Below, one piece after another: positions 1-64,000 of a stretch of 64,000 nt of DNA. Under the pieces are notes generated by a model. It ran no database searches. It had not been told where the DNA came from and worked only from the letters and a program-made list of their open reading frames with translations. Each line of letters begins with the position of its first letter. The stretch's first letter is position 1. The DNA is from Trueperaceae bacterium. GTDB lineage: Bacteria; Deinococcota; Deinococci; Deinococcales; Trueperaceae. The DNA lies in NCBI GenBank assembly GCA_965215565.1, contig CBDCDZ010000004.1, positions 1,632,001 to 1,696,000 on the forward strand, in the 5' to 3' direction. A program made the translations under genes and the position numbers.

Positions 1-2
1 TA

Positions 3-1646
3 CAGATACAAGGAGTAGCCTCAAAGCCGGAACGCCTCGAAGCCACACTGTCCGATGGGACCGTCGGACTTTTGGTCATTGATGACGCTTGGAACGAGGC
101 GGCGCTGCAGGAGCTGCGGGATTACGTGCCGCACGGTCTTCCCCTCCTCGTGACCGCTAGGCAGCGTTTCAGAAACCTCAACCGTTTCGACGTTACCGTT
201 CTCCTTCGGACTGACGCACAAAAGCTGCTCGCACGCGAAGCAGGTCAGCTCCTTCCTGTAGAGGAGAGCGACACCGTCTGCGCGGTGCTCGGCGACCACC
301 CTTTCGCGTTGCGACTCGCGGGCGCGAAGCTCAAGCAGGACCGGCTCACCCCGGTTCAACTGCTGGCTCAGCTTGCAGATGCGCCCCATCACCTCGTCTC
401 CCCGAGGGGCTGGCGCGAGAGCGGACGTGAAAGCTTTAGCGCCTTGTTGCAAGCGAGCCTAGAAACGCTCTCCGACGATGCGTACTATGCGTTTCTCGCC
501 ATAGGTGCCCTCGCCTCGGGCGGGGCGAGCGCGCTGCTACTCGCCCAGGTGCTGCAACGCGACCCCGACCTCATCGAGGCGGCGCTCATCGAGTTGCACA
601 CCCGCGCCCTAGCTGAGCGCGTAGCGACGCCGGGCAGTGACCTCGTGCGCTACGCCCTGCACGACCTCTCGCACAGCTTTGCCAGGGAGAACAACATCGT
701 GAGGTCTGGAACGGTCATTCGCGCTTGTCTCGAATTCACTGCTGAAAGGCGAGCAGATTTCCAAGCCGTAGATATCGAGATCGGCAATATCATCGGGGCA
801 CTGGAGATGGCTCGCGAACTGAGTGACAAAGCGGGTCTAGTAGCTATAATGGCTAATTTAGCCGTCGGCGAGACCTACTTTCTAGCTCGTGGTCACTCGC
901 CGCGCTCGTTAGCCCTTTTAGAGGTCGGAATAAGCTGGGCTAAGGAGCGCGGTCAGTTACATAAGGCACATCACTTTGCGACGAATCTCGGAAATGCCCG
1001 ACGTGTACAGCACCGGGATTTCACACGCGCGCTTAAAGCTTATGGCGAGGGCGCGCAGCTCGCTCGGCTTTCGAAAGACCCCGCTAGAGAGGCTGTTCTA
1101 CTCTGTTTATGTGCAGTGTGCCAACGAAATCTCGGTTTAGAAAGCGAGACCAATTTCGAGCGGGCTTATGCGTTGGCGCAGGGCGCGAAGGACGATGACG
1201 CGCTCGGACAAATTCTTCAGAATCGCGCCTACGTCGCCGCGCTCGACCAGGCTTGGGAGACGGTCGAACGTTATAGCAAGGAGGGTGTTGATCTGGCTCG
1301 CGCTATGCTCGTGAGCGGAGAAGGGGACCGTGCGCGCTCTGACAACCTGCTCTTTTATAGCTTGCTCACCTTAGGCGAGGCGAGGCGCAACCTAGGATCG
1401 GTTGACGAGGCGTTGCGTCTAAGGAACGAAGCGCTCGCGCTCGCGGAGTCACGCGATAACTTGCTATGGCAAGCCTATGCGCATCACGATATCGGAGAGA
1501 TGTATTTCGAGATAGGTCAGGCCGAGCTGAGTACGGTGTATCTGAAGAGAGCCGCCCATCTCTACACGCTAAGCCACGCCGAAGCGGAAGTGAGAGAGGT
1601 AGAAGCGCTACTTAGCGGCGCGAGTTTACGCCGAATTAACGCCTGA
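3..1646 (+). CDS. STAND (NB-ARC-like) NTPase with C-terminal TPR repeats, 5'-partial
   Basis: Frame is open from base 3. Walker B LLVIDDAW, sensor LVTAR, GxP-like GDHPFAL and MHD-like LHDL, followed by TPR-like helices. The N-terminus lies outside the window. Confidence 0.8.
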   Translation, partial: QIQGVASKPERLEATLSDGTVGLLVIDDAWNEAALQELRDYVPHGLPLLVTARQRFRNLNRFDVTVLLRTDAQKLLAREAGQLLPVEESDTVCAVLGDHPFALRLAGAKLKQDRLTPVQLLAQLADAPHHLVSPRGWRESGRESFSALLQASLETLSDDAYYAFLAIGALASGGASALLLAQVLQRDPDLIEAALIELHTRALAERVATPGSDLVRYALHDLSHSFARENNIVRSGTVIRACLEFTAERRADFQAVDIEIGNIIGALEMARELSDKAGLVAIMANLAVGETYFLARGHSPRSLALLEVGISWAKERGQLHKAHHFATNLGNARRVQHRDFTRALKAYGEGAQLARLSKDPAREAVLLCLCAVCQRNLGLESETNFERAYALAQGAKDDDALGQILQNRAYVAALDQAWETVERYSKEGVDLARAMLVSGEGDRARSDNLLFYSLLTLGEARRNLGSVDEALRLRNEALALAESRDNLLWQAYAHHDIGEMYFEIGQAELSTVYLKRAAHLYTLSHAEAEVREVEALLSGASLRRINA

Positions 1647-1676
1647 GTTATACGCTTCTTCTTGGAGGTACGACAC

Positions 1677-1847
1677 ATGAAAAAGTTCTTGGAATGGTTG
1701 AAAGCGTTCTTCTTTGGTAGGAGCGCCGACACGAGAGCTAACCCGAAGAAGAGCGATCAGCCTGACAGCAAAATAGGTGCCGCCGAAGACGAGCATAGAA
1801 TTGGTGATGATGAACCCGATAGTGTTCCTCGCGCGAGGACTGGGTAG
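1677..1847 (+). CDS. small hypothetical protein (56 aa)
   Basis: SD GGAGGT precedes the ATG at 1677. Amphipathic N-terminus MKKFLEWLKAFFFG and a charged tail. Confidence 0.55.
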   Translation: MKKFLEWLKAFFFGRSADTRANPKKSDQPDSKIGAAEDEHRIGDDEPDSVPRARTG

Positions 1848-2015
1848 CAAAAGATGAGGTTGCTGGTTCGTTCCTGGCGGGCACAAATGACTGCGCGAAA
1901 GAGGCGCTGTCGAGATTAAAGAGGATGTCTGGTGCACTAGCTTACCTCAACCATGTTGTTGTCCGAAAGTCAATCGCGACTGCTTCTAGGCGTTGTTTTC
2001 GTACGAGAGGTTGAT

Positions 2016-3080
2016 ATGACCTTCGCAGAACGCTTGAATCATCTTTTAGAGGCGAGCAAAGAACCCTTTTCTGGAGTCATTTTCATAACTCAGGGCGGGA
2101 AAGCTCTGGCTAGTGTAACCGCAGGCTACGCCAGTCGCCCTTGGCAAATTGAGAACCGCCTCGAGACCCGCTTCCGCATTGCCTCAATCTCAAAAATGTT
2201 CACCGCCGTCTCGGTACTGCAACTCATCGACGCGGGCGCGCTGACGTTAGAGACCCGCGTCGCCGCGTTTCTAAATCTGGAAGATACGGCGATACCCGAA
2301 GAGGTCACCGTCTATCACCTCTTGACCATGACCGCAGGCATCGCCGACTGGTTCGACGAGTCGGGCGACGTGGAGGGGTGGGCGGCGCTGCGCCGCGCGC
2401 ACCCGCTCTACCTCTTGCGGCGCAACGAGGATTACCTGCCGCTCTTCGTGAACGCGCCGCCCGTTGCGCCCGTCGGGGCGGGGCACCGCTACAGCAACTC
2501 GAGCTATATCCTGCTCGGTCTGATGGTCGAGCAGGCATCCGGGCTTCCCTACTTCGACTATGTGCGGCGGCACGTCTTCGCGCAGGCGCGGATGACCCGC
2601 TCGGACTTCGTGGCATTAGACAGCGTGCAAGGTGAGGTCGCCGAGGGCTACGTCCCCGTTACCGACGCGCAGGGCGCGCGCACGGGTTGGCAGAAGAACC
2701 TCTACTTAGTGACGCCAGAAGCTGCGGCAGACGGCGGCGCGACCTCGACGGCTGAAGACCTGTGCCGCTTCCTCAAAATGCTCAGGGAGGGGCGGCTCTT
2801 GTCCCATGAGTTGACCCAAGAGGTGCTGACGCCCAAAGTGCTCGAGGACGACGAACCCTACCGGGGCTACATCTGGAAGTACGGCTACGGACTCCTCTTC
2901 TTGTTGGACGACGAGGACCAGGTTGTGCGCTGGGGGCACACCGGCGAGGAGGAGGGGGTGAGCTGCCGCCTGCATCACTACCCACAAAAAGATGTCGATG
3001 TCGCTATCCTCAGCAACCAGAGCGGGGGCGCGGGCAGCTTGACATGGGCGCTGCACGACCTCGTCACGTCGATTCTCTAA
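2016..3080 (+). CDS. serine hydrolase, beta-lactamase/AmpC family
   Basis: SxxK (SISK), YSN and HTG motifs. Start moved to ATG 2016 behind GAGG. Confidence 0.9.
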   Translation: MTFAERLNHLLEASKEPFSGVIFITQGGKALASVTAGYASRPWQIENRLETRFRIASISKMFTAVSVLQLIDAGALTLETRVAAFLNLEDTAIPEEVTVYHLLTMTAGIADWFDESGDVEGWAALRRAHPLYLLRRNEDYLPLFVNAPPVAPVGAGHRYSNSSYILLGLMVEQASGLPYFDYVRRHVFAQARMTRSDFVALDSVQGEVAEGYVPVTDAQGARTGWQKNLYLVTPEAAADGGATSTAEDLCRFLKMLREGRLLSHELTQEVLTPKVLEDDEPYRGYIWKYGYGLLFLLDDEDQVVRWGHTGEEEGVSCRLHHYPQKDVDVAILSNQSGGAGSLTWALHDLVTSIL

Positions 3081-3105
3081 TCCGAATTTAGTAGCGACTC
3101 TGGAA

Positions 3106-4287
3106 TCACGTCGTCAGCGCTGCTATGCCCGGCAGCGTCTGCCCCTCCAGAAACTCCAGCGACGCGCCGCCGCCCGTCGAGATGTGGCTGATGGCGTCTG
3201 CTAAGCCCGAGGCGTTGACCGCCGCCACCGAGTCGCCGCCGCCCACGATGGAATAGGCGTCTGAGGAGGCGACGCTCTGGGCGATCTCTTTTGTGCCGGT
3301 ATCAAAAGGCGGCGTTTCGAAGACGCCCAAGGGTCCGTTCCAGAAGATGGTCTTCGCGCCCTTCAGCACCTCTTGATAGTGCGAAACCGCCTCCGGTCCC
3401 GCGTCCAACCCCACGTAGCCCTCGGGAATCTCGCCCGAGGGATGCACTTCGGTCTCTGCGCCCTCTTCAATCTCTCTCGCGCAGACCGAGTCTTGTGGCA
3501 GGTGGACCGTCACGCCTTTTTGTTCGGCGCGCCCTAGCACGTTTTTGGCGGTGTCTAACTTATCCTCTTCCACCAAAGATCTGCCGACTTGCCCACCCTT
3601 CGCCTTGAAAAAGGTGTACGCCATCGCGCCGCCGATGAGGATGTCGTCGGCTAAGTCCAAGAGGTTTTCGATGACGCCGATCTTATCCGAGACCTTTGCG
3701 CCGCCCAGAATGACCTTGAAGGGCTTTTCGGGATTGTCCAAGAGGTTCGTCAAGACCTCGACCTCTCGAGCTAAGAGCAGCCCCGCCGCGCTCGGCAAGA
3801 GATGCGCGACGCCTTCGGTGGAGGCGTGCGCGCGGTGGGCCGCGCCGAAAGCGTCGTTGACGTAGACCTCACCGTACGCGGCGAGTTCGCCTGCGAAGTC
3901 CGCGTCGTTTTTGGTCTCGCGTGAGTCGAAGCGGAGGTTCTCGAGCAAGGTTACACTGCCCTCAGGTGCGCCCTGAACGAACTGCGCGGCTTTGGATGTG
4001 GCGGGTCCCTGCGCAGCTTCATAGCGCACCTCTTGACCGAGCAGTTCCGAGAGCCTCTGTGCCACAGGTCCCAAGCGGTACTTGTCCTCCGCACCCTTAG
4101 GACGTCCCAAGTGGCTCATCAGGATGAGGGTGGCATTCTGGTCCAAGAGGTGTTTGATGGTCGGCAGCGTCGCCTGGATGCGGCTGTCGTCCGTAACCTC
4201 GCCGTTTTTAAGCGGCACGTTAAAGTCCGCGCGCATCAGCACGCGCTTGTTGCTTACGTCAAGGTCATCTAAAGTTCTAAGTGCCAT
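3106..4287 (-). CDS. pgk: phosphoglycerate kinase
   Basis: RADFNVP, SHLGRP, DAFGAAHRAHAS and GGGASLEFLEG motifs. Confidence 0.98.
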   Translation of the reverse strand: MALRTLDDLDVSNKRVLMRADFNVPLKNGEVTDDSRIQATLPTIKHLLDQNATLILMSHLGRPKGAEDKYRLGPVAQRLSELLGQEVRYEAAQGPATSKAAQFVQGAPEGSVTLLENLRFDSRETKNDADFAGELAAYGEVYVNDAFGAAHRAHASTEGVAHLLPSAAGLLLAREVEVLTNLLDNPEKPFKVILGGAKVSDKIGVIENLLDLADDILIGGAMAYTFFKAKGGQVGRSLVEEDKLDTAKNVLGRAEQKGVTVHLPQDSVCAREIEEGAETEVHPSGEIPEGYVGLDAGPEAVSHYQEVLKGAKTIFWNGPLGVFETPPFDTGTKEIAQSVASSDAYSIVGGGDSVAAVNASGLADAISHISTGGGASLEFLEGQTLPGIAALTT

Positions 4288-4353
4288 GAAGCTCCTTTAT
4301 TTGTAGAGTACAGGGGAGTCAGGTGGAATCTTACAGATGCGGCAATCCAAAGT

Positions 4354-4497
4354 AGTAATGAGTTCCAAGCAATCCAGTCGAGCTGGTGTACGTAAGTCCT
4401 CACGTAGTGAACGAACGGTGAGCAATGAGTCTAAAGGTTTTCACTCATTGCTCGTTACGGGCGAGCCCTGCCGTTTCATTGATTTCAACTCGTTGCT
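4354..4497. repeat. MITE-like element with imperfect 20-bp terminal inverted repeats
   Basis: AGTAATGAGTTCCAAGCAAT (4354) matches the reverse complement of 4478-4497 (AGCAACGAGTTGAAATCAAT) at 15/20. Internal hairpin GAGCAATGAGT/ACTCATTGCTC. Confidence 0.5.
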
Positions 4498-4510
4498 GTA
4501 AACCTATGCT

Positions 4511-4540
4511 AAAAAAGCGCCGCGCTCAGTTAGGCGCGGC
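4511..4540 (-). terminator. intrinsic terminator downstream of gap
   Basis: Minus strand reads GCCGCGC-ctaactga-GCGCGGC-gc-TTTTTT. Confidence 0.7.
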
Positions 4541-4562
4541 AGCTCTCTCCAGACAGGTTTTA

Positions 4563-5720
<1,158 letters not shown>

Positions 5721-5758
5721 CTATGAACGCTATGAAGAAGAGGGCAAGAGGTCGAAGC

Positions 5759-7618
5759 TTACGGCGTAAGTTCAACCAGGGTCACGGTGTCGCCTACGTC
5801 TAGCTCGAGCCTGCCCCCTTTAAGTGACGCACTCTTCTTCACCATGTCGCCGTCATCTCCCAAAATGTAGAGTGCCGCCTCATCAATCGGCGTCCCCACC
5901 GTGAGTGTGACCTCTTGCCCCTTCACGCTGAGGTCGCGCCGTGCGCTCACCTCGTCGGGGGCGTTCGCGCGCGCCCCGGTGTCGTAACTGACGCGCGCTT
6001 GCCACAGCGCGAGGTAGAAGGTGCCGTCCTCCTTTTGTAGCAGCGTGGCGTGCACCTTGTCGGTTTCACCCGTCAAATCGTACGCCAGAGCGTCCGGCGT
6101 AAAGTCCGCGCCGGGGTCTTCGAGCAGGTCGATGAGGTTCTCCAAAGCCTTGTACGCGGGTTTTTCCGAGCCATCGTTGCGCAGTAAGCCGAAGTTCTTG
6201 TCGCGCTCGTCGCGCCCAGAATCGCTGTAGAGGTCGATGAACTCGTAGAGGTAGCTGCGCACGAAGCCCCGGTTGAAGTGCTCGAAGAAGAGCCTCGGGA
6301 TGTAGGTGGCAGCGGCTCTTTCCGACACGGGGCGGTGATCGGTTGCGCCCATGTTGACGGCGTTGTGGTAGCCCGTCTCGGTCATCACCATCGGCTTGCC
6401 GCCGCTCGGCTCGCGGTAGCGGGGCAGGTAGCTGTCCAAGCCGTTGCCGTAGGGGTCGGTGCACGACGGGCAGTTGCCGCCGCTGTAGGGGTGCCAGTTG
6501 CCGTAGTCGAGGTAGTCGCTCAAGTCGCCCACCTCGTCCGTTTTCCACACGACGGACGGACCGAGCACCTTGACGCGCGACAAGTCGCCGTCGCCCTTCA
6601 CAGCTTTATAGAGCTTTTTTTGCACGTCTCTCGTCACCTTCGCCCAGTCGCCGCCGCGCAAGTCGGGCTCGTTGAGCCCCTCGAAGGAGACCACCGCGCC
6701 GTCACACCATTCGTACACATCGTCCAATTTGGAGAAGTCGGTCGCTTTGATGTAGCTCGAGCCCGTGTTGACCAATAGGTTGAAGCGGATACCTTCCGAG
6801 GCTAGGGCGCGGCACTTCTTGTAGTAGGGGTGGTTGCGGCTGTGCCCTTTCGAGGTGTACGCGCCGTCTCTCAGGTGGCGCACGCCGAGCTTAACGAGCT
6901 TGGGCTCGATGAGGCTCTCAAAATTTCGGTAGACCGTGTCGGTAAATTGAAGGTGGGTGTTCACGCCGATGCTGTCCACGAAGTCGTCGGCGCGTTTCGC
7001 CTTGACGCTCGAGCTGACTTTAGGCAGTGCACTCGGTCCTTCTTTGCGGCGCGCGTCCGCTGCCCCGCTCGGCTTCTCGTCCGCGTCCCGCGTCAGGAAG
7101 AGACCGTCGAGAGAAAAGCCGTCCTCGCGCATCCACACGTTCAAGGTGTGCTCGCCCCCAGGCACGCTGAGTTTGACCCGCTCCTCTTTCATAGTGAGGT
7201 TGGACCAGCCCATCGCCTCTCCAAAGCCGCCGATATGCTCGACTTTCGGTGTGCCGTTCAAACCAAGGTGTAAGGAGTTGCTCGAGAGCGCCTTCCCCTC
7301 CGCCGCCCTGCCGCGCACCCACACGTAATAGGTCCCGGCGGGCACGTCGAGCGTGTGGTCCAAGCGTGGGCTCGAGTCCGCGTAGTCCGTTCTGTAGTTT
7401 TTCCCTACGTCGGGGAGCGCCCGGAGGACCTTGCCGTCCACAGCGTCTTCATCAGCCCGCAACCGCCAGGTGTGCGACGCGCCTGGGCGCATGTCGAAGG
7501 CTTCCGCCTCGAGCCTGAGCGAGCCCGCCTGCGCCGCCAATTCTCTCTCCGGTGTGTCTGTCAGGCTGCACCCGCCCAACGTGACGAGCAAGACCAGTCC
7601 TAAGCCGTATCGCTTCAT
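5759..7618 (-). CDS. lipoprotein: beta-sandwich (carbohydrate-binding-like) domain plus clan GH-A-like glycoside hydrolase barrel
   Basis: Signal and lipobox MKRYGLGLVLLVTLGGC. NEP acid/base-like and TETG nucleophile-like motifs, FGLL..DGSEKPAY. SD GGGAGG. Confidence 0.7.
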   Translation of the reverse strand: MKRYGLGLVLLVTLGGCSLTDTPERELAAQAGSLRLEAEAFDMRPGASHTWRLRADEDAVDGKVLRALPDVGKNYRTDYADSSPRLDHTLDVPAGTYYVWVRGRAAEGKALSSNSLHLGLNGTPKVEHIGGFGEAMGWSNLTMKEERVKLSVPGGEHTLNVWMREDGFSLDGLFLTRDADEKPSGAADARRKEGPSALPKVSSSVKAKRADDFVDSIGVNTHLQFTDTVYRNFESLIEPKLVKLGVRHLRDGAYTSKGHSRNHPYYKKCRALASEGIRFNLLVNTGSSYIKATDFSKLDDVYEWCDGAVVSFEGLNEPDLRGGDWAKVTRDVQKKLYKAVKGDGDLSRVKVLGPSVVWKTDEVGDLSDYLDYGNWHPYSGGNCPSCTDPYGNGLDSYLPRYREPSGGKPMVMTETGYHNAVNMGATDHRPVSERAAATYIPRLFFEHFNRGFVRSYLYEFIDLYSDSGRDERDKNFGLLRNDGSEKPAYKALENLIDLLEDPGADFTPDALAYDLTGETDKVHATLLQKEDGTFYLALWQARVSYDTGARANAPDEVSARRDLSVKGQEVTLTVGTPIDEAALYILGDDGDMVKKSASLKGGRLELDVGDTVTLVELTP

Positions 7619-7834
7619 CCATACCTCCCAAGTATGTTGACCAAGTATGTCGTTGCCCAATGTAATGCGCGTCGATGTAAGGAACAGGCTGCCCTCTGTA
7701 ACCTCGACTACGTTACCGAGCTTCGGTGAAAGAAAGATGAAGGTTGTTAAGCCAAAATGAGACTGTTTCACATCGTTTTGGAGTAGAAAACAGCGGAAAC
7801 GGCGTGAGGCAAGCGTGAGATAGAGGTTGGGCAG

Positions 7835-10171
7835 CTACTCCAAAAACCCAGCAATCTCCCTCGGGTCCACGTCGATCCTGAGCCGCGCGCTCCCCCGGTA
7901 GTTTAGGGCGGGCTGCAGGCGTTCGCGCAGCGCTTGGTTGGATGAGGTGCGCACGAAGAGTTGATAGCTGTATTGGTTCTTGACGCGGGCGACGGGTGCG
8001 GGCGTCGGACCTAAGAGTTCCTCTTCGGCAGCGCCAGCGGTGCGCACCGCGCCTGCGAGCCACGTCGCGGCGCGCTCGGCTTCGCTTCTTTGCTTCGCGC
8101 TCAGTTGCACCTTTGCCAAGGTGCGGTAAGGCGGATAGCCGAAGCGCTTGCGGCGCTCCAAGAGGGCGTCTAAAAAGCTTTCGGTGCGCCCCTCCGCGTA
8201 GGCGCGCACGGCGGCGTGCTCGGGTTGGAAGGTCTGCACGAGCGTCAGCGGGCGCTTGCCCGGCGCGAGTTCCGCCAGGTTGAGGAGCAGGCGGTACGCG
8301 CCCTCTTCGGCGCGGAAGTCGCTGAGGTTGAGGAGCGTGTCGAGGAGGGTCACGGCGATGAGCGAGAGGTTGGGCAGGGGTGCTCTACGCAAGATAGCAG
8401 ACGTCGTCACGAGCACGCCCGGCTGCCCGTCATAAAGCCCAGAGAGGTCTTCGCGCTTGTCGCTGTCGAAGCGCAACACGGGGACGTTCGGGAGCAGCTT
8501 CTGCACCGCCGAGACCACCCACTGCGTGCCCGCCGCGCGCGTCGGGCTCATATCTGGCCCCTCGCACGAGGGGCAGAGCGCGGGCGCTTTCTCGGCGTGA
8601 CCGCACTGGTGGCAGCGCAAGACGTAGCGTTCGCGGTGGTAGCGCAGCGGCAAGTCGCAGTTCGGGCAGCCCGCCACGTAGTCGCACTCGGCGCAGCGCA
8701 GCGCAGCCGAGAAACCCCTGCGCGGCGCGAGCAGGACCGCTTGGCGCTCCCGCGCTTCGATTTGCTTCAAGACTTTGATGAGGTCCGTGCTGAGGGGCCA
8801 GGAGTGCCCTTGCGTGAGGTCGACGGTGTGGACTCTGGCGGGCGGCGTGGGCAAGGTCACTACCTCTCCCCTAGCCTCTTCTCCCCTAGCCACTTCGTGC
8901 CTCATTCGTTCTTCACGCGCGCCGTTCTCGGGCCCATCTTGCTGCTGGACACGCCCACTTCGGCTCAGATAGCGGTGCGCCTCGGGCGTGGCGAGCGCGT
9001 CCGCTAAGACGAGCGTAGCGCCCGCCGCCTCAGCGAGCAGCCGCGCGGCGGTGGGCACGAAGACGCGGCAGCCCTGGGCGAGTTTATAAGAACTCGAGCC
9101 TTCCTCTAAGACGACTACCCGTCCGAGCGGCTCGAGGGGGGCGAGCAGCGCCAGGTAGCTCCCAACGAGGACGACGCTCTCACCCGCGCGAAGCTCGGAC
9201 CACAGGCGGCTGCGCTGCGCGTCGGATAGCTCGCCAGAGAGGGCCTGGACGGGCACATGTGCGCCTAAAAGGGCGGCGGTCTCCTCCAGAAACGCCCCCT
9301 CAGGTACGAGCACCAGGGCGCTTTCGCCGCGCCGGATGTTCTCACGTAAGAGCGGCAGGAGCGCCCGCACGCGCTCACGGCGCAGCCCCCCCGACAGGCT
9401 GAAGTGACCCTCGGGCAGCGCCACTTCACTCGCCTCTTCGAGCGTCGTTTCGTCGGCGACGTAGCTCGGCAGCGCGGGCGGCGGCGCGTCTACGAGCGCG
9501 TAGGCGGCGTAGCCCTTTTTCACGAGCGCGCGCACCGCGCTCTCAGGCACCTCCGCGTCGCGGCTCAGCGCGGCGGCGCTCTCGGCGTGCTCGGCGCGCC
9601 ACAGCGCCTCTAGCGCGCGCCGCTGATTCGCCTGCGGCTTGCCGCGCAAGGCGTCGTCGGCGCGGCGGCGCGGCTCTAAGACCTGCACCTGTTTCGCTTG
9701 GGGGCGCACGCGCTCCGCTAGGAGCCCCTGCCGCCGCAAGAGGTCCAACTCGCGCGGCGGCACCCTGGCGGCGTCCGTCCAGCGCTCGCTCGGCACCGCG
9801 TCCACCTGGGCCAGCGCGCGCACCTCATGCAGCAGCGGCTCGCCCAGACCCGTCGGCAAGAGGTTGGCGAGCACCGTGCCCGCTGGCGAACAGGTGTGCT
9901 GCGCGACGTGCCCGATGAGGGCGAGCCCGGCGGGGGACAAAAAGGGCTCCGCGCCGAGTGTGGCGATGACCTCGCGCAGCTCTAAAGCCACCGCCCCGCG
10001 CAGGGGCTCCGTGCCTACCACCAGCCCGATTCTCACTCCGCTCTGCCACGGCACGACCACGCGGCAGCCCGGCTGCGGCACCCTTTCGCCGTGCGGCGGC
10101 AGGAAATTGAAGGGCGGCAGCGGCAGGGGTAAGAGGACGCGCAAAGAGAGGGGAGGTGGAGCGCCAAGCAC
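7835..10171 (-). CDS. priA: primosomal protein N' (PriA) with degenerate helicase motifs
   Basis: N-terminal RVVVPW, RRGF followed by four CxxC, DFRAEE, QTFQP, YPPY, LLGP.PAP and IDVDP. Confidence 0.93.
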   Translation of the reverse strand: MLGAPPPLSLRVLLPLPLPPFNFLPPHGERVPQPGCRVVVPWQSGVRIGLVVGTEPLRGAVALELREVIATLGAEPFLSPAGLALIGHVAQHTCSPAGTVLANLLPTGLGEPLLHEVRALAQVDAVPSERWTDAARVPPRELDLLRRQGLLAERVRPQAKQVQVLEPRRRADDALRGKPQANQRRALEALWRAEHAESAAALSRDAEVPESAVRALVKKGYAAYALVDAPPPALPSYVADETTLEEASEVALPEGHFSLSGGLRRERVRALLPLLRENIRRGESALVLVPEGAFLEETAALLGAHVPVQALSGELSDAQRSRLWSELRAGESVVLVGSYLALLAPLEPLGRVVVLEEGSSSYKLAQGCRVFVPTAARLLAEAAGATLVLADALATPEAHRYLSRSGRVQQQDGPENGAREERMRHEVARGEEARGEVVTLPTPPARVHTVDLTQGHSWPLSTDLIKVLKQIEARERQAVLLAPRRGFSAALRCAECDYVAGCPNCDLPLRYHRERYVLRCHQCGHAEKAPALCPSCEGPDMSPTRAAGTQWVVSAVQKLLPNVPVLRFDSDKREDLSGLYDGQPGVLVTTSAILRRAPLPNLSLIAVTLLDTLLNLSDFRAEEGAYRLLLNLAELAPGKRPLTLVQTFQPEHAAVRAYAEGRTESFLDALLERRKRFGYPPYRTLAKVQLSAKQRSEAERAATWLAGAVRTAGAAEEELLGPTPAPVARVKNQYSYQLFVRTSSNQALRERLQPALNYRGSARLRIDVDPREIAGFLE

Positions 10172-10283
10172 AGGTCATCATACCGCTATACACGCGCGCG
10201 TCCGCAGAGGTGCTCACGCTGACCTTTCGTTCCGGGACGAGAGAAGCGCGCGGCGCATCAGCCAATAGAGCAATTGGTTGAGA

Positions 10284-10397
10284 GTAGTGGCTTTATCTGG
10301 AATGACGCTGATGTCAAAGCAAGGGGCTTCAACCCCTTGTTCACCACGTGGAGAGAGTAGGGGGAGCGCGTAGTAGCATTCGGCTCAGAACCACTAC
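10284..10397 (+). repeat. 114-bp GTAG...CTAC repeat (family 2), copy 1
   Basis: Colinear with and the same length as 45929-46042. Central palindrome CAAGGGG-n6-CCCCTTG. Confidence 0.8.
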
Positions 10398-10413
10398 CTG
10401 ACTCGAGACGGCC

Positions 10414-10454
10414 ATGACATCTGTCACCTCTCACGCCTGACACTTTCGACTGAC
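10414..10454 (+). promoter_or_regulatory. DesR/NarL-type response-regulator binding sites
   Basis: ATGACA-tc-TGTCAC inverted repeat plus a second TGACA half-site, upstream of an ABC + DesK/DesR-like operon. Confidence 0.6.
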
Positions 10455-10497
10455 GCGCTTCGCCGCACCTCTTCATAGTGGATGTATGGAGGTCACC

Positions 10498-11493
10498 ATG
10501 AACATAGGACGCATGGACATAGGACAGACAGACGTGGGAAAAACAGACACAGGACAGACGGCAAAACGTTCGGCACCTATCACTCAAACCGCAACGAACG
10601 GTGTCGTCGCGTCGCTTGCGCGCGTCAGCAAGCGCTACGGCAAAGTGCAGGCGCTTAAAGAGGTCAGCTTGGAGGTTCGCGCTGGGGAGATCGTCGCGGT
10701 GCTAGGACCGAACGGCGCGGGCAAAACCACCGCCGTGAGCCTCATGCTCGGGCTGCTCGCGCCGACGCGGGGGACGGTGCGGCTCTTCGGTGGTGACCCG
10801 CGCGCCGCCTCCAGCCGGACGCGCGTGGGCGCGATGTTGCAGATTTCGGGCGTGCCGGAAACCTTGAGGGTGCGCGAGCATCTCGAGCTGTTCAGCAGCT
10901 ACTACCCCCAGCCGTTAGCTCTAGAAGAGGTCGTCCGCGTCGCAGGTTTGACCGGCTTAGAGAGGCGCGCTTACGGCGCGCTTTCGGGCGGTCAAAAGCG
11001 GCGCTTACATTTCGCCCTGGCACTCTGCGGCGATCCTGACCTGCTCTTTTTGGACGAGCCTACCGCAGGGCTAGACGCCGCCGCGCGCCGCGCCTTCTGG
11101 AAGCAGATACGCGACTTTGTAGGGCGCGGCAAGACTGCGGTCTTGACGACACACTACCTGGAGGAAGCCGACGCTTTAGCGGACCGCATCGTCGTGATCA
11201 GCGGGGGCGAACTTATCGCGGCAGGGACGCCCGCCGCGATCAAGGCTGGGACGGCGGGGCGGCGCGTCCGCTGCGTGACGCGGCTTCGCCGAGATGAGGT
11301 GGCGGGCTTGCCAGGCGTGAGCGCCGCGGCACATGACGGCGCGGCGCTCACGCTGCTCGTGGCGGAGGCGGAGCCCGTCGTTCGGGAACTCCTGCGGCGC
11401 GACCCGGACCTGCGAGGCTTGGAAGTTTCTGACGCGAGCCTAGAAGAAGCCTTTTTCGCCCTTACCGAAACGAGAGAGAAGGTGTCCGCGTGA
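10498..11493 (+). CDS. ABC exporter ATP-binding protein (YvfR-like)
   Basis: GPNGAGKT, LSGGQ and LDEPT motifs. SD GGAGGT before 10498. Confidence 0.93.
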   Translation: MNIGRMDIGQTDVGKTDTGQTAKRSAPITQTATNGVVASLARVSKRYGKVQALKEVSLEVRAGEIVAVLGPNGAGKTTAVSLMLGLLAPTRGTVRLFGGDPRAASSRTRVGAMLQISGVPETLRVREHLELFSSYYPQPLALEEVVRVAGLTGLERRAYGALSGGQKRRLHFALALCGDPDLLFLDEPTAGLDAAARRAFWKQIRDFVGRGKTAVLTTHYLEEADALADRIVVISGGELIAAGTPAAIKAGTAGRRVRCVTRLRRDEVAGLPGVSAAAHDGAALTLLVAEAEPVVRELLRRDPDLRGLEVSDASLEEAFFALTETREKVSA

Positions 11494-12296
11494 GCGTACG
11501 CAGCGCACGTCCTACCGATTCGCCCGCAACCGAAGCGCGCAACCTGCGGCGGGTTTACCTCTTAGAAGCTAAATACGAATTCTTGAAGCTCTGGCGGATG
11601 CCCGCCTACGCCGTTCCCACGCTCGCTTTCCCGCTCATGTTTTACGTCATCTTCGGTCTCACCTTCGGGGACCAGTCGGCGGGACCCGTCAGCGTGAGCA
11701 CCTACATGCTCGCGACTTACGGTGCGTTCGGCGTTATCGGCGTGGCGCTCTTCGGGTTCGGGGTGGGCGTGTCGACGGAGCGCGGGCAGGGTTGGATGCG
11801 CCTAAAGCGCGCCTCACCGATGCCCTTAGCGGCGCACTTCAGCGCAAAAATCGTCATGGCGCTACTTTTCGGGCTCATCGTCGTGTTGGGGCTATTCGTG
11901 CTCGGCTTTTTCGTCGGCGAGGTGCGCCTGCCGCTCACCACTTGGCTCTCGCTACTCGGCGTGCTCCTCATCGGCGTGTTGCCCTTTTGCGCGTTGGGGT
12001 TAGCCATCGGCTACCTGGTTGGACCGAACGCCGCACCCGCTGTGGTCAACCTCATCTATTTGCCAATGGTCTTCGCGTCGGGGCTGTGGATTCCCATCTA
12101 TCAGCTCCCCGGCTTTTTGCAAGCAGCCGCGCCCTATCTGCCGCCCTACCACTACGCGCAACTCGCGCTCGGCGTCATCGGGGTGGAGCGCGGCGAGGCG
12201 TGGGCGCACATTGCGGCGCTCGCCGGTTTTACCGCCGTCTTCTCCCTGCTCGCGGCGTGGGCGTACTGGCGAGACGAAGGGAAGACATATGGTTAG
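11490..12296 (+). CDS. ABC-2 type permease (YvfS-like)
   Basis: About six TM segments. GTGA overlap with the ATPase stop codon. Confidence 0.9.
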   Translation: MSVRSARPTDSPATEARNLRRVYLLEAKYEFLKLWRMPAYAVPTLAFPLMFYVIFGLTFGDQSAGPVSVSTYMLATYGAFGVIGVALFGFGVGVSTERGQGWMRLKRASPMPLAAHFSAKIVMALLFGLIVVLGLFVLGFFVGEVRLPLTTWLSLLGVLLIGVLPFCALGLAIGYLVGPNAAPAVVNLIYLPMVFASGLWIPIYQLPGFLQAAAPYLPPYHYAQLALGVIGVERGEAWAHIAALAGFTAVFSLLAAWAYWRDEGKTYG

Positions 12297-12361
12297 AGAG
12301 GCGTGGCGGCTTACCGAGTCGGCGCGAACAGGTAGACCCAAACGGGTAGACTAGGATAACC

Positions 12362-13549
12362 GTGAACTATAGACCTAAAACCTGGCGGCTGCTGCCCGAG
12401 AACGAGGGGTGGGTGGCTTATGTCTGGCTTATCTATCTCCTCAACCTGCCGCTCGTGCTACTCTTTATGACGGACAGGACGTGGCTCGACTGGCTGTGGC
12501 TGGGCGTCGCGGTGGCGGCGTTTTTGCCCCTCTACTTCGCGAGCTTTTGGGTCAGCGGCGCGCGGCTGCTCGCGGTAGTCGCCCTGATCGTGACGCTCGC
12601 CTTCGCCTCTATTCCACTCAGTCCCGGCGCAAACGTCTTTTTCATCTACGCGGCGGGCGCGGTGGGCGGCTTCGCGCGGCTAGAGCGCGGGGCGTGGGTA
12701 CTCGCGGGCGTTTTCACCGCCACTCTCTTCCACGGGCTCTTCGCATTTTGGGGGTTGGGGTGGGACCTCACGAGCCTGCTCTACGCCTACGCGCCGCCCC
12801 TCGTCTTCGTGCCGGTGATCGGCGCAGTCAACCTCTTTTACGCGAGCCAGTCGCGGCACAACGCCGAGTTGCGCCTCGCACAAGAGGAAGTAGCGCGGCT
12901 CGCCAAGCTAGCCGAGCGCGAGCGCATCGCCCGCGACTTACACGACCTCTTGGGGCACACGCTCTCGGTCATCACCTTGAAGTCGGAGCTAGCAACGAAG
13001 CTCGCAAGTCGCGACGCGGACAAGGCGGCGGCGGAGATGCGCGACGTGGAGCGGATTTCCAGAGACGCTTTGGCGGAGGTGAGGCGCGCCGTCCAGGGCT
13101 ACCGGGCGCAGGGTTTCACGGCGACGCTCGTGAGCGCCAGGATGATGTTAGAGACGGCTGACATCGCCTTCGACTACGCGGCGGAACCCGTCACGTTCAC
13201 CCCCGAGCAGGAGAACGCCCTCGCCTTCGCCCTACGTGAAGCCGTGACGAACGTGGTGCGGCATTCGGGCGCGACGCGCTGCACGGTGCGCCTCGCCGCT
13301 AAGGGAAATGGCGTCAGCCTCGAGGTCCGAGACGACGGCTCGGGCATCGATTCGGACATCGACTCAGGCGGCGCTCGCCCCTTCGAAGGCTCTGGGCTGA
13401 GCGGGATGCGCGAGCGTTTAGCCGCGCTCGGGGGTGGGCTCGAACATATCGGCGAGGCGGGCACCTGTCTGCGCGTCTACCTGCCCCGAGTGGTCAGTAG
13501 TAGAACTGAGAATAGAGCCGAACGCCCTCCCGCGCCGGAGCTTGTATGA
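12362..13549 (+). CDS. membrane sensor histidine kinase (DesK-like, HisKA_3)
   Basis: ERERIARDLHDLLGH, EAVTNVVRHS, DDG and GSGL.GMRER motifs. Confidence 0.93.
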   Translation: MNYRPKTWRLLPENEGWVAYVWLIYLLNLPLVLLFMTDRTWLDWLWLGVAVAAFLPLYFASFWVSGARLLAVVALIVTLAFASIPLSPGANVFFIYAAGAVGGFARLERGAWVLAGVFTATLFHGLFAFWGLGWDLTSLLYAYAPPLVFVPVIGAVNLFYASQSRHNAELRLAQEEVARLAKLAERERIARDLHDLLGHTLSVITLKSELATKLASRDADKAAAEMRDVERISRDALAEVRRAVQGYRAQGFTATLVSARMMLETADIAFDYAAEPVTFTPEQENALAFALREAVTNVVRHSGATRCTVRLAAKGNGVSLEVRDDGSGIDSDIDSGGARPFEGSGLSGMRERLAALGGGLEHIGEAGTCLRVYLPRVVSSRTENRAERPPAPELV

Positions 13550-14163
13550 TTCGCGTGCTCATCGCCGAGGACCAAGGGCTGGTGTTGGGGGCGCTCGCGG
13601 CACTTCTAGACCTCGAGCCCGACCTCTGCGTCGTCGCCCAGGCGAAGGACGGGCGCGACGCGCTCGCGCTCACCCTAGAACACGCGCCGGACGTGCTCTT
13701 AACCGACATCGAGATGCCGCACATGACGGGGCTCGAGCTAGCCCAAGCCCTCCAGCGTCACAAGCTCGGTACGCCGAGCCTCGCGACGCGCGTGATCATC
13801 GTGACGACGTTCGCCAGGGGCGGCTATCTGCGCCGCGCGCTCGAGGCGGGCGCGGCGGGCTATCTGCTCAAAGACGCGCCCGCCGCCACGCTTGCGGACG
13901 CGGTGCGGCGCGTCTTCGCGGGCGGACGCGCCATTGACCCTGACCTCGCCGCCGCCGCTTGGGGCGAAGCCGACCCCCTGACCGAGCGCGAGCGCCTCTG
14001 CTTGCGCCTAGCTGGGCAAGGGCACACGAGCGCCGACATCGCCCGCGAACTCGGGCTCTCGGACGGCACGGTCAGGAACTACCTCTCCGAAGCGATCCAC
14101 AAACTCGGCGCGCCCAACCGCGTCCAGGCGGCGCGGTTCGCGCGAGAGAAAGGTTGGCTCTAA
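13546..14163 (+). CDS. NarL/DesR-family response regulator
   Basis: Receiver domain (AEDQ, DIEMP) plus LuxR-type HTH (GTVRNYLS). Confidence 0.94.
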   Translation: MIRVLIAEDQGLVLGALAALLDLEPDLCVVAQAKDGRDALALTLEHAPDVLLTDIEMPHMTGLELAQALQRHKLGTPSLATRVIIVTTFARGGYLRRALEAGAAGYLLKDAPAATLADAVRRVFAGGRAIDPDLAAAAWGEADPLTERERLCLRLAGQGHTSADIARELGLSDGTVRNYLSEAIHKLGAPNRVQAARFAREKGWL

Positions 14164-14332
14164 GAACGGCCTGCGTTTACTTCACATTTGCGTCCGCGAG
14201 ACGAATACTTCACGCATGTACGGGTGTGTGCGTGACACCTTATAGTCATGGTTTGTCGCTTGTGGCGCAGGTTCTTAGCAACCCTGGAGAGTGAATTAGG
14301 CGGAACGAGGTTCGATCGAGAAGGGACGGCGG

Positions 14333-17300
14333 GTGGGTCCGGTGCTCGAGACTAATCCCGACTTAGAACGAGAATTTAACCTGGCAAGTTTCCGCGAGGC
14401 GCTTTTGGACGTGGTCAGCGACGCACTGACGCACGGCGAAGACGGCGCGTTTTACCAGCGGCTCTTAGAGCGGGCGGTGCCGGTCATACCAGGCGCGCAA
14501 GCGGGCAGCATCTTTCTCCTCGAGCCCTCGGGCAACTACCGCGTCTGCGCGGCGCTAGGCTACGACTTGGCGAGCCTCAAGGAGGTCTCGCTCACCTTGG
14601 ACGAGCTTGCGCCCACCATCGACGCGCAGACCTATGGACCCTATCTGGCGCGCAACTTTGCGCAACTCAACCGCGAGGTGGTGCGGGGGAGTGCGCGGCG
14701 CGTCCTTAACGGTGCGGGCAGAGCCGAAGCGATCAAAGTCGCGCTCTCCGTGCCGGTCATGGTGGGGCGGACGATGCGGGCGGTGCTCTTTTTCGACAAC
14801 TTCGCTCAGGTGGACGCCTTTGATAAGGACGCGCTCGAGATGGCGCAGATGTTCGGCGCGCAGATTGGCGTCGTGTTGCAGCGCTTAGCGGAGCAGCGCG
14901 GCGCAGAGACGTGGGCGCGCTTTCAGCGGTATCTCTTAGAGGTGGCGAGCACGGTCCTGGCTGAGCGGCTCGACGAGAGCTTCTATGGGCGCTTCATCGA
15001 GGGCGCAGTTAAGGCGATTCCAGGAGCCGAAGGGGGCAGCGTTTTAGTGCGGCGCGAGGACGGCGCTCACCCCTACTTTTGCTACGCAGCGGCGCACGGC
15101 TACGACCTCAGCGCGTTGCAGTCCGTCCGCTACAGCGCGACCGAGTTGGAGCGTTGGCACAGTAAACAGGAAGGTAAGCAGGAAGGCGGGCAGGAGAACG
15201 CCAGAGGAGCGCGGCTCGTCTCCTACCGAAGCGGCAGCCACGACGCCGAAAAGCGCGCGCAGTTGCGCAGCTCGGGACGCCTCGACGAGATTGAAGTCAC
15301 CCTCGCCGCCCCGGTGCGCGTGGGCGGACGCTTAGAGGCGCTCATCAATCTGGAGAGCTTCAGCACCCCGAACGCCTTTTCTAACGAGACGGTGCAGTTC
15401 GCCGAGGTGCTCGCCAAACAAGTGGGTGTGGTGCTGCGCCGCTTGCAGCTCGAGCGCGAAGCGGAGCGGCAGAGCACCGTGCTGCGCCTGCTGAGCCAGT
15501 TGGAGCGCCTCCTCTTAGCCTTCGGCTCCCTGGAAGGCTTTTTTCCGCTGCTCGCCAAGCTTTTACTCAGCGCGCCCATCGGCGTTCATACCGTGAGCAT
15601 CTACCGCCTCGCCTCGCCCGACCGCCTAGAGGTTGACCTCTACGGCTTGACCCGCGAAACGCGCGAGCGGGTGCTCAAGACGCTCGCGCGCGAGGGGATG
15701 TTGGACTTGCGCGCCCCGCGGGGATTCGCCGCTTACACCGCGCTCAGGGCGCAGCCCGTCTACAGCCCCGACCTCCGCGAGGAGGCGACGTGGCTGGAAA
15801 CGGGCACGCGCGCCCGCGCGTGCCTCCTTCACCCCCTCGTACGGGGCAACACCCTGTGGGGCATGTTAGAGGTCTCGTCGAACCGCCCACACACCTTTGA
15901 CGCGCCCCTCCAAAACTTCATCGCACAGGTAGCGAGCAGCGTCCAGCTCGCTCTCGCAAAGGAGTCCGAGCGCGAAGAGGTGCGCGCGCAGCTCGAGAAA
16001 CTGAACGCGCTCGTGAGCGCTAACGAAACGCTGAGGAGCGCGGCGAGCTTCGCTGAAGTGTACGAGAGCACGACGCAGATGCTCGTCGCGCGCACGGAGG
16101 CGTCGTCCAGCAGCATCCTCCGCTTCGATGTGGACAGGGACGTGCTGACCGTCGTGGCGAACCACAGCCGCCACGGTGAATGCGCCGTAGGTCAGGAGCT
16201 GTCGCGCGGGCGCGGGGTGAGTTGGCACGTCCTCATGGGCGCGAAGCCCCTCACCCTGGCGAACGTCCACGCGGACGACGAATTCTGCGCAGTAGTAGAG
16301 GGCGTGGTAGGGGGTGCGGAGCCGGGGGCTCCCTGCTCGGATGCGCCAGACTTTCGCTCAGCAGGAGAAAACCTGCTCGGCTGTTCGGCTCAACCGGACT
16401 TTGAACCGAAGCCGCCGCGTCACCAGGTGGCGCACTACGTCGGCTGCCCGCTCATGGACTCCAACGGCGAGGTTATCGGCGTGCTTTCGGCGTGGGGGGA
16501 CGCCCCTTTTTCGGGAAGCGAAGTCGCCTTCGCCGAGGCAGTGGCGCAGAGCTGCACGGGCGCGCTCGTGCGACTCGGCTTAGTCGGTAAAACTAAGCGC
16601 GAGGCGCGGGCGTACCGAGCTTTAGCTAACTTCGGGGAGACTATCGAGGAGATCAACGACGTGGCGCAGCTCATGGAACTCGGGCTCACGAGCTTATCCG
16701 AGCAGATCGGCATGGACATGGCGACGTACTACGACGTCCGGGACGACGGATGCTATCCCGCCAACCTCTACGGCTCCTACCCCGAGCGCCTAGAACTCGT
16801 GCGCGCGCCTATCGCGGTAGGCGAAGGTTTGGTGGGGCGCGTTGCGCGCACCGGCGAAGTCGCCTCCGTATCGGACTACCGCGCGTGGTCTCACGCCCTG
16901 CCCGCTTACGCGGCGTTAGGCGTCACAACGCTCCTCGTCATCCCCGTCAAGCAGCGCGGCGAGGTAGTCAAGGTCATCGCGCTGAGTTGCTTCTTTCGCT
17001 CGGTCCGCATCAGCGACGAACAGCTCACCGTCGCGCGCAACTTCGTCAAGCGCCTGGAGAACGCCTTGGAGCGCGCGGACAATCTACGCGAAGTCGAGGC
17101 GACGCGCGAGGCGACGCTGCGCTCTTTAGGTCTCGTGCTGGAATACCGCGACTTCGAAACGAAAGGGCACACCGACCGCGTGATGAACCTTTCGCTGCGC
17201 ATGGGGCGGCGCATGGGTTTTAGCAAAGCGGAGTTGCAGGCGCTGCGCTGGGGCGCGTACTTACACGACATCGGCAAGGTGGCGATCCCCGACAGCATCT

Positions 17301-17668
17301 TGCTCAAGCCAGGCAAGTTAGACCATCACGAGTTCGAGGCGATCAAAGAACATCCCGTTATCGGCTACACGACGTGCCGCGATATCCCCTTTCTGCCGCA
17401 GGAGACCCGCCAAATCGTGCGTCACCACCACGAGCGCTGGGACGGTCGCGGCTACCCCGATGGGCTCGCTGGCGACGCCATCCCCCTCATGGCGCGCATG
17501 TTCAGCCTTATCGACGTGTACGACGCCCTGACGAGCGAACGCCCGTACAAAAAAGCGTGGCCTGCCGGGGACGCGGTAGCCGAGATACTCAGGAGCGCGG
17601 GCAGCCAGTTCGATCCAACTTTGGTGCCCATCTTCGTCGAGATGTGCGAGGAGCACGCTCTGCTGTAG
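14333..17668 (+). CDS. multi-GAF HD-GYP cyclic-dinucleotide phosphodiesterase
   Basis: About five GAF-like repeats, then HDIGK and HHERWDGRGYPDGL. Confidence 0.88.
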   Translation: MGPVLETNPDLEREFNLASFREALLDVVSDALTHGEDGAFYQRLLERAVPVIPGAQAGSIFLLEPSGNYRVCAALGYDLASLKEVSLTLDELAPTIDAQTYGPYLARNFAQLNREVVRGSARRVLNGAGRAEAIKVALSVPVMVGRTMRAVLFFDNFAQVDAFDKDALEMAQMFGAQIGVVLQRLAEQRGAETWARFQRYLLEVASTVLAERLDESFYGRFIEGAVKAIPGAEGGSVLVRREDGAHPYFCYAAAHGYDLSALQSVRYSATELERWHSKQEGKQEGGQENARGARLVSYRSGSHDAEKRAQLRSSGRLDEIEVTLAAPVRVGGRLEALINLESFSTPNAFSNETVQFAEVLAKQVGVVLRRLQLEREAERQSTVLRLLSQLERLLLAFGSLEGFFPLLAKLLLSAPIGVHTVSIYRLASPDRLEVDLYGLTRETRERVLKTLAREGMLDLRAPRGFAAYTALRAQPVYSPDLREEATWLETGTRARACLLHPLVRGNTLWGMLEVSSNRPHTFDAPLQNFIAQVASSVQLALAKESEREEVRAQLEKLNALVSANETLRSAASFAEVYESTTQMLVARTEASSSSILRFDVDRDVLTVVANHSRHGECAVGQELSRGRGVSWHVLMGAKPLTLANVHADDEFCAVVEGVVGGAEPGAPCSDAPDFRSAGENLLGCSAQPDFEPKPPRHQVAHYVGCPLMDSNGEVIGVLSAWGDAPFSGSEVAFAEAVAQSCTGALVRLGLVGKTKREARAYRALANFGETIEEINDVAQLMELGLTSLSEQIGMDMATYYDVRDDGCYPANLYGSYPERLELVRAPIAVGEGLVGRVARTGEVASVSDYRAWSHALPAYAALGVTTLLVIPVKQRGEVVKVIALSCFFRSVRISDEQLTVARNFVKRLENALERADNLREVEATREATLRSLGLVLEYRDFETKGHTDRVMNLSLRMGRRMGFSKAELQALRWGAYLHDIGKVAIPDSILLKPGKLDHHEFEAIKEHPVIGYTTCRDIPFLPQETRQIVRHHHERWDGRGYPDGLAGDAIPLMARMFSLIDVYDALTSERPYKKAWPAGDAVAEILRSAGSQFDPTLVPIFVEMCEEHALL

Positions 17669-17767
17669 GGCCCGAGCGACACGAACGGTCCTACTTGCGG
17701 TTTACTGGGGAAGACTTTTAGGAAAGTCGTAGGCTCGAGACACCAGAAGTCTTGGGTAGACTTTATC

Positions 17768-17899
17768 TAGCAGGTATCATCTGGTCAGAGTGTACGAAGT
17801 CCTGTGAAGCAACACTACCACTGTATAAAGAGATGTCTACCACGCACATTCAGGGATGATACCTGTGGCACTTTGTCTCAGTACGTCTTGGAACTGCTA
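17768..17899 (+). mobile_element. family-1 MITE-like element, copy A (132 bp)
   Basis: TAGCAGGTATCATCTGG...GTCTCAGTACGTCTTGGAACTGCTA. 111-bp core plus a 21-nt cassette. Confidence 0.85.
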
Positions 17900-17926
17900 A
17901 TCCATCTCGCCCGCGTCATTTAGAGC

Positions 17927-17970
17927 AAGAAAACGGCTCGAGTCCTCTACTGAGAAGGACTCGAGCCGTT
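17927..17970 (-). terminator. hairpin/terminator after the nucleoside hydrolase gene
   Basis: 15-bp stem AACGGCTCGAGTCCT/AGGACTCGAGCCGTT with a T-rich run on the minus strand. Confidence 0.65.
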
Positions 17971-17982
17971 CCTACTTGCGGC

Positions 17983-19683
17983 TCAGCGTTTGGGCGCGGC
18001 GGTCATGAGGTCCTCTAACAGCGCTGTGATCTGCCCGCGCGACATCTTGCGCACCAGTCGCTGGTGACGTCCGTTGTTGGGCGAGACCCACTTTGTGGTG
18101 CCGCTCTTGCTGATCTCTAAATGCCTGTCCACCTTGGGCATGGCGAAGTAGCGTCCACCCGGACCTGAAAACCCGCGCACGGCGTAGAGGACCGCGCAGG
18201 GGTCCCAACTGTCGCGCCCCACCCCCTCCTTTTTGAAGAAGAGCTTGTAAGACTCGCGCACTGGGTTGCTCTTGGGCGTTCTGCGCGCTAGCGACTGCCC
18301 GGTCATGACGTCGCCGCAGACGTTGCCAGCCGCAAACGTCATCTTGGTAGGCCACGAATCCAGGACGCGCTTAGCTACCTGCGGGGTGATGCCATGCTTC
18401 GAGGTGCCCTTGAGGTAGAGGTCGCGCGCGCTGCCCGGATAGGTACCGCCCATAATCACGAGTTCCTTGACCTTGCGCTTGACGAGCGCCTTTCCGCTCA
18501 GGCGGCTGTACTTGTCTGGTCCCGACACGAGCAGGTCCGACAAGTTCGACATGAAGCCTACCGAGACCACTGTAACGCTGCCGTCGGGCTGCGAAGCGAG
18601 CGCCTTGCGGTAGACCGACACAGCGGAGGGTATCTTCTTGAGGTTCGTGTTGTGAGGAAAGCGCGCCGCGAGTTGACGCACGAAGTGCGCGTCGTTTTTA
18701 CGCCACCAGGGGGTGGCTTTGGGGAGCTGACCCTTGTTCGCGTTGCGCCCTACCAAGAGGTTCGGACGTCCGTAGTAGGTGTTGATGACGTCAATCGCCG
18801 CCGCCGCGTAAGGGTCATAGGTATTCGAGACCGTCGCCAAAAGCTTCGCCTCGCCTCGGTCCGCTAGCGCATGTAGCACCGCCAGCGCGCCCGCGTCGTC
18901 CACGTCAACGCCGATGTCCGTGTCCAAAATGACGCGGGGGCTACCCCCCTTAGCGCGAACGGGCGCGGACGGTCTAGGCTCGGCGGTGCGCTCGCCGCCG
19001 CTATATTCGATGTAGAGCGTCGGCGCGCCCTTCTTGTCACCGCGGTACGACTCGGCGACGCGCTTGCCATCTATAACACTGCTCGTGATGATAAAGGCGA
19101 GCGCGTTACCGCCGTCCCACCCTTTGCGGCTCGTGACCTCACCAACCACCGTAGAGAGGTCCGGGGTGCGCTGTTTAGCGCCGCGCTCACCGCGCTTTTT
19201 CCAAGGGTCTATCGTCCAGGTGCGCTTCGCCGAGGTCTGCTTCCGCTGTGAGATATTGCGGTTTTTACCCTGCGGGAAGCTCTTCGCGTCGTCGGTGTCT
19301 TCGGCGCGGACCGTTACCTTGACGTGTGCCCAGTCGGTCTCGTCCGCCTTGAACTGGATATACGCTTTCTTGATCGTCGCGCCGCGCGGCACCTCGATGT
19401 CGTCAAAGCGCAAGCCGACGCGCTGCTGACCGCGCAAAGCGTCGTGGGTCAACTCTATATCGGTACTACTGTTGATAACCAGACCCGAGGTGCGCTCTTC
19501 GGCGTCGTCCTTATCGGACGAGATGCGCGAAGAGGTCTTTTTGGTGGCGGTAGCCTCGAGTTCAGGCGGTTTTTCCAGACCGCTAGTACAGGCGCTGAGC
19601 AAGAAGATAACCGCGAGCACGTAGAGTGTAGAACGAAAGCTGAAAGGCAGCAAAGAGGCGCGCAACGAACGTGACGACATCAT
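17983..19683 (-). CDS. lipoprotein: N-terminal beta-domain fused to an inosine/uridine-preferring nucleoside hydrolase domain
   Basis: Lipobox LLSAC; GLRFDDIEVPRGATIKKAYIQF module; DTDIGVDVDD, ELVIMGG and SWDP motifs. Start is uncertain. Confidence 0.75.
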   Translation of the reverse strand: MMSSRSLRASLLPFSFRSTLYVLAVIFLLSACTSGLEKPPELEATATKKTSSRISSDKDDAEERTSGLVINSSTDIELTHDALRGQQRVGLRFDDIEVPRGATIKKAYIQFKADETDWAHVKVTVRAEDTDDAKSFPQGKNRNISQRKQTSAKRTWTIDPWKKRGERGAKQRTPDLSTVVGEVTSRKGWDGGNALAFIITSSVIDGKRVAESYRGDKKGAPTLYIEYSGGERTAEPRPSAPVRAKGGSPRVILDTDIGVDVDDAGALAVLHALADRGEAKLLATVSNTYDPYAAAAIDVINTYYGRPNLLVGRNANKGQLPKATPWWRKNDAHFVRQLAARFPHNTNLKKIPSAVSVYRKALASQPDGSVTVVSVGFMSNLSDLLVSGPDKYSRLSGKALVKRKVKELVIMGGTYPGSARDLYLKGTSKHGITPQVAKRVLDSWPTKMTFAAGNVCGDVMTGQSLARRTPKSNPVRESYKLFFKKEGVGRDSWDPCAVLYAVRGFSGPGGRYFAMPKVDRHLEISKSGTTKWVSPNNGRHQRLVRKMSRGQITALLEDLMTAAPKR

Positions 19684-19889
19684 AGAGATTCCTAACGTGA
19701 GGTGAGTGGAATAAATAGGTGAGCGCGGCGCAACACTATAGGCAAAGCGTATTAGCATAGCTTTTTGATACGGCTTCTTGACACAGCTTCGCCCACCTTT
19801 TCGCCGACACGTTGCCAACAGACCGCCCGAAAAGGTTCCCAAATGCTGCCGCGTTGTGCGGTAGTGTTATGCCTCCTCTACTCTTTCTG

Positions 19890-19919
19890 AACCCACTATG
19901 AAATATTTCATAGTGGGTT
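19890..19919. repeat. perfect 30-bp palindrome
   Basis: AACCCACTATGAAAT|ATTTCATAGTGGGTT with no loop. Confidence 0.9.
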
Positions 19920-20050
19920 TTCATGTATTATTCATTAACGAAACTTAATAAAAACAAGGTAAATTTCTCATAAAATTTGTGAGTCATGAATTTCATGAAC
20001 GTTTATGTTAAATCATAATTGTGTGAGTTTCACTTTGCTAAACTGCGTCT

Positions 20051-20341
20051 ATGAAACCTTCAGAGTCTCACAAGGTCAATCCAGAGGTCAAACTTAACCC
20101 GACGCTCATGGACTCGCCTCTTCAACTCACCTCTCACCAGGGCGTGTTGCAGGGACAGTTTTCAGGTACGTACGCCGCCTCGAACGGAACCGTCGTGCTT
20201 CACGCGCCGAAAGCTGCAACCGTCGAGGCGACGGTCACGGACGGGCACTTCCGCGTGGCGCAGCCGAAGCCGGGTTTCTACTGGCTCATCTTGCGCACGA
20301 ACGCGAGCCTGGCGCAGTTCGGTCCGGTGGAGATTGAGTAA
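20051..20341 (+). CDS. hypothetical small beta-rich protein, probably leaderless
   Basis: TGc-TAAACT 6 nt before the ATG and a terminator-like hairpin downstream. Confidence 0.6.
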   Translation: MKPSESHKVNPEVKLNPTLMDSPLQLTSHQGVLQGQFSGTYAASNGTVVLHAPKAATVEATVTDGHFRVAQPKPGFYWLILRTNASLAQFGPVEIE

Positions 20342-20384
20342 AGTTTAGCGCGGATAAACGAAGTATTCAGTACATTATGAGGCG

Positions 20385-20416
20385 TCCCGCTATTGAAACG
20401 TAGCGGGATTTGTTTT
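20385..20416 (+). terminator. probable intrinsic terminator
   Basis: TCCCGCTA-n8-TAGCGGGA-TTTGTTTT. Confidence 0.55.
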
Positions 20417-20480
20417 GGCGGTAGAGGGTTGAGGTCGGCTGACGCGCTTCATGAGCGGCGGTCACCAACTCTCACTCGCA

Positions 20481-20502
20481 AACAAGGGGTTGCAACCCCT
20501 TG
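20481..20502. repeat. isolated family-2 core palindrome
   Basis: AACAAGGGGTTGCAACCCCTTG without the family-2 flanks. Confidence 0.65.
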
Positions 20503-20520
20503 GACCTAGAACCTCTCGTT

Positions 20521-20796
20521 TCAGCCTCGAGCCCCAACGAGCGCAAGTTTTCGTGCCCTCGGCAACTGTTTGATGGCGCGTTCGCGGCGCAGGGCGTGGA
20601 CGCGGTCTTGCGCGCGCTCACTGTAGACGAGTTCGACAGGGCGAAACGCGCGGGTGTAGCGCGCGCCCACGCCCCGGTTATGCTCCTCTAAGCGGCGCTC
20701 GAGGTCCGTCGTGACGCCCGTGTAAAGCGCGTCGTTGCGGCAGCGCACGATGTAGACGTGCCACCTGACCTCATACTCCGCGGGAATATCCTTCAC
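20521..20796 (-). CDS. GIY-YIG nuclease (UPF0213/YhbQ-like)
   Basis: VYIVRC...LYTGVTTDLERRLEEHN.G.GARYT and ALRRERAIK. Confidence 0.92.
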   Translation of the reverse strand: MKDIPAEYEVRWHVYIVRCRNDALYTGVTTDLERRLEEHNRGVGARYTRAFRPVELVYSERAQDRVHALRRERAIKQLPRARKLALVGARG

Positions 20797-20835
20797 CGTA
20801 GCGACTATACACCTTTGCTAATGGTGCTAATGGTG

Positions 20836-22353
20836 CTAATGGGGCGCTTCACGGTCCAAGTGTTCGAACTCGAGCGCCCCGTCCTCCAATGCGCCGTAGC
20901 CGAGCGCCGCAACGTCCTGAAAGTAATTTTGATAAATCTTCCAGGGCTTCTTCTCCCCCTGCTTGGGCAAGAGGTGCTCCGAGCGCCTGATGTACCCCGA
21001 CGTAAGGTTGATGGCGGACTGCGTCTGCACCGCCGCGTTCGGCAGGCGGGGCGTGCAGGCGTCATAGCCGCGTTTGTCCATGTAGGCGAGAAGGCGGCAG
21101 ACGAACTTGGAAATCAGTTCGCACTTGAGCGTCCACGAAGCGTTCGTGTAGCCCAGTGCCGAGGCGAAGTTCGGGACGCCGCTATACATCGCGCCCTTGT
21201 AAGAGAGCGTGCTGGCGACGTCCACGGGCGCGCCGTCCACGGAGAGCTGCGCGCCGCCGATCATCTTGAGCTTGAGCCCCGTCGCGCTCACGATGATGTC
21301 GGCGTGGAGATGCGCGCCCGAAGCGAGGCGCAGCCCCGTCTCGGTAAACGAGTCGATCTCATCCGTGACGACGGACGCAGCGCCGGACTTGAGCGCGCCG
21401 AAGAAGTCGCCGTTCGGCGCGAGGCAGAGACGCTGGTCCCAGGGGTTATAGCGCGGCGTGAAGTGCGTCTCCACGTCGTAGTCGGCCCCAAGCTCTTTTC
21501 GCACCTCTTTGATGAGCGAGCGCTTGACTAGCTCCGGCTTCCAGCGCGACATCCTGTAGACGTACATTCCTCCGAGCAGGTTCTTCCAGCGCACCAAGCG
21601 GTGCGCGAGGCGTGAGGGCAAGAGGCGGTGGAGCCGCTTGGCGACGTCGTCCTCGGCGGGCAGCGCGGCGACGTAAGAGGGCGAACGCTGCACCATCGTC
21701 ACGTGCGCGGCTTCTTTGGCGAGTTCGGGCACGAGCGTCACCGCCGTCGCGCCGCTGCCGATCACGACGATCTTTTTGCCCTTCGTATCGAGGTCTTCGG
21801 GCCACGCCTGCGGGTGGACGAGCCTACCCCCATACGCCGCCATATTTTGCCACTGCGGGGTGTAACCTGCCTCGTAGTCGTAGTAGCCGCTACACATGTA
21901 GAGAAAATTGCAGGTGAGCGTGATGGGCTCGCCCTCTGCGACGATCCCCAACCGCCACCGCGCCCTCTTCGAGCACCACGAGGCGCTCTGGAGCGTGTGG
22001 TGGTAACGTATGTGCTCGCCGATATCGTAGGCTTCGGCGGTCTCCTTGATGTAGCCGAGGATGTCAGAAGCGTCCGCGATGGACTTGTCACTCGTCCAGG
22101 GGCGGAAGCTGAAACCGAGCGTCTGCATGTCCGAGTCCGAGCGCACGCCGGGGTAACGAAAGAGGCTCCAGGTGCCGCCCACCTCGCCGCGCGCCTCTAA
22201 GAGGGTGAAGCGTTTGTCCGGGAGGCGGCGCTGCACGTGGCACGCCGCGCCGATACCTGAAAGCCCCGCGCCAACAACGATGATGTCGAAGTGCTGCTCT
22301 GGTGGATGTTGAGGATGTTCGGAGTGAGTGGTTGGATTAGCCTCGAGCGTCAT
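20836..22353 (-). CDS. flavin-containing (Baeyer-Villiger, EthA-like) monooxygenase
   Basis: GAGLSG, YPGVRSDSD, HPQAWP, GSGATA and PWDQRLC motifs. Confidence 0.9.
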   Translation of the reverse strand: MTLEANPTTHSEHPQHPPEQHFDIIVVGAGLSGIGAACHVQRRLPDKRFTLLEARGEVGGTWSLFRYPGVRSDSDMQTLGFSFRPWTSDKSIADASDILGYIKETAEAYDIGEHIRYHHTLQSASWCSKRARWRLGIVAEGEPITLTCNFLYMCSGYYDYEAGYTPQWQNMAAYGGRLVHPQAWPEDLDTKGKKIVVIGSGATAVTLVPELAKEAAHVTMVQRSPSYVAALPAEDDVAKRLHRLLPSRLAHRLVRWKNLLGGMYVYRMSRWKPELVKRSLIKEVRKELGADYDVETHFTPRYNPWDQRLCLAPNGDFFGALKSGAASVVTDEIDSFTETGLRLASGAHLHADIIVSATGLKLKMIGGAQLSVDGAPVDVASTLSYKGAMYSGVPNFASALGYTNASWTLKCELISKFVCRLLAYMDKRGYDACTPRLPNAAVQTQSAINLTSGYIRRSEHLLPKQGEKKPWKIYQNYFQDVAALGYGALEDGALEFEHLDREAPH

Positions 22354-22533
22354 GCAGCCTCCTCGAGAGGTCTAGGTACGAAGTTAAGTTTCACTCTAGG
22401 GTACATGGACACGCCCGAGATTAGGTCCAGTGTCCCTACATTTGATAACAGGTGTTATCCGGTTCGAGTGAACGAAGTTAAAAAAGCTCATCAGAATGCC
22501 CGAAATGCAGCCCAGCTTTGATAGACTCGCTCT

Positions 22534-25095
22534 ATGCTCTGGTCTACCCTCTTCCGTTTGGCTTTTCGCAACTTGCTGCGCCACCCTTGGCGCAGCGTCG
22601 CCACGACGCTCGGCGTCGCTCTAGGCATTGCGGCGGTGCTCGCGACGCTCTCGGTAGGCGACAACGTCGAGGCGAACGTCAGGAGCACCTTGGACGCCGC
22701 TGCGGGCAGAGCGGACTTGCTCGTCACGCCCGGCGCGCAGGGGCGCTCGGTCTTCTCCGTGGACGACGTTTTAGACGAGGTTGCCTCGACGCCCGGCGTC
22801 CTGCGCGTCCACCCGGTGCTGAATACGCGCGCCGAGCCGGTGCGCGACATCCAGGGCGCGGCGGACTCGGTCATACCGGGCGTCGACTCGGGCTTTCAGC
22901 TCTCTGGGCGCGAGACGGAGGAGCCAGAGGACTTGCCCGCCGAACTCCTCGCGGGTGCGCTGCCCGACGCGGGCTCACAGGGCGTCGCGCTCGCGTCGGG
23001 TTTCGCGCAGACGCGCGGCTACGCGGTGGGTGACGAGATCGCCTTTGCGTCGCGCTTAGGTGACTTGCCCTTCACCGTCACCGGGCTTTTGGACGACTCG
23101 ATCGGCTTGGCGAGCACGAACGGCGGGCGCGTCGGCATCGCCAACTTAAACGACTTACAGGACGCTTTTCGGCTCTCGGGGCGCGCGTCCTTCATCGAGG
23201 TGCTCATCGCGGACGGCAGCGTGGCGGCTGAGGTGCAAGAGCGGTTGGAGGCTGCCGTAGGTGACGCCTACACCGTTACCCTGCCCTCAGGTAGCGGCAA
23301 CCTAGCGACGGGCGTGGTGGACACGATCCAGGCGGGTCTGCGCGTGCTCGCCGCGACGCTCATCGCGCTGGGCGGCTTCATGGCGTACAACACTTTCGCG
23401 GCGGGCGTCGTGGAGCGCACGCAGGAGTACGCACTCCTGCGCACCATCTGCATGACGCGCGCGCAGGTGCAGCGCCTGGCGCTCGTTGAGGCGGCGCTCG
23501 TCAGCCTGCTCGGGGTGGTCTTGGGGCTCACCCTCGGCGTCTTGCTCTCGCTCGGCATCACACAGCTTCAGGCGCAGAGCTTGGGCTTCGAATTTCGCAC
23601 TCTGGTCATTCCGGTAGGCAACGTGCTCTTAGCGAGCGTCATCGGCGTGTTGGTCTCGCTCCTAGCGGGACTCTTGCCCGCTAGAGCAGCCTCGCAGACG
23701 CACCCTTTAGCAGCCTCGAGGCGCACCGAAGAGCGGACCTCGCGCAACCCACATCTGGGGTGGCCCCTCGTCATCGGCGGCGTCATCGCGGCTTTGAGCC
23801 CCTGGCAGGGCGGCTGGGCGATCTTCGGCAGCGCCCTGGCGATGGGTCTCCTCTTTTTGGGCATCACGCTCATCACACCGCTGCTCTTGCCGCCCGCCTT
23901 GACCCTCTTGCGCCCCATCTTCACGCGCGTCTACGGCGTGGCGGGCAAGCTGGGCGCGTCCTTTACCCTGCGCAACGCGGAGCGCAACGCTGTAGCCATC
24001 GGCGCGGTGATCGTCGGCATGGGCTTAACCATCGGCGTCGGCGCGATGGTGGCGGGCATCAACCAGTCGATCCGCGACTGGGTGGATACCACCATCGTCG
24101 GCGACCTCTTCGTCACCACGCCCGTGAGTTTTCCGGCTGGCTTCGAGCAGGCAGCCGGGGAGCGCGTGAGTGAACTCGCGGAGATCAGCGGCGTCGGCGT
24201 GCGCGTCGTGCGCTTTGAAGCGGAGGAGGGGGCGAGAGGGCGCAGCGTCGCGCTCGTCTTGGTGGACCCCGAACGCTTCAACCCAGAGGGCGGCTTCGGC
24301 AGATTTCAGTTCATCGACGGACAGGGCGACGCGCAAGTTGCCTACGACACGCTGCGTAGCGGCGGTCAGGTGTTGGCGGCGAACACCATCTTGGACCGCT
24401 TCGGCGTGGAGCGGGGCGACGAGGTGCAGCTCCGCACGAACGAAGGATTTCAAGGCTTCGAAGTCGGCGGCGTCGTCGTGGACTTTACGGGGGGCGGCGA
24501 AGCGTTTGTGGGTAGCTTGAACGACGCAGACCTCTTCGGCGGCGGCACGCCCGACCTCTTCGTGATGACCTTGCAAGAGGGCGCGGACCCGCAAGCGGTG
24601 CGCGAGTCGCTTATAGGGGCGTTCCCGGAGTTATATTTGGACGTCACCTTAAACCAGTCCTACCGTGAGCGCATCCTCACCTTGACCCAGCAGACCTTTG
24701 CCACCACGAACGGACTGCTCATCTTAGCGGTCTTCATCGCCGCTTTGGGCGTCGCTAACACGCTCGGCATGAACCTGAGCAGCCGCCAGCACGAGATCGC
24801 CGTGCTGCGCACCCTGGGGCTTACGCGGCGCGGCGTGCGGCGGCTCATCTCGGCGGAGGGAGTGGTCATTATCGTCGTCGGCACGCTTTTAGGTATCCTC
24901 TGCGGCGTTTTGCTCTCGACGGTCATCACGGCGGGCGCGAACGCCTTGACGGGCTACCGCATCGTGCCGGTCTACCCTTGGCGGCTCATCGTCGTCGCGC
25001 TCGTCAGCTCGCCCTTAGTCGGACTTTTAGCCTCGCTCTTGCCCGCGCGCCGCGCCGCGAAGCTCTCGCCTGTGACGGCGCTCGGGGGGGAGTAA
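22534..25095 (+). CDS. ABC transporter permease, FtsX/MacB-like with duplicated domains
   Basis: Two periplasmic-core + FtsX units (ERTQEYALLR; RQHEIAVLRTLG). Confidence 0.88.
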   Translation: MLWSTLFRLAFRNLLRHPWRSVATTLGVALGIAAVLATLSVGDNVEANVRSTLDAAAGRADLLVTPGAQGRSVFSVDDVLDEVASTPGVLRVHPVLNTRAEPVRDIQGAADSVIPGVDSGFQLSGRETEEPEDLPAELLAGALPDAGSQGVALASGFAQTRGYAVGDEIAFASRLGDLPFTVTGLLDDSIGLASTNGGRVGIANLNDLQDAFRLSGRASFIEVLIADGSVAAEVQERLEAAVGDAYTVTLPSGSGNLATGVVDTIQAGLRVLAATLIALGGFMAYNTFAAGVVERTQEYALLRTICMTRAQVQRLALVEAALVSLLGVVLGLTLGVLLSLGITQLQAQSLGFEFRTLVIPVGNVLLASVIGVLVSLLAGLLPARAASQTHPLAASRRTEERTSRNPHLGWPLVIGGVIAALSPWQGGWAIFGSALAMGLLFLGITLITPLLLPPALTLLRPIFTRVYGVAGKLGASFTLRNAERNAVAIGAVIVGMGLTIGVGAMVAGINQSIRDWVDTTIVGDLFVTTPVSFPAGFEQAAGERVSELAEISGVGVRVVRFEAEEGARGRSVALVLVDPERFNPEGGFGRFQFIDGQGDAQVAYDTLRSGGQVLAANTILDRFGVERGDEVQLRTNEGFQGFEVGGVVVDFTGGGEAFVGSLNDADLFGGGTPDLFVMTLQEGADPQAVRESLIGAFPELYLDVTLNQSYRERILTLTQQTFATTNGLLILAVFIAALGVANTLGMNLSSRQHEIAVLRTLGLTRRGVRRLISAEGVVIIVVGTLLGILCGVLLSTVITAGANALTGYRIVPVYPWRLIVVALVSSPLVGLLASLLPARRAAKLSPVTALGGE

Positions 25096-25344
25096 CGAAT
25101 ATGCTAGGCTGGAACCCGCATCGCCATACTGAAAAAGGTCGACGGGTTGTGTAAGGTGCTCTGCGCAGGTCACGCCGGTATACGCTGCGAAGGGGGAACT
25201 GATGGGGACGCTAAATGGGGATTATGTCGATAGGTTGCGCTAGGCTGCAATTCAAGCACAAGAGCACAACTCGGGTGCAACGCTGGGCTATTTCGTGAAA
25301 ACGAGGTTTTAGGTGATCAGGACTATCTTCTGTAAAGGGCAGCG

Positions 25345-26715
25345 ATGTCGCTCATAATTGTCTCCAACCGCGAACCACTGCAAGAGGAGAACGGCAGTTG
25401 GCAGCCCTCAGTGGGCGGCCTCACCACAGCGCTCTTACCCGTTTTGGAGAAGCGCGGTGGTGTGTGGGTGGCTTGGGGCGAAGAGAAGGCGGACGAAGTC
25501 CCGAGTATCCACTATCCCGAGGATGATCCCATCTTGGAGGTCAAACGCCTCAAACTCAGTGATGAAGAGGTCGGCAACTACTACTACGGGCTCGCCAACC
25601 GCGTCTTATGGCCCGTCTGTCACTACTTCATCGAACAGATGGATTTGCGGCAGGAGTTCTTCGACGACTACGCCGAGGTCAACCGGCGCTTTGCGGACGC
25701 TGTCGCGGAAACGTACAGTGAGGGCGACGCGGTCTGGATTCAGGACTACCACCTACTCTTAGCACCTGGCTTTGTGCGCGAGCAAAAACCGGACGCCCGC
25801 ATCGGCTTCTTCTTCCACATCCCGTGGCCCGCCGTCGAGGTGTGGCGCACACTGCCCTGGTCGAAAGAACTGACTAAAGGACTCTTGGGCGCAGACCTCT
25901 TAGGTTTTCACAACGAGGCGTATGCCGGAAACTTCTTGGAGGCTGCCAAGGACGTGGGCGCGACGGTCGAGGGCAACTGCGTCTATTATGAAGGCCGCAC
26001 GATTCGCGCAGAGGCGCACCCCATCGGCATCGACACGGCGCGCTTTGAGGAATTTGCCGACAAAGAAAGTGTAAAAAAGGGAGCCGAGGAGCTAAAGGCG
26101 AATATCCACAGCGAGTTCATCATCGTGGGCGTGGACCGGCTCGACTACACGAAGGGCCTGCCCGAACGCCTCCTCGCCTTCGAGCACTTTTTAGAACACA
26201 ACCCCGACTATCAGGGCAAGGTCACGCTCTACCAAGTCGCCTCGCCGAGCCGTACGCGCGTCGAGTCGTATCAAGAGTTGAAAAGAACTGTGGATGAGAT
26301 CGCTGGGCGTATCAACGGCGAATACATGCAGGGCGACTGGGTGCCGGTGCGCTACCTCTACCGCTCGTTTCCCCAAGAAGAGTTAGCGAGCGTCTACCTC
26401 GCTGCCGACGCCGCGCTCATCACGCCCATCCGCGACGGGATGAACGTCGTGGCGCAGGAGTTCTCGCTCATCACCGAGAGCGGCACGCTCATCTTGTCGA
26501 ACTTGACGGGAGCTGCCAATGTGCTCACCGAGACCCTGCGTGTCAACCCCTTCGACATCGAAGAGGTCTCAAGCGCCATCAAAGAGGCGCTCACGACGCC
26601 TGAAGAGAAGCGGAGAGAACGCGCCGCCAAGCTGCGCGAGCAGGTCAAGTCGCTCGACGTGCACGGCTGGGCGGAAGGCTTCCTCAATTCTTTAGAGGGA
26701 CGTGCTAAGGAATAA
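25345..26715 (+). CDS. otsA: trehalose-6-phosphate synthase
   Basis: VSNR, GGL, WIQDYH, HIPWP, VDRLDYTKG and DGMN motifs. Confidence 0.95.
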   Translation: MSLIIVSNREPLQEENGSWQPSVGGLTTALLPVLEKRGGVWVAWGEEKADEVPSIHYPEDDPILEVKRLKLSDEEVGNYYYGLANRVLWPVCHYFIEQMDLRQEFFDDYAEVNRRFADAVAETYSEGDAVWIQDYHLLLAPGFVREQKPDARIGFFFHIPWPAVEVWRTLPWSKELTKGLLGADLLGFHNEAYAGNFLEAAKDVGATVEGNCVYYEGRTIRAEAHPIGIDTARFEEFADKESVKKGAEELKANIHSEFIIVGVDRLDYTKGLPERLLAFEHFLEHNPDYQGKVTLYQVASPSRTRVESYQELKRTVDEIAGRINGEYMQGDWVPVRYLYRSFPQEELASVYLAADAALITPIRDGMNVVAQEFSLITESGTLILSNLTGAANVLTETLRVNPFDIEEVSSAIKEALTTPEEKRRERAAKLREQVKSLDVHGWAEGFLNSLEGRAKE

Positions 26716-27410
26716 TGAACGACGTTCCCACCGTTCAAAACCCGCTCCTGATGCTCGATTACGACGGCACGCTAGCAGAAGTCGTCGATAATCCAGATGA
26801 GGCGCATCCGCACGAAGAGGTGCCGGACCTACTCACAAGGCTGAACGAAGCGCATCCGGTTTACATCGTCACCGGACGCACCGCCGATGACCTCAGCACC
26901 CTCTTACACGTTGAGGGTCTGCGCGTTATCGGCGTGCACGGGATGGAAGAGGGTGTGTTGGGGGGAGAGGTCACGCCGAGCGTCTCGGAAGAGGATTTAG
27001 AGACGTTGGAGGAGGTGCGGCGGGACTTCCCCGAGCTTAAAGGGTTGAAGGTGGAGGATAAGAGGTCAGCCATTGCCTTTCACTACAGAGAAGTCTCGGA
27101 CGAGGGTAGAGAGAAACTCGAGTCCTGGGCGTCACAACAACCCAAAAATTTAAGCAGATTATGGGGCAAAAACGTCTTGGAATTACGTCCCGAAGGCTAC
27201 AGCAAAGGGCGAGCGGTAGAGCGTTTAGTCAAAGAGCATTCAGACAAAAAACCCGTCTTCATCGGCGACGACACGACGGATGAAGAGGCGTTCGAAGTTT
27301 TAGCATTAGATACAGGGCTCAGTATTAAAGTCGGACAAGGCGAGACGAAAGCGCAGGCGCGTCTGGTGGACGTGGACGCAGTCGTCGCTTACTTGAAGCA
27401 CTACCTCTAA
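26715..27410 (+). CDS. otsB: trehalose-6-phosphate phosphatase
   Basis: HAD motif DYDGTL, KGRA and GDDTTDE. Translationally coupled to otsA. Confidence 0.95.
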   Translation: MNDVPTVQNPLLMLDYDGTLAEVVDNPDEAHPHEEVPDLLTRLNEAHPVYIVTGRTADDLSTLLHVEGLRVIGVHGMEEGVLGGEVTPSVSEEDLETLEEVRRDFPELKGLKVEDKRSAIAFHYREVSDEGREKLESWASQQPKNLSRLWGKNVLELRPEGYSKGRAVERLVKEHSDKKPVFIGDDTTDEEAFEVLALDTGLSIKVGQGETKAQARLVDVDAVVAYLKHYL

Positions 27411-27475
27411 ATTAAGTCTGTGGGGGTTGGGGCTCGAGAGACTCGAGCCCTGCTAAAATCTAGGCGGTGTACTAA

Positions 27476-27654
27476 TAGCAGGTATCATCTGGTTTGAGTG
27501 TACGTAAGTTTTGCGAAGCAACACGCTCACCGTAGGAAACGATGTTTCCTATGGAAAACTGCGTAACTAACACGCACATTATGAGATGAAATCCCGCTAG
27601 TCCTTACGGACAGAGACCTGCAGCATTTTATCTCAGTATGTCTTGGAACTGCTT
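27476..27654 (+). mobile_element. family-1 MITE-like element, copy B (179 bp)
   Basis: 111-bp core plus cassettes of 22, 21 and 25 nt. Confidence 0.85.
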
Positions 27655-27946
27655 TAAGTTTTGCGAGCGCAGTAGCACCAAGTCCGTAGGAAACGTGAGT
27701 TAGTCCTCGGATAGACGTAAGATGGGACCCTTCCAGGTCCATGCCGAGCACCTTCACTATTCCTTAACAAAATGTAAGAAATCCCTCTTAAAGCACAGTT
27801 TTTTTACTTACACCCTCTTTCTCTGTTATGCTTTGACAGGTGAATTTTACAGCAAGGGGCAGAACGTCTCTGCGTCAGACCTTGACACGGTCCAGCGCCC
27901 ACATGTGGGCGCTCTAAAGAGGGTGATCACGATAACAGGTTCAACC

Positions 27947-28822
27947 ATGTTTCCAGCGAGTTTCGAGTATCACCGCGCCGGTTCGGTCGAGGAGGCGTTA
28001 GACCTCTTAGCCCAATATGGCGCGGACGCCAAACTGTTAGCGGGCGGTCAGAGCCTCATCCCAGATATGCGCTACCGCTTGACACAGCCGGGCGTTTTAG
28101 TCGATATCAATAAAATTGAAGGCTTGGGCTACCTCAACGAAAATGGAACGCTCAGCTTGGGCGCACTTACGCGCAGTTCGGATGTGGAGTCGTCCAAGCT
28201 CATCAATGAGAGGTATCACCTGCTCGCGGACGTGTCGCGCACCGTCGCGGACCCTATCGTCCGCAGACGCGGCACCGTCGCGGGCAGCCTCGCGTACAAC
28301 GATCCCTCGGGCGACTGGGGTTCGGCGGCGCTAGCATCTCGCGCGGAAGTTGTGATTCGCGGGCAAAGCGGTACGCGCACACAGGATATCGACGACTTCT
28401 TAATGGGGCACTACCAAACCTCGTTGCAAGAGGGCGAGATGCTGACCGAAGTCCGCTTTCCTACGCTGGACAGCCGCACGGCAGGCGCGTACGAAAAGGT
28501 CAAGCGCAAAATCGGCGACTGGGCGACAGCATCCGCTGCTGTTCAAGTGACCTTAGGTGACGACAACGCCATTCGTGAAGTCGGTATCAGCATGGCGGCG
28601 GTCGCGCCGGAGCCGCGCCGGGCGGAGGAAGCCGAAGAGGTCTTGCGCGGTTACTACCTTACAAAAGAGTCGATTGAAGCCGCGTCCGAAGCGGCGATGA
28701 AGGTGGCGGAGCCTAAAAGCGACACGCGCGGCTCAGCCGAATACAAGAGAGACATGGTGCGGGTGTTGGTCTCGAGGGGCTTATACCGCGCCGCCGCGCG
28801 TTTAGGAGTGAACGTTGAGTAA
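27947..28822 (+). CDS. coxM: aerobic CO dehydrogenase medium (FAD) subunit
   Basis: [21 protein letters not shown] and [13 protein letters not shown] motifs. Confidence 0.9.
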
Positions 28823-29327
28823 GTCAGCAAATAAACCAGTGGAAAAACAAACCGTCGAAGTGAATGTGAACGGTAAACAGGTGAAGTTGGATGTCGAACC
28901 CCGCACCCTCTTGGCCTACGCCATCCGCGACGCGGGTCTCACCGGCACACACGTCGGCTGCGACTCAACGAGTTGCGGCGCGTGCACGGTCTTAGTAGAC
29001 GGCGTCCCCGTCAAATCCTGCACCATGTTCGCCGTGCAAGCCGAAGGTAGTGACGTCACCACCATCGAGGGCATGGGCGGCGGCGCGAACCTCCACCCTT
29101 TACAGCAAGCCTTTTGGGACCAGCACGGACTCCAGTGCGGCTACTGTACGCCCGGTATGATTTTGACCTCGCACGCCCTGCTCCAGGACAACCCGAACCC
29201 GAGCGAAGAGGAGATTCGCTTCGCCATTTCGGGCAACCTGTGCCGCTGCACGGGCTACAACAACATTGTCAAAGCTGTGAAGCAAGCCGCCGAGACCCTC
29301 TCGGAGCCTGCACAAGCAGCGGATTAG
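28815..29327 (+). CDS. coxS: aerobic CO dehydrogenase small (2x[2Fe-2S]) subunit
   Basis: [15 protein letters not shown] and CRCTGY motifs. Confidence 0.93.
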
Positions 29328-29330
29328 GTC

Positions 29331-29388
29331 CTGCCTGATGCAATCAGGCAGCGTTTAGCGGTTAAGGACCACAATTCACTTGTGGTCC
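29331..29388. other. two intercistronic hairpins between coxS and coxL
   Basis: CTGCCTGAT-gca-ATCAGGCAG and GGACCACAA-ttcac-TTGTGGTCC. Confidence 0.6.
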
Positions 29389-29424
29389 GCTTCCGCACGT
29401 TCACCACAAGAACTAGGAGTTTTC

Positions 29425-31779
29425 ATGAGCGTTACTGCCACCAAACAATGCCGTTCGCTGGGTCAGAGCGTCAAGCGCAAGGAGGACCCGCGCTTCATCC
29501 AGGGTAGGGGCAACTACTTAGACGATCACGTCCTCCCCAACATGCTCTACATGTCCTTAGTCCACAGCCCGCACGCCCACGCCAAAATCGTCAACATCGA
29601 CACGACGAAGGCGCTGGAGGTGCCGGGCGTCAAGGCGGTCATCACGGGTGAGGATTTGGACGCCGCCGGTCTCTCGTGGATTCCTACGCTCGCAGGCGAC
29701 AAGCAGATGGTCTTGGGCATCGGTAAGGTGATGTACCACTTCCAAGAGGTTGCCGCCGTCGTTGCCGAAACGAGGGAAGCTGCCGCCGATGGCGCTGCCG
29801 CTGTTGAAGTCACCTATGAGCCGCTGCCCGTCGTGGTGGACCCTTACCAAGCCGCGCAAGCGGACGCCCCCGTCCTGCGCGATGACCGCGAACAACGCGA
29901 CAACCACATCTTCTCGTGGAACGTAGGCGACGAGAGCGGTACGGATAGAGCGCTCGCTGACGCCGAAGTCGTCGTCACCCAGAAGATGACCTATCAGCGC
30001 TGCCACCCCGCGCCCATCGAGCCCTGCGGCTGCGTCGCCGACATGAACCCCGCGACGAACAAGCTCACCTTCTACATGACCTCGCAAGCGCCCCACGCGC
30101 ACCGCACGGTCTTCTCGCTCGTGTCGGGCATCCCGGAGAGCAACATCCGCGTCGTCTCGCCCGACATCGGCGGCGGCTTTGGCAACAAAGTTCCGGTCTA
30201 TCCCGGCTACGTCTGCGCCATCGTCGCCTCCTTGACGCTCGGCGTGCCCGTGAAGTGGGTGGAGACGCGCACCGAGAACCTCACCACGTCGGCGTTCGCC
30301 CGCGACTACCACATGGAAGCGAAAATCGGCGCGACGAAAGAGGGTAAAGTCACGGCGCTCAAGGTCTCGACCATCGCCGATCACGGCGCGTTCGACGCGG
30401 CGGCGGACCCCTCGAAGTTTCCAGCAGGGCTTTTCGGCGTCTGTACGGGCTCGTACGACTTTCCGGTTGCGTACGCCCAAGTGGACGCCTACTACACGAA
30501 CAAGACGCCCGGCGGCATCGCCTATCGCTGCTCTTTCCGCGTGACCGAAGCCTCGTACCTCATCGAGCGGACGATGGACGTGCTCGCCGACGAATTAGAG
30601 ATAGACGCCGCCGACCTCCGTTTCAAGAATTTCATCAAAAAAGACCAGTTCCCGTATCCGTCCGCCTTGAACTGGACCTACGACAGCGGCGACTACCACA
30701 CGACCTTTCAAAAGGCGCTCGAGAAAATCGGCTACCAAGACCTCTTAAAAGAGCAAGCCGAAAAGCGTGAACGCGGCGAGTACATGGGCATCGGCATTTC
30801 GACCTTTACCGAAATCGTCGGCGCGGGACCGGGCAAGCAGTTCGACATCTTGGGCATCAAGATGTTCGACTCCTCTGAAATCCGCATCCACCCGACGGGC
30901 AGCGCCATCGTCCGCGCTGGGACGAAGTCACAAGGGCAAGGACACGAGACGACTTGGGCGCAGATTGTGGCGGAGGAACTCGGGCTGGACATCGCCAACA
31001 TCACCGTCGAAGAGGGCGATACGGACACAGCCCCCTATGGACTCGGGACGTACGCCAGCCGCAGCACGCCCGTCGCCGGGGGCGCACTCGCGCTCGGCGC
31101 ACGGCGCATCCGCGAGAAGGCGAAGAAGATTGCCGCGCACCTCTTGGAAGCGGGCGAGCAGGATGTCGAGTGGGAGGACTACAAGTTCCAAGTGACGGGC
31201 GTGCCTGAGAAGAGTGTCACGATGCAAGAGGTGGCGTTCGCCGCGTATACGAATCCACCCGAGGGTATGGAGCCCGGCCTAGAGGCCACCTACTACTACG
31301 ACCCGCCCAACATGACCTTCCCACACGGCGCGTATATCTGCGTGGTGGAGGTGGACAAGGCGACGGGCGAAGTGAAAGTGCGCCGCTTCCTGGCGGTAGA
31401 TGACTGCGGCACGGTCATCAACCCGATGATCGTCGAGGGACAGATTCACGGTGGGCTGACTGAAGGGTTTGCCATCGCCTTCATGCAGGAAATCACCTAC
31501 GACGAGAACGGACACAACCAAAATACGAACTTCTTGGACTACCTCTTGCCGACCTCGTATGAAACGCCGAGCTGGGAGACGGACAATACCGTCACGCCCT
31601 CGCCGCATCACCCTATCGGCGCGAAAGGCGTGGGCGAATCGCCGAACGTGGGCTCGCCTGCGGCGTTTGTGAATGCGGTGGTGGACGCGCTTTCGCCTTT
31701 AGGTGTGCGTCACCTCGACATGCCCCTCAAGCGTGAAAAGGTGTGGAAAGCGCTGCGGGACGCGGGCGTTCGGGGATAA
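29425..31779 (+). CDS. coxL: form I aerobic CO dehydrogenase large (Mo-Cu) subunit
   Basis: Active-site loop AYRCSFR at 30520-30540, GGGFGNKV, coxMSL gene order, SD AGGAG. Confidence 0.95.
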   Translation: MSVTATKQCRSLGQSVKRKEDPRFIQGRGNYLDDHVLPNMLYMSLVHSPHAHAKIVNIDTTKALEVPGVKAVITGEDLDAAGLSWIPTLAGDKQMVLGIGKVMYHFQEVAAVVAETREAAADGAAAVEVTYEPLPVVVDPYQAAQADAPVLRDDREQRDNHIFSWNVGDESGTDRALADAEVVVTQKMTYQRCHPAPIEPCGCVADMNPATNKLTFYMTSQAPHAHRTVFSLVSGIPESNIRVVSPDIGGGFGNKVPVYPGYVCAIVASLTLGVPVKWVETRTENLTTSAFARDYHMEAKIGATKEGKVTALKVSTIADHGAFDAAADPSKFPAGLFGVCTGSYDFPVAYAQVDAYYTNKTPGGIAYRCSFRVTEASYLIERTMDVLADELEIDAADLRFKNFIKKDQFPYPSALNWTYDSGDYHTTFQKALEKIGYQDLLKEQAEKRERGEYMGIGISTFTEIVGAGPGKQFDILGIKMFDSSEIRIHPTGSAIVRAGTKSQGQGHETTWAQIVAEELGLDIANITVEEGDTDTAPYGLGTYASRSTPVAGGALALGARRIREKAKKIAAHLLEAGEQDVEWEDYKFQVTGVPEKSVTMQEVAFAAYTNPPEGMEPGLEATYYYDPPNMTFPHGAYICVVEVDKATGEVKVRRFLAVDDCGTVINPMIVEGQIHGGLTEGFAIAFMQEITYDENGHNQNTNFLDYLLPTSYETPSWETDNTVTPSPHHPIGAKGVGESPNVGSPAAFVNAVVDALSPLGVRHLDMPLKREKVWKALRDAGVRG

Positions 31780-31825
31780 GGTTTTTCCACGCCGCACAAA
31801 CGAAGTGTGTGGTAGAGGCAGCTAC

Positions 31826-31853
31826 GTAGGGGCGGTTCATGAACCGCCCCTAC
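31826..31853. repeat. GTAG-type REP-like palindrome
   Basis: GTAGGGGCGGTTCATGAACCGCCCCTAC. Sister copy at 49168. Confidence 0.85.
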
Positions 31854-31905
31854 ACCGCGTAAGACAGCGGGACAGACTGAAACTATTGCAAACAGATAGG
31901 GCTAT

Positions 31906-32910
31906 ATGGACTTAGAACGTATTTTAGAACTTAAACACGAAGAGCAGCGCTTTGTCGTGGCAACCGTCGTATCGCGTCAAGCGCCCGTCTCCTCGCATTT
32001 GGGAGATAAGGCGATTATCTTAGACAACGGTCACATGGAGGGCTTCATCGGCGGCGCGTGCTCCCGCGACATCATCCGCAAGCAGGCACTTTCAGCTTTG
32101 AAACTCGAGCAACCCCGCCTAGTCCGCATCACCCCCGATCCTCTCCCAGCAAAGAATGAAGCCGCCGGGCGCGACGAGGTATGGGTGCCCATGTCGTGCT
32201 CGAGCGAAGGGGCAGTGGACGTGTATTTGGAACCTCATTTGGAAAAGAAGCGCCTCTTAGTCGTCGGCACCTCACCCATTGCGATTGCTCTTGCTAAACA
32301 GGGCGACTTTTTGGGCTACGAGGTTTCGCTCGCCTACGACAAAGGAGAACGCTCTACTGTAGAGATGGACTTAGGTGCAGCGATGGTTAAACTCTTCGAG
32401 GTGCGGCATCTGGGGCACTGGCTAGGGGGACTCTCGAGCACGCAAAGAGGCAAGCTCGCCGCTGTCGTCGCCTCGATGGGGCATTACGACGAAGAGGCGT
32501 TAGCCCAACTTATTCCTGCGCAGCCTCATTACCTGGCTTTAGTGGCGAGTCGTAAACGCGCAGCAACCGTCAAAGATGTACTCGATACGATGGGCGTGAG
32601 CGACTTCGGGCGCGTCCGCAGCCCCGCCGGGCTCGACATCAGTGCGAAAAGTCCCGCCGAAGTCGCCCTTTCAATCTTGGCCGAGATGGTGCAGGTCTAT
32701 CAAGCCGCGAAACAGCAAGAGGTCAACGAGTCAAAATTGGGACAAACGAAAACAACCGAAGAGGCTACTGACCCCGTCTGCGGCATGAGCGTCGATATGG
32801 CGCACGCGCGTCATCAAAGCGAACTGGACGACACAACCTACTACTTCTGCTGCCCGAACTGCAAACGCCGCTTCGACCACGATCCCGAGCGGTACTTACA
32901 AGCAGCATGA
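31906..32910 (+). CDS. XdhC/CoxF-like maturase with C-terminal YHS metal-binding domain
   Basis: GFIGGAC, SPAGLDI...EVALSILAE, and tail DPVCGM...YYFCCPNC. Confidence 0.85.
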   Translation: MDLERILELKHEEQRFVVATVVSRQAPVSSHLGDKAIILDNGHMEGFIGGACSRDIIRKQALSALKLEQPRLVRITPDPLPAKNEAAGRDEVWVPMSCSSEGAVDVYLEPHLEKKRLLVVGTSPIAIALAKQGDFLGYEVSLAYDKGERSTVEMDLGAAMVKLFEVRHLGHWLGGLSSTQRGKLAAVVASMGHYDEEALAQLIPAQPHYLALVASRKRAATVKDVLDTMGVSDFGRVRSPAGLDISAKSPAEVALSILAEMVQVYQAAKQQEVNESKLGQTKTTEEATDPVCGMSVDMAHARHQSELDDTTYYFCCPNCKRRFDHDPERYLQAA

Positions 32911-33791
32911 CGGACTTAACTGCTGAGACGATCCAAAGACGTTTAGAGACGAAAGGTTATCTCGCAGACGACGCTTTAGCGACTGCACTAGAACTCGTCA
33001 CGACGATGCACAAACCTCTTCTCGTGGAAGGTCCGGCGGGCGTCGGCAAGACGGAGAGTGCGAAAGTCTTAGCGGAGATGCTGAATACGAAACTCATCCG
33101 TTTGCAGTGCTATGAGGGACTAGACGCGGCTACCTCTTTATACGAGTGGAACTATCCCAAGCAGATGCTTCATATCCGGTTGACGGAGAATGAGGGTAAG
33201 GGCGTCAAAGAGCGCGAAGCCGAGATTTTTGGTCCCGCCTTCCTCTTGCGCCGACCTCTTCTCGAGGCGATTTCTGAACCTGAACGCTCCCCTGTCCTTC
33301 TGATTGACGAAATTGACCGTGCGGACGAAGAGTTTGAGGCATTTTTGCTCGAGCTTCTGGGCGAATTTCAAGTCACCATCCCCGAACTCGGCACCATCAA
33401 GGCGCAGCACAAACCCTTTGTCATTCTCACCTCCAACCGCATCCGTGACCTCTCGGACGCCCTGCGGCGGCGCTGCTTGTATCTCTGGCAGCCCTACCCG
33501 AGTTTCGATAAAGAGGTGCAGATTTTGCGCGCAAGGCTGCCCAGTATTGACGAGCGTCTAGCGGAGCAAATCGGGCGCGTGATGACGTATTTGCGCGGGC
33601 TCCCTCTCAATAAACTTCCTGGCGTAGCGGAGAGCCTGGATTGGGGAACGGCGTTGATGTTGCTCCATCATGAAAAATTGGAGCCACACGTTCTCGAGAA
33701 AACTTTAGGCTGCATCGTCAAGGATTTCGAGGATTGGGAGACCGTCGAGGAGCGTAAAGGGGAGTTGGAGCGGGTGCTCGAGCGTACCTAA
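32907..33791 (+). CDS. coxD: MoxR-family AAA+ ATPase (CoxD-like)
   Basis: GPAGVGKT, LQCYEG, LIDEID and SDALRRRC motifs. Confidence 0.9.
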   Translation: MTDLTAETIQRRLETKGYLADDALATALELVTTMHKPLLVEGPAGVGKTESAKVLAEMLNTKLIRLQCYEGLDAATSLYEWNYPKQMLHIRLTENEGKGVKEREAEIFGPAFLLRRPLLEAISEPERSPVLLIDEIDRADEEFEAFLLELLGEFQVTIPELGTIKAQHKPFVILTSNRIRDLSDALRRRCLYLWQPYPSFDKEVQILRARLPSIDERLAEQIGRVMTYLRGLPLNKLPGVAESLDWGTALMLLHHEKLEPHVLEKTLGCIVKDFEDWETVEERKGELERVLERT

Positions 33792-33798
33792 GATTAAG

Positions 33799-34995
33799 AT
33801 GAGTCAACCTCTCCCCTATTTATTCCCACACAGCGATTTGCCGCGCAACCTCCTCGCTTTTTGCGAACGCTTGCGTTCAAAAGGCTTCACCATCGGACCG
33901 CAAGAGGTCAGCGACGCTCTGCGTGCGGTTGAAACCGTCGGCGTCGCGAACCGGACGAAGTTCCGCACCGCCCTCAAGCTCGTGCTCTGCACCCGCTTGG
34001 AGGACGCGGCGCAGTTCGATACGCTCTTTTACGCCTTCTTTTTGGATAAGAGGTTGGAGGCGAAAGGAAGCACGCGGGATGCCGAAGCGCACGAAGCGGT
34101 GGACGAGAACACCACGCAAGAGGACGAATCATCAGGTGAAAAGGTTGGTCAAGAGGTTGAGCGCGAGACTCAATCACTAGAAATTCACGAGAGTGATGGT
34201 GAAGGCGAGAAGGGACATAACCCGCTGCTCCGCGCTTGGTTCAGCTACGCCGCCGCGCAGAGCGAAACCCCCGTCACGCTCCCACAAGAGGACATGGATA
34301 AGATGCTCGCCGCTGCCAAACACCTCGCCACGCGCTTACGCCTCGGCAAGAGCCGCCGCTGGCGCAGTTCAAAGCATGGTCAACGTTTCGACGTGCGGCG
34401 CACCTTGCGCCACTCTTTGCAGACGGGCGGCGAGGCGGTCATTCCGCTCTGGCTCACCCACCCGCCGCGCAAACCGCGCTTCGTGCTCCTATTAGACGGA
34501 AGCCGCTCGGTGGCGGCGCATAGCGGCGTGCTGTTGCAGTTTGCGCAGGCGCTTACTAGACGAACCTCGAGGGTTGAAACCTTTGTCTTCTCCACCCAGT
34601 TGCGCCGCATCAGCGCGGAACTTAGACAGGCACTCAAACAGGGAGATTCGCTGCAGAACTTGGGCGAGGCTTGGGGCGGCGGTACTCGTTTGGGCGAGAG
34701 TTTAGAAACTTTTGTGCGAAAGCACAGCGCCAGGCTTACGAAAGATACGCTCGTTATCATCGCGAGCGACGGGCTCGATACGACAGATGACCAAACACCC
34801 CTTGAACGCGCTATGCGCGAGCTGCATCGCCGCTCAGCGGGCGTGGTGTGGCTCAATCCACTTTTAGAAACGAAAGGTTACGCGCCGACTGCGCGTGGTA
34901 TGCTGAGCGCGTTACCTTACATAGACACGTTGACGAGCGCACGAGACGCAGCTTCATTTCGGGCGTTGGCGGACGAGATTCACCTGAGGAAATGA
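33799..34995 (+). CDS. coxE: VWA-domain protein (CoxE-like)
   Basis: DGSRS (MIDAS), GGTRLG, SDG and WLNP motifs. Confidence 0.88.
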   Translation: MSQPLPYLFPHSDLPRNLLAFCERLRSKGFTIGPQEVSDALRAVETVGVANRTKFRTALKLVLCTRLEDAAQFDTLFYAFFLDKRLEAKGSTRDAEAHEAVDENTTQEDESSGEKVGQEVERETQSLEIHESDGEGEKGHNPLLRAWFSYAAAQSETPVTLPQEDMDKMLAAAKHLATRLRLGKSRRWRSSKHGQRFDVRRTLRHSLQTGGEAVIPLWLTHPPRKPRFVLLLDGSRSVAAHSGVLLQFAQALTRRTSRVETFVFSTQLRRISAELRQALKQGDSLQNLGEAWGGGTRLGESLETFVRKHSARLTKDTLVIIASDGLDTTDDQTPLERAMRELHRRSAGVVWLNPLLETKGYAPTARGMLSALPYIDTLTSARDAASFRALADEIHLRK

Positions 34996-35035
34996 GCGCG
35001 GAAAACGAACAGGTACGAAAGTAGGCAGTAGAAAC

Positions 35036-36175
35036 ATGCGCGAAGAGGACAAACTTTTAGAGGCAATTCAAGAGGCGAAGGTAGCGGGCAAGGACGCCGT
35101 CATCGCCACCGTCGTGCGCGTGGTGGGCTCGGCGTATCGGCGCGAAGGCACGAAGATGCTTGTAGACAGCGCAGGCGAACAGGTCTGCATGATATCGGGC
35201 GGCTGCTTAGAGGCGGAAATCGGCGAAATCGCGAAAGAGGTCATGACATCGGGCGAGCCGCAGACGCACTTCTTTGATTTGAGCGAAGAGGTGCTTTGGG
35301 GGCTCGGGCTCGGGTGTGGTGGGGCGGTAGAGGTGTATTTGGAGCCCATCCGAACCACCTCCGCCTTCACCGCGTGGCAAGAGGCCGTCAAAGCGCAGCG
35401 GGGCAGCGTTTTAGCGACCGTCATGACCTCTTCAGTAGAACATGTACCCGTAACCGCCCGCATGTTCATCTCTGAGAGCGAAACTATCGGCGACTTGCAC
35501 GACGAACGCCTTACGAAAGAGGTGCGAGAGGTCGCGCAGCGAAAACTCACCTCTTTAGCCCAACGCTCCGAGATGCGCCGCTTCGAGGTTACAGGAGAGA
35601 AAGAGGTGGGTGAAATCGAAGTCTTTATTGACGTGAGCTTGCCGCCGCCCGAACTCATCATTTTCGGCGCAGGACACGACGCGATACCTCTTGCGGCGCA
35701 AGCCCACGCGCTTGGATTTAACGTCACAGTCGTAGACGCCCGCCCTGCCTTTACCACCGAAGAACGCTTCCCGAACGTCAACACGCTGGTCATTTCGCAC
35801 CCTTCAAAATTCGCAGAGCGCGTCAAGATTACACCGCGCAGCTTCGTTGTGGTGATGAATCATCACTTGGAGCGCGATAAAGGCAGCCTCGCTTATGCGC
35901 TAAAGTCAGACGCGCCTTATGTCGGCGTATTGGGACCGCGCTCGAGGTTCGAAGAGATAGTCGAGGCGCTCGTTGAGGAGGGGTTAGAACCCAGCAAGGC
36001 GGAGCAAGGCAGAGTTCACAACCCCGTCGGCTTGGACATCGGCGCGGAGACGCCCGCTGAAATTGCGCACAGCATCATGAGTGAGATTTTGGCGGTGCGC
36101 AGTGGGTATAGGGGTGGCTTCTTAAAGGAGCGTTCGGGACGGATTCATGCGTTTCGGTCAAAGGTGCCGGTTTAG
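35036..36175 (+). CDS. XdhC/CoxI-family molybdenum-enzyme accessory protein
   Basis: GSAYRR.G.KM, SGGCLE, GLGCGG, GAGHDA and PVGLDIGAETP motifs. Confidence 0.9.
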   Translation: MREEDKLLEAIQEAKVAGKDAVIATVVRVVGSAYRREGTKMLVDSAGEQVCMISGGCLEAEIGEIAKEVMTSGEPQTHFFDLSEEVLWGLGLGCGGAVEVYLEPIRTTSAFTAWQEAVKAQRGSVLATVMTSSVEHVPVTARMFISESETIGDLHDERLTKEVREVAQRKLTSLAQRSEMRRFEVTGEKEVGEIEVFIDVSLPPPELIIFGAGHDAIPLAAQAHALGFNVTVVDARPAFTTEERFPNVNTLVISHPSKFAERVKITPRSFVVVMNHHLERDKGSLAYALKSDAPYVGVLGPRSRFEEIVEALVEEGLEPSKAEQGRVHNPVGLDIGAETPAEIAHSIMSEILAVRSGYRGGFLKERSGRIHAFRSKVPV

Positions 36176-36233
36176 ACTGCTTGTGCGCTGAAAGGTGAAA
36201 CGCGCTACCCCTTGAGCGCTCGAGAGGACTAGA

Positions 36234-36437
36234 ATGCCCTACGTCAACATCAAAATCACTAAAGAGGGCGCGACGAAAGCGCAAAAAGCTCGACTGATTG
36301 AAGGGACGACTAAGCTGCTGCAAGAGGTCCTGGGCAAAAATCCGGCGACGACAATTGTCGTAATCGAAGAGGTTGAAACGGATAACTGGGGCGTGGCGGG
36401 TGAACCGGTGACGGAGCGGCGGAAACGAGGAGAGTAA
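36234..36437 (+). CDS. 4-oxalocrotonate tautomerase family protein
   Basis: Met-Pro start (catalytic Pro1), QKA.LI...T and IEEV...NWG.AG. Confidence 0.92.
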   Translation: MPYVNIKITKEGATKAQKARLIEGTTKLLQEVLGKNPATTIVVIEEVETDNWGVAGEPVTERRKRGE

Positions 36438-36497
36438 CGAATGGACACTCCCGCTGACCTCATCTCGCCCGAAGCTTAGTGCTCTCACGGCAGAACC

Positions 36498-36890
36498 TCA
36501 CCACACTCTAGCCACGGGAAACTGATCGAACGCTCTATCCTTGCTGAGGAGTGCCACCTCTTCTAGCACAGCTTGAGCCGCTAACAAACGGTCAAAAGGG
36601 TCTTTATGCGTCACCTTGAACCGTCCCGCCAAACGTGTATGCGAGGTGCGGATGACGAGTTCTCGCACGCCTAAACGTTGAGCGAATTCAGCGTAACGCG
36701 CCTCGTCCATAAAAGGCGCGACCTCTGACCATTTGCCCGCATAGTGCTTGATACTCATCTCCCAAATGCTTATAGGACTTACCAGAAGTTCGTTCTTTGG
36801 ATCGCGCAGATGCGCTCGCGCGGTTTCGCCAAGTAATGTAGGATCGCCTACCGCCCAAGCTAAGGTGTGAGTGTCGAGTAGATAACGCAC
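36498..36890 (-). CDS. vapC: PIN-domain toxin (VapC-like)
   Basis: LLDTH, S.ISIWE, HKDPFDR and LLSKD motifs. Confidence 0.92.
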   Translation of the reverse strand: MRYLLDTHTLAWAVGDPTLLGETARAHLRDPKNELLVSPISIWEMSIKHYAGKWSEVAPFMDEARYAEFAQRLGVRELVIRTSHTRLAGRFKVTHKDPFDRLLAAQAVLEEVALLSKDRAFDQFPVARVW

Positions 36891-36893
36891 GGT

Positions 36894-37136
36894 TTACTCA
36901 GCGTGGTTGTGAATTTCATAGAAAGCGTCTATTACGTCGTCCTCGGTAGGCTCCAACAAATCACTCTGGAAGTGGATAGGATAAAAGCCTAGCTCGCGCT
37001 CTTCAGGTTTAGCCAAACCGACGAGTTTGGCAACAGGCTTACCGTAACGAGAGATGGTGATTTCTTCACCCTTCATAACCGCCTCGATAAGTTCGGAGAG
37101 GTGCGCTTTTACTTCGTGCAATTGGAGCGTTTTCAT
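36894..37136 (-). CDS. Phd/YefM-family antitoxin
   Basis: KAHLSELI...GEEITI...GKPVAKL, immediately upstream of the PIN toxin. Confidence 0.92.
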   Translation of the reverse strand: MKTLQLHEVKAHLSELIEAVMKGEEITISRYGKPVAKLVGLAKPEERELGFYPIHFQSDLLEPTEDDVIDAFYEIHNHAE

Positions 37137-37140
37137 CTTT

Positions 37141-37162
37141 TTAGTCTAAACGAATAGACCAA
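37141..37162 (-). promoter_or_regulatory. toxin-antitoxin operator overlapping a leaderless -10 box
   Basis: Inverted repeat TTGGTCTA-n6-TAGACTAA, with TAGACT 6 nt before the antitoxin ATG. Confidence 0.6.
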
Positions 37163-37221
37163 CAAATGCTAGCGTTGCAGCGTAGAAGAGGTCCAATCCT
37201 TCGCGCCCAACGTCACGAGGT

Positions 37222-37467
37222 CTAAGGGCGCGGGTTGCGTCCCTTCTGCCAGCCGCCGTCCGCGCCGCCCACCCAGTAATGCTCACCACCCGGATAGGTT
37301 TGCAAAACTTCGACGACCGTTTGGAGTGGGACGCGGTAGGCGAAGCGGGTTTTGAGGTACCACAGCTCGAGCCCTCCTGTTAGCTCCTCGCTCTGATGCA
37401 AGCCTAAACGTTCCGCGTAGACGAGCGAGCGGTTGACAGCGAGGTCAAAAAGGGCGTCGCGCGCCAC
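37222..37467 (-). CDS. hypothetical protein (81 aa) following tyrA
   Basis: GTG directly after the tyrA stop. Protein-like sequence (M)ARDALFDLAVNR...WYLKTRFAYRVPL. Confidence 0.7.
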   Translation of the reverse strand: MARDALFDLAVNRSLVYAERLGLHQSEELTGGLELWYLKTRFAYRVPLQTVVEVLQTYPGGEHYWVGGADGGWQKGRNPRP

Positions 37468-37468
37468 C

Positions 37469-38557
37469 TCACCCTCTCCCCCGCGCCTCGTAGCCCGCCT
37501 CGGTGAGCGCCCGCGTCCCCTCCCTAAGCTGCGCCTCGTCTTCAAAGGCGAGCCGCACCGCACCGCCCGCCTCGCGGATGCCCAAGACTTCGATGTCTTT
37601 GATGTTGACGCCCGCTTCGCCCAGCGCTCTAGTGATCTTGGAGAGTTCCCCAGCGCGGTCGGGCACGGCGATGACGATTTCAAAGCGGGCGGGCAAGAGA
37701 CCGCGTTTAACGATGGGGAAGCTGTCACGGGTGTGCTTGGCGGCTTCGGCGCGGTTTAACATCCCGTCCGAATCGTTCAAGAGGTCTTCCAAATGCCCTA
37801 GCTGCGCTCGGAACGTCTCCAAGGTTTTGCGTAACGCCGCCTTGTTGCCCACCACCATGTCGCGGCTCATGCGCGGGCTGCCCGACGCCACGCGGGTCAG
37901 ATCGCGAAAACCGCCCGCCGCTAGGAGCATCATGAGGTCGCGGTCTTCGTCCTCGGCGATGAGTTGGGTCAGGGCGACGGCGGCGAGGTAGGGAACGTGG
38001 CTGACAGCGGCGACTAAGCGGTCGTGCTGCGCGGGGTCAGCTTGGATAGGTTTCGCGCCCAAGTGAGTGACGAAGGTGTGAACGTGCTCTAACACCCCCT
38101 TATCCGCTCCTTCGTTCGGCGTCAGCACCCACACCGCATTTTCCAAAAGCGCCGCGTCCGCGTTCTGCACGCCGATGCGCTCGCTCCCCGCCATCGGATG
38201 TCCGCCGACGAAGCGCAAGTCGCTAAGCTCCGCGCAGATGTCCGCCTTGACGCTGCCGACATCCGTAAGAATGGTCTTTTCGCCTAAAAACGGCGCTAGA
38301 CCTCTCGCTAAGGGCACGATTGTTTTAGCGGGCGAGGCGAGGATGATGAGGTCAACCTCTTTGAGCCAGTCGCCGGGGCGGAGCTGCGCCTCGTCGATGA
38401 CGCCCAAGCCGACCGCAGCTTCGAGCGCCGCCGGGTCCCTGTCCAAGCCGATGACCTTGTTCGCCAAAAACCGCTGACGAACTCCAAGCCCGATCGAGCC
38501 GCCGATAAGCCCGACGCCCGCGATGACGATAGTGTTGAAAAGAGGTTCAGGACGCAT
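37469..38557 (-). CDS. tyrA: prephenate dehydrogenase with C-terminal ACT domain
   Basis: GVGLIGGS, DVGSVK, HPMAGSE, SHVP, GFRDLTR and an ACT domain. Confidence 0.95.
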   Translation of the reverse strand: MRPEPLFNTIVIAGVGLIGGSIGLGVRQRFLANKVIGLDRDPAALEAAVGLGVIDEAQLRPGDWLKEVDLIILASPAKTIVPLARGLAPFLGEKTILTDVGSVKADICAELSDLRFVGGHPMAGSERIGVQNADAALLENAVWVLTPNEGADKGVLEHVHTFVTHLGAKPIQADPAQHDRLVAAVSHVPYLAAVALTQLIAEDEDRDLMMLLAAGGFRDLTRVASGSPRMSRDMVVGNKAALRKTLETFRAQLGHLEDLLNDSDGMLNRAEAAKHTRDSFPIVKRGLLPARFEIVIAVPDRAGELSKITRALGEAGVNIKDIEVLGIREAGGAVRLAFEDEAQLREGTRALTEAGYEARGRG

Positions 38558-38576
38558 AAGAAAGGTTACAGGATTA

Positions 38577-38817
38577 TAGCAAGTCTCAGGCGGAGCCTAG
38601 CGGAACTTCATTTGGTTTGAGTGAATGAAATTATGCGAAGAGACGCTCTCACGATGTAAAACACCGTTGCTTAACGGCAAACTACGTCATTCGCTTTGCG
38701 AAAACTTCGTCCCTACAGGCTTTCAGAAATTAGCATACACTTGATTGTAATGAGGTTCCGTTGTAGCAAGCTGTGCAACCTGCGTGATTCGCTTCTCAGC
38801 TTTTCTGATAACCGCTA
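38577..38817 (+). mobile_element. family-1 MITE-like element, copy C (241 bp, diverged)
   Basis: TAGCAAGT...TCATTTGGTTTGAG...TCTCAG...ACCGCTA, with inserts of about 22, 21, 62 and 23 nt. Confidence 0.75.
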
Positions 38818-39166
38818 TGAAAGGTTTTGCGAAGGGGACTGAGATAAGAAATCCTAGCAGGTTTTCGGGCGGGCTCGAGGTGACACGGGCTCGAGCCCGT
38901 CACCGACACAGAAAATAGATCAAGACAGTGTGCGCCGCTACCTCTCAGCAAACTGTTAAAAATCTCTCATGAGGGGCGCTTAAACTGAAAGGCGTGGGTG
39001 GCCTCCCATACGACGTTGGCTTTTCACACGACAACCGAGTCACGCCCAAAAAGAGCACCGCGGTTACGGATGTGGTGCTTTTCGTTTCACCCTTCACTTT
39101 CTCTCTACAGCTCCTGGGACACCGGGGCGGCGGCTCGAGCTTATCTTGACACCCCTGGGAGTTATC

Positions 39167-40429
39167 ATGACATCTACGCAAGCTATCCGCCGAGTGACCT
39201 CTCTATTCGCACTTCTCTTCTCGTTTGGCATTTTGAGCGCCTGTTCCGACGACGCAGCGTCCGAGGTGGGCGAGGGGCAACCTGTCGGGGCGGACAGGGC
39301 GCTGCTCGAGCTTAACGGCGAGACCCCCGGCTTCGGCGGTCTCTTCTACGACGAGCGCGGCGCGCTCAACGTCTACGTGCAGCGCGGTCAGCTCGCTACA
39401 CTCTCAGAAGGCGAGTTGGAAAGCACGTTCGCGGACTACTTGGCGCGCCCTTTGCGCGGCAGTTTGGACGCGCAGGGGTTGGGGCAAGGCAGCGAGGCGC
39501 AGCGTGACCTCGAGGTTTTAGAGGGCGACTACACCTTCCGCGACCTCTTAGCGTGGCGGTCACACGTAGACAGCTTAGGCGTCGAGGGCGTGGTGCTCAC
39601 CGACGCGGACGAGCGCCTCAACCGCGTGCGCGTCGGCGTGACGGACGAGGCGGCAAAGGCGAAACTCAAGGCGCGCTTAGCCGAGCAAAACATTCCTGCA
39701 GACGCCGTCGTTATCGAAGAGGTCACGCCCTACGCCGTGACCAAGAGCCTGCGCAGCAAGGTGCGCCCGCTCGTCGGCGGCTTAGAGATTGAGTACAGCG
39801 ACTCCGTCTGCACGTTGGGCTTTAACGCCAAGCGAAAAGGGCAAAAGGGCTTCGTGACGAACTCGCACTGCACCGACGAAGCGGGCGGCACAGAAGGGAC
39901 GCGCTACGCCCAGGGCGGCGGGCACGTTGGCGTGGAGCGGGCGGACCCTGAGTACCGAGAGAGCAAGAACTGCCCGGCGGGTAGGCGCTGCCGCACCTCC
40001 GACAGCGCGTTCATCGCCGCCCCGAACGTCAAGCGCAACACGGACGCGCTCGCGAGGACGGCGAAGCGGAGCGTAACGCTTGAAGGCAAGCTCGACATCA
40101 TGGGGCAAGGAGCGAGCACAGTCGCAGGCGAAAAACTCGACAAGGTAGGGCGCTCGACGGGCTGGACCCTCGGCGAAGCGGAGGAGACCTGCGTGAGCGT
40201 CGATGTCTACGACGAAGACGGCGACACGGGGCGCACGCTCCTGTGCCAAGACATCGTCTCCGCCGACATGGATTACGGTGACAGCGGCGCGCCGGTCTTT
40301 CGCTACGCAGGCGGCGGCGAGGTCTACATGCGCGGCGTCTTGTGGGGCGGCGCAGACGGCACCTACGTCTTTAGCCCCGCCGAGCAAATCCGCCGGGAGT
40401 TGAAACTCGACCGAGAAGCCGGCAGGTAG
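39167..40429 (+). CDS. lipoprotein S1 (alpha-lytic/chymotrypsin-like) serine protease with pro-region
   Basis: Lipobox LSAC; CTLGF, TNSHC, SDSA and GDSG motifs. Confidence 0.85.
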   Translation: MTSTQAIRRVTSLFALLFSFGILSACSDDAASEVGEGQPVGADRALLELNGETPGFGGLFYDERGALNVYVQRGQLATLSEGELESTFADYLARPLRGSLDAQGLGQGSEAQRDLEVLEGDYTFRDLLAWRSHVDSLGVEGVVLTDADERLNRVRVGVTDEAAKAKLKARLAEQNIPADAVVIEEVTPYAVTKSLRSKVRPLVGGLEIEYSDSVCTLGFNAKRKGQKGFVTNSHCTDEAGGTEGTRYAQGGGHVGVERADPEYRESKNCPAGRRCRTSDSAFIAAPNVKRNTDALARTAKRSVTLEGKLDIMGQGASTVAGEKLDKVGRSTGWTLGEAEETCVSVDVYDEDGDTGRTLLCQDIVSADMDYGDSGAPVFRYAGGGEVYMRGVLWGGADGTYVFSPAEQIRRELKLDREAGR

Positions 40430-40450
40430 AAGGGGAATCTCTTTCTCCCG

Positions 40451-40557
40451 CTGGTAGTTCTAAGTAGAACGTCGCCGTGTAACGAACAAGGGGTTGAAAC
40501 CCCTTGTTTCGACATCCCTTGCTTCGATATCAGCGTCATTCCAGATAGAGCCACGAC
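40451..40557 (-). repeat. family-2 repeat, copy 2 (internal duplication and deletion)
   Basis: Reverse complement GTCGTGGCTCTATCTGGAATGACGCTGAT...CAAGGGGTTTCAACCCCTTGTTC...CTTAGAAC matches the 10284 copy. Confidence 0.75.
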
Positions 40558-40576
40558 TCTCCTGGCTTCTCCACCC

Positions 40577-42175
40577 TCACTCCACGGCTGGTTTAGCTGA
40601 CGCTTGCGCCGCGCCGTCCGGCTCGGGGACGCTGGGGGTAGGATGACGCGAGGTCTGCTCGAGCCTGTCCAGATCGAGGTGCCCGCGCATGAAGCGCTCC
40701 GAGGCGTCCTTAAAAGGCTGAAAGTCCCAGTGGGTGTTCACGCCCTGCGCCAGCGTCTCGAAGATGAAGCGGCGGCGCTGCTGGCTGTCAATCACCTCGT
40801 CGTGGAGCGCGCGAACGTCCCAGCGCGCGCTGACCTCTTCCGCGAACGATTGCCGTAACGCTTCGTGCTCGGCCCACCCCGCTAGATTCGTGCGCTCGTG
40901 CGGGTCAGCTTCAACGTCGAAGAGTTGCTCGGGGTCGGGCGGGCTGTAGATATATTTGTAGCGCCCACGCCGAATCATGAGGAGCGGCGCGACTGCGCCT
41001 TCGCCCAACATCTCGCCGTGAACAGTGCGTTCAGGCGGTTGCGCCGCGCCGTCCTCCAAAAGAGGGAGCAAGCTGCGCCCCTCCAAGGGCGAGACGTAGT
41101 CCGTTACACCGCCCGCCAGCTCGGTCAGCGTCGGCAGCATGTCCACGAGCGAGACATTTTGCGAGACGCGCCCCGGCGCGAACCGCCCCGGCGCGTGCAC
41201 GAGGAGCGGGATGCGCGCTGAGGATTCAAAAAAGGACATCTTGTACCAGAGCCCCCGTTCGCCCAACATCTCACCGTGGTCCGCCGTAAAAATGATGAGG
41301 GTGTTGTCGCGCTGTCCGGTTCTCTCTAACGCCTCTACAAGCTGCCCCACCTTGTCGTCGACGTAGCTGATCATGCCGTAGTAGGCGTGACGCGCGTTTT
41401 TCACGCGCGCCTCGGTCTGCTCGTACTCTCCTAACGCGCACGCAGCAAAGAGCCGCTGGCTGTGCGGGTCGAGTTCGTCGTAGGGCAGCGGCGGGATGGT
41501 GGGCAAATCGATCTCGTCATGGTCGTAGCGGTCCCAGTATTCCTGCGTGATGGCGAAGGGGTCATGCGGGTGCGTGAAGGACACGTTCAGAAAGAAGGGG
41601 CGCGGGTCCGGGCTGCGCGCCAAGTCGTACACCTTGCGCACGGCGCGAAACGCCACCTCCTCGTCGTAGTCGAGCTGATTGCTCGTCTCGCACACGCCCG
41701 CTTGCACCACGCTCAAGAGGTTGTGATACCAAGAAAAGCGCTCCCGCCGCGTCCAGTCGGGCGTCCAGCCGAAGTCCGAGGGGTAGATGTCCGTCGTCAG
41801 CCGCTCCTCGAAGCCGTGCAGTTGATCCGGCCCGACGAAGTGCATCTTGCCCGCGAGCGACGTAGCGTAGCCCGCCCTGCGCAGATAGTGGGCGAAGGTG
41901 GGCGTGTCGGCAGCGAGTAGTCCCGCGTTATCGAATGCGCCATTCTTCGAGGGAAGTTGCCCGGTGAGCATAGACGCCCTCGAGGGGCAGCAGAGCGGAC
42001 TGTTGCAGTAAGCGTTGTCGAACACGACGCCCTCTTGAGCCAACGCTGAGAGGTGCGGCGCGCGCACGAGCGGATGACCGTAAAAAGGCAGTGCGGCGGC
42101 GGCGAGTTGGTCCGCCATGATGAGGACGATATTGAGGGGTCGGGTATTCACCTGCGTATTCACCGAAGTATTCAC
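40577..42175 (-). CDS. betC: choline-sulfatase
   Basis: IMADQL, CxPxR (CCPSR), GKMHFVGPDQLHGFEERLTTDIYP and DHGEMLGERGLWYKM. Confidence 0.92.
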   Translation of the reverse strand: MNTSVNTQVNTRPLNIVLIMADQLAAAALPFYGHPLVRAPHLSALAQEGVVFDNAYCNSPLCCPSRASMLTGQLPSKNGAFDNAGLLAADTPTFAHYLRRAGYATSLAGKMHFVGPDQLHGFEERLTTDIYPSDFGWTPDWTRRERFSWYHNLLSVVQAGVCETSNQLDYDEEVAFRAVRKVYDLARSPDPRPFFLNVSFTHPHDPFAITQEYWDRYDHDEIDLPTIPPLPYDELDPHSQRLFAACALGEYEQTEARVKNARHAYYGMISYVDDKVGQLVEALERTGQRDNTLIIFTADHGEMLGERGLWYKMSFFESSARIPLLVHAPGRFAPGRVSQNVSLVDMLPTLTELAGGVTDYVSPLEGRSLLPLLEDGAAQPPERTVHGEMLGEGAVAPLLMIRRGRYKYIYSPPDPEQLFDVEADPHERTNLAGWAEHEALRQSFAEEVSARWDVRALHDEVIDSQQRRRFIFETLAQGVNTHWDFQPFKDASERFMRGHLDLDRLEQTSRHPTPSVPEPDGAAQASAKPAVE

Positions 42176-42396
42176 GACGTCACCCTATCAAAATCGTTAA
42201 GGCTGAATGAACCCTCACCTCTGTGAAACACTTCTCATTCTACTTATACTAAGTTGTATCCAGAAAGAGCGCCACGATAGGCGAAGGCTAGCTTAATATT
42301 GTGACAGTACTCGGCTTAAACGTTCATAGGTGCAGTGGTGGCGCTCTTGGATATCTGAGGTGGAGTAAACGACTGGGGGGCTAAAAGGAGCCTAGC

Positions 42397-43440
42397 ATGG
42401 CAGGGAAAAAGCGCATTGACTGGGTTGACTACGCGAAGGGTATCACCATCATCCTCGTCGTCTTTCACCACGCGATCGGCACGAGCCCTATCTACCAGAG
42501 CAGCGTCGCTGAGGGCTTACAGACCTTCGACAGGTGGCTGACCTACTTCCGAATGCCCCTCTTTATCTTTATCGCGGGGCTTTTCATCAAAAAGGCACTG
42601 TATTCTGAGTGGGCGGTGTTTCTCGAGACAAAGGTTTTCCACTTTCTCTACCTCTTCACATTGTGGTCTTTCATTAAAGAGGTCCTCGTACCCCTGGGTA
42701 TCAACCTCTTGCAGGGGGATGTGGCAGAAATCGCTGGAATTATCAACCCACTCAACTTCGCCGCGATCTTCGTCACGCCCCCCAACACGCTCTGGTTCAT
42801 TTACGCGCTGCTCATCTTTTTCGCCCTTATGCGGCTCTGTAAAGGCGTACCGCCCGCTATCATCTTCGCTGTCGCCGCCGCCATCTACGTTTTAACCACT
42901 ACCGCCCACACCACCGAACCACTCTTCTACCAGCGCCTCGGACACCTCTTTCCGTTTTTTGCGCTCGGCTATTTCGGCTCGGTACAGGTGCGCACCTTTG
43001 CCGAACACGTCAAGCCCTATCATCTCCTTATCGCGCCCCTCTACTTTCTCCTGGCGTCGCGGCTCTTAGCGGCGAACAGCGGCGCGGACGCCCTTATCTT
43101 CGTCGCCGAACTCATGGGCATCACCACGGGCATCGTTATCGCTAAGCTCACCGCCGACTTTTTAGCCGCCAGTGCACTCAGGCGCGTCGGTGCACACTCG
43201 CTCGCAGTCTATCTGGGGCACTTCTTCCCCATTGTAATGGTCAGCGTGCTCGCTGAGCGAGGGTTCATCCGCGGCGAACTCCTCGTGTTCGGGCTCGAGA
43301 TCAGTTTAGGTATCCTCTTGCCCATCGCGCTATTTAAGATGTGCGAGCACTTCGGCTGGGGGTGGCTCTACCGCGTCCCCAAACCTTTGCGCTTACCGCG
43401 CCGCCGCGTTTCCGGGGTGGAGCGTGGATTAGAAAGTTAG
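42397..43440 (+). CDS. acyltransferase family 3 (OafA-like) membrane protein
   Basis: RIDWVDYAKG..IILVV.HH, RMPLF and LWFIYAL motifs; multiple TM segments. Confidence 0.88.
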   Translation: MAGKKRIDWVDYAKGITIILVVFHHAIGTSPIYQSSVAEGLQTFDRWLTYFRMPLFIFIAGLFIKKALYSEWAVFLETKVFHFLYLFTLWSFIKEVLVPLGINLLQGDVAEIAGIINPLNFAAIFVTPPNTLWFIYALLIFFALMRLCKGVPPAIIFAVAAAIYVLTTTAHTTEPLFYQRLGHLFPFFALGYFGSVQVRTFAEHVKPYHLLIAPLYFLLASRLLAANSGADALIFVAELMGITTGIVIAKLTADFLAASALRRVGAHSLAVYLGHFFPIVMVSVLAERGFIRGELLVFGLEISLGILLPIALFKMCEHFGWGWLYRVPKPLRLPRRRVSGVERGLES

Positions 43441-44171
43441 ACGCCGACGAGTTGACTCTCTTGCACCTTGTCCACGAACGCCTTGAAGGGTGCAAAGTGT
43501 TCGGGGTAGCGTTCGAAGCTCATCTCGGGGTGCCACTGTACGCCTAATACGTAGTGTGAAGAGGTGCTCTCGATGGCTTCGATCACGCCGTCACTGCTCC
43601 TCGCGGTCACGCGCAAATCTTCGCCTAAGCGTTCGACGGCTTGATGGTGGTACGAGTTGGTGCGGACGACGTTGGAGCCAAAGGCTTTGGCGAGGTGGGA
43701 GTCAGGCTCGAGCCTCACCCCGTGCGAAGGTGCGCCGCCGATGTTCGTCTGCTCGTGCTGAACGGCGTTCGCTAAGTCGGGCACGTGCTGGTGGAGCGTG
43801 CCGCCCTGCGCCACGTTGATGAGTTGGATGCCCCTGCAAATGCCCAAGACGGGCACGTTGCGCGCTTTGGCGGCGCGGTACAGGGCGAGTTCGAAGTGGT
43901 CTCTGGCGGGGTCCACCACGCCCAACTCCGGGTGCGGCTCCGCGCCGTAGAAGCCGGGGTCCACGTCGATGCCGCCCGTGAAGAGGATGCCGTCCGCGCT
44001 CTCCAGGAACGCCTCTGCCATCTCGGGCACCAGGTTACTCACCAAGAGGGGTAAGCCGCCCGCTTGGGCGATGGCTTCGGCGTAGTTCTGTCCGCCGACG
44101 GAGTCCATGCGGCGCAGGCTGTGGTTGCGGAAGCTCGAAGCGGTCGTCATGAGGATACGAGGGCGCGTCAT
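43437..44171 (-). CDS. peptidase C26 / gamma-glutamyl-GABA hydrolase family glutamine amidotransferase
   Basis: GICRGIQ, NSYHHQA and VQWHPE motifs. Confidence 0.92.
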   Translation of the reverse strand: MTRPRILMTTASSFRNHSLRRMDSVGGQNYAEAIAQAGGLPLLVSNLVPEMAEAFLESADGILFTGGIDVDPGFYGAEPHPELGVVDPARDHFELALYRAAKARNVPVLGICRGIQLINVAQGGTLHQHVPDLANAVQHEQTNIGGAPSHGVRLEPDSHLAKAFGSNVVRTNSYHHQAVERLGEDLRVTARSSDGVIEAIESTSSHYVLGVQWHPEMSFERYPEHFAPFKAFVDKVQESQLVGV

Positions 44172-44262
44172 CTGCGTAGCTTAGCAAGTTGCGCAACAGG
44201 AGAACGTGTTCAACCGAACAGCCGAGTGAGCAGGGGTTGACATTGAGGCTTTTTACGTCCAA

Positions 44263-44458
44263 TAGCAGGTTACTTCGTATAGCTTCGCTCAATCATCTGG
44301 TCAGAGTGTACGAAGTCCTGCGAAGCAACACTACCACTGTAAGAAACACTATTCAGCGCGCACATTATAGGATGAAATCCCGCTAGTCCTCTTCTGCGAA
44401 GCCTGCGTAACGGACAGAGACCTGCGCTCATTTGTCTCGGTATGCCTTGGAAGTGCTG
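44263..44458 (+). mobile_element. family-1 MITE-like element, copy D (196 bp)
   Basis: 111-bp core plus 21, 21, 25 and a nested 18-nt cassette. Confidence 0.85.
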
Positions 44459-44473
44459 CAAGTTTTCCACAGA

Positions 44474-45218
44474 CTACGCGGTGAGAATCAGCGGCTTACC
44501 CTTCGTGATGACTACCGTATGCTCGAAGTGCGCAGTGAGGCTACCGTCCCTCGTGCCGACAGTCCAGCCGTCCGCCCCCGTGACGGCGCGGCTCCGTTTA
44601 ACCGAGACCATCGGCTCGACGGCGAGAACCAAACCGTCAGTGAGCTTCGTGCGGTGGGTGTTGGGAGTGGTAGAAGTTGAGCACGGACGGCTCCTCGTGA
44701 ATTGTGCGCCCCAAGCTGTGACCAGACAGCTCACGAATGACGTGAAACCCACGGCGCTTGACCTCTTTCTCCACCGCGCGCCCAATGACGTGGACGGGCT
44801 TGCCTACTTTGGCAACCTTTAGCGCCGCCCAGAACGCAGCTTCGGCGCAGGCGACGAGCGCGTCCGCTTCGCCCCTATCAGGCGGAACGACGACGGTCAG
44901 CGCGGCGTCCGCGATGAACCCGCCGACGGACGGCGTCACGTCGAGCTTGACGACGTCGCCGGGTCTCAGCGGTCTCAGGGTAGGTAGCCCGTGCACCACG
45001 TCCTCGTTGACCGAGATAAACGCATTTACGGGTGCACCGTACACGAGACGCGGCGCAGACGTCGCGCCGTGACGCGCGTAGACGTCCGCGCATAGCGCGT
45101 CGAGTTCCACCGGCGTGACGCCCGGTCTCACCGCCGCTTTCATCGCCCGCAACGCTTCGGCGACGACTGCGCCCGCGCGTTGCATCGCCTTCAATTCAGC
45201 TTCCGTCCTGATAGACAT
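44474..45218 (-). pseudogene. map: type I methionine aminopeptidase, frameshifted
   Basis: VVHG, DVT, ADAA, GH.LG and IHEEP lie in one frame; VEPMV and AHFEHTV lie in another. A 4-bp GGTG duplication sits at 44653-44660. Confidence 0.8.
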
Positions 45219-45230
45219 ACGTTCTCCTCA

Positions 45231-45362
45231 TAGCAGGTATCATCTGGTTTGAGTGAATGAAATTGTGCGAAGCAACACTCTCACTATATGAAACGACGTT
45301 TAGCACGCACATTCGATGATGATACCTGCGGCGTTCTGTCTCAGTATGTCGTGGAACTGCTA
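45231..45362 (+). mobile_element. family-1 MITE-like element, copy E (132 bp)
   Basis: 111-bp core plus 21 nt. Intact internal inverted repeat GCAGGTATCATC (45233)/GATGATACCTGC (45318). Confidence 0.87.
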
Positions 45363-45367
45363 TCACT

Positions 45368-45835
45368 TCAGGCGTTCGGTCTCAGCAAGTGCTCCAGACA
45401 GGGTCCGTACGTCACCCCTTGCCGAAAATCTTCCGCGAGGTCTTCGATGGTCACTTCTGAGAGCGCGGCTAAGAGCGCGTCGCGGACGCGCTGCCAAACC
45501 GAAGTGCGCGCGTGGCAGCGCCCCTCCTCTTGGCACGGCTCGTGCCAGTTGAGGCTGATGCACGAGAGCGGCGCGACGGGACCGTCAATGGCTCTCATCA
45601 CGTCGCGCAAGGTAGTGAGGTGCGCAGGCTTAAAGAGCGCGTAGCCGCCGCCCGTCCCCTTCTTCGAGGCGACGATATCTTTCGCGGAGAGTTGCGCTAA
45701 GATGCGCACTAGGTAAGGACGCGCCACGCCCGTCACCTCGCTTATTTCGTCGCTACCAACCCAGCGTCCGGGAGGCTGCGTCCCTAGAAAGCCCAACGCT
45801 TGCAGAGCGTAAATATCCGTTGCCGAAAGCCTCAT
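45368..45835 (-). CDS. Rrf2-family transcriptional regulator (3-Cys, probably Fe-S)
   Basis: G.GGGY, IDGP and C...C.....C motifs. TATAAT 5 nt before the ATG. Confidence 0.92.
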
Positions 45836-45928
45836 GACGCATTATACGCCGCTGAGAGGTTTTTCTCGAGAAAGTCAGGTGAGGCTCGAGTCCCTCCTCT
45901 TAGCGCCGCCAAAATAGGGCTCGGCAAG

Positions 45929-46042
45929 GTAGTAGCTCCATCTGCAATGGCGCCGGTGTCAAAGCAAGGGGTTGAAACCCCTTGTTCATCGTATGGAGAT
46001 GGCAGAAGTAGCGCGCGGCGGTATCCGACTTAGAAGCGCTAC
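45929..46042 (+). repeat. family-2 repeat, copy 3 (114 bp)
   Basis: Colinear with 10284-10397. Confidence 0.8.
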
Positions 46043-46109
46043 CCTTAGCAAGAGCGAAAGAGGCCCAAGAAAATAGCGTTCGACATAATCATCTATAAAA
46101 AGTAGGTAC

Positions 46110-46139
46110 AAAAAAACGCGAGAGGTCACGACCTCTCGC
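46110..46139 (-). terminator. intrinsic terminator after rpmE
   Basis: GCGAGAGGTC/GACCTCTCGC stem followed by T7 on the minus strand. Confidence 0.8.
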
Positions 46140-46157
46140 AAAACTGGGTGGCGCGTT

Positions 46158-46379
46158 TTATTTCTTGCGGTTGCGGCGGTAGCTCTCACCGAAACGCTTC
46201 TGGAACTTCTCTACGCGCCCTTCGGTGTCGATGAAGCGCTGCTGTCCGGTGTAGAAAGGGTGGTTGCCCGACCACACGTCCACGCGGACCTCTTCTTTGG
46301 TGCTGTAGGTTTCCATGACGACTTCGCCGTCGCAGTAGACCTTGCAGGGGACCATCTTGGGGTGAATATCTTTTTTCAT
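46158..46379 (-). CDS. rpmE: 50S ribosomal protein L31
   Basis: MKKDIHP, HPFYTG and GRVEKF motifs. SD AAGGAG. Confidence 0.96.
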   Translation of the reverse strand: MKKDIHPKMVPCKVYCDGEVVMETYSTKEEVRVDVWSGNHPFYTGQQRFIDTEGRVEKFQKRFGESYRRNRKK

Positions 46380-46823
46380 ATCTCTCCTTACGCGGGGTGT
46401 AGAGGTTGAAAATGCCAGGTTAAAGCGGCGCAGACTCTAGCTCGAGGCGAGCGGCCTTATCCCTGGAGTGTGTTCCGCAGTCCTTTATTTGTAGCGCTCA
46501 TAGCTGGATAAAACACCGCTAAAGACCTGCTATACCCCGCAAGCCAAAGCTGATTGTAGCAGATATGCCGCCCCTTTGCACAGCGCGTTGGACGCGCCTT
46601 GCTCGGAGCCCCTCGAGCCGACATCGCTCAGGGTCTTCAAGGTGTGTCGCAACGCTTTTAGAACGCCGCTCAACGCGGCTCGGCGAGGTGGTAAATTGGC
46701 GGGGATGACAACCCAAACCCTGCGGACACGCCCCGACGGAGCACACCAGACTCGAGCGTCCCGCACCCAACGGAAAGGTGATTTTTAGAACGTGAGTGCG
46801 GCTCCGGCACACCTCTTGATATA

Positions 46824-47022
46824 AAGCAGTTCATAGAAGTACTGAATTGGAATAGCGCAAGCCTCAGTTCGAAGAACTAGCGGGATTTCATTTAAGAATG
46901 TGTGTGTTCGCCGGTGTTCTCTAACGTGAGACTGGCTCAAACCAAATGAAGTTCCGCTCTCAGGCAAAGCCATCCCGCTAGGCTTCGCCTGAGAGCGGGA
47001 CGGCTCCGCCTGAGACTTGCTA
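46824..47022 (-). mobile_element. family-1 MITE-like element, copy F (199 bp)
   Basis: 111-bp core plus 64 nt (22 + 42) and 24 nt. Confidence 0.8.
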
Positions 47023-47062
47023 TATAGATCAGATACGCGCGAATACAAAGATAGGAGACCCG

Positions 47063-48109
47063 ATGGACATCATCCGCTACCTGGATGAACACGGCAAACC
47101 CTCTCGAGACATCCCTTTTGAAGGTCACGAGTTGGTGAGAGGCTACCGCGCCCTGCGCCGCACCCGCTTCTTCGACGAGCGCGCCGAGGTGTTGCAGCGC
47201 CAGGGCAAGCTGGGCGTCTATCCGCCCTATAGGGGGCAAGAAGCCGCGCAAGTCGGCACGGCGTTGGCGCTTAAAGAGGACGACTGGCTCGTGCCCTCAT
47301 ACCGCGAGAGCGCCGCCGCGCTCGTTCACGGGCTGCCGCTGCACATGCTCATCCTCTTCTGGCGAGCGCATCCGGCTGGCTGGCGCTTTCCAGACGGGTT
47401 GCGCATCTTGCCCTTCTATATCCCCATCGCGACGCAACTCCCGCAAGCGGTAGGCGTCGCGCACGCGAGTAGGTATAAGGGTGAGGACGCGGTGGCGATG
47501 ACCTATATCGGCGACGGCGGCACCTCCGAGGGCGACTTTCACGAAGCGCTCAATTTCGCCTCGGTCTTTGACGCGCCCGTGGTCTTCGTCGTGCAGAATA
47601 ACGGCTGGGCGATCAGCGTGCCCACCGCTAAGCAGATGAAGGTCAAACAGATCGCGCACCGCGCCAAAGGTTATGACATGCCCGGCGTCATCGTGGACGG
47701 CAACGACCTCGTGGCGGTGTGGCACACCGCGAAAGAGGCGGTGGCGCGGGCGCGGGCGGGCGGCGGACCCACGCTCATCGAAGCCATGACCTACCGCGTC
47801 GCGCCGCACACCACCTCGGACGACCCGAGCCGCTACAGAGGCGAGGCGGACACGGAGGTGTGGATGGGACGAGAGCCCGTCAAGCGGATGCGCACGGCGC
47901 TTAGAGACCTTGAACTCTGGGACGACGAACAAGAGGACGACCTCTTAGCGGACCTCAAAGACGAACTCGCCGACGCCGTTCAAAAGGCGGACGACGCATC
48001 CACACCGCAACCGCAAGAGATTGTGGAGCACGTCTTCGAGACGATGAGCCCGGACCAGCGGCGGGCGTGGGAAACGCTGAAAGGGGGCGCACGTGCAAAC
48101 GCTCAATAA
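47063..48109 (+). CDS. pdhA: 2-oxoacid (pyruvate/branched-chain) dehydrogenase E1 alpha
   Basis: GQEA, GDG...NN TPP-binding motif, [11 protein letters not shown]. Confidence 0.88.
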
Positions 48110-49130
48110 ACAAACGCTCAGTAAAGAGGTGAGCCGAAGCGAGCAGGCGACGAAGCAGATGAACATGGTGCAAGCGATCAACGACGCTTTGGACGTAGCC
48201 CTTGGGAGAGACGACACCGTCTTGGTCTTCGGCGAAGACGTCGGCACGATGGGCGGCGTGTTTCGGGCGACGGACAACCTGCAAACCAAGTACGGCGAGC
48301 GCCGCGTGTTCGACACACCTCTAGCGGAGGCGGGCATCGCGGGCTTCGGCATCGGTTTAGGGCTAGCCGGACTCAGACCCGTCGCCGAGATGCAGTTCGC
48401 GGGCTTTATCTACCCCGCGTTAGACCAAATCCTGTCACACTTAGGGCGCTACCGCCACCGCACGCGGGGGCGCTTTTCCATCCCAATGGTGATTCGCGCG
48501 CCCTATGGCGGCGGCGTCCACACGCCCGAGCAACACGCCGACTCGCCCGAGGCGATCCTGACGCACGTGCCGGGCGTCAAAGTGGTGATCCCTTCCTCGC
48601 CTGCACGCGCCAAAGGGCTCCTCTTAGCCGCGATCGACGACCCTGACCCGGTGTTCTTTTTGGAAGCCATCAAGCTCTACCGCTCGTCGAAAGAAGAGGT
48701 ACCCGAGGGCTACTACACCCACGAACTCGGCAAGGCTCGAGTCGTCAGAGAGGGCGACGCCGCGACGCTCATCGGCTACGGCGGAATGATCGAGATATGT
48801 CAGAAGGCGGCGGATGTGGCTTCGAGAGAAGGCGTAGAACTCGAGATCGTCGACTTAGAGACCCTCACCCCCTTCGACAGCGAAACCGTGATTCAGTCGG
48901 TGCAAAAAACAGGGCGCGCCGTCGTCGTGTACGAAGCAGCGCGGACCGGCGGCTTCGGCGCGGAGGTGGCGGCGCGCATCGCGGAGGAGGCGCTCTATTC
49001 GCTCGAGGCTCCCGTCTTGCGCGTTGCGGGCTGGGACGCACCTTATCCGCCCTTTTCGTCCATCGAGCATCACTACCGCCCGGACGCGAGGCGAGTATTG
49101 GAGGCGGTTAAGCGTGTGCTGAGCGCGTAA
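48093..49130 (+). CDS. pdhB: 2-oxoacid dehydrogenase E1 beta
   Basis: [19 protein letters not shown] and EMQF motifs. Start is uncertain. Confidence 0.88.
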
Positions 49131-49167
49131 GGTCACAGCGTTATCTGTACGAGAGGGAGCGTGCGGC

Positions 49168-49195
49168 GTAGGGGCGATTCATGAATCGCCCCTAC
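49168..49195. repeat. GTAG-type REP-like palindrome
   Basis: GTAGGGGCGATTCATGAATCGCCCCTAC. Confidence 0.85.
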
Positions 49196-49220
49196 ACAGC
49201 GCCGCGTTGCCCTTCACCGT

Positions 49221-51254
49221 TTACTGCGCCGAACTCGGCTCCAGCGTCAATTTGTAGAGGGCAAAGCCATCCTCCGCAGCACCGACGTACTCGATGGTCT
49301 CGTCGTCGCTCTGCACCTCGTCCAAGTAGTTTTGCGCGTCCGGTCCACCTTGAAAGGTCGCGCTGATGGAGTTCTCAACGGGGGCAAACTCCCAATTTTC
49401 ATCGGCTGAGGGGTTCACCGTCTCCTGCTCGGTCAGGTAGTTGATGATGACCTGGCGGTTCTCGTCGGGCGAGTCGATGACGATGGTCGTACCGTCCAAG
49501 TTCGGGAAGTTGCCGCCGCCCGAAGCGCGGTAGTTGTTGGTGGCGACTAAAAAGTCTTGCTCGGCTGTTACAGGCTCGCCGTTATATTGCAGGTTGACGA
49601 TGCGGCTCGAGCCTTCGTTGATCAATAACCCTTCCGCGTCGTAGCGCGGCGGCTTCGTCACGTCGATTTCGTAGGTGACGCCGTCGATGACGTCGAAGTT
49701 ATAGGAGGGGAAGTTGTCGTTTAACAAGGATTGGTCGGTAGCGCCTGGCGTAATCTGGTTGAACTGCCCGGCGGACATCTCGAGCCACTCCTTGATCTGT
49801 GCTCCGTTCAACCTTACGACTTTAAGCGTGTTCGGATAGATGTAGAGGTCAGCGATGTTTTTCACCGCGAGCGTGCCCTCAGCGATGTCGGTGTAGTAGT
49901 TCGGCCCGGCGCGTCCGCCCGCTTTGAAGGGTGCGGCGGCGGAGAGGATGGGGAGCCCTCCGAGTTCGGTCCCCTGCACCGCCCGCTCGGTGTACCAGGT
50001 CTGCGCCTGGTTGACGATCTGCACCGAAGGGTCATCCTTGACGAGTGCGAAGTAAGAGGTGATGGGCGCGCTCGTCTGGGCGACGTCATCTCTGATATAG
50101 GCGAGCGTGCCCTCGTGCTCCTGTGCAACCGCGTCTAAAATCTCCTGATCCGCCTCGACCAGAGGCGCGTCGTTCTCCGAGTCGTAGATGGGTTTGGCTT
50201 CAACCTGGGAGTTCACAACTGTCCATGCGTCATCCGAAACCTCTAAGGTTAAGTCGATGACGCCTAAGTGATCGCCCCAGAAGCCGGGCATCACGGCGGG
50301 CACGCCGTTGATGGTGCCCTTCTTCAAATCCACGTTCGGCGCGTCCGCGAACGCTTCGGAGGGAAAGACTGTGTGCGAGTGCCCGAACAAGATGGCGTCG
50401 ACGCCGTCCACCCGGCTGAGTAGGTACGAGGCGTTCTCCTCCAGCCCCTGCTGCTCGGTGGGACCGAAGCCCGAATGCGGAATGGCGACGACGAGGTCTG
50501 CGCCCTCTTCGAGCATCTGCGGGACGAACTTCTCCGCCGTTTCCACGATGTCTTTGGCCACGACCTCACCCAGCAAGTTGCTCCGGTCCCACTCCATAAT
50601 CTGTGGCGGCACGAAACCGATGACGCCCACTCGCAACTCGTGCTCCGTCCCGCTCTCGTCGGTGACGGTCTTGTCCAGGATGAGGTAGGGCGTGTAGCGG
50701 TTCTCGTCGTTATCGGGGTTGTCGTCGCCATCGTCCACGTAAACGTTCGCGTTGACGTAGGGAAAGTTCGCGCCCTCTAAGCTGAGGTCTAAAAACTCCA
50801 AGCCGTAGTTAAATTCATGATTGCCGATGTTGCCCGCGTCGTAGTCCAAGAGGTTCATCGCCTTGTAGACCGGGTGCACTTCGCCTTCTTGCAGAGGCTC
50901 GGTGCGCGCTTTGAAGTCTCCCAGTGGGCTCCCTTGAATGAGGTCGCCGTTGTCGAACAAGAGGACGTTGCCTACCTCTTCTTTCGCGGCTTTGATGAGC
51001 GTGGCGGTTTTTGCTAAGCCGAACTCGTCCGTGGGCTCGTCGCGGTAGTAGTCGTAGTTCACGATGTTGGTGTGGATGTCGGTGGTTTCGAGAAGGCGCA
51101 GCTTGACGGTGGTCCCTGTTGTGTCTTCCGTCATACCACTTGTCATGCCGCCCGTCGCACCGCCGGTCTCCTGCGCTTGCGCGCCCACCCAAGACATCAG
51201 AACGGCGCAGCACAGGGCGGCAGCCATAAGCCATTTCAGTTTCTCTTTGTCCAT
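49221..51254 (-). CDS. cpdB: secreted 2',3'-cyclic-nucleotide 2'-phosphodiesterase/3'-nucleotidase
   Basis: Signal peptide; TTDIH, DNGDLIQG, GNHEFNYG, GHSH, AAPFKAGGR and TNNYRA motifs. Confidence 0.93.
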   Translation of the reverse strand: MDKEKLKWLMAAALCCAVLMSWVGAQAQETGGATGGMTSGMTEDTTGTTVKLRLLETTDIHTNIVNYDYYRDEPTDEFGLAKTATLIKAAKEEVGNVLLFDNGDLIQGSPLGDFKARTEPLQEGEVHPVYKAMNLLDYDAGNIGNHEFNYGLEFLDLSLEGANFPYVNANVYVDDGDDNPDNDENRYTPYLILDKTVTDESGTEHELRVGVIGFVPPQIMEWDRSNLLGEVVAKDIVETAEKFVPQMLEEGADLVVAIPHSGFGPTEQQGLEENASYLLSRVDGVDAILFGHSHTVFPSEAFADAPNVDLKKGTINGVPAVMPGFWGDHLGVIDLTLEVSDDAWTVVNSQVEAKPIYDSENDAPLVEADQEILDAVAQEHEGTLAYIRDDVAQTSAPITSYFALVKDDPSVQIVNQAQTWYTERAVQGTELGGLPILSAAAPFKAGGRAGPNYYTDIAEGTLAVKNIADLYIYPNTLKVVRLNGAQIKEWLEMSAGQFNQITPGATDQSLLNDNFPSYNFDVIDGVTYEIDVTKPPRYDAEGLLINEGSSRIVNLQYNGEPVTAEQDFLVATNNYRASGGGNFPNLDGTTIVIDSPDENRQVIINYLTEQETVNPSADENWEFAPVENSISATFQGGPDAQNYLDEVQSDDETIEYVGAAEDGFALYKLTLEPSSAQ

Positions 51255-51356
51255 CTCTCGCTCCTTCTTGACGCGGGCTAAGTTCGCTTTGCTTTCTACG
51301 CGCGCCACACCTCTTAATGTACCTAAAAATGTGTCGGGGAGGGACAAGCTCGAGCG

Positions 51357-52583
51357 TCAACCGGAGTCACGTCCGCCTTCACGGATTCTACTCACCACGA
51401 GCACCACCCCCGCTAGCAGATACATGAGCGCGTCCACGGCGATCACCATAACGCCGACGGCTTCACCTAAAACGCCTGAGACGCCCATCCCCACGAGTTG
51501 CGCCGCGCCAAACACGGCTAAATATGTACTGAACACACGCCCGCGCTTCTGGGGCTCCGCCTGGGTTTGTACGAGGGTCATCTGCGCTGTCCCCCAGCCC
51601 GCCGCCGGGAGCCCAACCAGCGCCGTCAAAACGAGACCGAGCCAAAGCTGCGGATAAAAGAGCGGGTAGAAAAAGAAGAAGCAGAGGACGAGCCCAGTGA
51701 GAAGGCTGCTCCACCTCAACAGCTTCATGACAGGCAGGCGGTCCACAAAACTCGTCAAGAGCAACCCCGCGACGATACCGCCGAGCGCCTGCGCGGAAAA
51801 AATAGCGCCGAGTTCGGGTCCACCACCCCCTAATATCACCGCGACAAAGGGCGCGATGAGGGTTGAAACGAACCCTTCACCGAAACCGACGAAGCCTGCG
51901 ACGAGGAAACAGAGCCTGAGCGAGCGATTCGCGGACACGGCGCGGAGCCCGGCGAGCCACTCGAACAAGAGGCGGCGATAAGGATTCGTTTCGCGCGAAA
52001 CGCCTCTTTCAACACGAGGTGCGTTTACGCCTAGCACGAGCAGCGCCGCTACGAGGTAGGTGAGCGCGTTGAAGAGGACGACGCCGACAAAACCTGTAGA
52101 AGCGATGAGCACCCCACCCAGCGCCGGACCGATGAGCCGCGCCAAGTTATTGTTGAGCGCGTTGAGACTGTTCGCGGCTCCCAGACGCGACTCGCCAACG
52201 AGGGTGGGCAAGAGCGCGTTTTCCGCCGGACCCAAGAACTGCCCAACCGAAGACTGTGCCAAGGCGACAGGCACGACCGCCCACCACGGTGCGTGTAGAA
52301 CGCTTAAAAAAGCGAGCGTTACACTGACAAGCGCAACATTCGTCAGCACCATCGTCCTCGTGTAAGACCAGCGGTCCACGAGCACGCCGGCAACCTGCCC
52401 GACGACGAGGGTAGGCAGCGCCGTCGCCATCACGCCTATGCCCGTCGCGAGCGTCGAGCCCGTTTCAGCGTAAATGTAGATAGGCAGCGCGACGAAGAGC
52501 GTATAATTTCCGGTCCAGGAAATGAACCCCGACGTCCAGACGAGCATGAAGTTGCGGTTGCGCAGGAGGTCAAAGGCGGTCAT
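51357..52583 (-). CDS. MFS transporter
   Basis: About 12 TM segments, GVLVDRW motif A, GPALGG. Confidence 0.92.
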   Translation of the reverse strand: MTAFDLLRNRNFMLVWTSGFISWTGNYTLFVALPIYIYAETGSTLATGIGVMATALPTLVVGQVAGVLVDRWSYTRTMVLTNVALVSVTLAFLSVLHAPWWAVVPVALAQSSVGQFLGPAENALLPTLVGESRLGAANSLNALNNNLARLIGPALGGVLIASTGFVGVVLFNALTYLVAALLVLGVNAPRVERGVSRETNPYRRLLFEWLAGLRAVSANRSLRLCFLVAGFVGFGEGFVSTLIAPFVAVILGGGGPELGAIFSAQALGGIVAGLLLTSFVDRLPVMKLLRWSSLLTGLVLCFFFFYPLFYPQLWLGLVLTALVGLPAAGWGTAQMTLVQTQAEPQKRGRVFSTYLAVFGAAQLVGMGVSGVLGEAVGVMVIAVDALMYLLAGVVLVVSRIREGGRDSG

Positions 52584-52613
52584 GCAAGCAGAATGAGTGC
52601 TAAGCTACTACGA

Positions 52614-53261
52614 ATGGTAGTTCCAGATTCAAGTAGCTTTCATAGGGTGGAGAACGAGCGGCAGGCGCAGCTTCTCACGGACCCTAAGAGCAAAGCCTTT
52701 TTCAAACCGTTTTTGGCGCAAGAGCGCAGCACATCACAAGCAGCGGCGGCGGTAGGTTGTCCGCTCACCACAATGCACTACCGCGTGAAGCGCTTTTTGG
52801 AGGCGGGGCTTCTTGAAGTCGCGCGAGAAGAAAAGCGCAAGGGGCGCACCGTCAAATTCTACCGCTCCTTTCACGACGCCTACTTCATCCCCTTTAGCCT
52901 CACGCCTTACGCGACGTTGGAAGAGAGGTTGGAAGCGCAAGGCGCGCCTCTTTTCGCTAACCTCTTACGGGCATACGCCAGCGCGATTAAGGAAAGCGAG
53001 CGCTACGGTCATCACCTCTTCCGCAGCGGCGGCGCGTTCTGCACGAGTGACCTCTTGCCCGAGCTTACCCTCGGCGGTTTGCCTGTTGTTTACTCGGATA
53101 CGGTAGCGACGCTCAACAAAGAGGACGCACTTGACCTCAGCGTTGACCTCCGCAATCTTTTTAGGCGTGGGCTTGCGCCGAGCGCAGAAGATGAGAAGGG
53201 CGCGCAAGCTTATCTTTTGATGGTAGCGCTGCTGCCGTTAGAAGACGCGCGGGAAGTCTAA
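52614..53261 (+). CDS. ArsR-like winged-helix regulator
   Basis: HTH (MHYRVKRFLEAGLL...GRTVKFY), divergent from the MFS gene. TGc-TAAGCT 7 nt before ATG 52614. Confidence 0.75.
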   Translation: MVVPDSSSFHRVENERQAQLLTDPKSKAFFKPFLAQERSTSQAAAAVGCPLTTMHYRVKRFLEAGLLEVAREEKRKGRTVKFYRSFHDAYFIPFSLTPYATLEERLEAQGAPLFANLLRAYASAIKESERYGHHLFRSGGAFCTSDLLPELTLGGLPVVYSDTVATLNKEDALDLSVDLRNLFRRGLAPSAEDEKGAQAYLLMVALLPLEDAREV

Positions 53262-53328
53262 ACGACACTGCTTAGGGTCAGCGTATAAATTCAACCTTGT
53301 GGGAGCGTTTCTCGGGCTCGCTCAGCAC

Positions 53329-56300
53329 CTACCACGTAAAACTCACCCCGAAGCGCGCGCGCGCGCTCTGATTCAGACCCGACGCGCCCAAACCTGCCTC
53401 GAGGCTGATGAGGGGGGTCACGGCGTAGCCCAAAGAGAAGTCGAACTCGGTTACGGCGGAGGCGTCGTTCAAGAAGTTGACCTCGCCGGCGAGAAGAAGT
53501 TCCAGAGGTGCTAAGTCGTAGCGGAGGGAGAACTCGTTGGAGAGGGCGTAGCGCCCTTCGGGGTCGTCGAAGCGCCCGACTTCCAAGCTGGCGAAGAGGT
53601 CGTCGCCAATATAACCGCCTACGCGCAGCGACACGCCGAAGGGGTCCTCTTGGCTACCAGCTAAAAGCGAGCTGACGGCGCTCGTGCGAATTTCGAATAA
53701 GCCGACGCCGAGCGCGTCGCCCAGGGCGCTCTGCAGCTCGGACAAGACGAGAAAGTCCACGGCGGTGTCGATGGCACCTTCGGCGATGGTACCCGCTAAG
53801 CTGTCCGCGCCCGCTAAACCCGTGCCGAGCTGCAAGCGCCCCAAGGTGAGGAGCGAGACCAACTCCGGCTCGTCCAGCGGGCGCGGCGCATTGCCGCCCT
53901 GCTCCTGGATGGCGGCGTCGCTGCTCAGGCTCGGCTCGAGGTCGAGCACGGGGCGGCTTCGCCCCGCCACCTCTTCGAAGCTGCCGTCCACGCTCAGTTG
54001 TACGCCGAAGGTGCGCCCCTCGCGCGGCTCGACGAAGGTGTACGTGTTCCGCAAGTTGCCGAGCGCGTCGTCCTTATCGAAGGTGGCTTGCGCGACGAGA
54101 TCGAGCACCGGGAAGACGCCTTGCGAGGGCTCAAAGGTGGCGGTGCCCTCCTCGATGACGAAGTCTTTGCCCGAGAAGCGCACCGTCCCCTGGAGCGTGC
54201 GCGCGACGCCCGAAAGTGCCGGGTCAGCCGCCGTCCCGCTGAGGTCCAAGTCAAAGGTGAGTTCGGCGGTGCCGAAGCCCGCGCGGAAGAGCACGCTGCT
54301 CTGCGCGAGGATATCCACGTCTTCGAAGAGGATGCGCTGTAAGACGGGATTGGGAGCCGCAGTGGTGGACGCGGAGGATCCCGCCCCAAACGGTGCGCCC
54401 GCTCCGCTTTGTCCGCTCGAGCCGAACGCGCCCAACTGGGACGTAGGGCTAGGCGTGGGAGCAGGCGCGTCGCCGCTCGCTGCGCCCGGCTCGGCGTCCG
54501 GTACGAAGGGCGCGCCCGCTTCGCTCGTTCGGCCCGTACCCGTTTGGCTCGTATTCGCACCCGACGGAGTCGCATCCGAACTCGCCGCGCCCGCTCCCTC
54601 TGAGGTGTCACTTGAGCCGCTGCGGTTGCGGGCGGTGGTGAGGCGCGCGCTCTCGACGACGGCGTCGCCGGAGATGACGAAATTTTCGCCGCGCCGCGTG
54701 ATATCGAACGCCGCGTCGGTGGCGCTCGAGGCGACGAAGAAGTTCTGCGCGTTCAAGTTTAGGTTCTCGCCGCGCAGCGCCAAGTTGAGCGGCGCTAAGC
54801 TGCCCGTCAGCGTGACGGGCTGACCGAGCGAGGCGCGGCTATCGAGTCTCCAGCCGTCACCCGAGCCCGCCGTGACCTCACCCGCGATGCGGCGCACGGG
54901 TCCCACGACGGGCAGCGCCGCGTTGCCCTCGAAATCCAGCGCGAAATCCTCCAAGCTGTAGGGCGCGAGGCTGAGCCGCCCGCCGCCGCGCAGCGCGAGG
55001 GAGCCGCCGATGGGCGCGACGCCCTCTGCCGCCGCGACGATATCTAAGTCCTCGTCATTGAGGGTGACTCTCGTTCCGGTGAGACGGTACGTAGAGCCCG
55101 CCAAGCGGAGCTGCAAGTTGGGGCTCGTCAGCTCGAGCTGCGGCTCACCTAAAGTACCCGTCGCCGCCAAGCTCAGTGAGCCTTGCGCCCCGACGCCCAG
55201 GGCCGCGAGGCGCGGCGCGAGGCTTAGCAGGGGCGTGACGTCGGCGTCTTCGGCTTGGAGCGAGAGGTCTAAGACGTCGCGGGTGACGCGCCCCGACGCC
55301 CGCCAGAAGCCGCCGCCGCGAAACTCGGCGCGGTCGATGATGAGCCCGCCCTCGTCATAGCGGAGCGCCACCTCACCGCGCGTCACCTGATCCGAGCCCT
55401 CACGCCTCAAGGTGAGCCGCTCGGTGGCGACTTGCACGTAGCTCTGCGCAGGCGCGTTCAGCGGCACGTCGAAGCGCGCCGCGCCCGTCGCGGACGCATT
55501 GACCGTACTCGCACCCGTCGCAGCTTCCGCCAAAATTTCTAGCGGGAACTGCTCCAGGTCAAAAAAGCCCGACACGCCCTCGCCATCGTAGCCAACGCGG
55601 AGCTGGCTGTCGCCCAGACTCGCTCTCGCCTCGAGGTTTTGCACCGTGCCGCTCAGCTCGACTTGCGTCGGCAACGTCGTCTGCGCCACGCTCAAGCCAG
55701 GGCTGACGAGCTGCCCGACGACTTGGTTGCCGTTGAGCCGCACGACGCCGCTCAGGGGCGCGTCCAGGTTCGGCACGCGCCGCTGCAAGAGGGGCAGCTC
55801 AGAGACGTTCACGCCGTCTAAGCGCAGCCGCGCGACGCGGGCGCGGTTCGCCTGCGGCAGGTACGTCTCCCGCAGTCCTTGAGGGATGAACTGCGCCCAG
55901 CCGAGCTGCCCCTGCACCGTCGCCTGCCCCGCCCCCACGCCGAGCGCGCCGCTGCCGCGCAGCCCGCGCGGGTCCGCCGTGAGGAGTGTCGTGAGGGTGA
56001 GCGCAGGCAAGTCGGGCGCGTCGGCTAGGGGCACCTCGAGCAGCCGGATATCGCCTGTCGGTCCTGTCTCGGGCGTGTAGCGCAGCGCAGCGCTCAGCTC
56101 GCCCGCCGCCTGAACGGTGGACGCGTCTTCGTCCGCTTCACTCGTCGCCGCGCCCGTGCCGAGCGCGAGATCGGCGTCTAGCGCGGCGGTCCGCGCCGCC
56201 CAGTCCACGCTCGCGTCCAACGTGCCGACGTCGCCCGCCGCGCTCACCTCGGCGCGGCTGTCCGCCACGTCCAATTCGAAGGGGAGCGCCCTGACCTCGG

Positions 56301-59300
56301 CGAGCCAGGGGAGGAACGTCGTTTCTTCTAGGGTGGCGTCCTCTGCGCCGCGCCACGTCCCCTGAAGGTCCACGTCGCCGGGAACGGCGGTGCCGGCTAG
56401 CTCGAGCGTCCCTAAAGCCGTCCCCCAACGCAACTCGGACACCTCGGCGCGGGGCGTCGGCTGCGCCTGCAGCGTGACGCTGCCCTGCGTGTCCTGCACG
56501 CCCGCGAGGGTGAAACCGCGCAGCAGTTCGCCCGCCCAGACCTGCGGCGGCCCGCTCGGCAGCGTGCCCGAGAGCGCTAAGCCGGGCGTTTGCGGCGCGC
56601 TCAAAGCGAGGTCGAGCCAGCCGCCCGCCACCTCGCTCGGCGTGAGGCGGACGCTCGCCGGACCTGCGCCGAGCGCCAGCGCCCCGGACGCGGCGAGCGT
56701 GCCCTCCGCTCGCGTCACGGTGAGTTGGTTTTGCGGCGAAGTACTGAGTGACAGCTTGAGCGGCAGCGCCGTCCCGGTCAGCGCGAGCGGCTCCTCTAAA
56801 AATGGCGAGACTAGGCGCTGCTCCAACGCCAAACGTCCTGGGCTCAGCGCAAAGGTGCCCGCGAGGGCGTTCGCGTCCCGTTCTAAGGTGAGCGTGCCGT
56901 CTAAAGACGGCTCGGCTAACGCGCCCGAGAGCGTCGCCTGCACGTCCGCCTCGGCTCCTCGTAAAGTAACGTCAGACAGCTCGAGCCTCCCGGACCAGCC
57001 GCTCACCTCGTCCGTGACGCCGTAGCGCGCGTCCAAGTCGAGCGTGCCCGACAAGAGGTCCGCCTGCGACGCCACCCTGAGTCCGTCGTCGCCGTAACGC
57101 ACGGCGAGTGGCACCTGGAGTGCGTCACCGGCTAGGGTGCTGGAAAGAACCGCGTCCAGCGCGCCCTCGCTCAACGTTCCGCCACCCTCCGCGGCGAGCG
57201 CACTGTCACTGGGAAGGGGCAGCTCGAGCCGCGCCTGCCACGTCACGGCGTCCGTCAAGTCCACCGACGCCGTGAGGATGTCGCCCTGCAGGGTGAGGCG
57301 CTCGAGGTCCCCCTCACCTTCCGAGCTGAGCGCAAGGTCACCCAGCGCCAAAGGACCTGCCTGCAAGCCGGTGAACGTCCCGGCGACGCTCACCTCAGAA
57401 CCCCAAGCCGCCGCTAAGTCGAGCGCCCCACCGAGCTGAGGCGACAGACTCGCCAAATCGCCCGTGAGCTGCGCCTCGCTCGTGCTTAGCGCGCCGCGCC
57501 AGCCCGCGAGCTTCTCGTTGCCTGCGAGCAAAATCGTGTCGTCCGCCGCGTCCAGCGCCAAGGCGTAGTCCGCGAACGCCACCTGCCCCTCCGCCGCGAG
57601 TTCACCCAAGCGCCAGCGGAGGCGCAAGTCACTGTTGAGCGCCCCGAGCGCCAATGTGCTCGTCAGCGCGGCGTAGCGCCCCGGCTCTAAGCGAGCCGTG
57701 AGACCACCCTCAGCGCTGCCGGTTCCCACCAGGCGCGTCTCCAGAGTCGGCGCGCCGAGCGTCCCACCCAGGTCCAAGTCGCCCCCCAAACTCCACGGCG
57801 ACTCCGCGAGCCCCACGTTTCGAACGGCGAGCGTGCCCGAGAGGGGCGTCCCCGCCGGAGCGTCCGCGCTGCCGATGAGGAGCGCGCCTTCCAGTTCACC
57901 GCGCGCGCTGCCTAGCTCTGCTAAATCTACGCTCACATCCAGGGGCGCGTAGAGCGCGCCGTCATAACGCAACTCTCCCGCCACGCGGCTGCGCACGCTC
58001 TCCAAAAGGAGCGTGTCCGCTCGAATATCAGGCGCGCCACCCCACGTGCCCGCACCCTGGAGTTGCGCCGTTAAGCGCGGCGCGTCCAGAGGCGGCAAGA
58101 GGTCTTGGACGAGCAGCGCGTCCGCGTCAAGACTGAGTGTCCAACCCTGCGGCGTCGCCTGCGCGCCCACGTCCAAAGCGTCATTTTGCAGGATGAAACT
58201 CGCACCTTCACGCGAGGCGCGCAGCGCGCCCGCCGCCTCTAACGCGCCTTCGAGAGTCACCGGACCCGCGAGGTTGGGCTGACTCAGGGTGCCGCCGAGC
58301 GTCAAGTCGCCGACGAACGCGAGCGGCTCGCCGGGATACGCCGCGCTGAGGTCGCTCACGGGCGCAGCCACGTTCACGCTGCCCGAAACGCTCCCGTCAC
58401 GCCAGGGCGCGCGGCTCAGCGCGGCTTGAAGCGTCGCGACCTCTTCGCCGCCGTAACCCATCAAACCCGATACCTCGAGGTTGCCCCGCCCTGCGAGGGT
58501 GACAGAAGCGTTCGCCTCACCTTGCGCGAACACCGCTTGCGCCTCGCCGGAGAAGCCCGACCCGGTTCTCCACGCGAGATCGCTGACGAGGTTCGTACCG
58601 AAGACCTCGAGCGCCCCCTCCGCCCGGAGCGATTCCAGGGCGAATCCTGGCGAGAGGTCCGCGAGGAGCGTCAACTCACCCGGCTCTAAAAGCAAGAGGT
58701 AGCCGTCCTCTCGCCTGAAACCTATCTCAACAGGCTCATCTAGCACGCCCGTTTGCAAGCTGCCCGTGAGGTCTGGGTTGGGCCAGGCGGGACCCGCGAG
58801 TGATAGCGCGAGGTTGCGCTGCGGTAATGCGGCGCTCAGAGAGGTCAGCGCGAACTGCCCGTTCTCGCGCGTCGCGCGAAAGTCAGCGCTGAGCGGTTGC
58901 GCGACGTTCGCCACACCGTTAGGCGCGTTCAGCTCGCCCTGTATCTGCTGAGCTGTGGCGTCTACGCTGAGGGTTGCGTCGCCCAAAGTCGCGTTGAGGT
59001 CGCCTGTGAGGGTGGCAGGCTCGAGCGACCCCGCTACGCTCAGCGGCTCGCCCTGGAAGGTGCCGTCTCCGGTCACGCGCACCCGCTCCCCCGCCCTCAC
59101 TTGCGCTTGAAGCGTCAGCGGACCTTCGTCTAGGGACACGTCATAGGTGTTCGCCTCGCCGCTCGCCGCGTTGTCCAGTGCAATCCTCGTTCCCGCAACC
59201 TCACCGGTAATATCTACACCCGTTTCGTCGCCCGCGCGGACGCGCACGTCGAGCGGTCTTCCTTGCGCTGTGCCCGCCGCGTTCAGGTCGGCGCCGTAGC

Positions 59301-62300
59301 TGAGCCCCTCATCCGTGCGGCTGAACTGCGCCGTGCCCGACGCGGTGCCGGTGGGCGAACCCGGGACGAGACCCTGCACGTTAGCGAGGTCGAAGTCCTC
59401 AAGTTGCGTGCTCGCCTCCACGTCCGCGCCCGCTCCGCTCACTTGAAAGGGGACCCTGCCGTCACGAAGGCGCAGCGCGCCCTCACCGCCGTAGTTTTGG
59501 CGCTCGCCTGAGACCGTCGCCTGCACGCCGATGGGCGCGCCCCGGTACGTCCCGTCGCCCGTCACGTCCGCGTTCCACGACAGGTCTTGTGAAAAGGAGA
59601 GGTCGGCGTTAAGCTGCGCGTCCTCCGTAGGGAGAAAGGGCGCGGCGTCCACATTGAGCGAGGCTTGACCGCCTTGCCGACTCGCGCTCACCGGACCCTG
59701 CACGAGCGGTCCTCGCACATTGCCGTCAAGCTGCGGCGACGCGGTTTCCCCGGTAAGATTCGCTTGGAGCGTATGCGCTTCGCCGCGCAAGGTGAAGGGC
59801 AGATCAACGTTCCCCGCCCACGTTCCACCATTCAAATTGAGGTCGATATTCTCACCGTTAAGTTGCGCGGATAATCCACCTGAGAGCGACGCCTGTACCT
59901 GCGCGGTCTGCGCGTTCACGCTCGCCTGCGGCGTCTCTACCGCCTGCGTCTGTAAGGTGCCGTCAAACGAGGCACTGTTAAGCGAAGTGCCGCGCAGCGT
60001 GCCGCTAAGCTGCGCCCGCTCCGCCGCGCTCGCGTCCACCTCGAGATTGGGCGCAGGCAAGACCTGACCCGACACGGAAGCGTCTAGAGCACCTTGAGCG
60101 GTTTGCGCGTCTAGCCTCAGCGCGTCGCCTGCGCCGACGAGTTCTACAGCAGCGTCTACAGGCGCGTCCACTTGCGCGTTGAGCGCGCCGTTCCAGCCGC
60201 CCGCGTAGCCGAGCGAGCCGTTCAAGGTGGCGTTAATGTCGGGTTGCGTAAGGAAAGGCGAGAGGGTGAAGCCGTCCGCCTCGAGGTTGAAACCCCCCCT
60301 GGTTGAGAATGCGCTACGAAGTCCCTCCGCGCTTAGTGTTCCTTCGGATTGACCCCCTCGTCCCTGCGCGTTGAGTTCTAAAGACTGCTCGGCCGTTCCC
60401 CACACCGTCTCCACGTCGTAACTCGGCTCCAAGAGGTTCGCCTGCGCGTCCAGCCGCACGTCGCCATTGAGCGCAACCGCGTCCGACGCGAGCAAGAGGT
60501 CGGCGGGCACCGTGCCCGTCACCAAGAGGTCGCGAAAGGTGCCCGAAACGTCCAGTGTCGCGTCCTCGGCGAAGGCGAGCACGCCGTCTACGGTGCCGGT
60601 GAGGGCTTGTGCATTCTCTAAAGACACGTCAGCGTTCAGGTCAAAGGGCGCGACGCCGAACGCGGCGAGGTCCGCAGCGTCGACGGTGACTTGACTCGTG
60701 AGCGCGTCTTCGTTTCGCTCGAGCACCCCCCCTTGCAGGCTGAGGCTGCCCTGAACTCGCCCGCCCAAATCGAGGCTGTCGAGGGCGTATTCTAAACGCC
60801 CTGTCTGGTCAGCCAAGTCGAAGGAGCCGTTCGCGCTGAGCGGTCCGAACTGCGCGGAGAGGTCGCGTAGCGTTGTACCGTCCAGTACGGCGCGCGCCGC
60901 GCCCGAGAGGTCGCTCGCCAACTCAACGCCCGCCACACTCGGCGTGAGGGCGTTCTGCGTCCCTAAGCGGAGCGTCACAGGCAGTTCGCTCAGCGTGCCA
61001 TCCGCGCTCAGCGTAGCGTTCAAGGGCTCCGCTTGGACGGGCGTACCTTCCAAGCTCACCCCTTGCGCCCTCAGCTCGCCCGTGAGCTGTTCGCCGCGCA
61101 GCGCCACCTCACCGCTGAGTGCCGCGCCTAGATCGTCACCACCCGAGAGGTCAACAATCCAGCCACCGTCCGCTAGGGCTGCCGCGTCCGCGTTTAGAGA
61201 CAACGCGCGCCCGGCGGCGCTGCCCGACAGTGCTAGGCGCGCGTCCCCCGACAGCCCCTCCGACTGCTGCAAATCCGCCCGCAGGTCCGCCCTGAACTGC
61301 TCGGTTACGTTGACGCCTTCGGCTTGCGCCTGGATGCCTACGCCGCCCCCCTCTAGCGGGGTCACGCTCGCTGTAAAGGGTCCGCCCGCAAGCGCGCCGT
61401 TCGCCTGAACGCGCGTGCCCACCTCCGTCTCGAAGCCGAAGTCTACATCTAAATCCTCTAACGCCCGCCCGAACACCTCGCCCTGCCCCTGCGCCTGACC
61501 CGTGAGGTCGATCTGCTGCCAGCCCGAGAGCGAGAGGGACACATCCGCGTCGCCCGTGACTGCGCCTTCGGGCACGTCGCCGCGCGCCAGCCACGCCGCC
61601 GCTTCTGCAAGCTTCGCGTCGCCCGTCACCTCCGCCTGCCACCGCTGCGCGGAGATATCCACCACCGCGTCGCCCTGCACGTCGCCGCCGAGGGCGCGCC
61701 CGGTGAGGTCCGCTGTGACGGTCTGCCCGTCGAAATTTACAGGTCCTGAAAGTTCTGTGATCGTCGTGCCAGCGACTGTGACCGCGCCCTGCGCAAGCGC
61801 TAAGTCCGCCTTAGCTTCCCCGTCCGCGTACGTCACCGTGCCCGACGCCTGCCCGCCTTCCACGCCTTCGAACCAGTGCTTCGCCACCGCTAGATCGACG
61901 CGGGGCAACCGCGCGTCGATGTTCAAGGGCGAAAAGGCGACGTCCGCGTCTACTTGCGCCTCGCCTTGCGGCGTCGTCAGCGTCGTGGCGACGCCCAATC
62001 CGTCCTCGGTGTCGTTCACGCTGAGGTCCGCCACATTCAGGTCGGGGAGCGTGTAGGGCACGTCGTTCACGTTCAAGTTGACGCCGTTCACATCCGCGCT
62101 ACGCAGCACCGGGCGAATCGGCCGGTTCCCACTGCTCCCGTTCCCCTGCGGCACGCGGACCTCTTGCGGCTCAATGTCGCCCGAGACGTCCGCCACCGAG
62201 ACGGAGAAGGGGAGGCGTCCTGCGAGGAGTCCGAGCAGGTTGTACTCCAAGGAGAGCCGCTCTAAGCGCGCGTTCACGCCCGGCCCCGTCACCTCTGCGC

Positions 62301-62547
62301 CGCGCAAGGTCACACCGCGCCACAAGTTGCCCGCGCTCCGCGCGTACGAGAGGTCGTAGCCTAAGTCAGACACGACGTTCTGGGCTCTCGAGAGCGCCCA
62401 TCCCCTCACGGCGGGCAGTTGCGGCGCGAAGTAGAGCGCGAGCGCAAGCACGAGCAACAAGGCAGGGACGAGCACGCGCTTCTGAACGCGCGCACCTCTT
62501 AGGGCGCTTAGGGCTCCACTGGACTGTTCACGACTCGGTTGCGACAT
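53329..62547 (-). CDS. tamB: giant translocation/assembly module TamB-like (AsmA/DUF490) protein, about 3070 aa
   Basis: N-terminal TM anchor, long Gly-rich amphipathic beta repeats, and a DUF490-like C-terminus (LSGTAADPALSG, P.LD..A, LVSLL.LG). Start taken at MSQPS. Confidence 0.85.
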   Translation of the reverse strand: MSQPSREQSSGALSALRGARVQKRVLVPALLLVLALALYFAPQLPAVRGWALSRAQNVVSDLGYDLSYARSAGNLWRGVTLRGAEVTGPGVNARLERLSLEYNLLGLLAGRLPFSVSVADVSGDIEPQEVRVPQGNGSSGNRPIRPVLRSADVNGVNLNVNDVPYTLPDLNVADLSVNDTEDGLGVATTLTTPQGEAQVDADVAFSPLNIDARLPRVDLAVAKHWFEGVEGGQASGTVTYADGEAKADLALAQGAVTVAGTTITELSGPVNFDGQTVTADLTGRALGGDVQGDAVVDISAQRWQAEVTGDAKLAEAAAWLARGDVPEGAVTGDADVSLSLSGWQQIDLTGQAQGQGEVFGRALEDLDVDFGFETEVGTRVQANGALAGGPFTASVTPLEGGGVGIQAQAEGVNVTEQFRADLRADLQQSEGLSGDARLALSGSAAGRALSLNADAAALADGGWIVDLSGGDDLGAALSGEVALRGEQLTGELRAQGVSLEGTPVQAEPLNATLSADGTLSELPVTLRLGTQNALTPSVAGVELASDLSGAARAVLDGTTLRDLSAQFGPLSANGSFDLADQTGRLEYALDSLDLGGRVQGSLSLQGGVLERNEDALTSQVTVDAADLAAFGVAPFDLNADVSLENAQALTGTVDGVLAFAEDATLDVSGTFRDLLVTGTVPADLLLASDAVALNGDVRLDAQANLLEPSYDVETVWGTAEQSLELNAQGRGGQSEGTLSAEGLRSAFSTRGGFNLEADGFTLSPFLTQPDINATLNGSLGYAGGWNGALNAQVDAPVDAAVELVGAGDALRLDAQTAQGALDASVSGQVLPAPNLEVDASAAERAQLSGTLRGTSLNSASFDGTLQTQAVETPQASVNAQTAQVQASLSGGLSAQLNGENIDLNLNGGTWAGNVDLPFTLRGEAHTLQANLTGETASPQLDGNVRGPLVQGPVSASRQGGQASLNVDAAPFLPTEDAQLNADLSFSQDLSWNADVTGDGTYRGAPIGVQATVSGERQNYGGEGALRLRDGRVPFQVSGAGADVEASTQLEDFDLANVQGLVPGSPTGTASGTAQFSRTDEGLSYGADLNAAGTAQGRPLDVRVRAGDETGVDITGEVAGTRIALDNAASGEANTYDVSLDEGPLTLQAQVRAGERVRVTGDGTFQGEPLSVAGSLEPATLTGDLNATLGDATLSVDATAQQIQGELNAPNGVANVAQPLSADFRATRENGQFALTSLSAALPQRNLALSLAGPAWPNPDLTGSLQTGVLDEPVEIGFRREDGYLLLLEPGELTLLADLSPGFALESLRAEGALEVFGTNLVSDLAWRTGSGFSGEAQAVFAQGEANASVTLAGRGNLEVSGLMGYGGEEVATLQAALSRAPWRDGSVSGSVNVAAPVSDLSAAYPGEPLAFVGDLTLGGTLSQPNLAGPVTLEGALEAAGALRASREGASFILQNDALDVGAQATPQGWTLSLDADALLVQDLLPPLDAPRLTAQLQGAGTWGGAPDIRADTLLLESVRSRVAGELRYDGALYAPLDVSVDLAELGSARGELEGALLIGSADAPAGTPLSGTLAVRNVGLAESPWSLGGDLDLGGTLGAPTLETRLVGTGSAEGGLTARLEPGRYAALTSTLALGALNSDLRLRWRLGELAAEGQVAFADYALALDAADDTILLAGNEKLAGWRGALSTSEAQLTGDLASLSPQLGGALDLAAAWGSEVSVAGTFTGLQAGPLALGDLALSSEGEGDLERLTLQGDILTASVDLTDAVTWQARLELPLPSDSALAAEGGGTLSEGALDAVLSSTLAGDALQVPLAVRYGDDGLRVASQADLLSGTLDLDARYGVTDEVSGWSGRLELSDVTLRGAEADVQATLSGALAEPSLDGTLTLERDANALAGTFALSPGRLALEQRLVSPFLEEPLALTGTALPLKLSLSTSPQNQLTVTRAEGTLAASGALALGAGPASVRLTPSEVAGGWLDLALSAPQTPGLALSGTLPSGPPQVWAGELLRGFTLAGVQDTQGSVTLQAQPTPRAEVSELRWGTALGTLELAGTAVPGDVDLQGTWRGAEDATLEETTFLPWLAEVRALPFELDVADSRAEVSAAGDVGTLDASVDWAARTAALDADLALGTGAATSEADEDASTVQAAGELSAALRYTPETGPTGDIRLLEVPLADAPDLPALTLTTLLTADPRGLRGSGALGVGAGQATVQGQLGWAQFIPQGLRETYLPQANRARVARLRLDGVNVSELPLLQRRVPNLDAPLSGVVRLNGNQVVGQLVSPGLSVAQTTLPTQVELSGTVQNLEARASLGDSQLRVGYDGEGVSGFFDLEQFPLEILAEAATGASTVNASATGAARFDVPLNAPAQSYVQVATERLTLRREGSDQVTRGEVALRYDEGGLIIDRAEFRGGGFWRASGRVTRDVLDLSLQAEDADVTPLLSLAPRLAALGVGAQGSLSLAATGTLGEPQLELTSPNLQLRLAGSTYRLTGTRVTLNDEDLDIVAAAEGVAPIGGSLALRGGGRLSLAPYSLEDFALDFEGNAALPVVGPVRRIAGEVTAGSGDGWRLDSRASLGQPVTLTGSLAPLNLALRGENLNLNAQNFFVASSATDAAFDITRRGENFVISGDAVVESARLTTARNRSGSSDTSEGAGAASSDATPSGANTSQTGTGRTSEAGAPFVPDAEPGAASGDAPAPTPSPTSQLGAFGSSGQSGAGAPFGAGSSASTTAAPNPVLQRILFEDVDILAQSSVLFRAGFGTAELTFDLDLSGTAADPALSGVARTLQGTVRFSGKDFVIEEGTATFEPSQGVFPVLDLVAQATFDKDDALGNLRNTYTFVEPREGRTFGVQLSVDGSFEEVAGRSRPVLDLEPSLSSDAAIQEQGGNAPRPLDEPELVSLLTLGRLQLGTGLAGADSLAGTIAEGAIDTAVDFLVLSELQSALGDALGVGLFEIRTSAVSSLLAGSQEDPFGVSLRVGGYIGDDLFASLEVGRFDDPEGRYALSNEFSLRYDLAPLELLLAGEVNFLNDASAVTEFDFSLGYAVTPLISLEAGLGASGLNQSARARFGVSFTW

Positions 62548-62724
62548 AATTTGATAGTGACCGTTCGCGCTGCGGCGTGAACGGCTTAGACAGGATAACA
62601 CTACCGCTGATTGGGCGGGCGAAAGGGCGCTATCAATAGTGCGTTTTTTCTCTAACCCCAGCGGTTGATGAACATAAATACACGAATCTAACGCTGACCT
62701 CATGCTCTTCTCTGAAAGTTCTTA

Positions 62725-62980
62725 TAGCGGTTCCAAGACATACTGAGATAGATGAGCGCTTTCCGTAGGCTTTCGCCAAAGGCGGGAGACGGAAGTTTTG
62801 GCAACGCTAAAGGCGTCATCACCAAACGTGCGTGCTACGTTTCTGAAAGCTGCTCCGCGGAAGCGAGCAGTCTGAAAGCCCGCAGGGACGCAAGTTTGCT
62901 GCCTAGCAACGCCACTTCGAACAGTGAGAACGTTTCAAACCAGCTCCGAACGTTAGTGAGACAGACTTTGATACCTGCTA
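62725..62980 (-). mobile_element. family-1 MITE-like element, copy G (256 bp)
   Basis: 111-bp core plus inserts of 24, 70 and 51 nt. Confidence 0.82.
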
Positions 62981-63066
62981 TTAGACGCGAACACCTCTAC
63001 CTCAAGTCTTGCAAAAATTCAAAACCCCATGACAAATGCATGTCTTTCCCGGAGGCTCTTAACATA

Positions 63067-63200
63067 TAGCAGTTCCACGACATACTGAGACAAAGTGCCG
63101 CTTACGAAGTTTTGCCTCCGGCAAGGGTATCATCTCGAAAAGTGTGTGCTAGAGCGTGCTGTTCAAAGTGAGAGTGTCTCAAATCAGATGATACCTGCTA
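63067..63200 (-). mobile_element. family-1 MITE-like element, copy H (134 bp)
   Basis: 111-bp core plus a net 23 nt. Empty at the site filled in copies A-E. Confidence 0.87.
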
Positions 63201-63481
63201 ATACAAGCAATTAGCTTAGAAGCCCTTGCTCAAGGCTAAGAGCTAATGGCCAACAGCCTGGCATCTGATTTTTACGCAGATACCGAATTAAGTGCAGAGG
63301 GCTGAGCCCAAACTATTCACATTTGACCCAAAGCGCAGCACATGCTTTAGACTGTAGGGGGGTAGAGACTAAGTCACCTAAAGCATACTTAATTTTCACC
63401 GAACCACCATCAAAGACCCTCACTAGAGATCAGTATCAGAGATTGAGGAACGCTCATTCACGAGGGCGTGTTGGAGACGAG

Positions 63482-63757
63482 ATGGCAGACCACATCAGAA
63501 TGACCGTGCTCATCGCGGGCGACGTGCAAGGGGTGGGCTTTCGCGCTTTCACCCGCCGCCACGCGCTGGACTTGGACCTGAACGGCTACGCCGAGAACCT
63601 GGACGATGGGCGCGTCGAAATCGTCGCGGAAGGCGAGCAGAGCGACTTAGAGGCGCTGCTACATCAACTGCGGCGCGGTCCGGCTCACGCCGAGGTCGAA
63701 GGCGTTGACGTCACCTGGGGAGAGGGGGGCAACCTTGAAGGCTTTCACACTTATTGA
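63482..63757 (+). CDS. acyP: acylphosphatase
   Basis: GDVQGVGFR, GYAENL.DGRVE and GP..A.V motifs. SD GGAG. Confidence 0.95.
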   Translation: MADHIRMTVLIAGDVQGVGFRAFTRRHALDLDLNGYAENLDDGRVEIVAEGEQSDLEALLHQLRRGPAHAEVEGVDVTWGEGGNLEGFHTY

Positions 63758-64000
63758 CCTAGAGGTCTTACCGCTGACTTTGGAGCAGATCACGCAAGTC
63801 CCCGGCGTGTTAGGACAGATTGCTTTGGAGCGCGTGCTGGACTATAAAAACGTCGAGACCAAACCTCTTGACCTCTTAAATATTCCGCAGAGACCGAGTT
63901 TCTATGAGGCGCTCCGGGGCGAACAGCTCAGCGTCATCGCAGAGGTCAAACGCGCCTCTCCTTCGCTCGGCGTTATCGCTGACTTAAACCCAGTCGAGGC
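63735..64000 (+). CDS. trpC: indole-3-glycerol phosphate synthase, 3'-partial
   Basis: Manual translation gives VPGVLGQIALER...SVIAEVKRASPSLG. Start is TTG 63735 or TTG 63780. Confidence 0.88.
   Translation, partial: MKAFTLIDLEVLPLTLEQITQVPGVLGQIALERVLDYKNVETKPLDLLNIPQRPSFYEALRGEQLSVIAEVKRASPSLGVIADLNPVE

Follow-up and report, generated by a model that had tools for sequence, protein, structure and literature searches.

The small dispersed repeats (SDR1-8) of the cyanobacterium Nostoc are reportedly about 21-27 nt long, fall into several families, carry covarying stems and insert precisely. They are also said to nest in themselves, in MITEs or minitransposons and in tandem heptamer arrays, and to have been mobile recently, with an RNA route suggested. 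Fungal mitochondria hold double-hairpin elements and GC clusters that are small, non-coding and inferred to be mobile, and whose mover is not known. By these reported traits, the cassettes analyzed here resemble the Nostoc SDRs in size, number of families, covariation, nesting and host repeats, but differ in phylum, in the loss of a target A, in having loops of the DNA mini-hairpin type and in that no reverse transcriptase (RT) was found in this genome. The fungal double hairpins lie in organelle DNA and have longer, GC-rich stems. The cassettes are a variant, with new junction and loop rules, of a known but unexplained SDR-like kind. The Nostoc study (Elhai et al., 2008, Genome Res 18:1484) is cited in the accessible parts of PMC4390886, PMC2884548 and PMC3116915.

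Two other comparisons are close. REPs and REPINs are described, in the accessible parts of the source papers, as small mobile palindromes of non-coding DNA that presumably travel as single strands (PMC3116915, PMC3733652); the cassettes are smaller, with stems of 2-5 bp, lack the GTAG/CGTC tags and land inside other repeats, and we found neither a cognate RAYT flanked by the cassette repeat nor any RAYT that tracks the cassettes. Mosaic small noncoding repeats (SNRs) are on record in Deinococcus radiodurans, and these share with the cassettes their phylum, small size, intergenic location and mosaic build, although the available portion of that paper does not describe SNR modules as independently mobile hairpins (PMC1978522). 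The claim of an earlier note that nothing of the sort had been described in this phylum is tempered by the D. radiodurans SNRs; identity with the cassettes is not implied. A search of the open literature turned up nothing published about elements of this kind in Trueperaceae, nor about the rule of a lost A.

The window, a 64,000-nt stretch of a Trueperaceae bacterium genome (G000, positions 1632001-1696000 of contig C4), contains eight copies of a MITE-like host repeat that adjoin ordinary metabolic genes on both sides; an Rfam search of the full 64 kb gave zero matches. Seven copies align to a 111-bp profile, and six of these seven are flanked by a 3-bp target duplication; copy C was read by eye instead. 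The earlier decomposition of the eight copies into a core plus cassettes is reproduced by the profile for the seven and confirmed by eye for C. Insert lengths against the 111-bp profile are +21 in A, +22+21+25 in B, +21+21+43 (25 with a nested 18) in D, +21 in E, +64+24 in F, +24+70+51 in G and +23 in H. The inserts of 43-70 nt resolve into nested stacks.

Copy D (44263-44458, plus strand) is a 111-bp core with three inserts and a 3-bp target duplication; family names were coined in this analysis. An alpha1 double mini-hairpin lies reversed at host site 8 (44271-44291, minus strand) and another lies forward at host site 24 (44307-44327, plus strand), so that both 21-mers are where they had been reported. 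A beta cassette, a hairpin with a fixed tail, replaces host base 72 (44376-44419, minus strand) and bears in the loop of its hairpin a nested alpha/gamma-like insert of 18 nt net (44392-44409, minus strand). On the plus strand, copy A (17768-17899) holds alpha1 at 17791-17811; copy B (27476-27654) holds alpha1 at 27499-27520, alpha2 at 27546-27566 and beta at 27590-27615, with limits counted from the sequence; and copy E (45231-45362) holds alpha1 at 45254-45274. Copy C (38577-38800, plus strand), decayed at its right end and so of approximate end, was read by eye as beta (38585-38607), alpha1 (38622-38642), an alpha2+alpha2+gamma stack (about 38668-38729) and a further beta (about 38754-38777). 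The alpha1 cassette had been placed after TTTGAG throughout A-E, which fails for A and D, where CAGAG precedes it. The minus-strand copies are F (46824-47022), with three nested beta cassettes at 46950-47014 and a beta at 46863-46887; G (62725-62980), with delta at 62944-62968, alpha2+gamma+gamma at 62839-62908 and alpha2 plus a gamma-like unit at 62760-62811; and H (63067-63200), in which an alpha2 cassette stands in place of host base 76 (63102-63125).

Across the genome, the host search went from 604 starts through 413 good alignments to 397 copies once overlaps were removed, 116 of them empty, and among 233 end-paired copies in G000 76 measure exactly 111 bp. The 111-bp host has the marks of a MITE: its ends are inverted over 6 bp, and 157 of 227 copies are flanked by a duplicated 3-bp target; no autonomous partner with host ends was found in G000 or in the fetched stretches of relatives. 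We took a census of insert sizes from 354 well-scoring copies, up to core position 85. Of its 427 inserts, 28 are of 1-3 nt, 16 of 4-16, 8 of 17-19, 255 of 20-26, 4 of 27-38 and 74 of 39-53 nt, and 42 are longer. The sizes are thus discrete rather than continuous, with the predicted peak at 20-26 nt and hardly anything at 4-16 or 27-38 nt. Nor are the cassettes bound to one fixed MITE position: in the host they occupy about seven fixed sites (core positions 8, 9, 13, 24, 48, 72 and 76), and they also occur in other repeats. A separate palindromic insert of 103-104 nt occurs at host site 48 in both orientations (copies E140, E155 and E156).

We defined nine pattern families, read on the strand that carries GNA loops. 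Alpha1 and alpha2 (21-25 nt) and gamma (at least 17 nt) have an initial T followed by two adjacent mini-hairpins, in keeping with the multi-stem build first proposed for all cassettes; beta, delta and epsilon (20-26 nt) depart from it in having a single hairpin and a fixed tail, and zeta, theta and the 27-nt eta are less frequent or of different build. Long inserts are stacks, such as beta in beta, gamma in alpha2 and eta in beta, and alpha2 nests in the loop of alpha2 or in the linker of alpha1.

Covariation of the stems, asserted in the earlier note, exceeds a half-swap control in four of six tested frames. Pairing is kept in 41 of 59 distinct variants of beta, 40 of 58 of alpha2, 24 of 25 of the first alpha1 hairpin and 13 of 16 of delta, against control means of 9.3, 11.4, 11.4 and 6.2 (maxima 20, 18, 17 and 11), counts that come from related variants and hence are not probabilities. 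The remaining two frames, the second alpha1 hairpin (5 of 19; control maximum 6) and gamma (5 of 28; maximum 8), do not exceed the control. As to loops, the GNA part of the original description fits well and GNRA is a minor class. A first census of 128 loops gave 88 triloops (51 GNA, 5 TNC) and 35 tetraloops (5 GNRA, none of UNCG type). A second, of 125 variants, gave 99 C(GNA)G loops on the GNA strand and 4 on the opposite one, an asymmetry partly built in for alpha because its strand was assigned from its loops, along with 21 GNRA and 11 GNYA loops. DNA folding energies favor the GNA strand (79 versus 29) and RNA energies do not (50 versus 63). According to the accessible parts of PMC13037366, GNA alone among the 64 triloops makes a DNA mini-hairpin, which is nuclease-resistant, binds single-stranded DNA-binding protein (SSB) poorly when two stand in tandem, and melts far lower in its RNA form. 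Selection has thus favored C(GNA)G hairpins on one strand of the cassettes.

Filled and empty alleles, both of which had been claimed, occur side by side among near-identical paralogous hosts. Among 253 clean copies, cassette presence differs in 122 of 152 host pairs with 0-2 differences over 85 columns, a mismatch of 0.80 as compared with 0.77 in all pairs, and where both hosts are filled at one site they share an identical variant in only 6 of 34, 18 of 49, 6 of 19 and 1 of 5 cases. Mapped on a tree of the cores, filled states change 17, 18, 48, 48, 56 and 32 times against shuffled values of 16.6, 17.5, 53.8, 57.8, 62.4 and 31.8, whereas core columns excluded from tree building show 6, 45, 29 and 46 changes against 56.8, 84.5, 59.3 and 84.9. 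Since the changes lie near the shuffled values, most filled sites represent separate events, as would be expected of the mobile elements that the cassettes were first taken to be; only at site 48, with 48 changes against a shuffled minimum of 49, is there some inheritance with the host. A single variant can be carried by as many as 10 host clusters, and one such variant is a 52-nt nested unit. The three read runs were contigs, all of which break at repeats.

It is scarcely credible that the length variants arose by deletion from a single long MITE ancestor or that they are ancient inserts passed down with the MITE. The weak tree signal at site 48 and the sharing of some identical variants across species would fit such a history. 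Near-identical hosts, however, carry different and mutually exclusive cassettes at the same site, empty copies retain a base that filled copies lack, and cassettes exist outside the 111-bp host. The junction base loss, the comparison of host pairs and the tree test together refute this reading.

Insertion is site-specific and precise, has occurred on many occasions independent of the host MITE, and leaves the flanks uncopied. At sites 24, 48 and 72 (35 copies per site, 1-8 bases either side of the junction) mismatch between a filled copy and its nearest empty relative matches that between empty copies, so the flanks are those of the recipient, although conserved bases next to the junction mask very short conversion tracts. 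A raised mismatch to the left of site 76 was dismissed as an effect of 5 mis-sited beta rows among 16. Filling shows no consistent bias with the direction of replication or transcription (best p 0.03 of seven sites, with weak skew), and the bias with that best p has the same direction for opposite strands; because neither direction predicts filling, there is no support for a lagging-strand or transcript route.

These flank data bear on the idea that micro-homology homing or template switching between repeats, over about 10 bases of shared flank, spreads rare first insertions without a dedicated enzyme, an account that we consider unlikely. It would explain why cassettes are nearly confined to repeats, why nested units move whole and why variants are loyal to their sites: the commonest beta variants of site 72 are missing among 10 simple variants of site 9, which has the same 11-base motif. 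Against it, co-conversion is absent even 2 bases from the junction, alpha1 follows many left flanks, alpha2 occurs in 53 distinct contexts, and the same families appear in unrelated hosts (heptamer arrays, the second repeat and the hairpin loops of other cassettes). Flanks so varied and hosts so unrelated call for a homology-free step, and the lost A, recurring in at least five contexts, means that first insertions need a mechanism whether or not homing follows. Site loyalty does suggest that homing may add to the spread of cassettes.

The junctions carry the most specific evidence. A model in which one target base is lost fits better than plain insertion for 95 of 96 inserts at base 72, 21 of 21 at base 13, 17 of 18 at base 9 and 14 of 27 at base 76, where the other 13 start with the same letter and cannot discriminate. 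Since the loss model never fits worse, the weight of the case rests on the empty copies, and in these the base is T in 110 of 116 (base 72), T in 116 of 116 (base 13), A in 115 of 116 (base 9) and T in 114 of 116 (base 76). Read on the GNA strand, the lost base is an A at all four host sites. Ten nested inserts favor loss; nine lose A and one, an epsilon, loses G. No loss is seen with the 27-nt eta family. At sites 8, 24 and 48 alpha itself ends in A, so that loss and plain insertion before an A look alike. The same junctions occur at site 72 in the relatives G001 (7) and G002 (12), as found with a pattern written for them. No target duplication was found at cassette junctions, and the cassettes do not share the MITE combination of terminal inverted repeats and duplication. 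The sites show no 1-base deletions such as excision scars would leave; a G instead of T at base 72, seen in 6 of 198 unfilled copies, may have arisen by slippage between the short repeats found at either end of beta. Inspection by eye for guide pairing of cassette with target gave no rule, and an apparent loss at position 22 in six of six cases was dropped as a profile artefact from a host subfamily.

We think it somewhat probable that these SDR-like micro-elements move as single-stranded DNA by means of a putative cut-and-join activity. Several non-coding families would be copied as intact units into short target motifs that almost always lie inside other palindromic repeats. The traveling form would be a single-stranded DNA oligomer whose C(GNA)G mini-hairpins might shield it from nucleases and SSB. 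A shared activity may open the target on either side of the A, whether by paired nicks or by removal of the base and opening of the gap; the oligomer would then be joined into the one-base gap and replication would fix the insert. The enzyme responsible might belong to the repair or ligation machinery of the host and not be a transposase encoded by the element. A more specific version, in which a host repair or ligation pathway, or a protein family not yet described, installs single-stranded DNA mini-hairpins of 20-26 nt by excising one target adenine and ligating the oligomer in its place, is possible yet doubtful. If this holds, the mini-hairpins would rank as the smallest units of site-specific DNA mobility; their chemistry would be unlike that of DDE, HUH, serine, tyrosine, IS110 or retro-elements, and a widespread, enzyme-light mobility of this sort could explain the cyanobacterial SDRs as well. 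How SDR-type elements of 21-27 nt move, open since 2008, becomes testable here with about 400 host copies and matched empty and filled sites; the junction rule, the DNA loop rule and the missing RT each narrow the chemistry. A system able to place a small oligomer at a single base might also appeal to genome engineers.

That a small RNA is copied by RT, as proposed for the cyanobacterial SDRs, with the lost A a misread branch or junction base, appears to us very improbable. Four RT loci (618-637 aa) are present in G001, some loops are GNRA, and beta, epsilon and alpha2 vary in their final base, all of which such a route could accommodate. Yet RVT_1, the one RT model used, has no match in the cassette-rich G000 (99.99% complete) or G002, triloops prevail (88 of the 128 in the first census), and there is no sense/antisense bias 3' of genes.

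An enzyme acting in trans from a known mobile element (an IS110 bridge recombinase, a transposase of the host MITE or a RAYT-like HUH protein) is, in our judgment, a highly unlikely mover. The IS110 candidate is an element present in seven copies in the host repeat (C4:3105961-3107204; also at 638695, 681608, 1226928, 1291004, 2530155 and 4135758), at a distance of two bases from the beta site; its left non-coding end holds guide-like matches to both target and donor, and IS110 as a family occurs in all four cassette-rich genomes. The element targets the same host motif as the cassettes but is autonomous, 1.16 kb long, and duplicates a 2-base core with no base lost; neither its donor sequence nor its core duplication was found in the cassettes, which thus do not look like IS110 derivatives, and IS110 is present in 31 of 81 genomes of the family. 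The single Y1 domain of G000 lies inside a restriction-modification gene adjoining a different palindrome, and none was found in G001 or G002. At cassette sites IS110 was the only long coding parent, and a search for coding parents bounded by cassette or MITE ends gave none. GIY-YIG genes (five of five genomes, the cassette-poor one included) and four-helix-bundle genes (three of five, missing from G361) do not discriminate; tyrosine recombinases are present in five of five, the two best of G000 scoring under the integron-integrase cut-off, and DUF559 and GxxExxY are absent from G000. None of the gene classes originally put forward for co-distribution (HUH/RAYT, IS110, RT or recombinase), as sampled by Y1, IS110, RVT_1 and tyrosine-recombinase searches, tracks the cassettes.

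As side observations, the Y1 domain is RAYT/IS200-like and in frame in its restriction-modification gene (C4:3784707-3788666), after which come palindromes belonging to the second repeat family of the window. Further IS110 elements lie in other repeat families of relatives (L153 and L157 in G002; L154 and L158 in G361).

The claim of an SDR-like family of structure-selected micro-elements is upheld by the discrete sizes, the several sites, the covarying stems, the nesting and the decoupling from the host. A structure scan for alpha gave 168 matches within the host against 11 for the control, 82 elsewhere between genes against 13, and 135 in genes, where the control gave 192, so genes are not enriched; matches outside the host lie mostly in other repeats, among them inverted heptamer arrays and a second repeat whose end motif is similar. 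In a search of 265 genomes, with one genome left out, the alpha pattern matched 82 times in G000, 30 in G001, 24 in G002 and 25 in G361, which belongs to another genus (the three relatives being of Trueperaceae level), and 0-2 times, as in the control, in each of the rest; the 105 genomes of family f2 likewise have 0-2 matches each. The same families stand at the same sites in 15 of 30 sampled host copies of G001, which aligns to G000 at only about 83% identity, and in 25 of 31 of G002, whose tiles were picked around known matches; this excludes an assembly artefact. Two Trueperaceae bacterium loci (L021 and L022) bear these cassettes too, in host repeats of the kinds seen here, which agrees with the assignment to Deinococcota in the earlier note, and some identical variants are common to several species. 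G005 and G273 each have 28 host-end matches and a cassette in none of 10 sampled copies, and thereby form a natural negative set for an enzyme search. Among 43 host loci mapped into 800 kb (about 17%) of G001 there was no orthologous filled/empty pair; nine were flagged, and none proved a common insertion differing by its cassette.

The 71 exact matches to the wide pattern included no cyanobacterial record, and most of them are one conserved coding motif; among plasmids, too, no cyanobacterial record turned up. Alpha-like strings also appear in records from outside Trueperaceae (L036, L039, L085, L086, L087, L053, L067, L083 and L084); by eye, four lie in integron attC-like stretches of Patescibacteria and archaea, and one adjoins heptamer repeats in Hymenobacter. 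About 50 inverted heptamer-repeat arrays occur on C4 (others at L148-L152), and four-helix-bundle genes (TIGR02436) flanked by heptamer repeats occur in G000, G001 and G002. No host copies were found on contigs C1-C3 of G000, of which C3 is a near-exact tandem double of an 11-kb unit and probably an over-assembled circular plasmid. The second repeat family of the window, with a 22-base palindrome inside, lies at 10284-10398, 40484-40561, 45929-46043 and 20483-20504, and a small GIY-YIG gene (20548-20763) adjoins one of its palindromes. A 3124-codon open frame occupies 53329-62703 on the minus strand.
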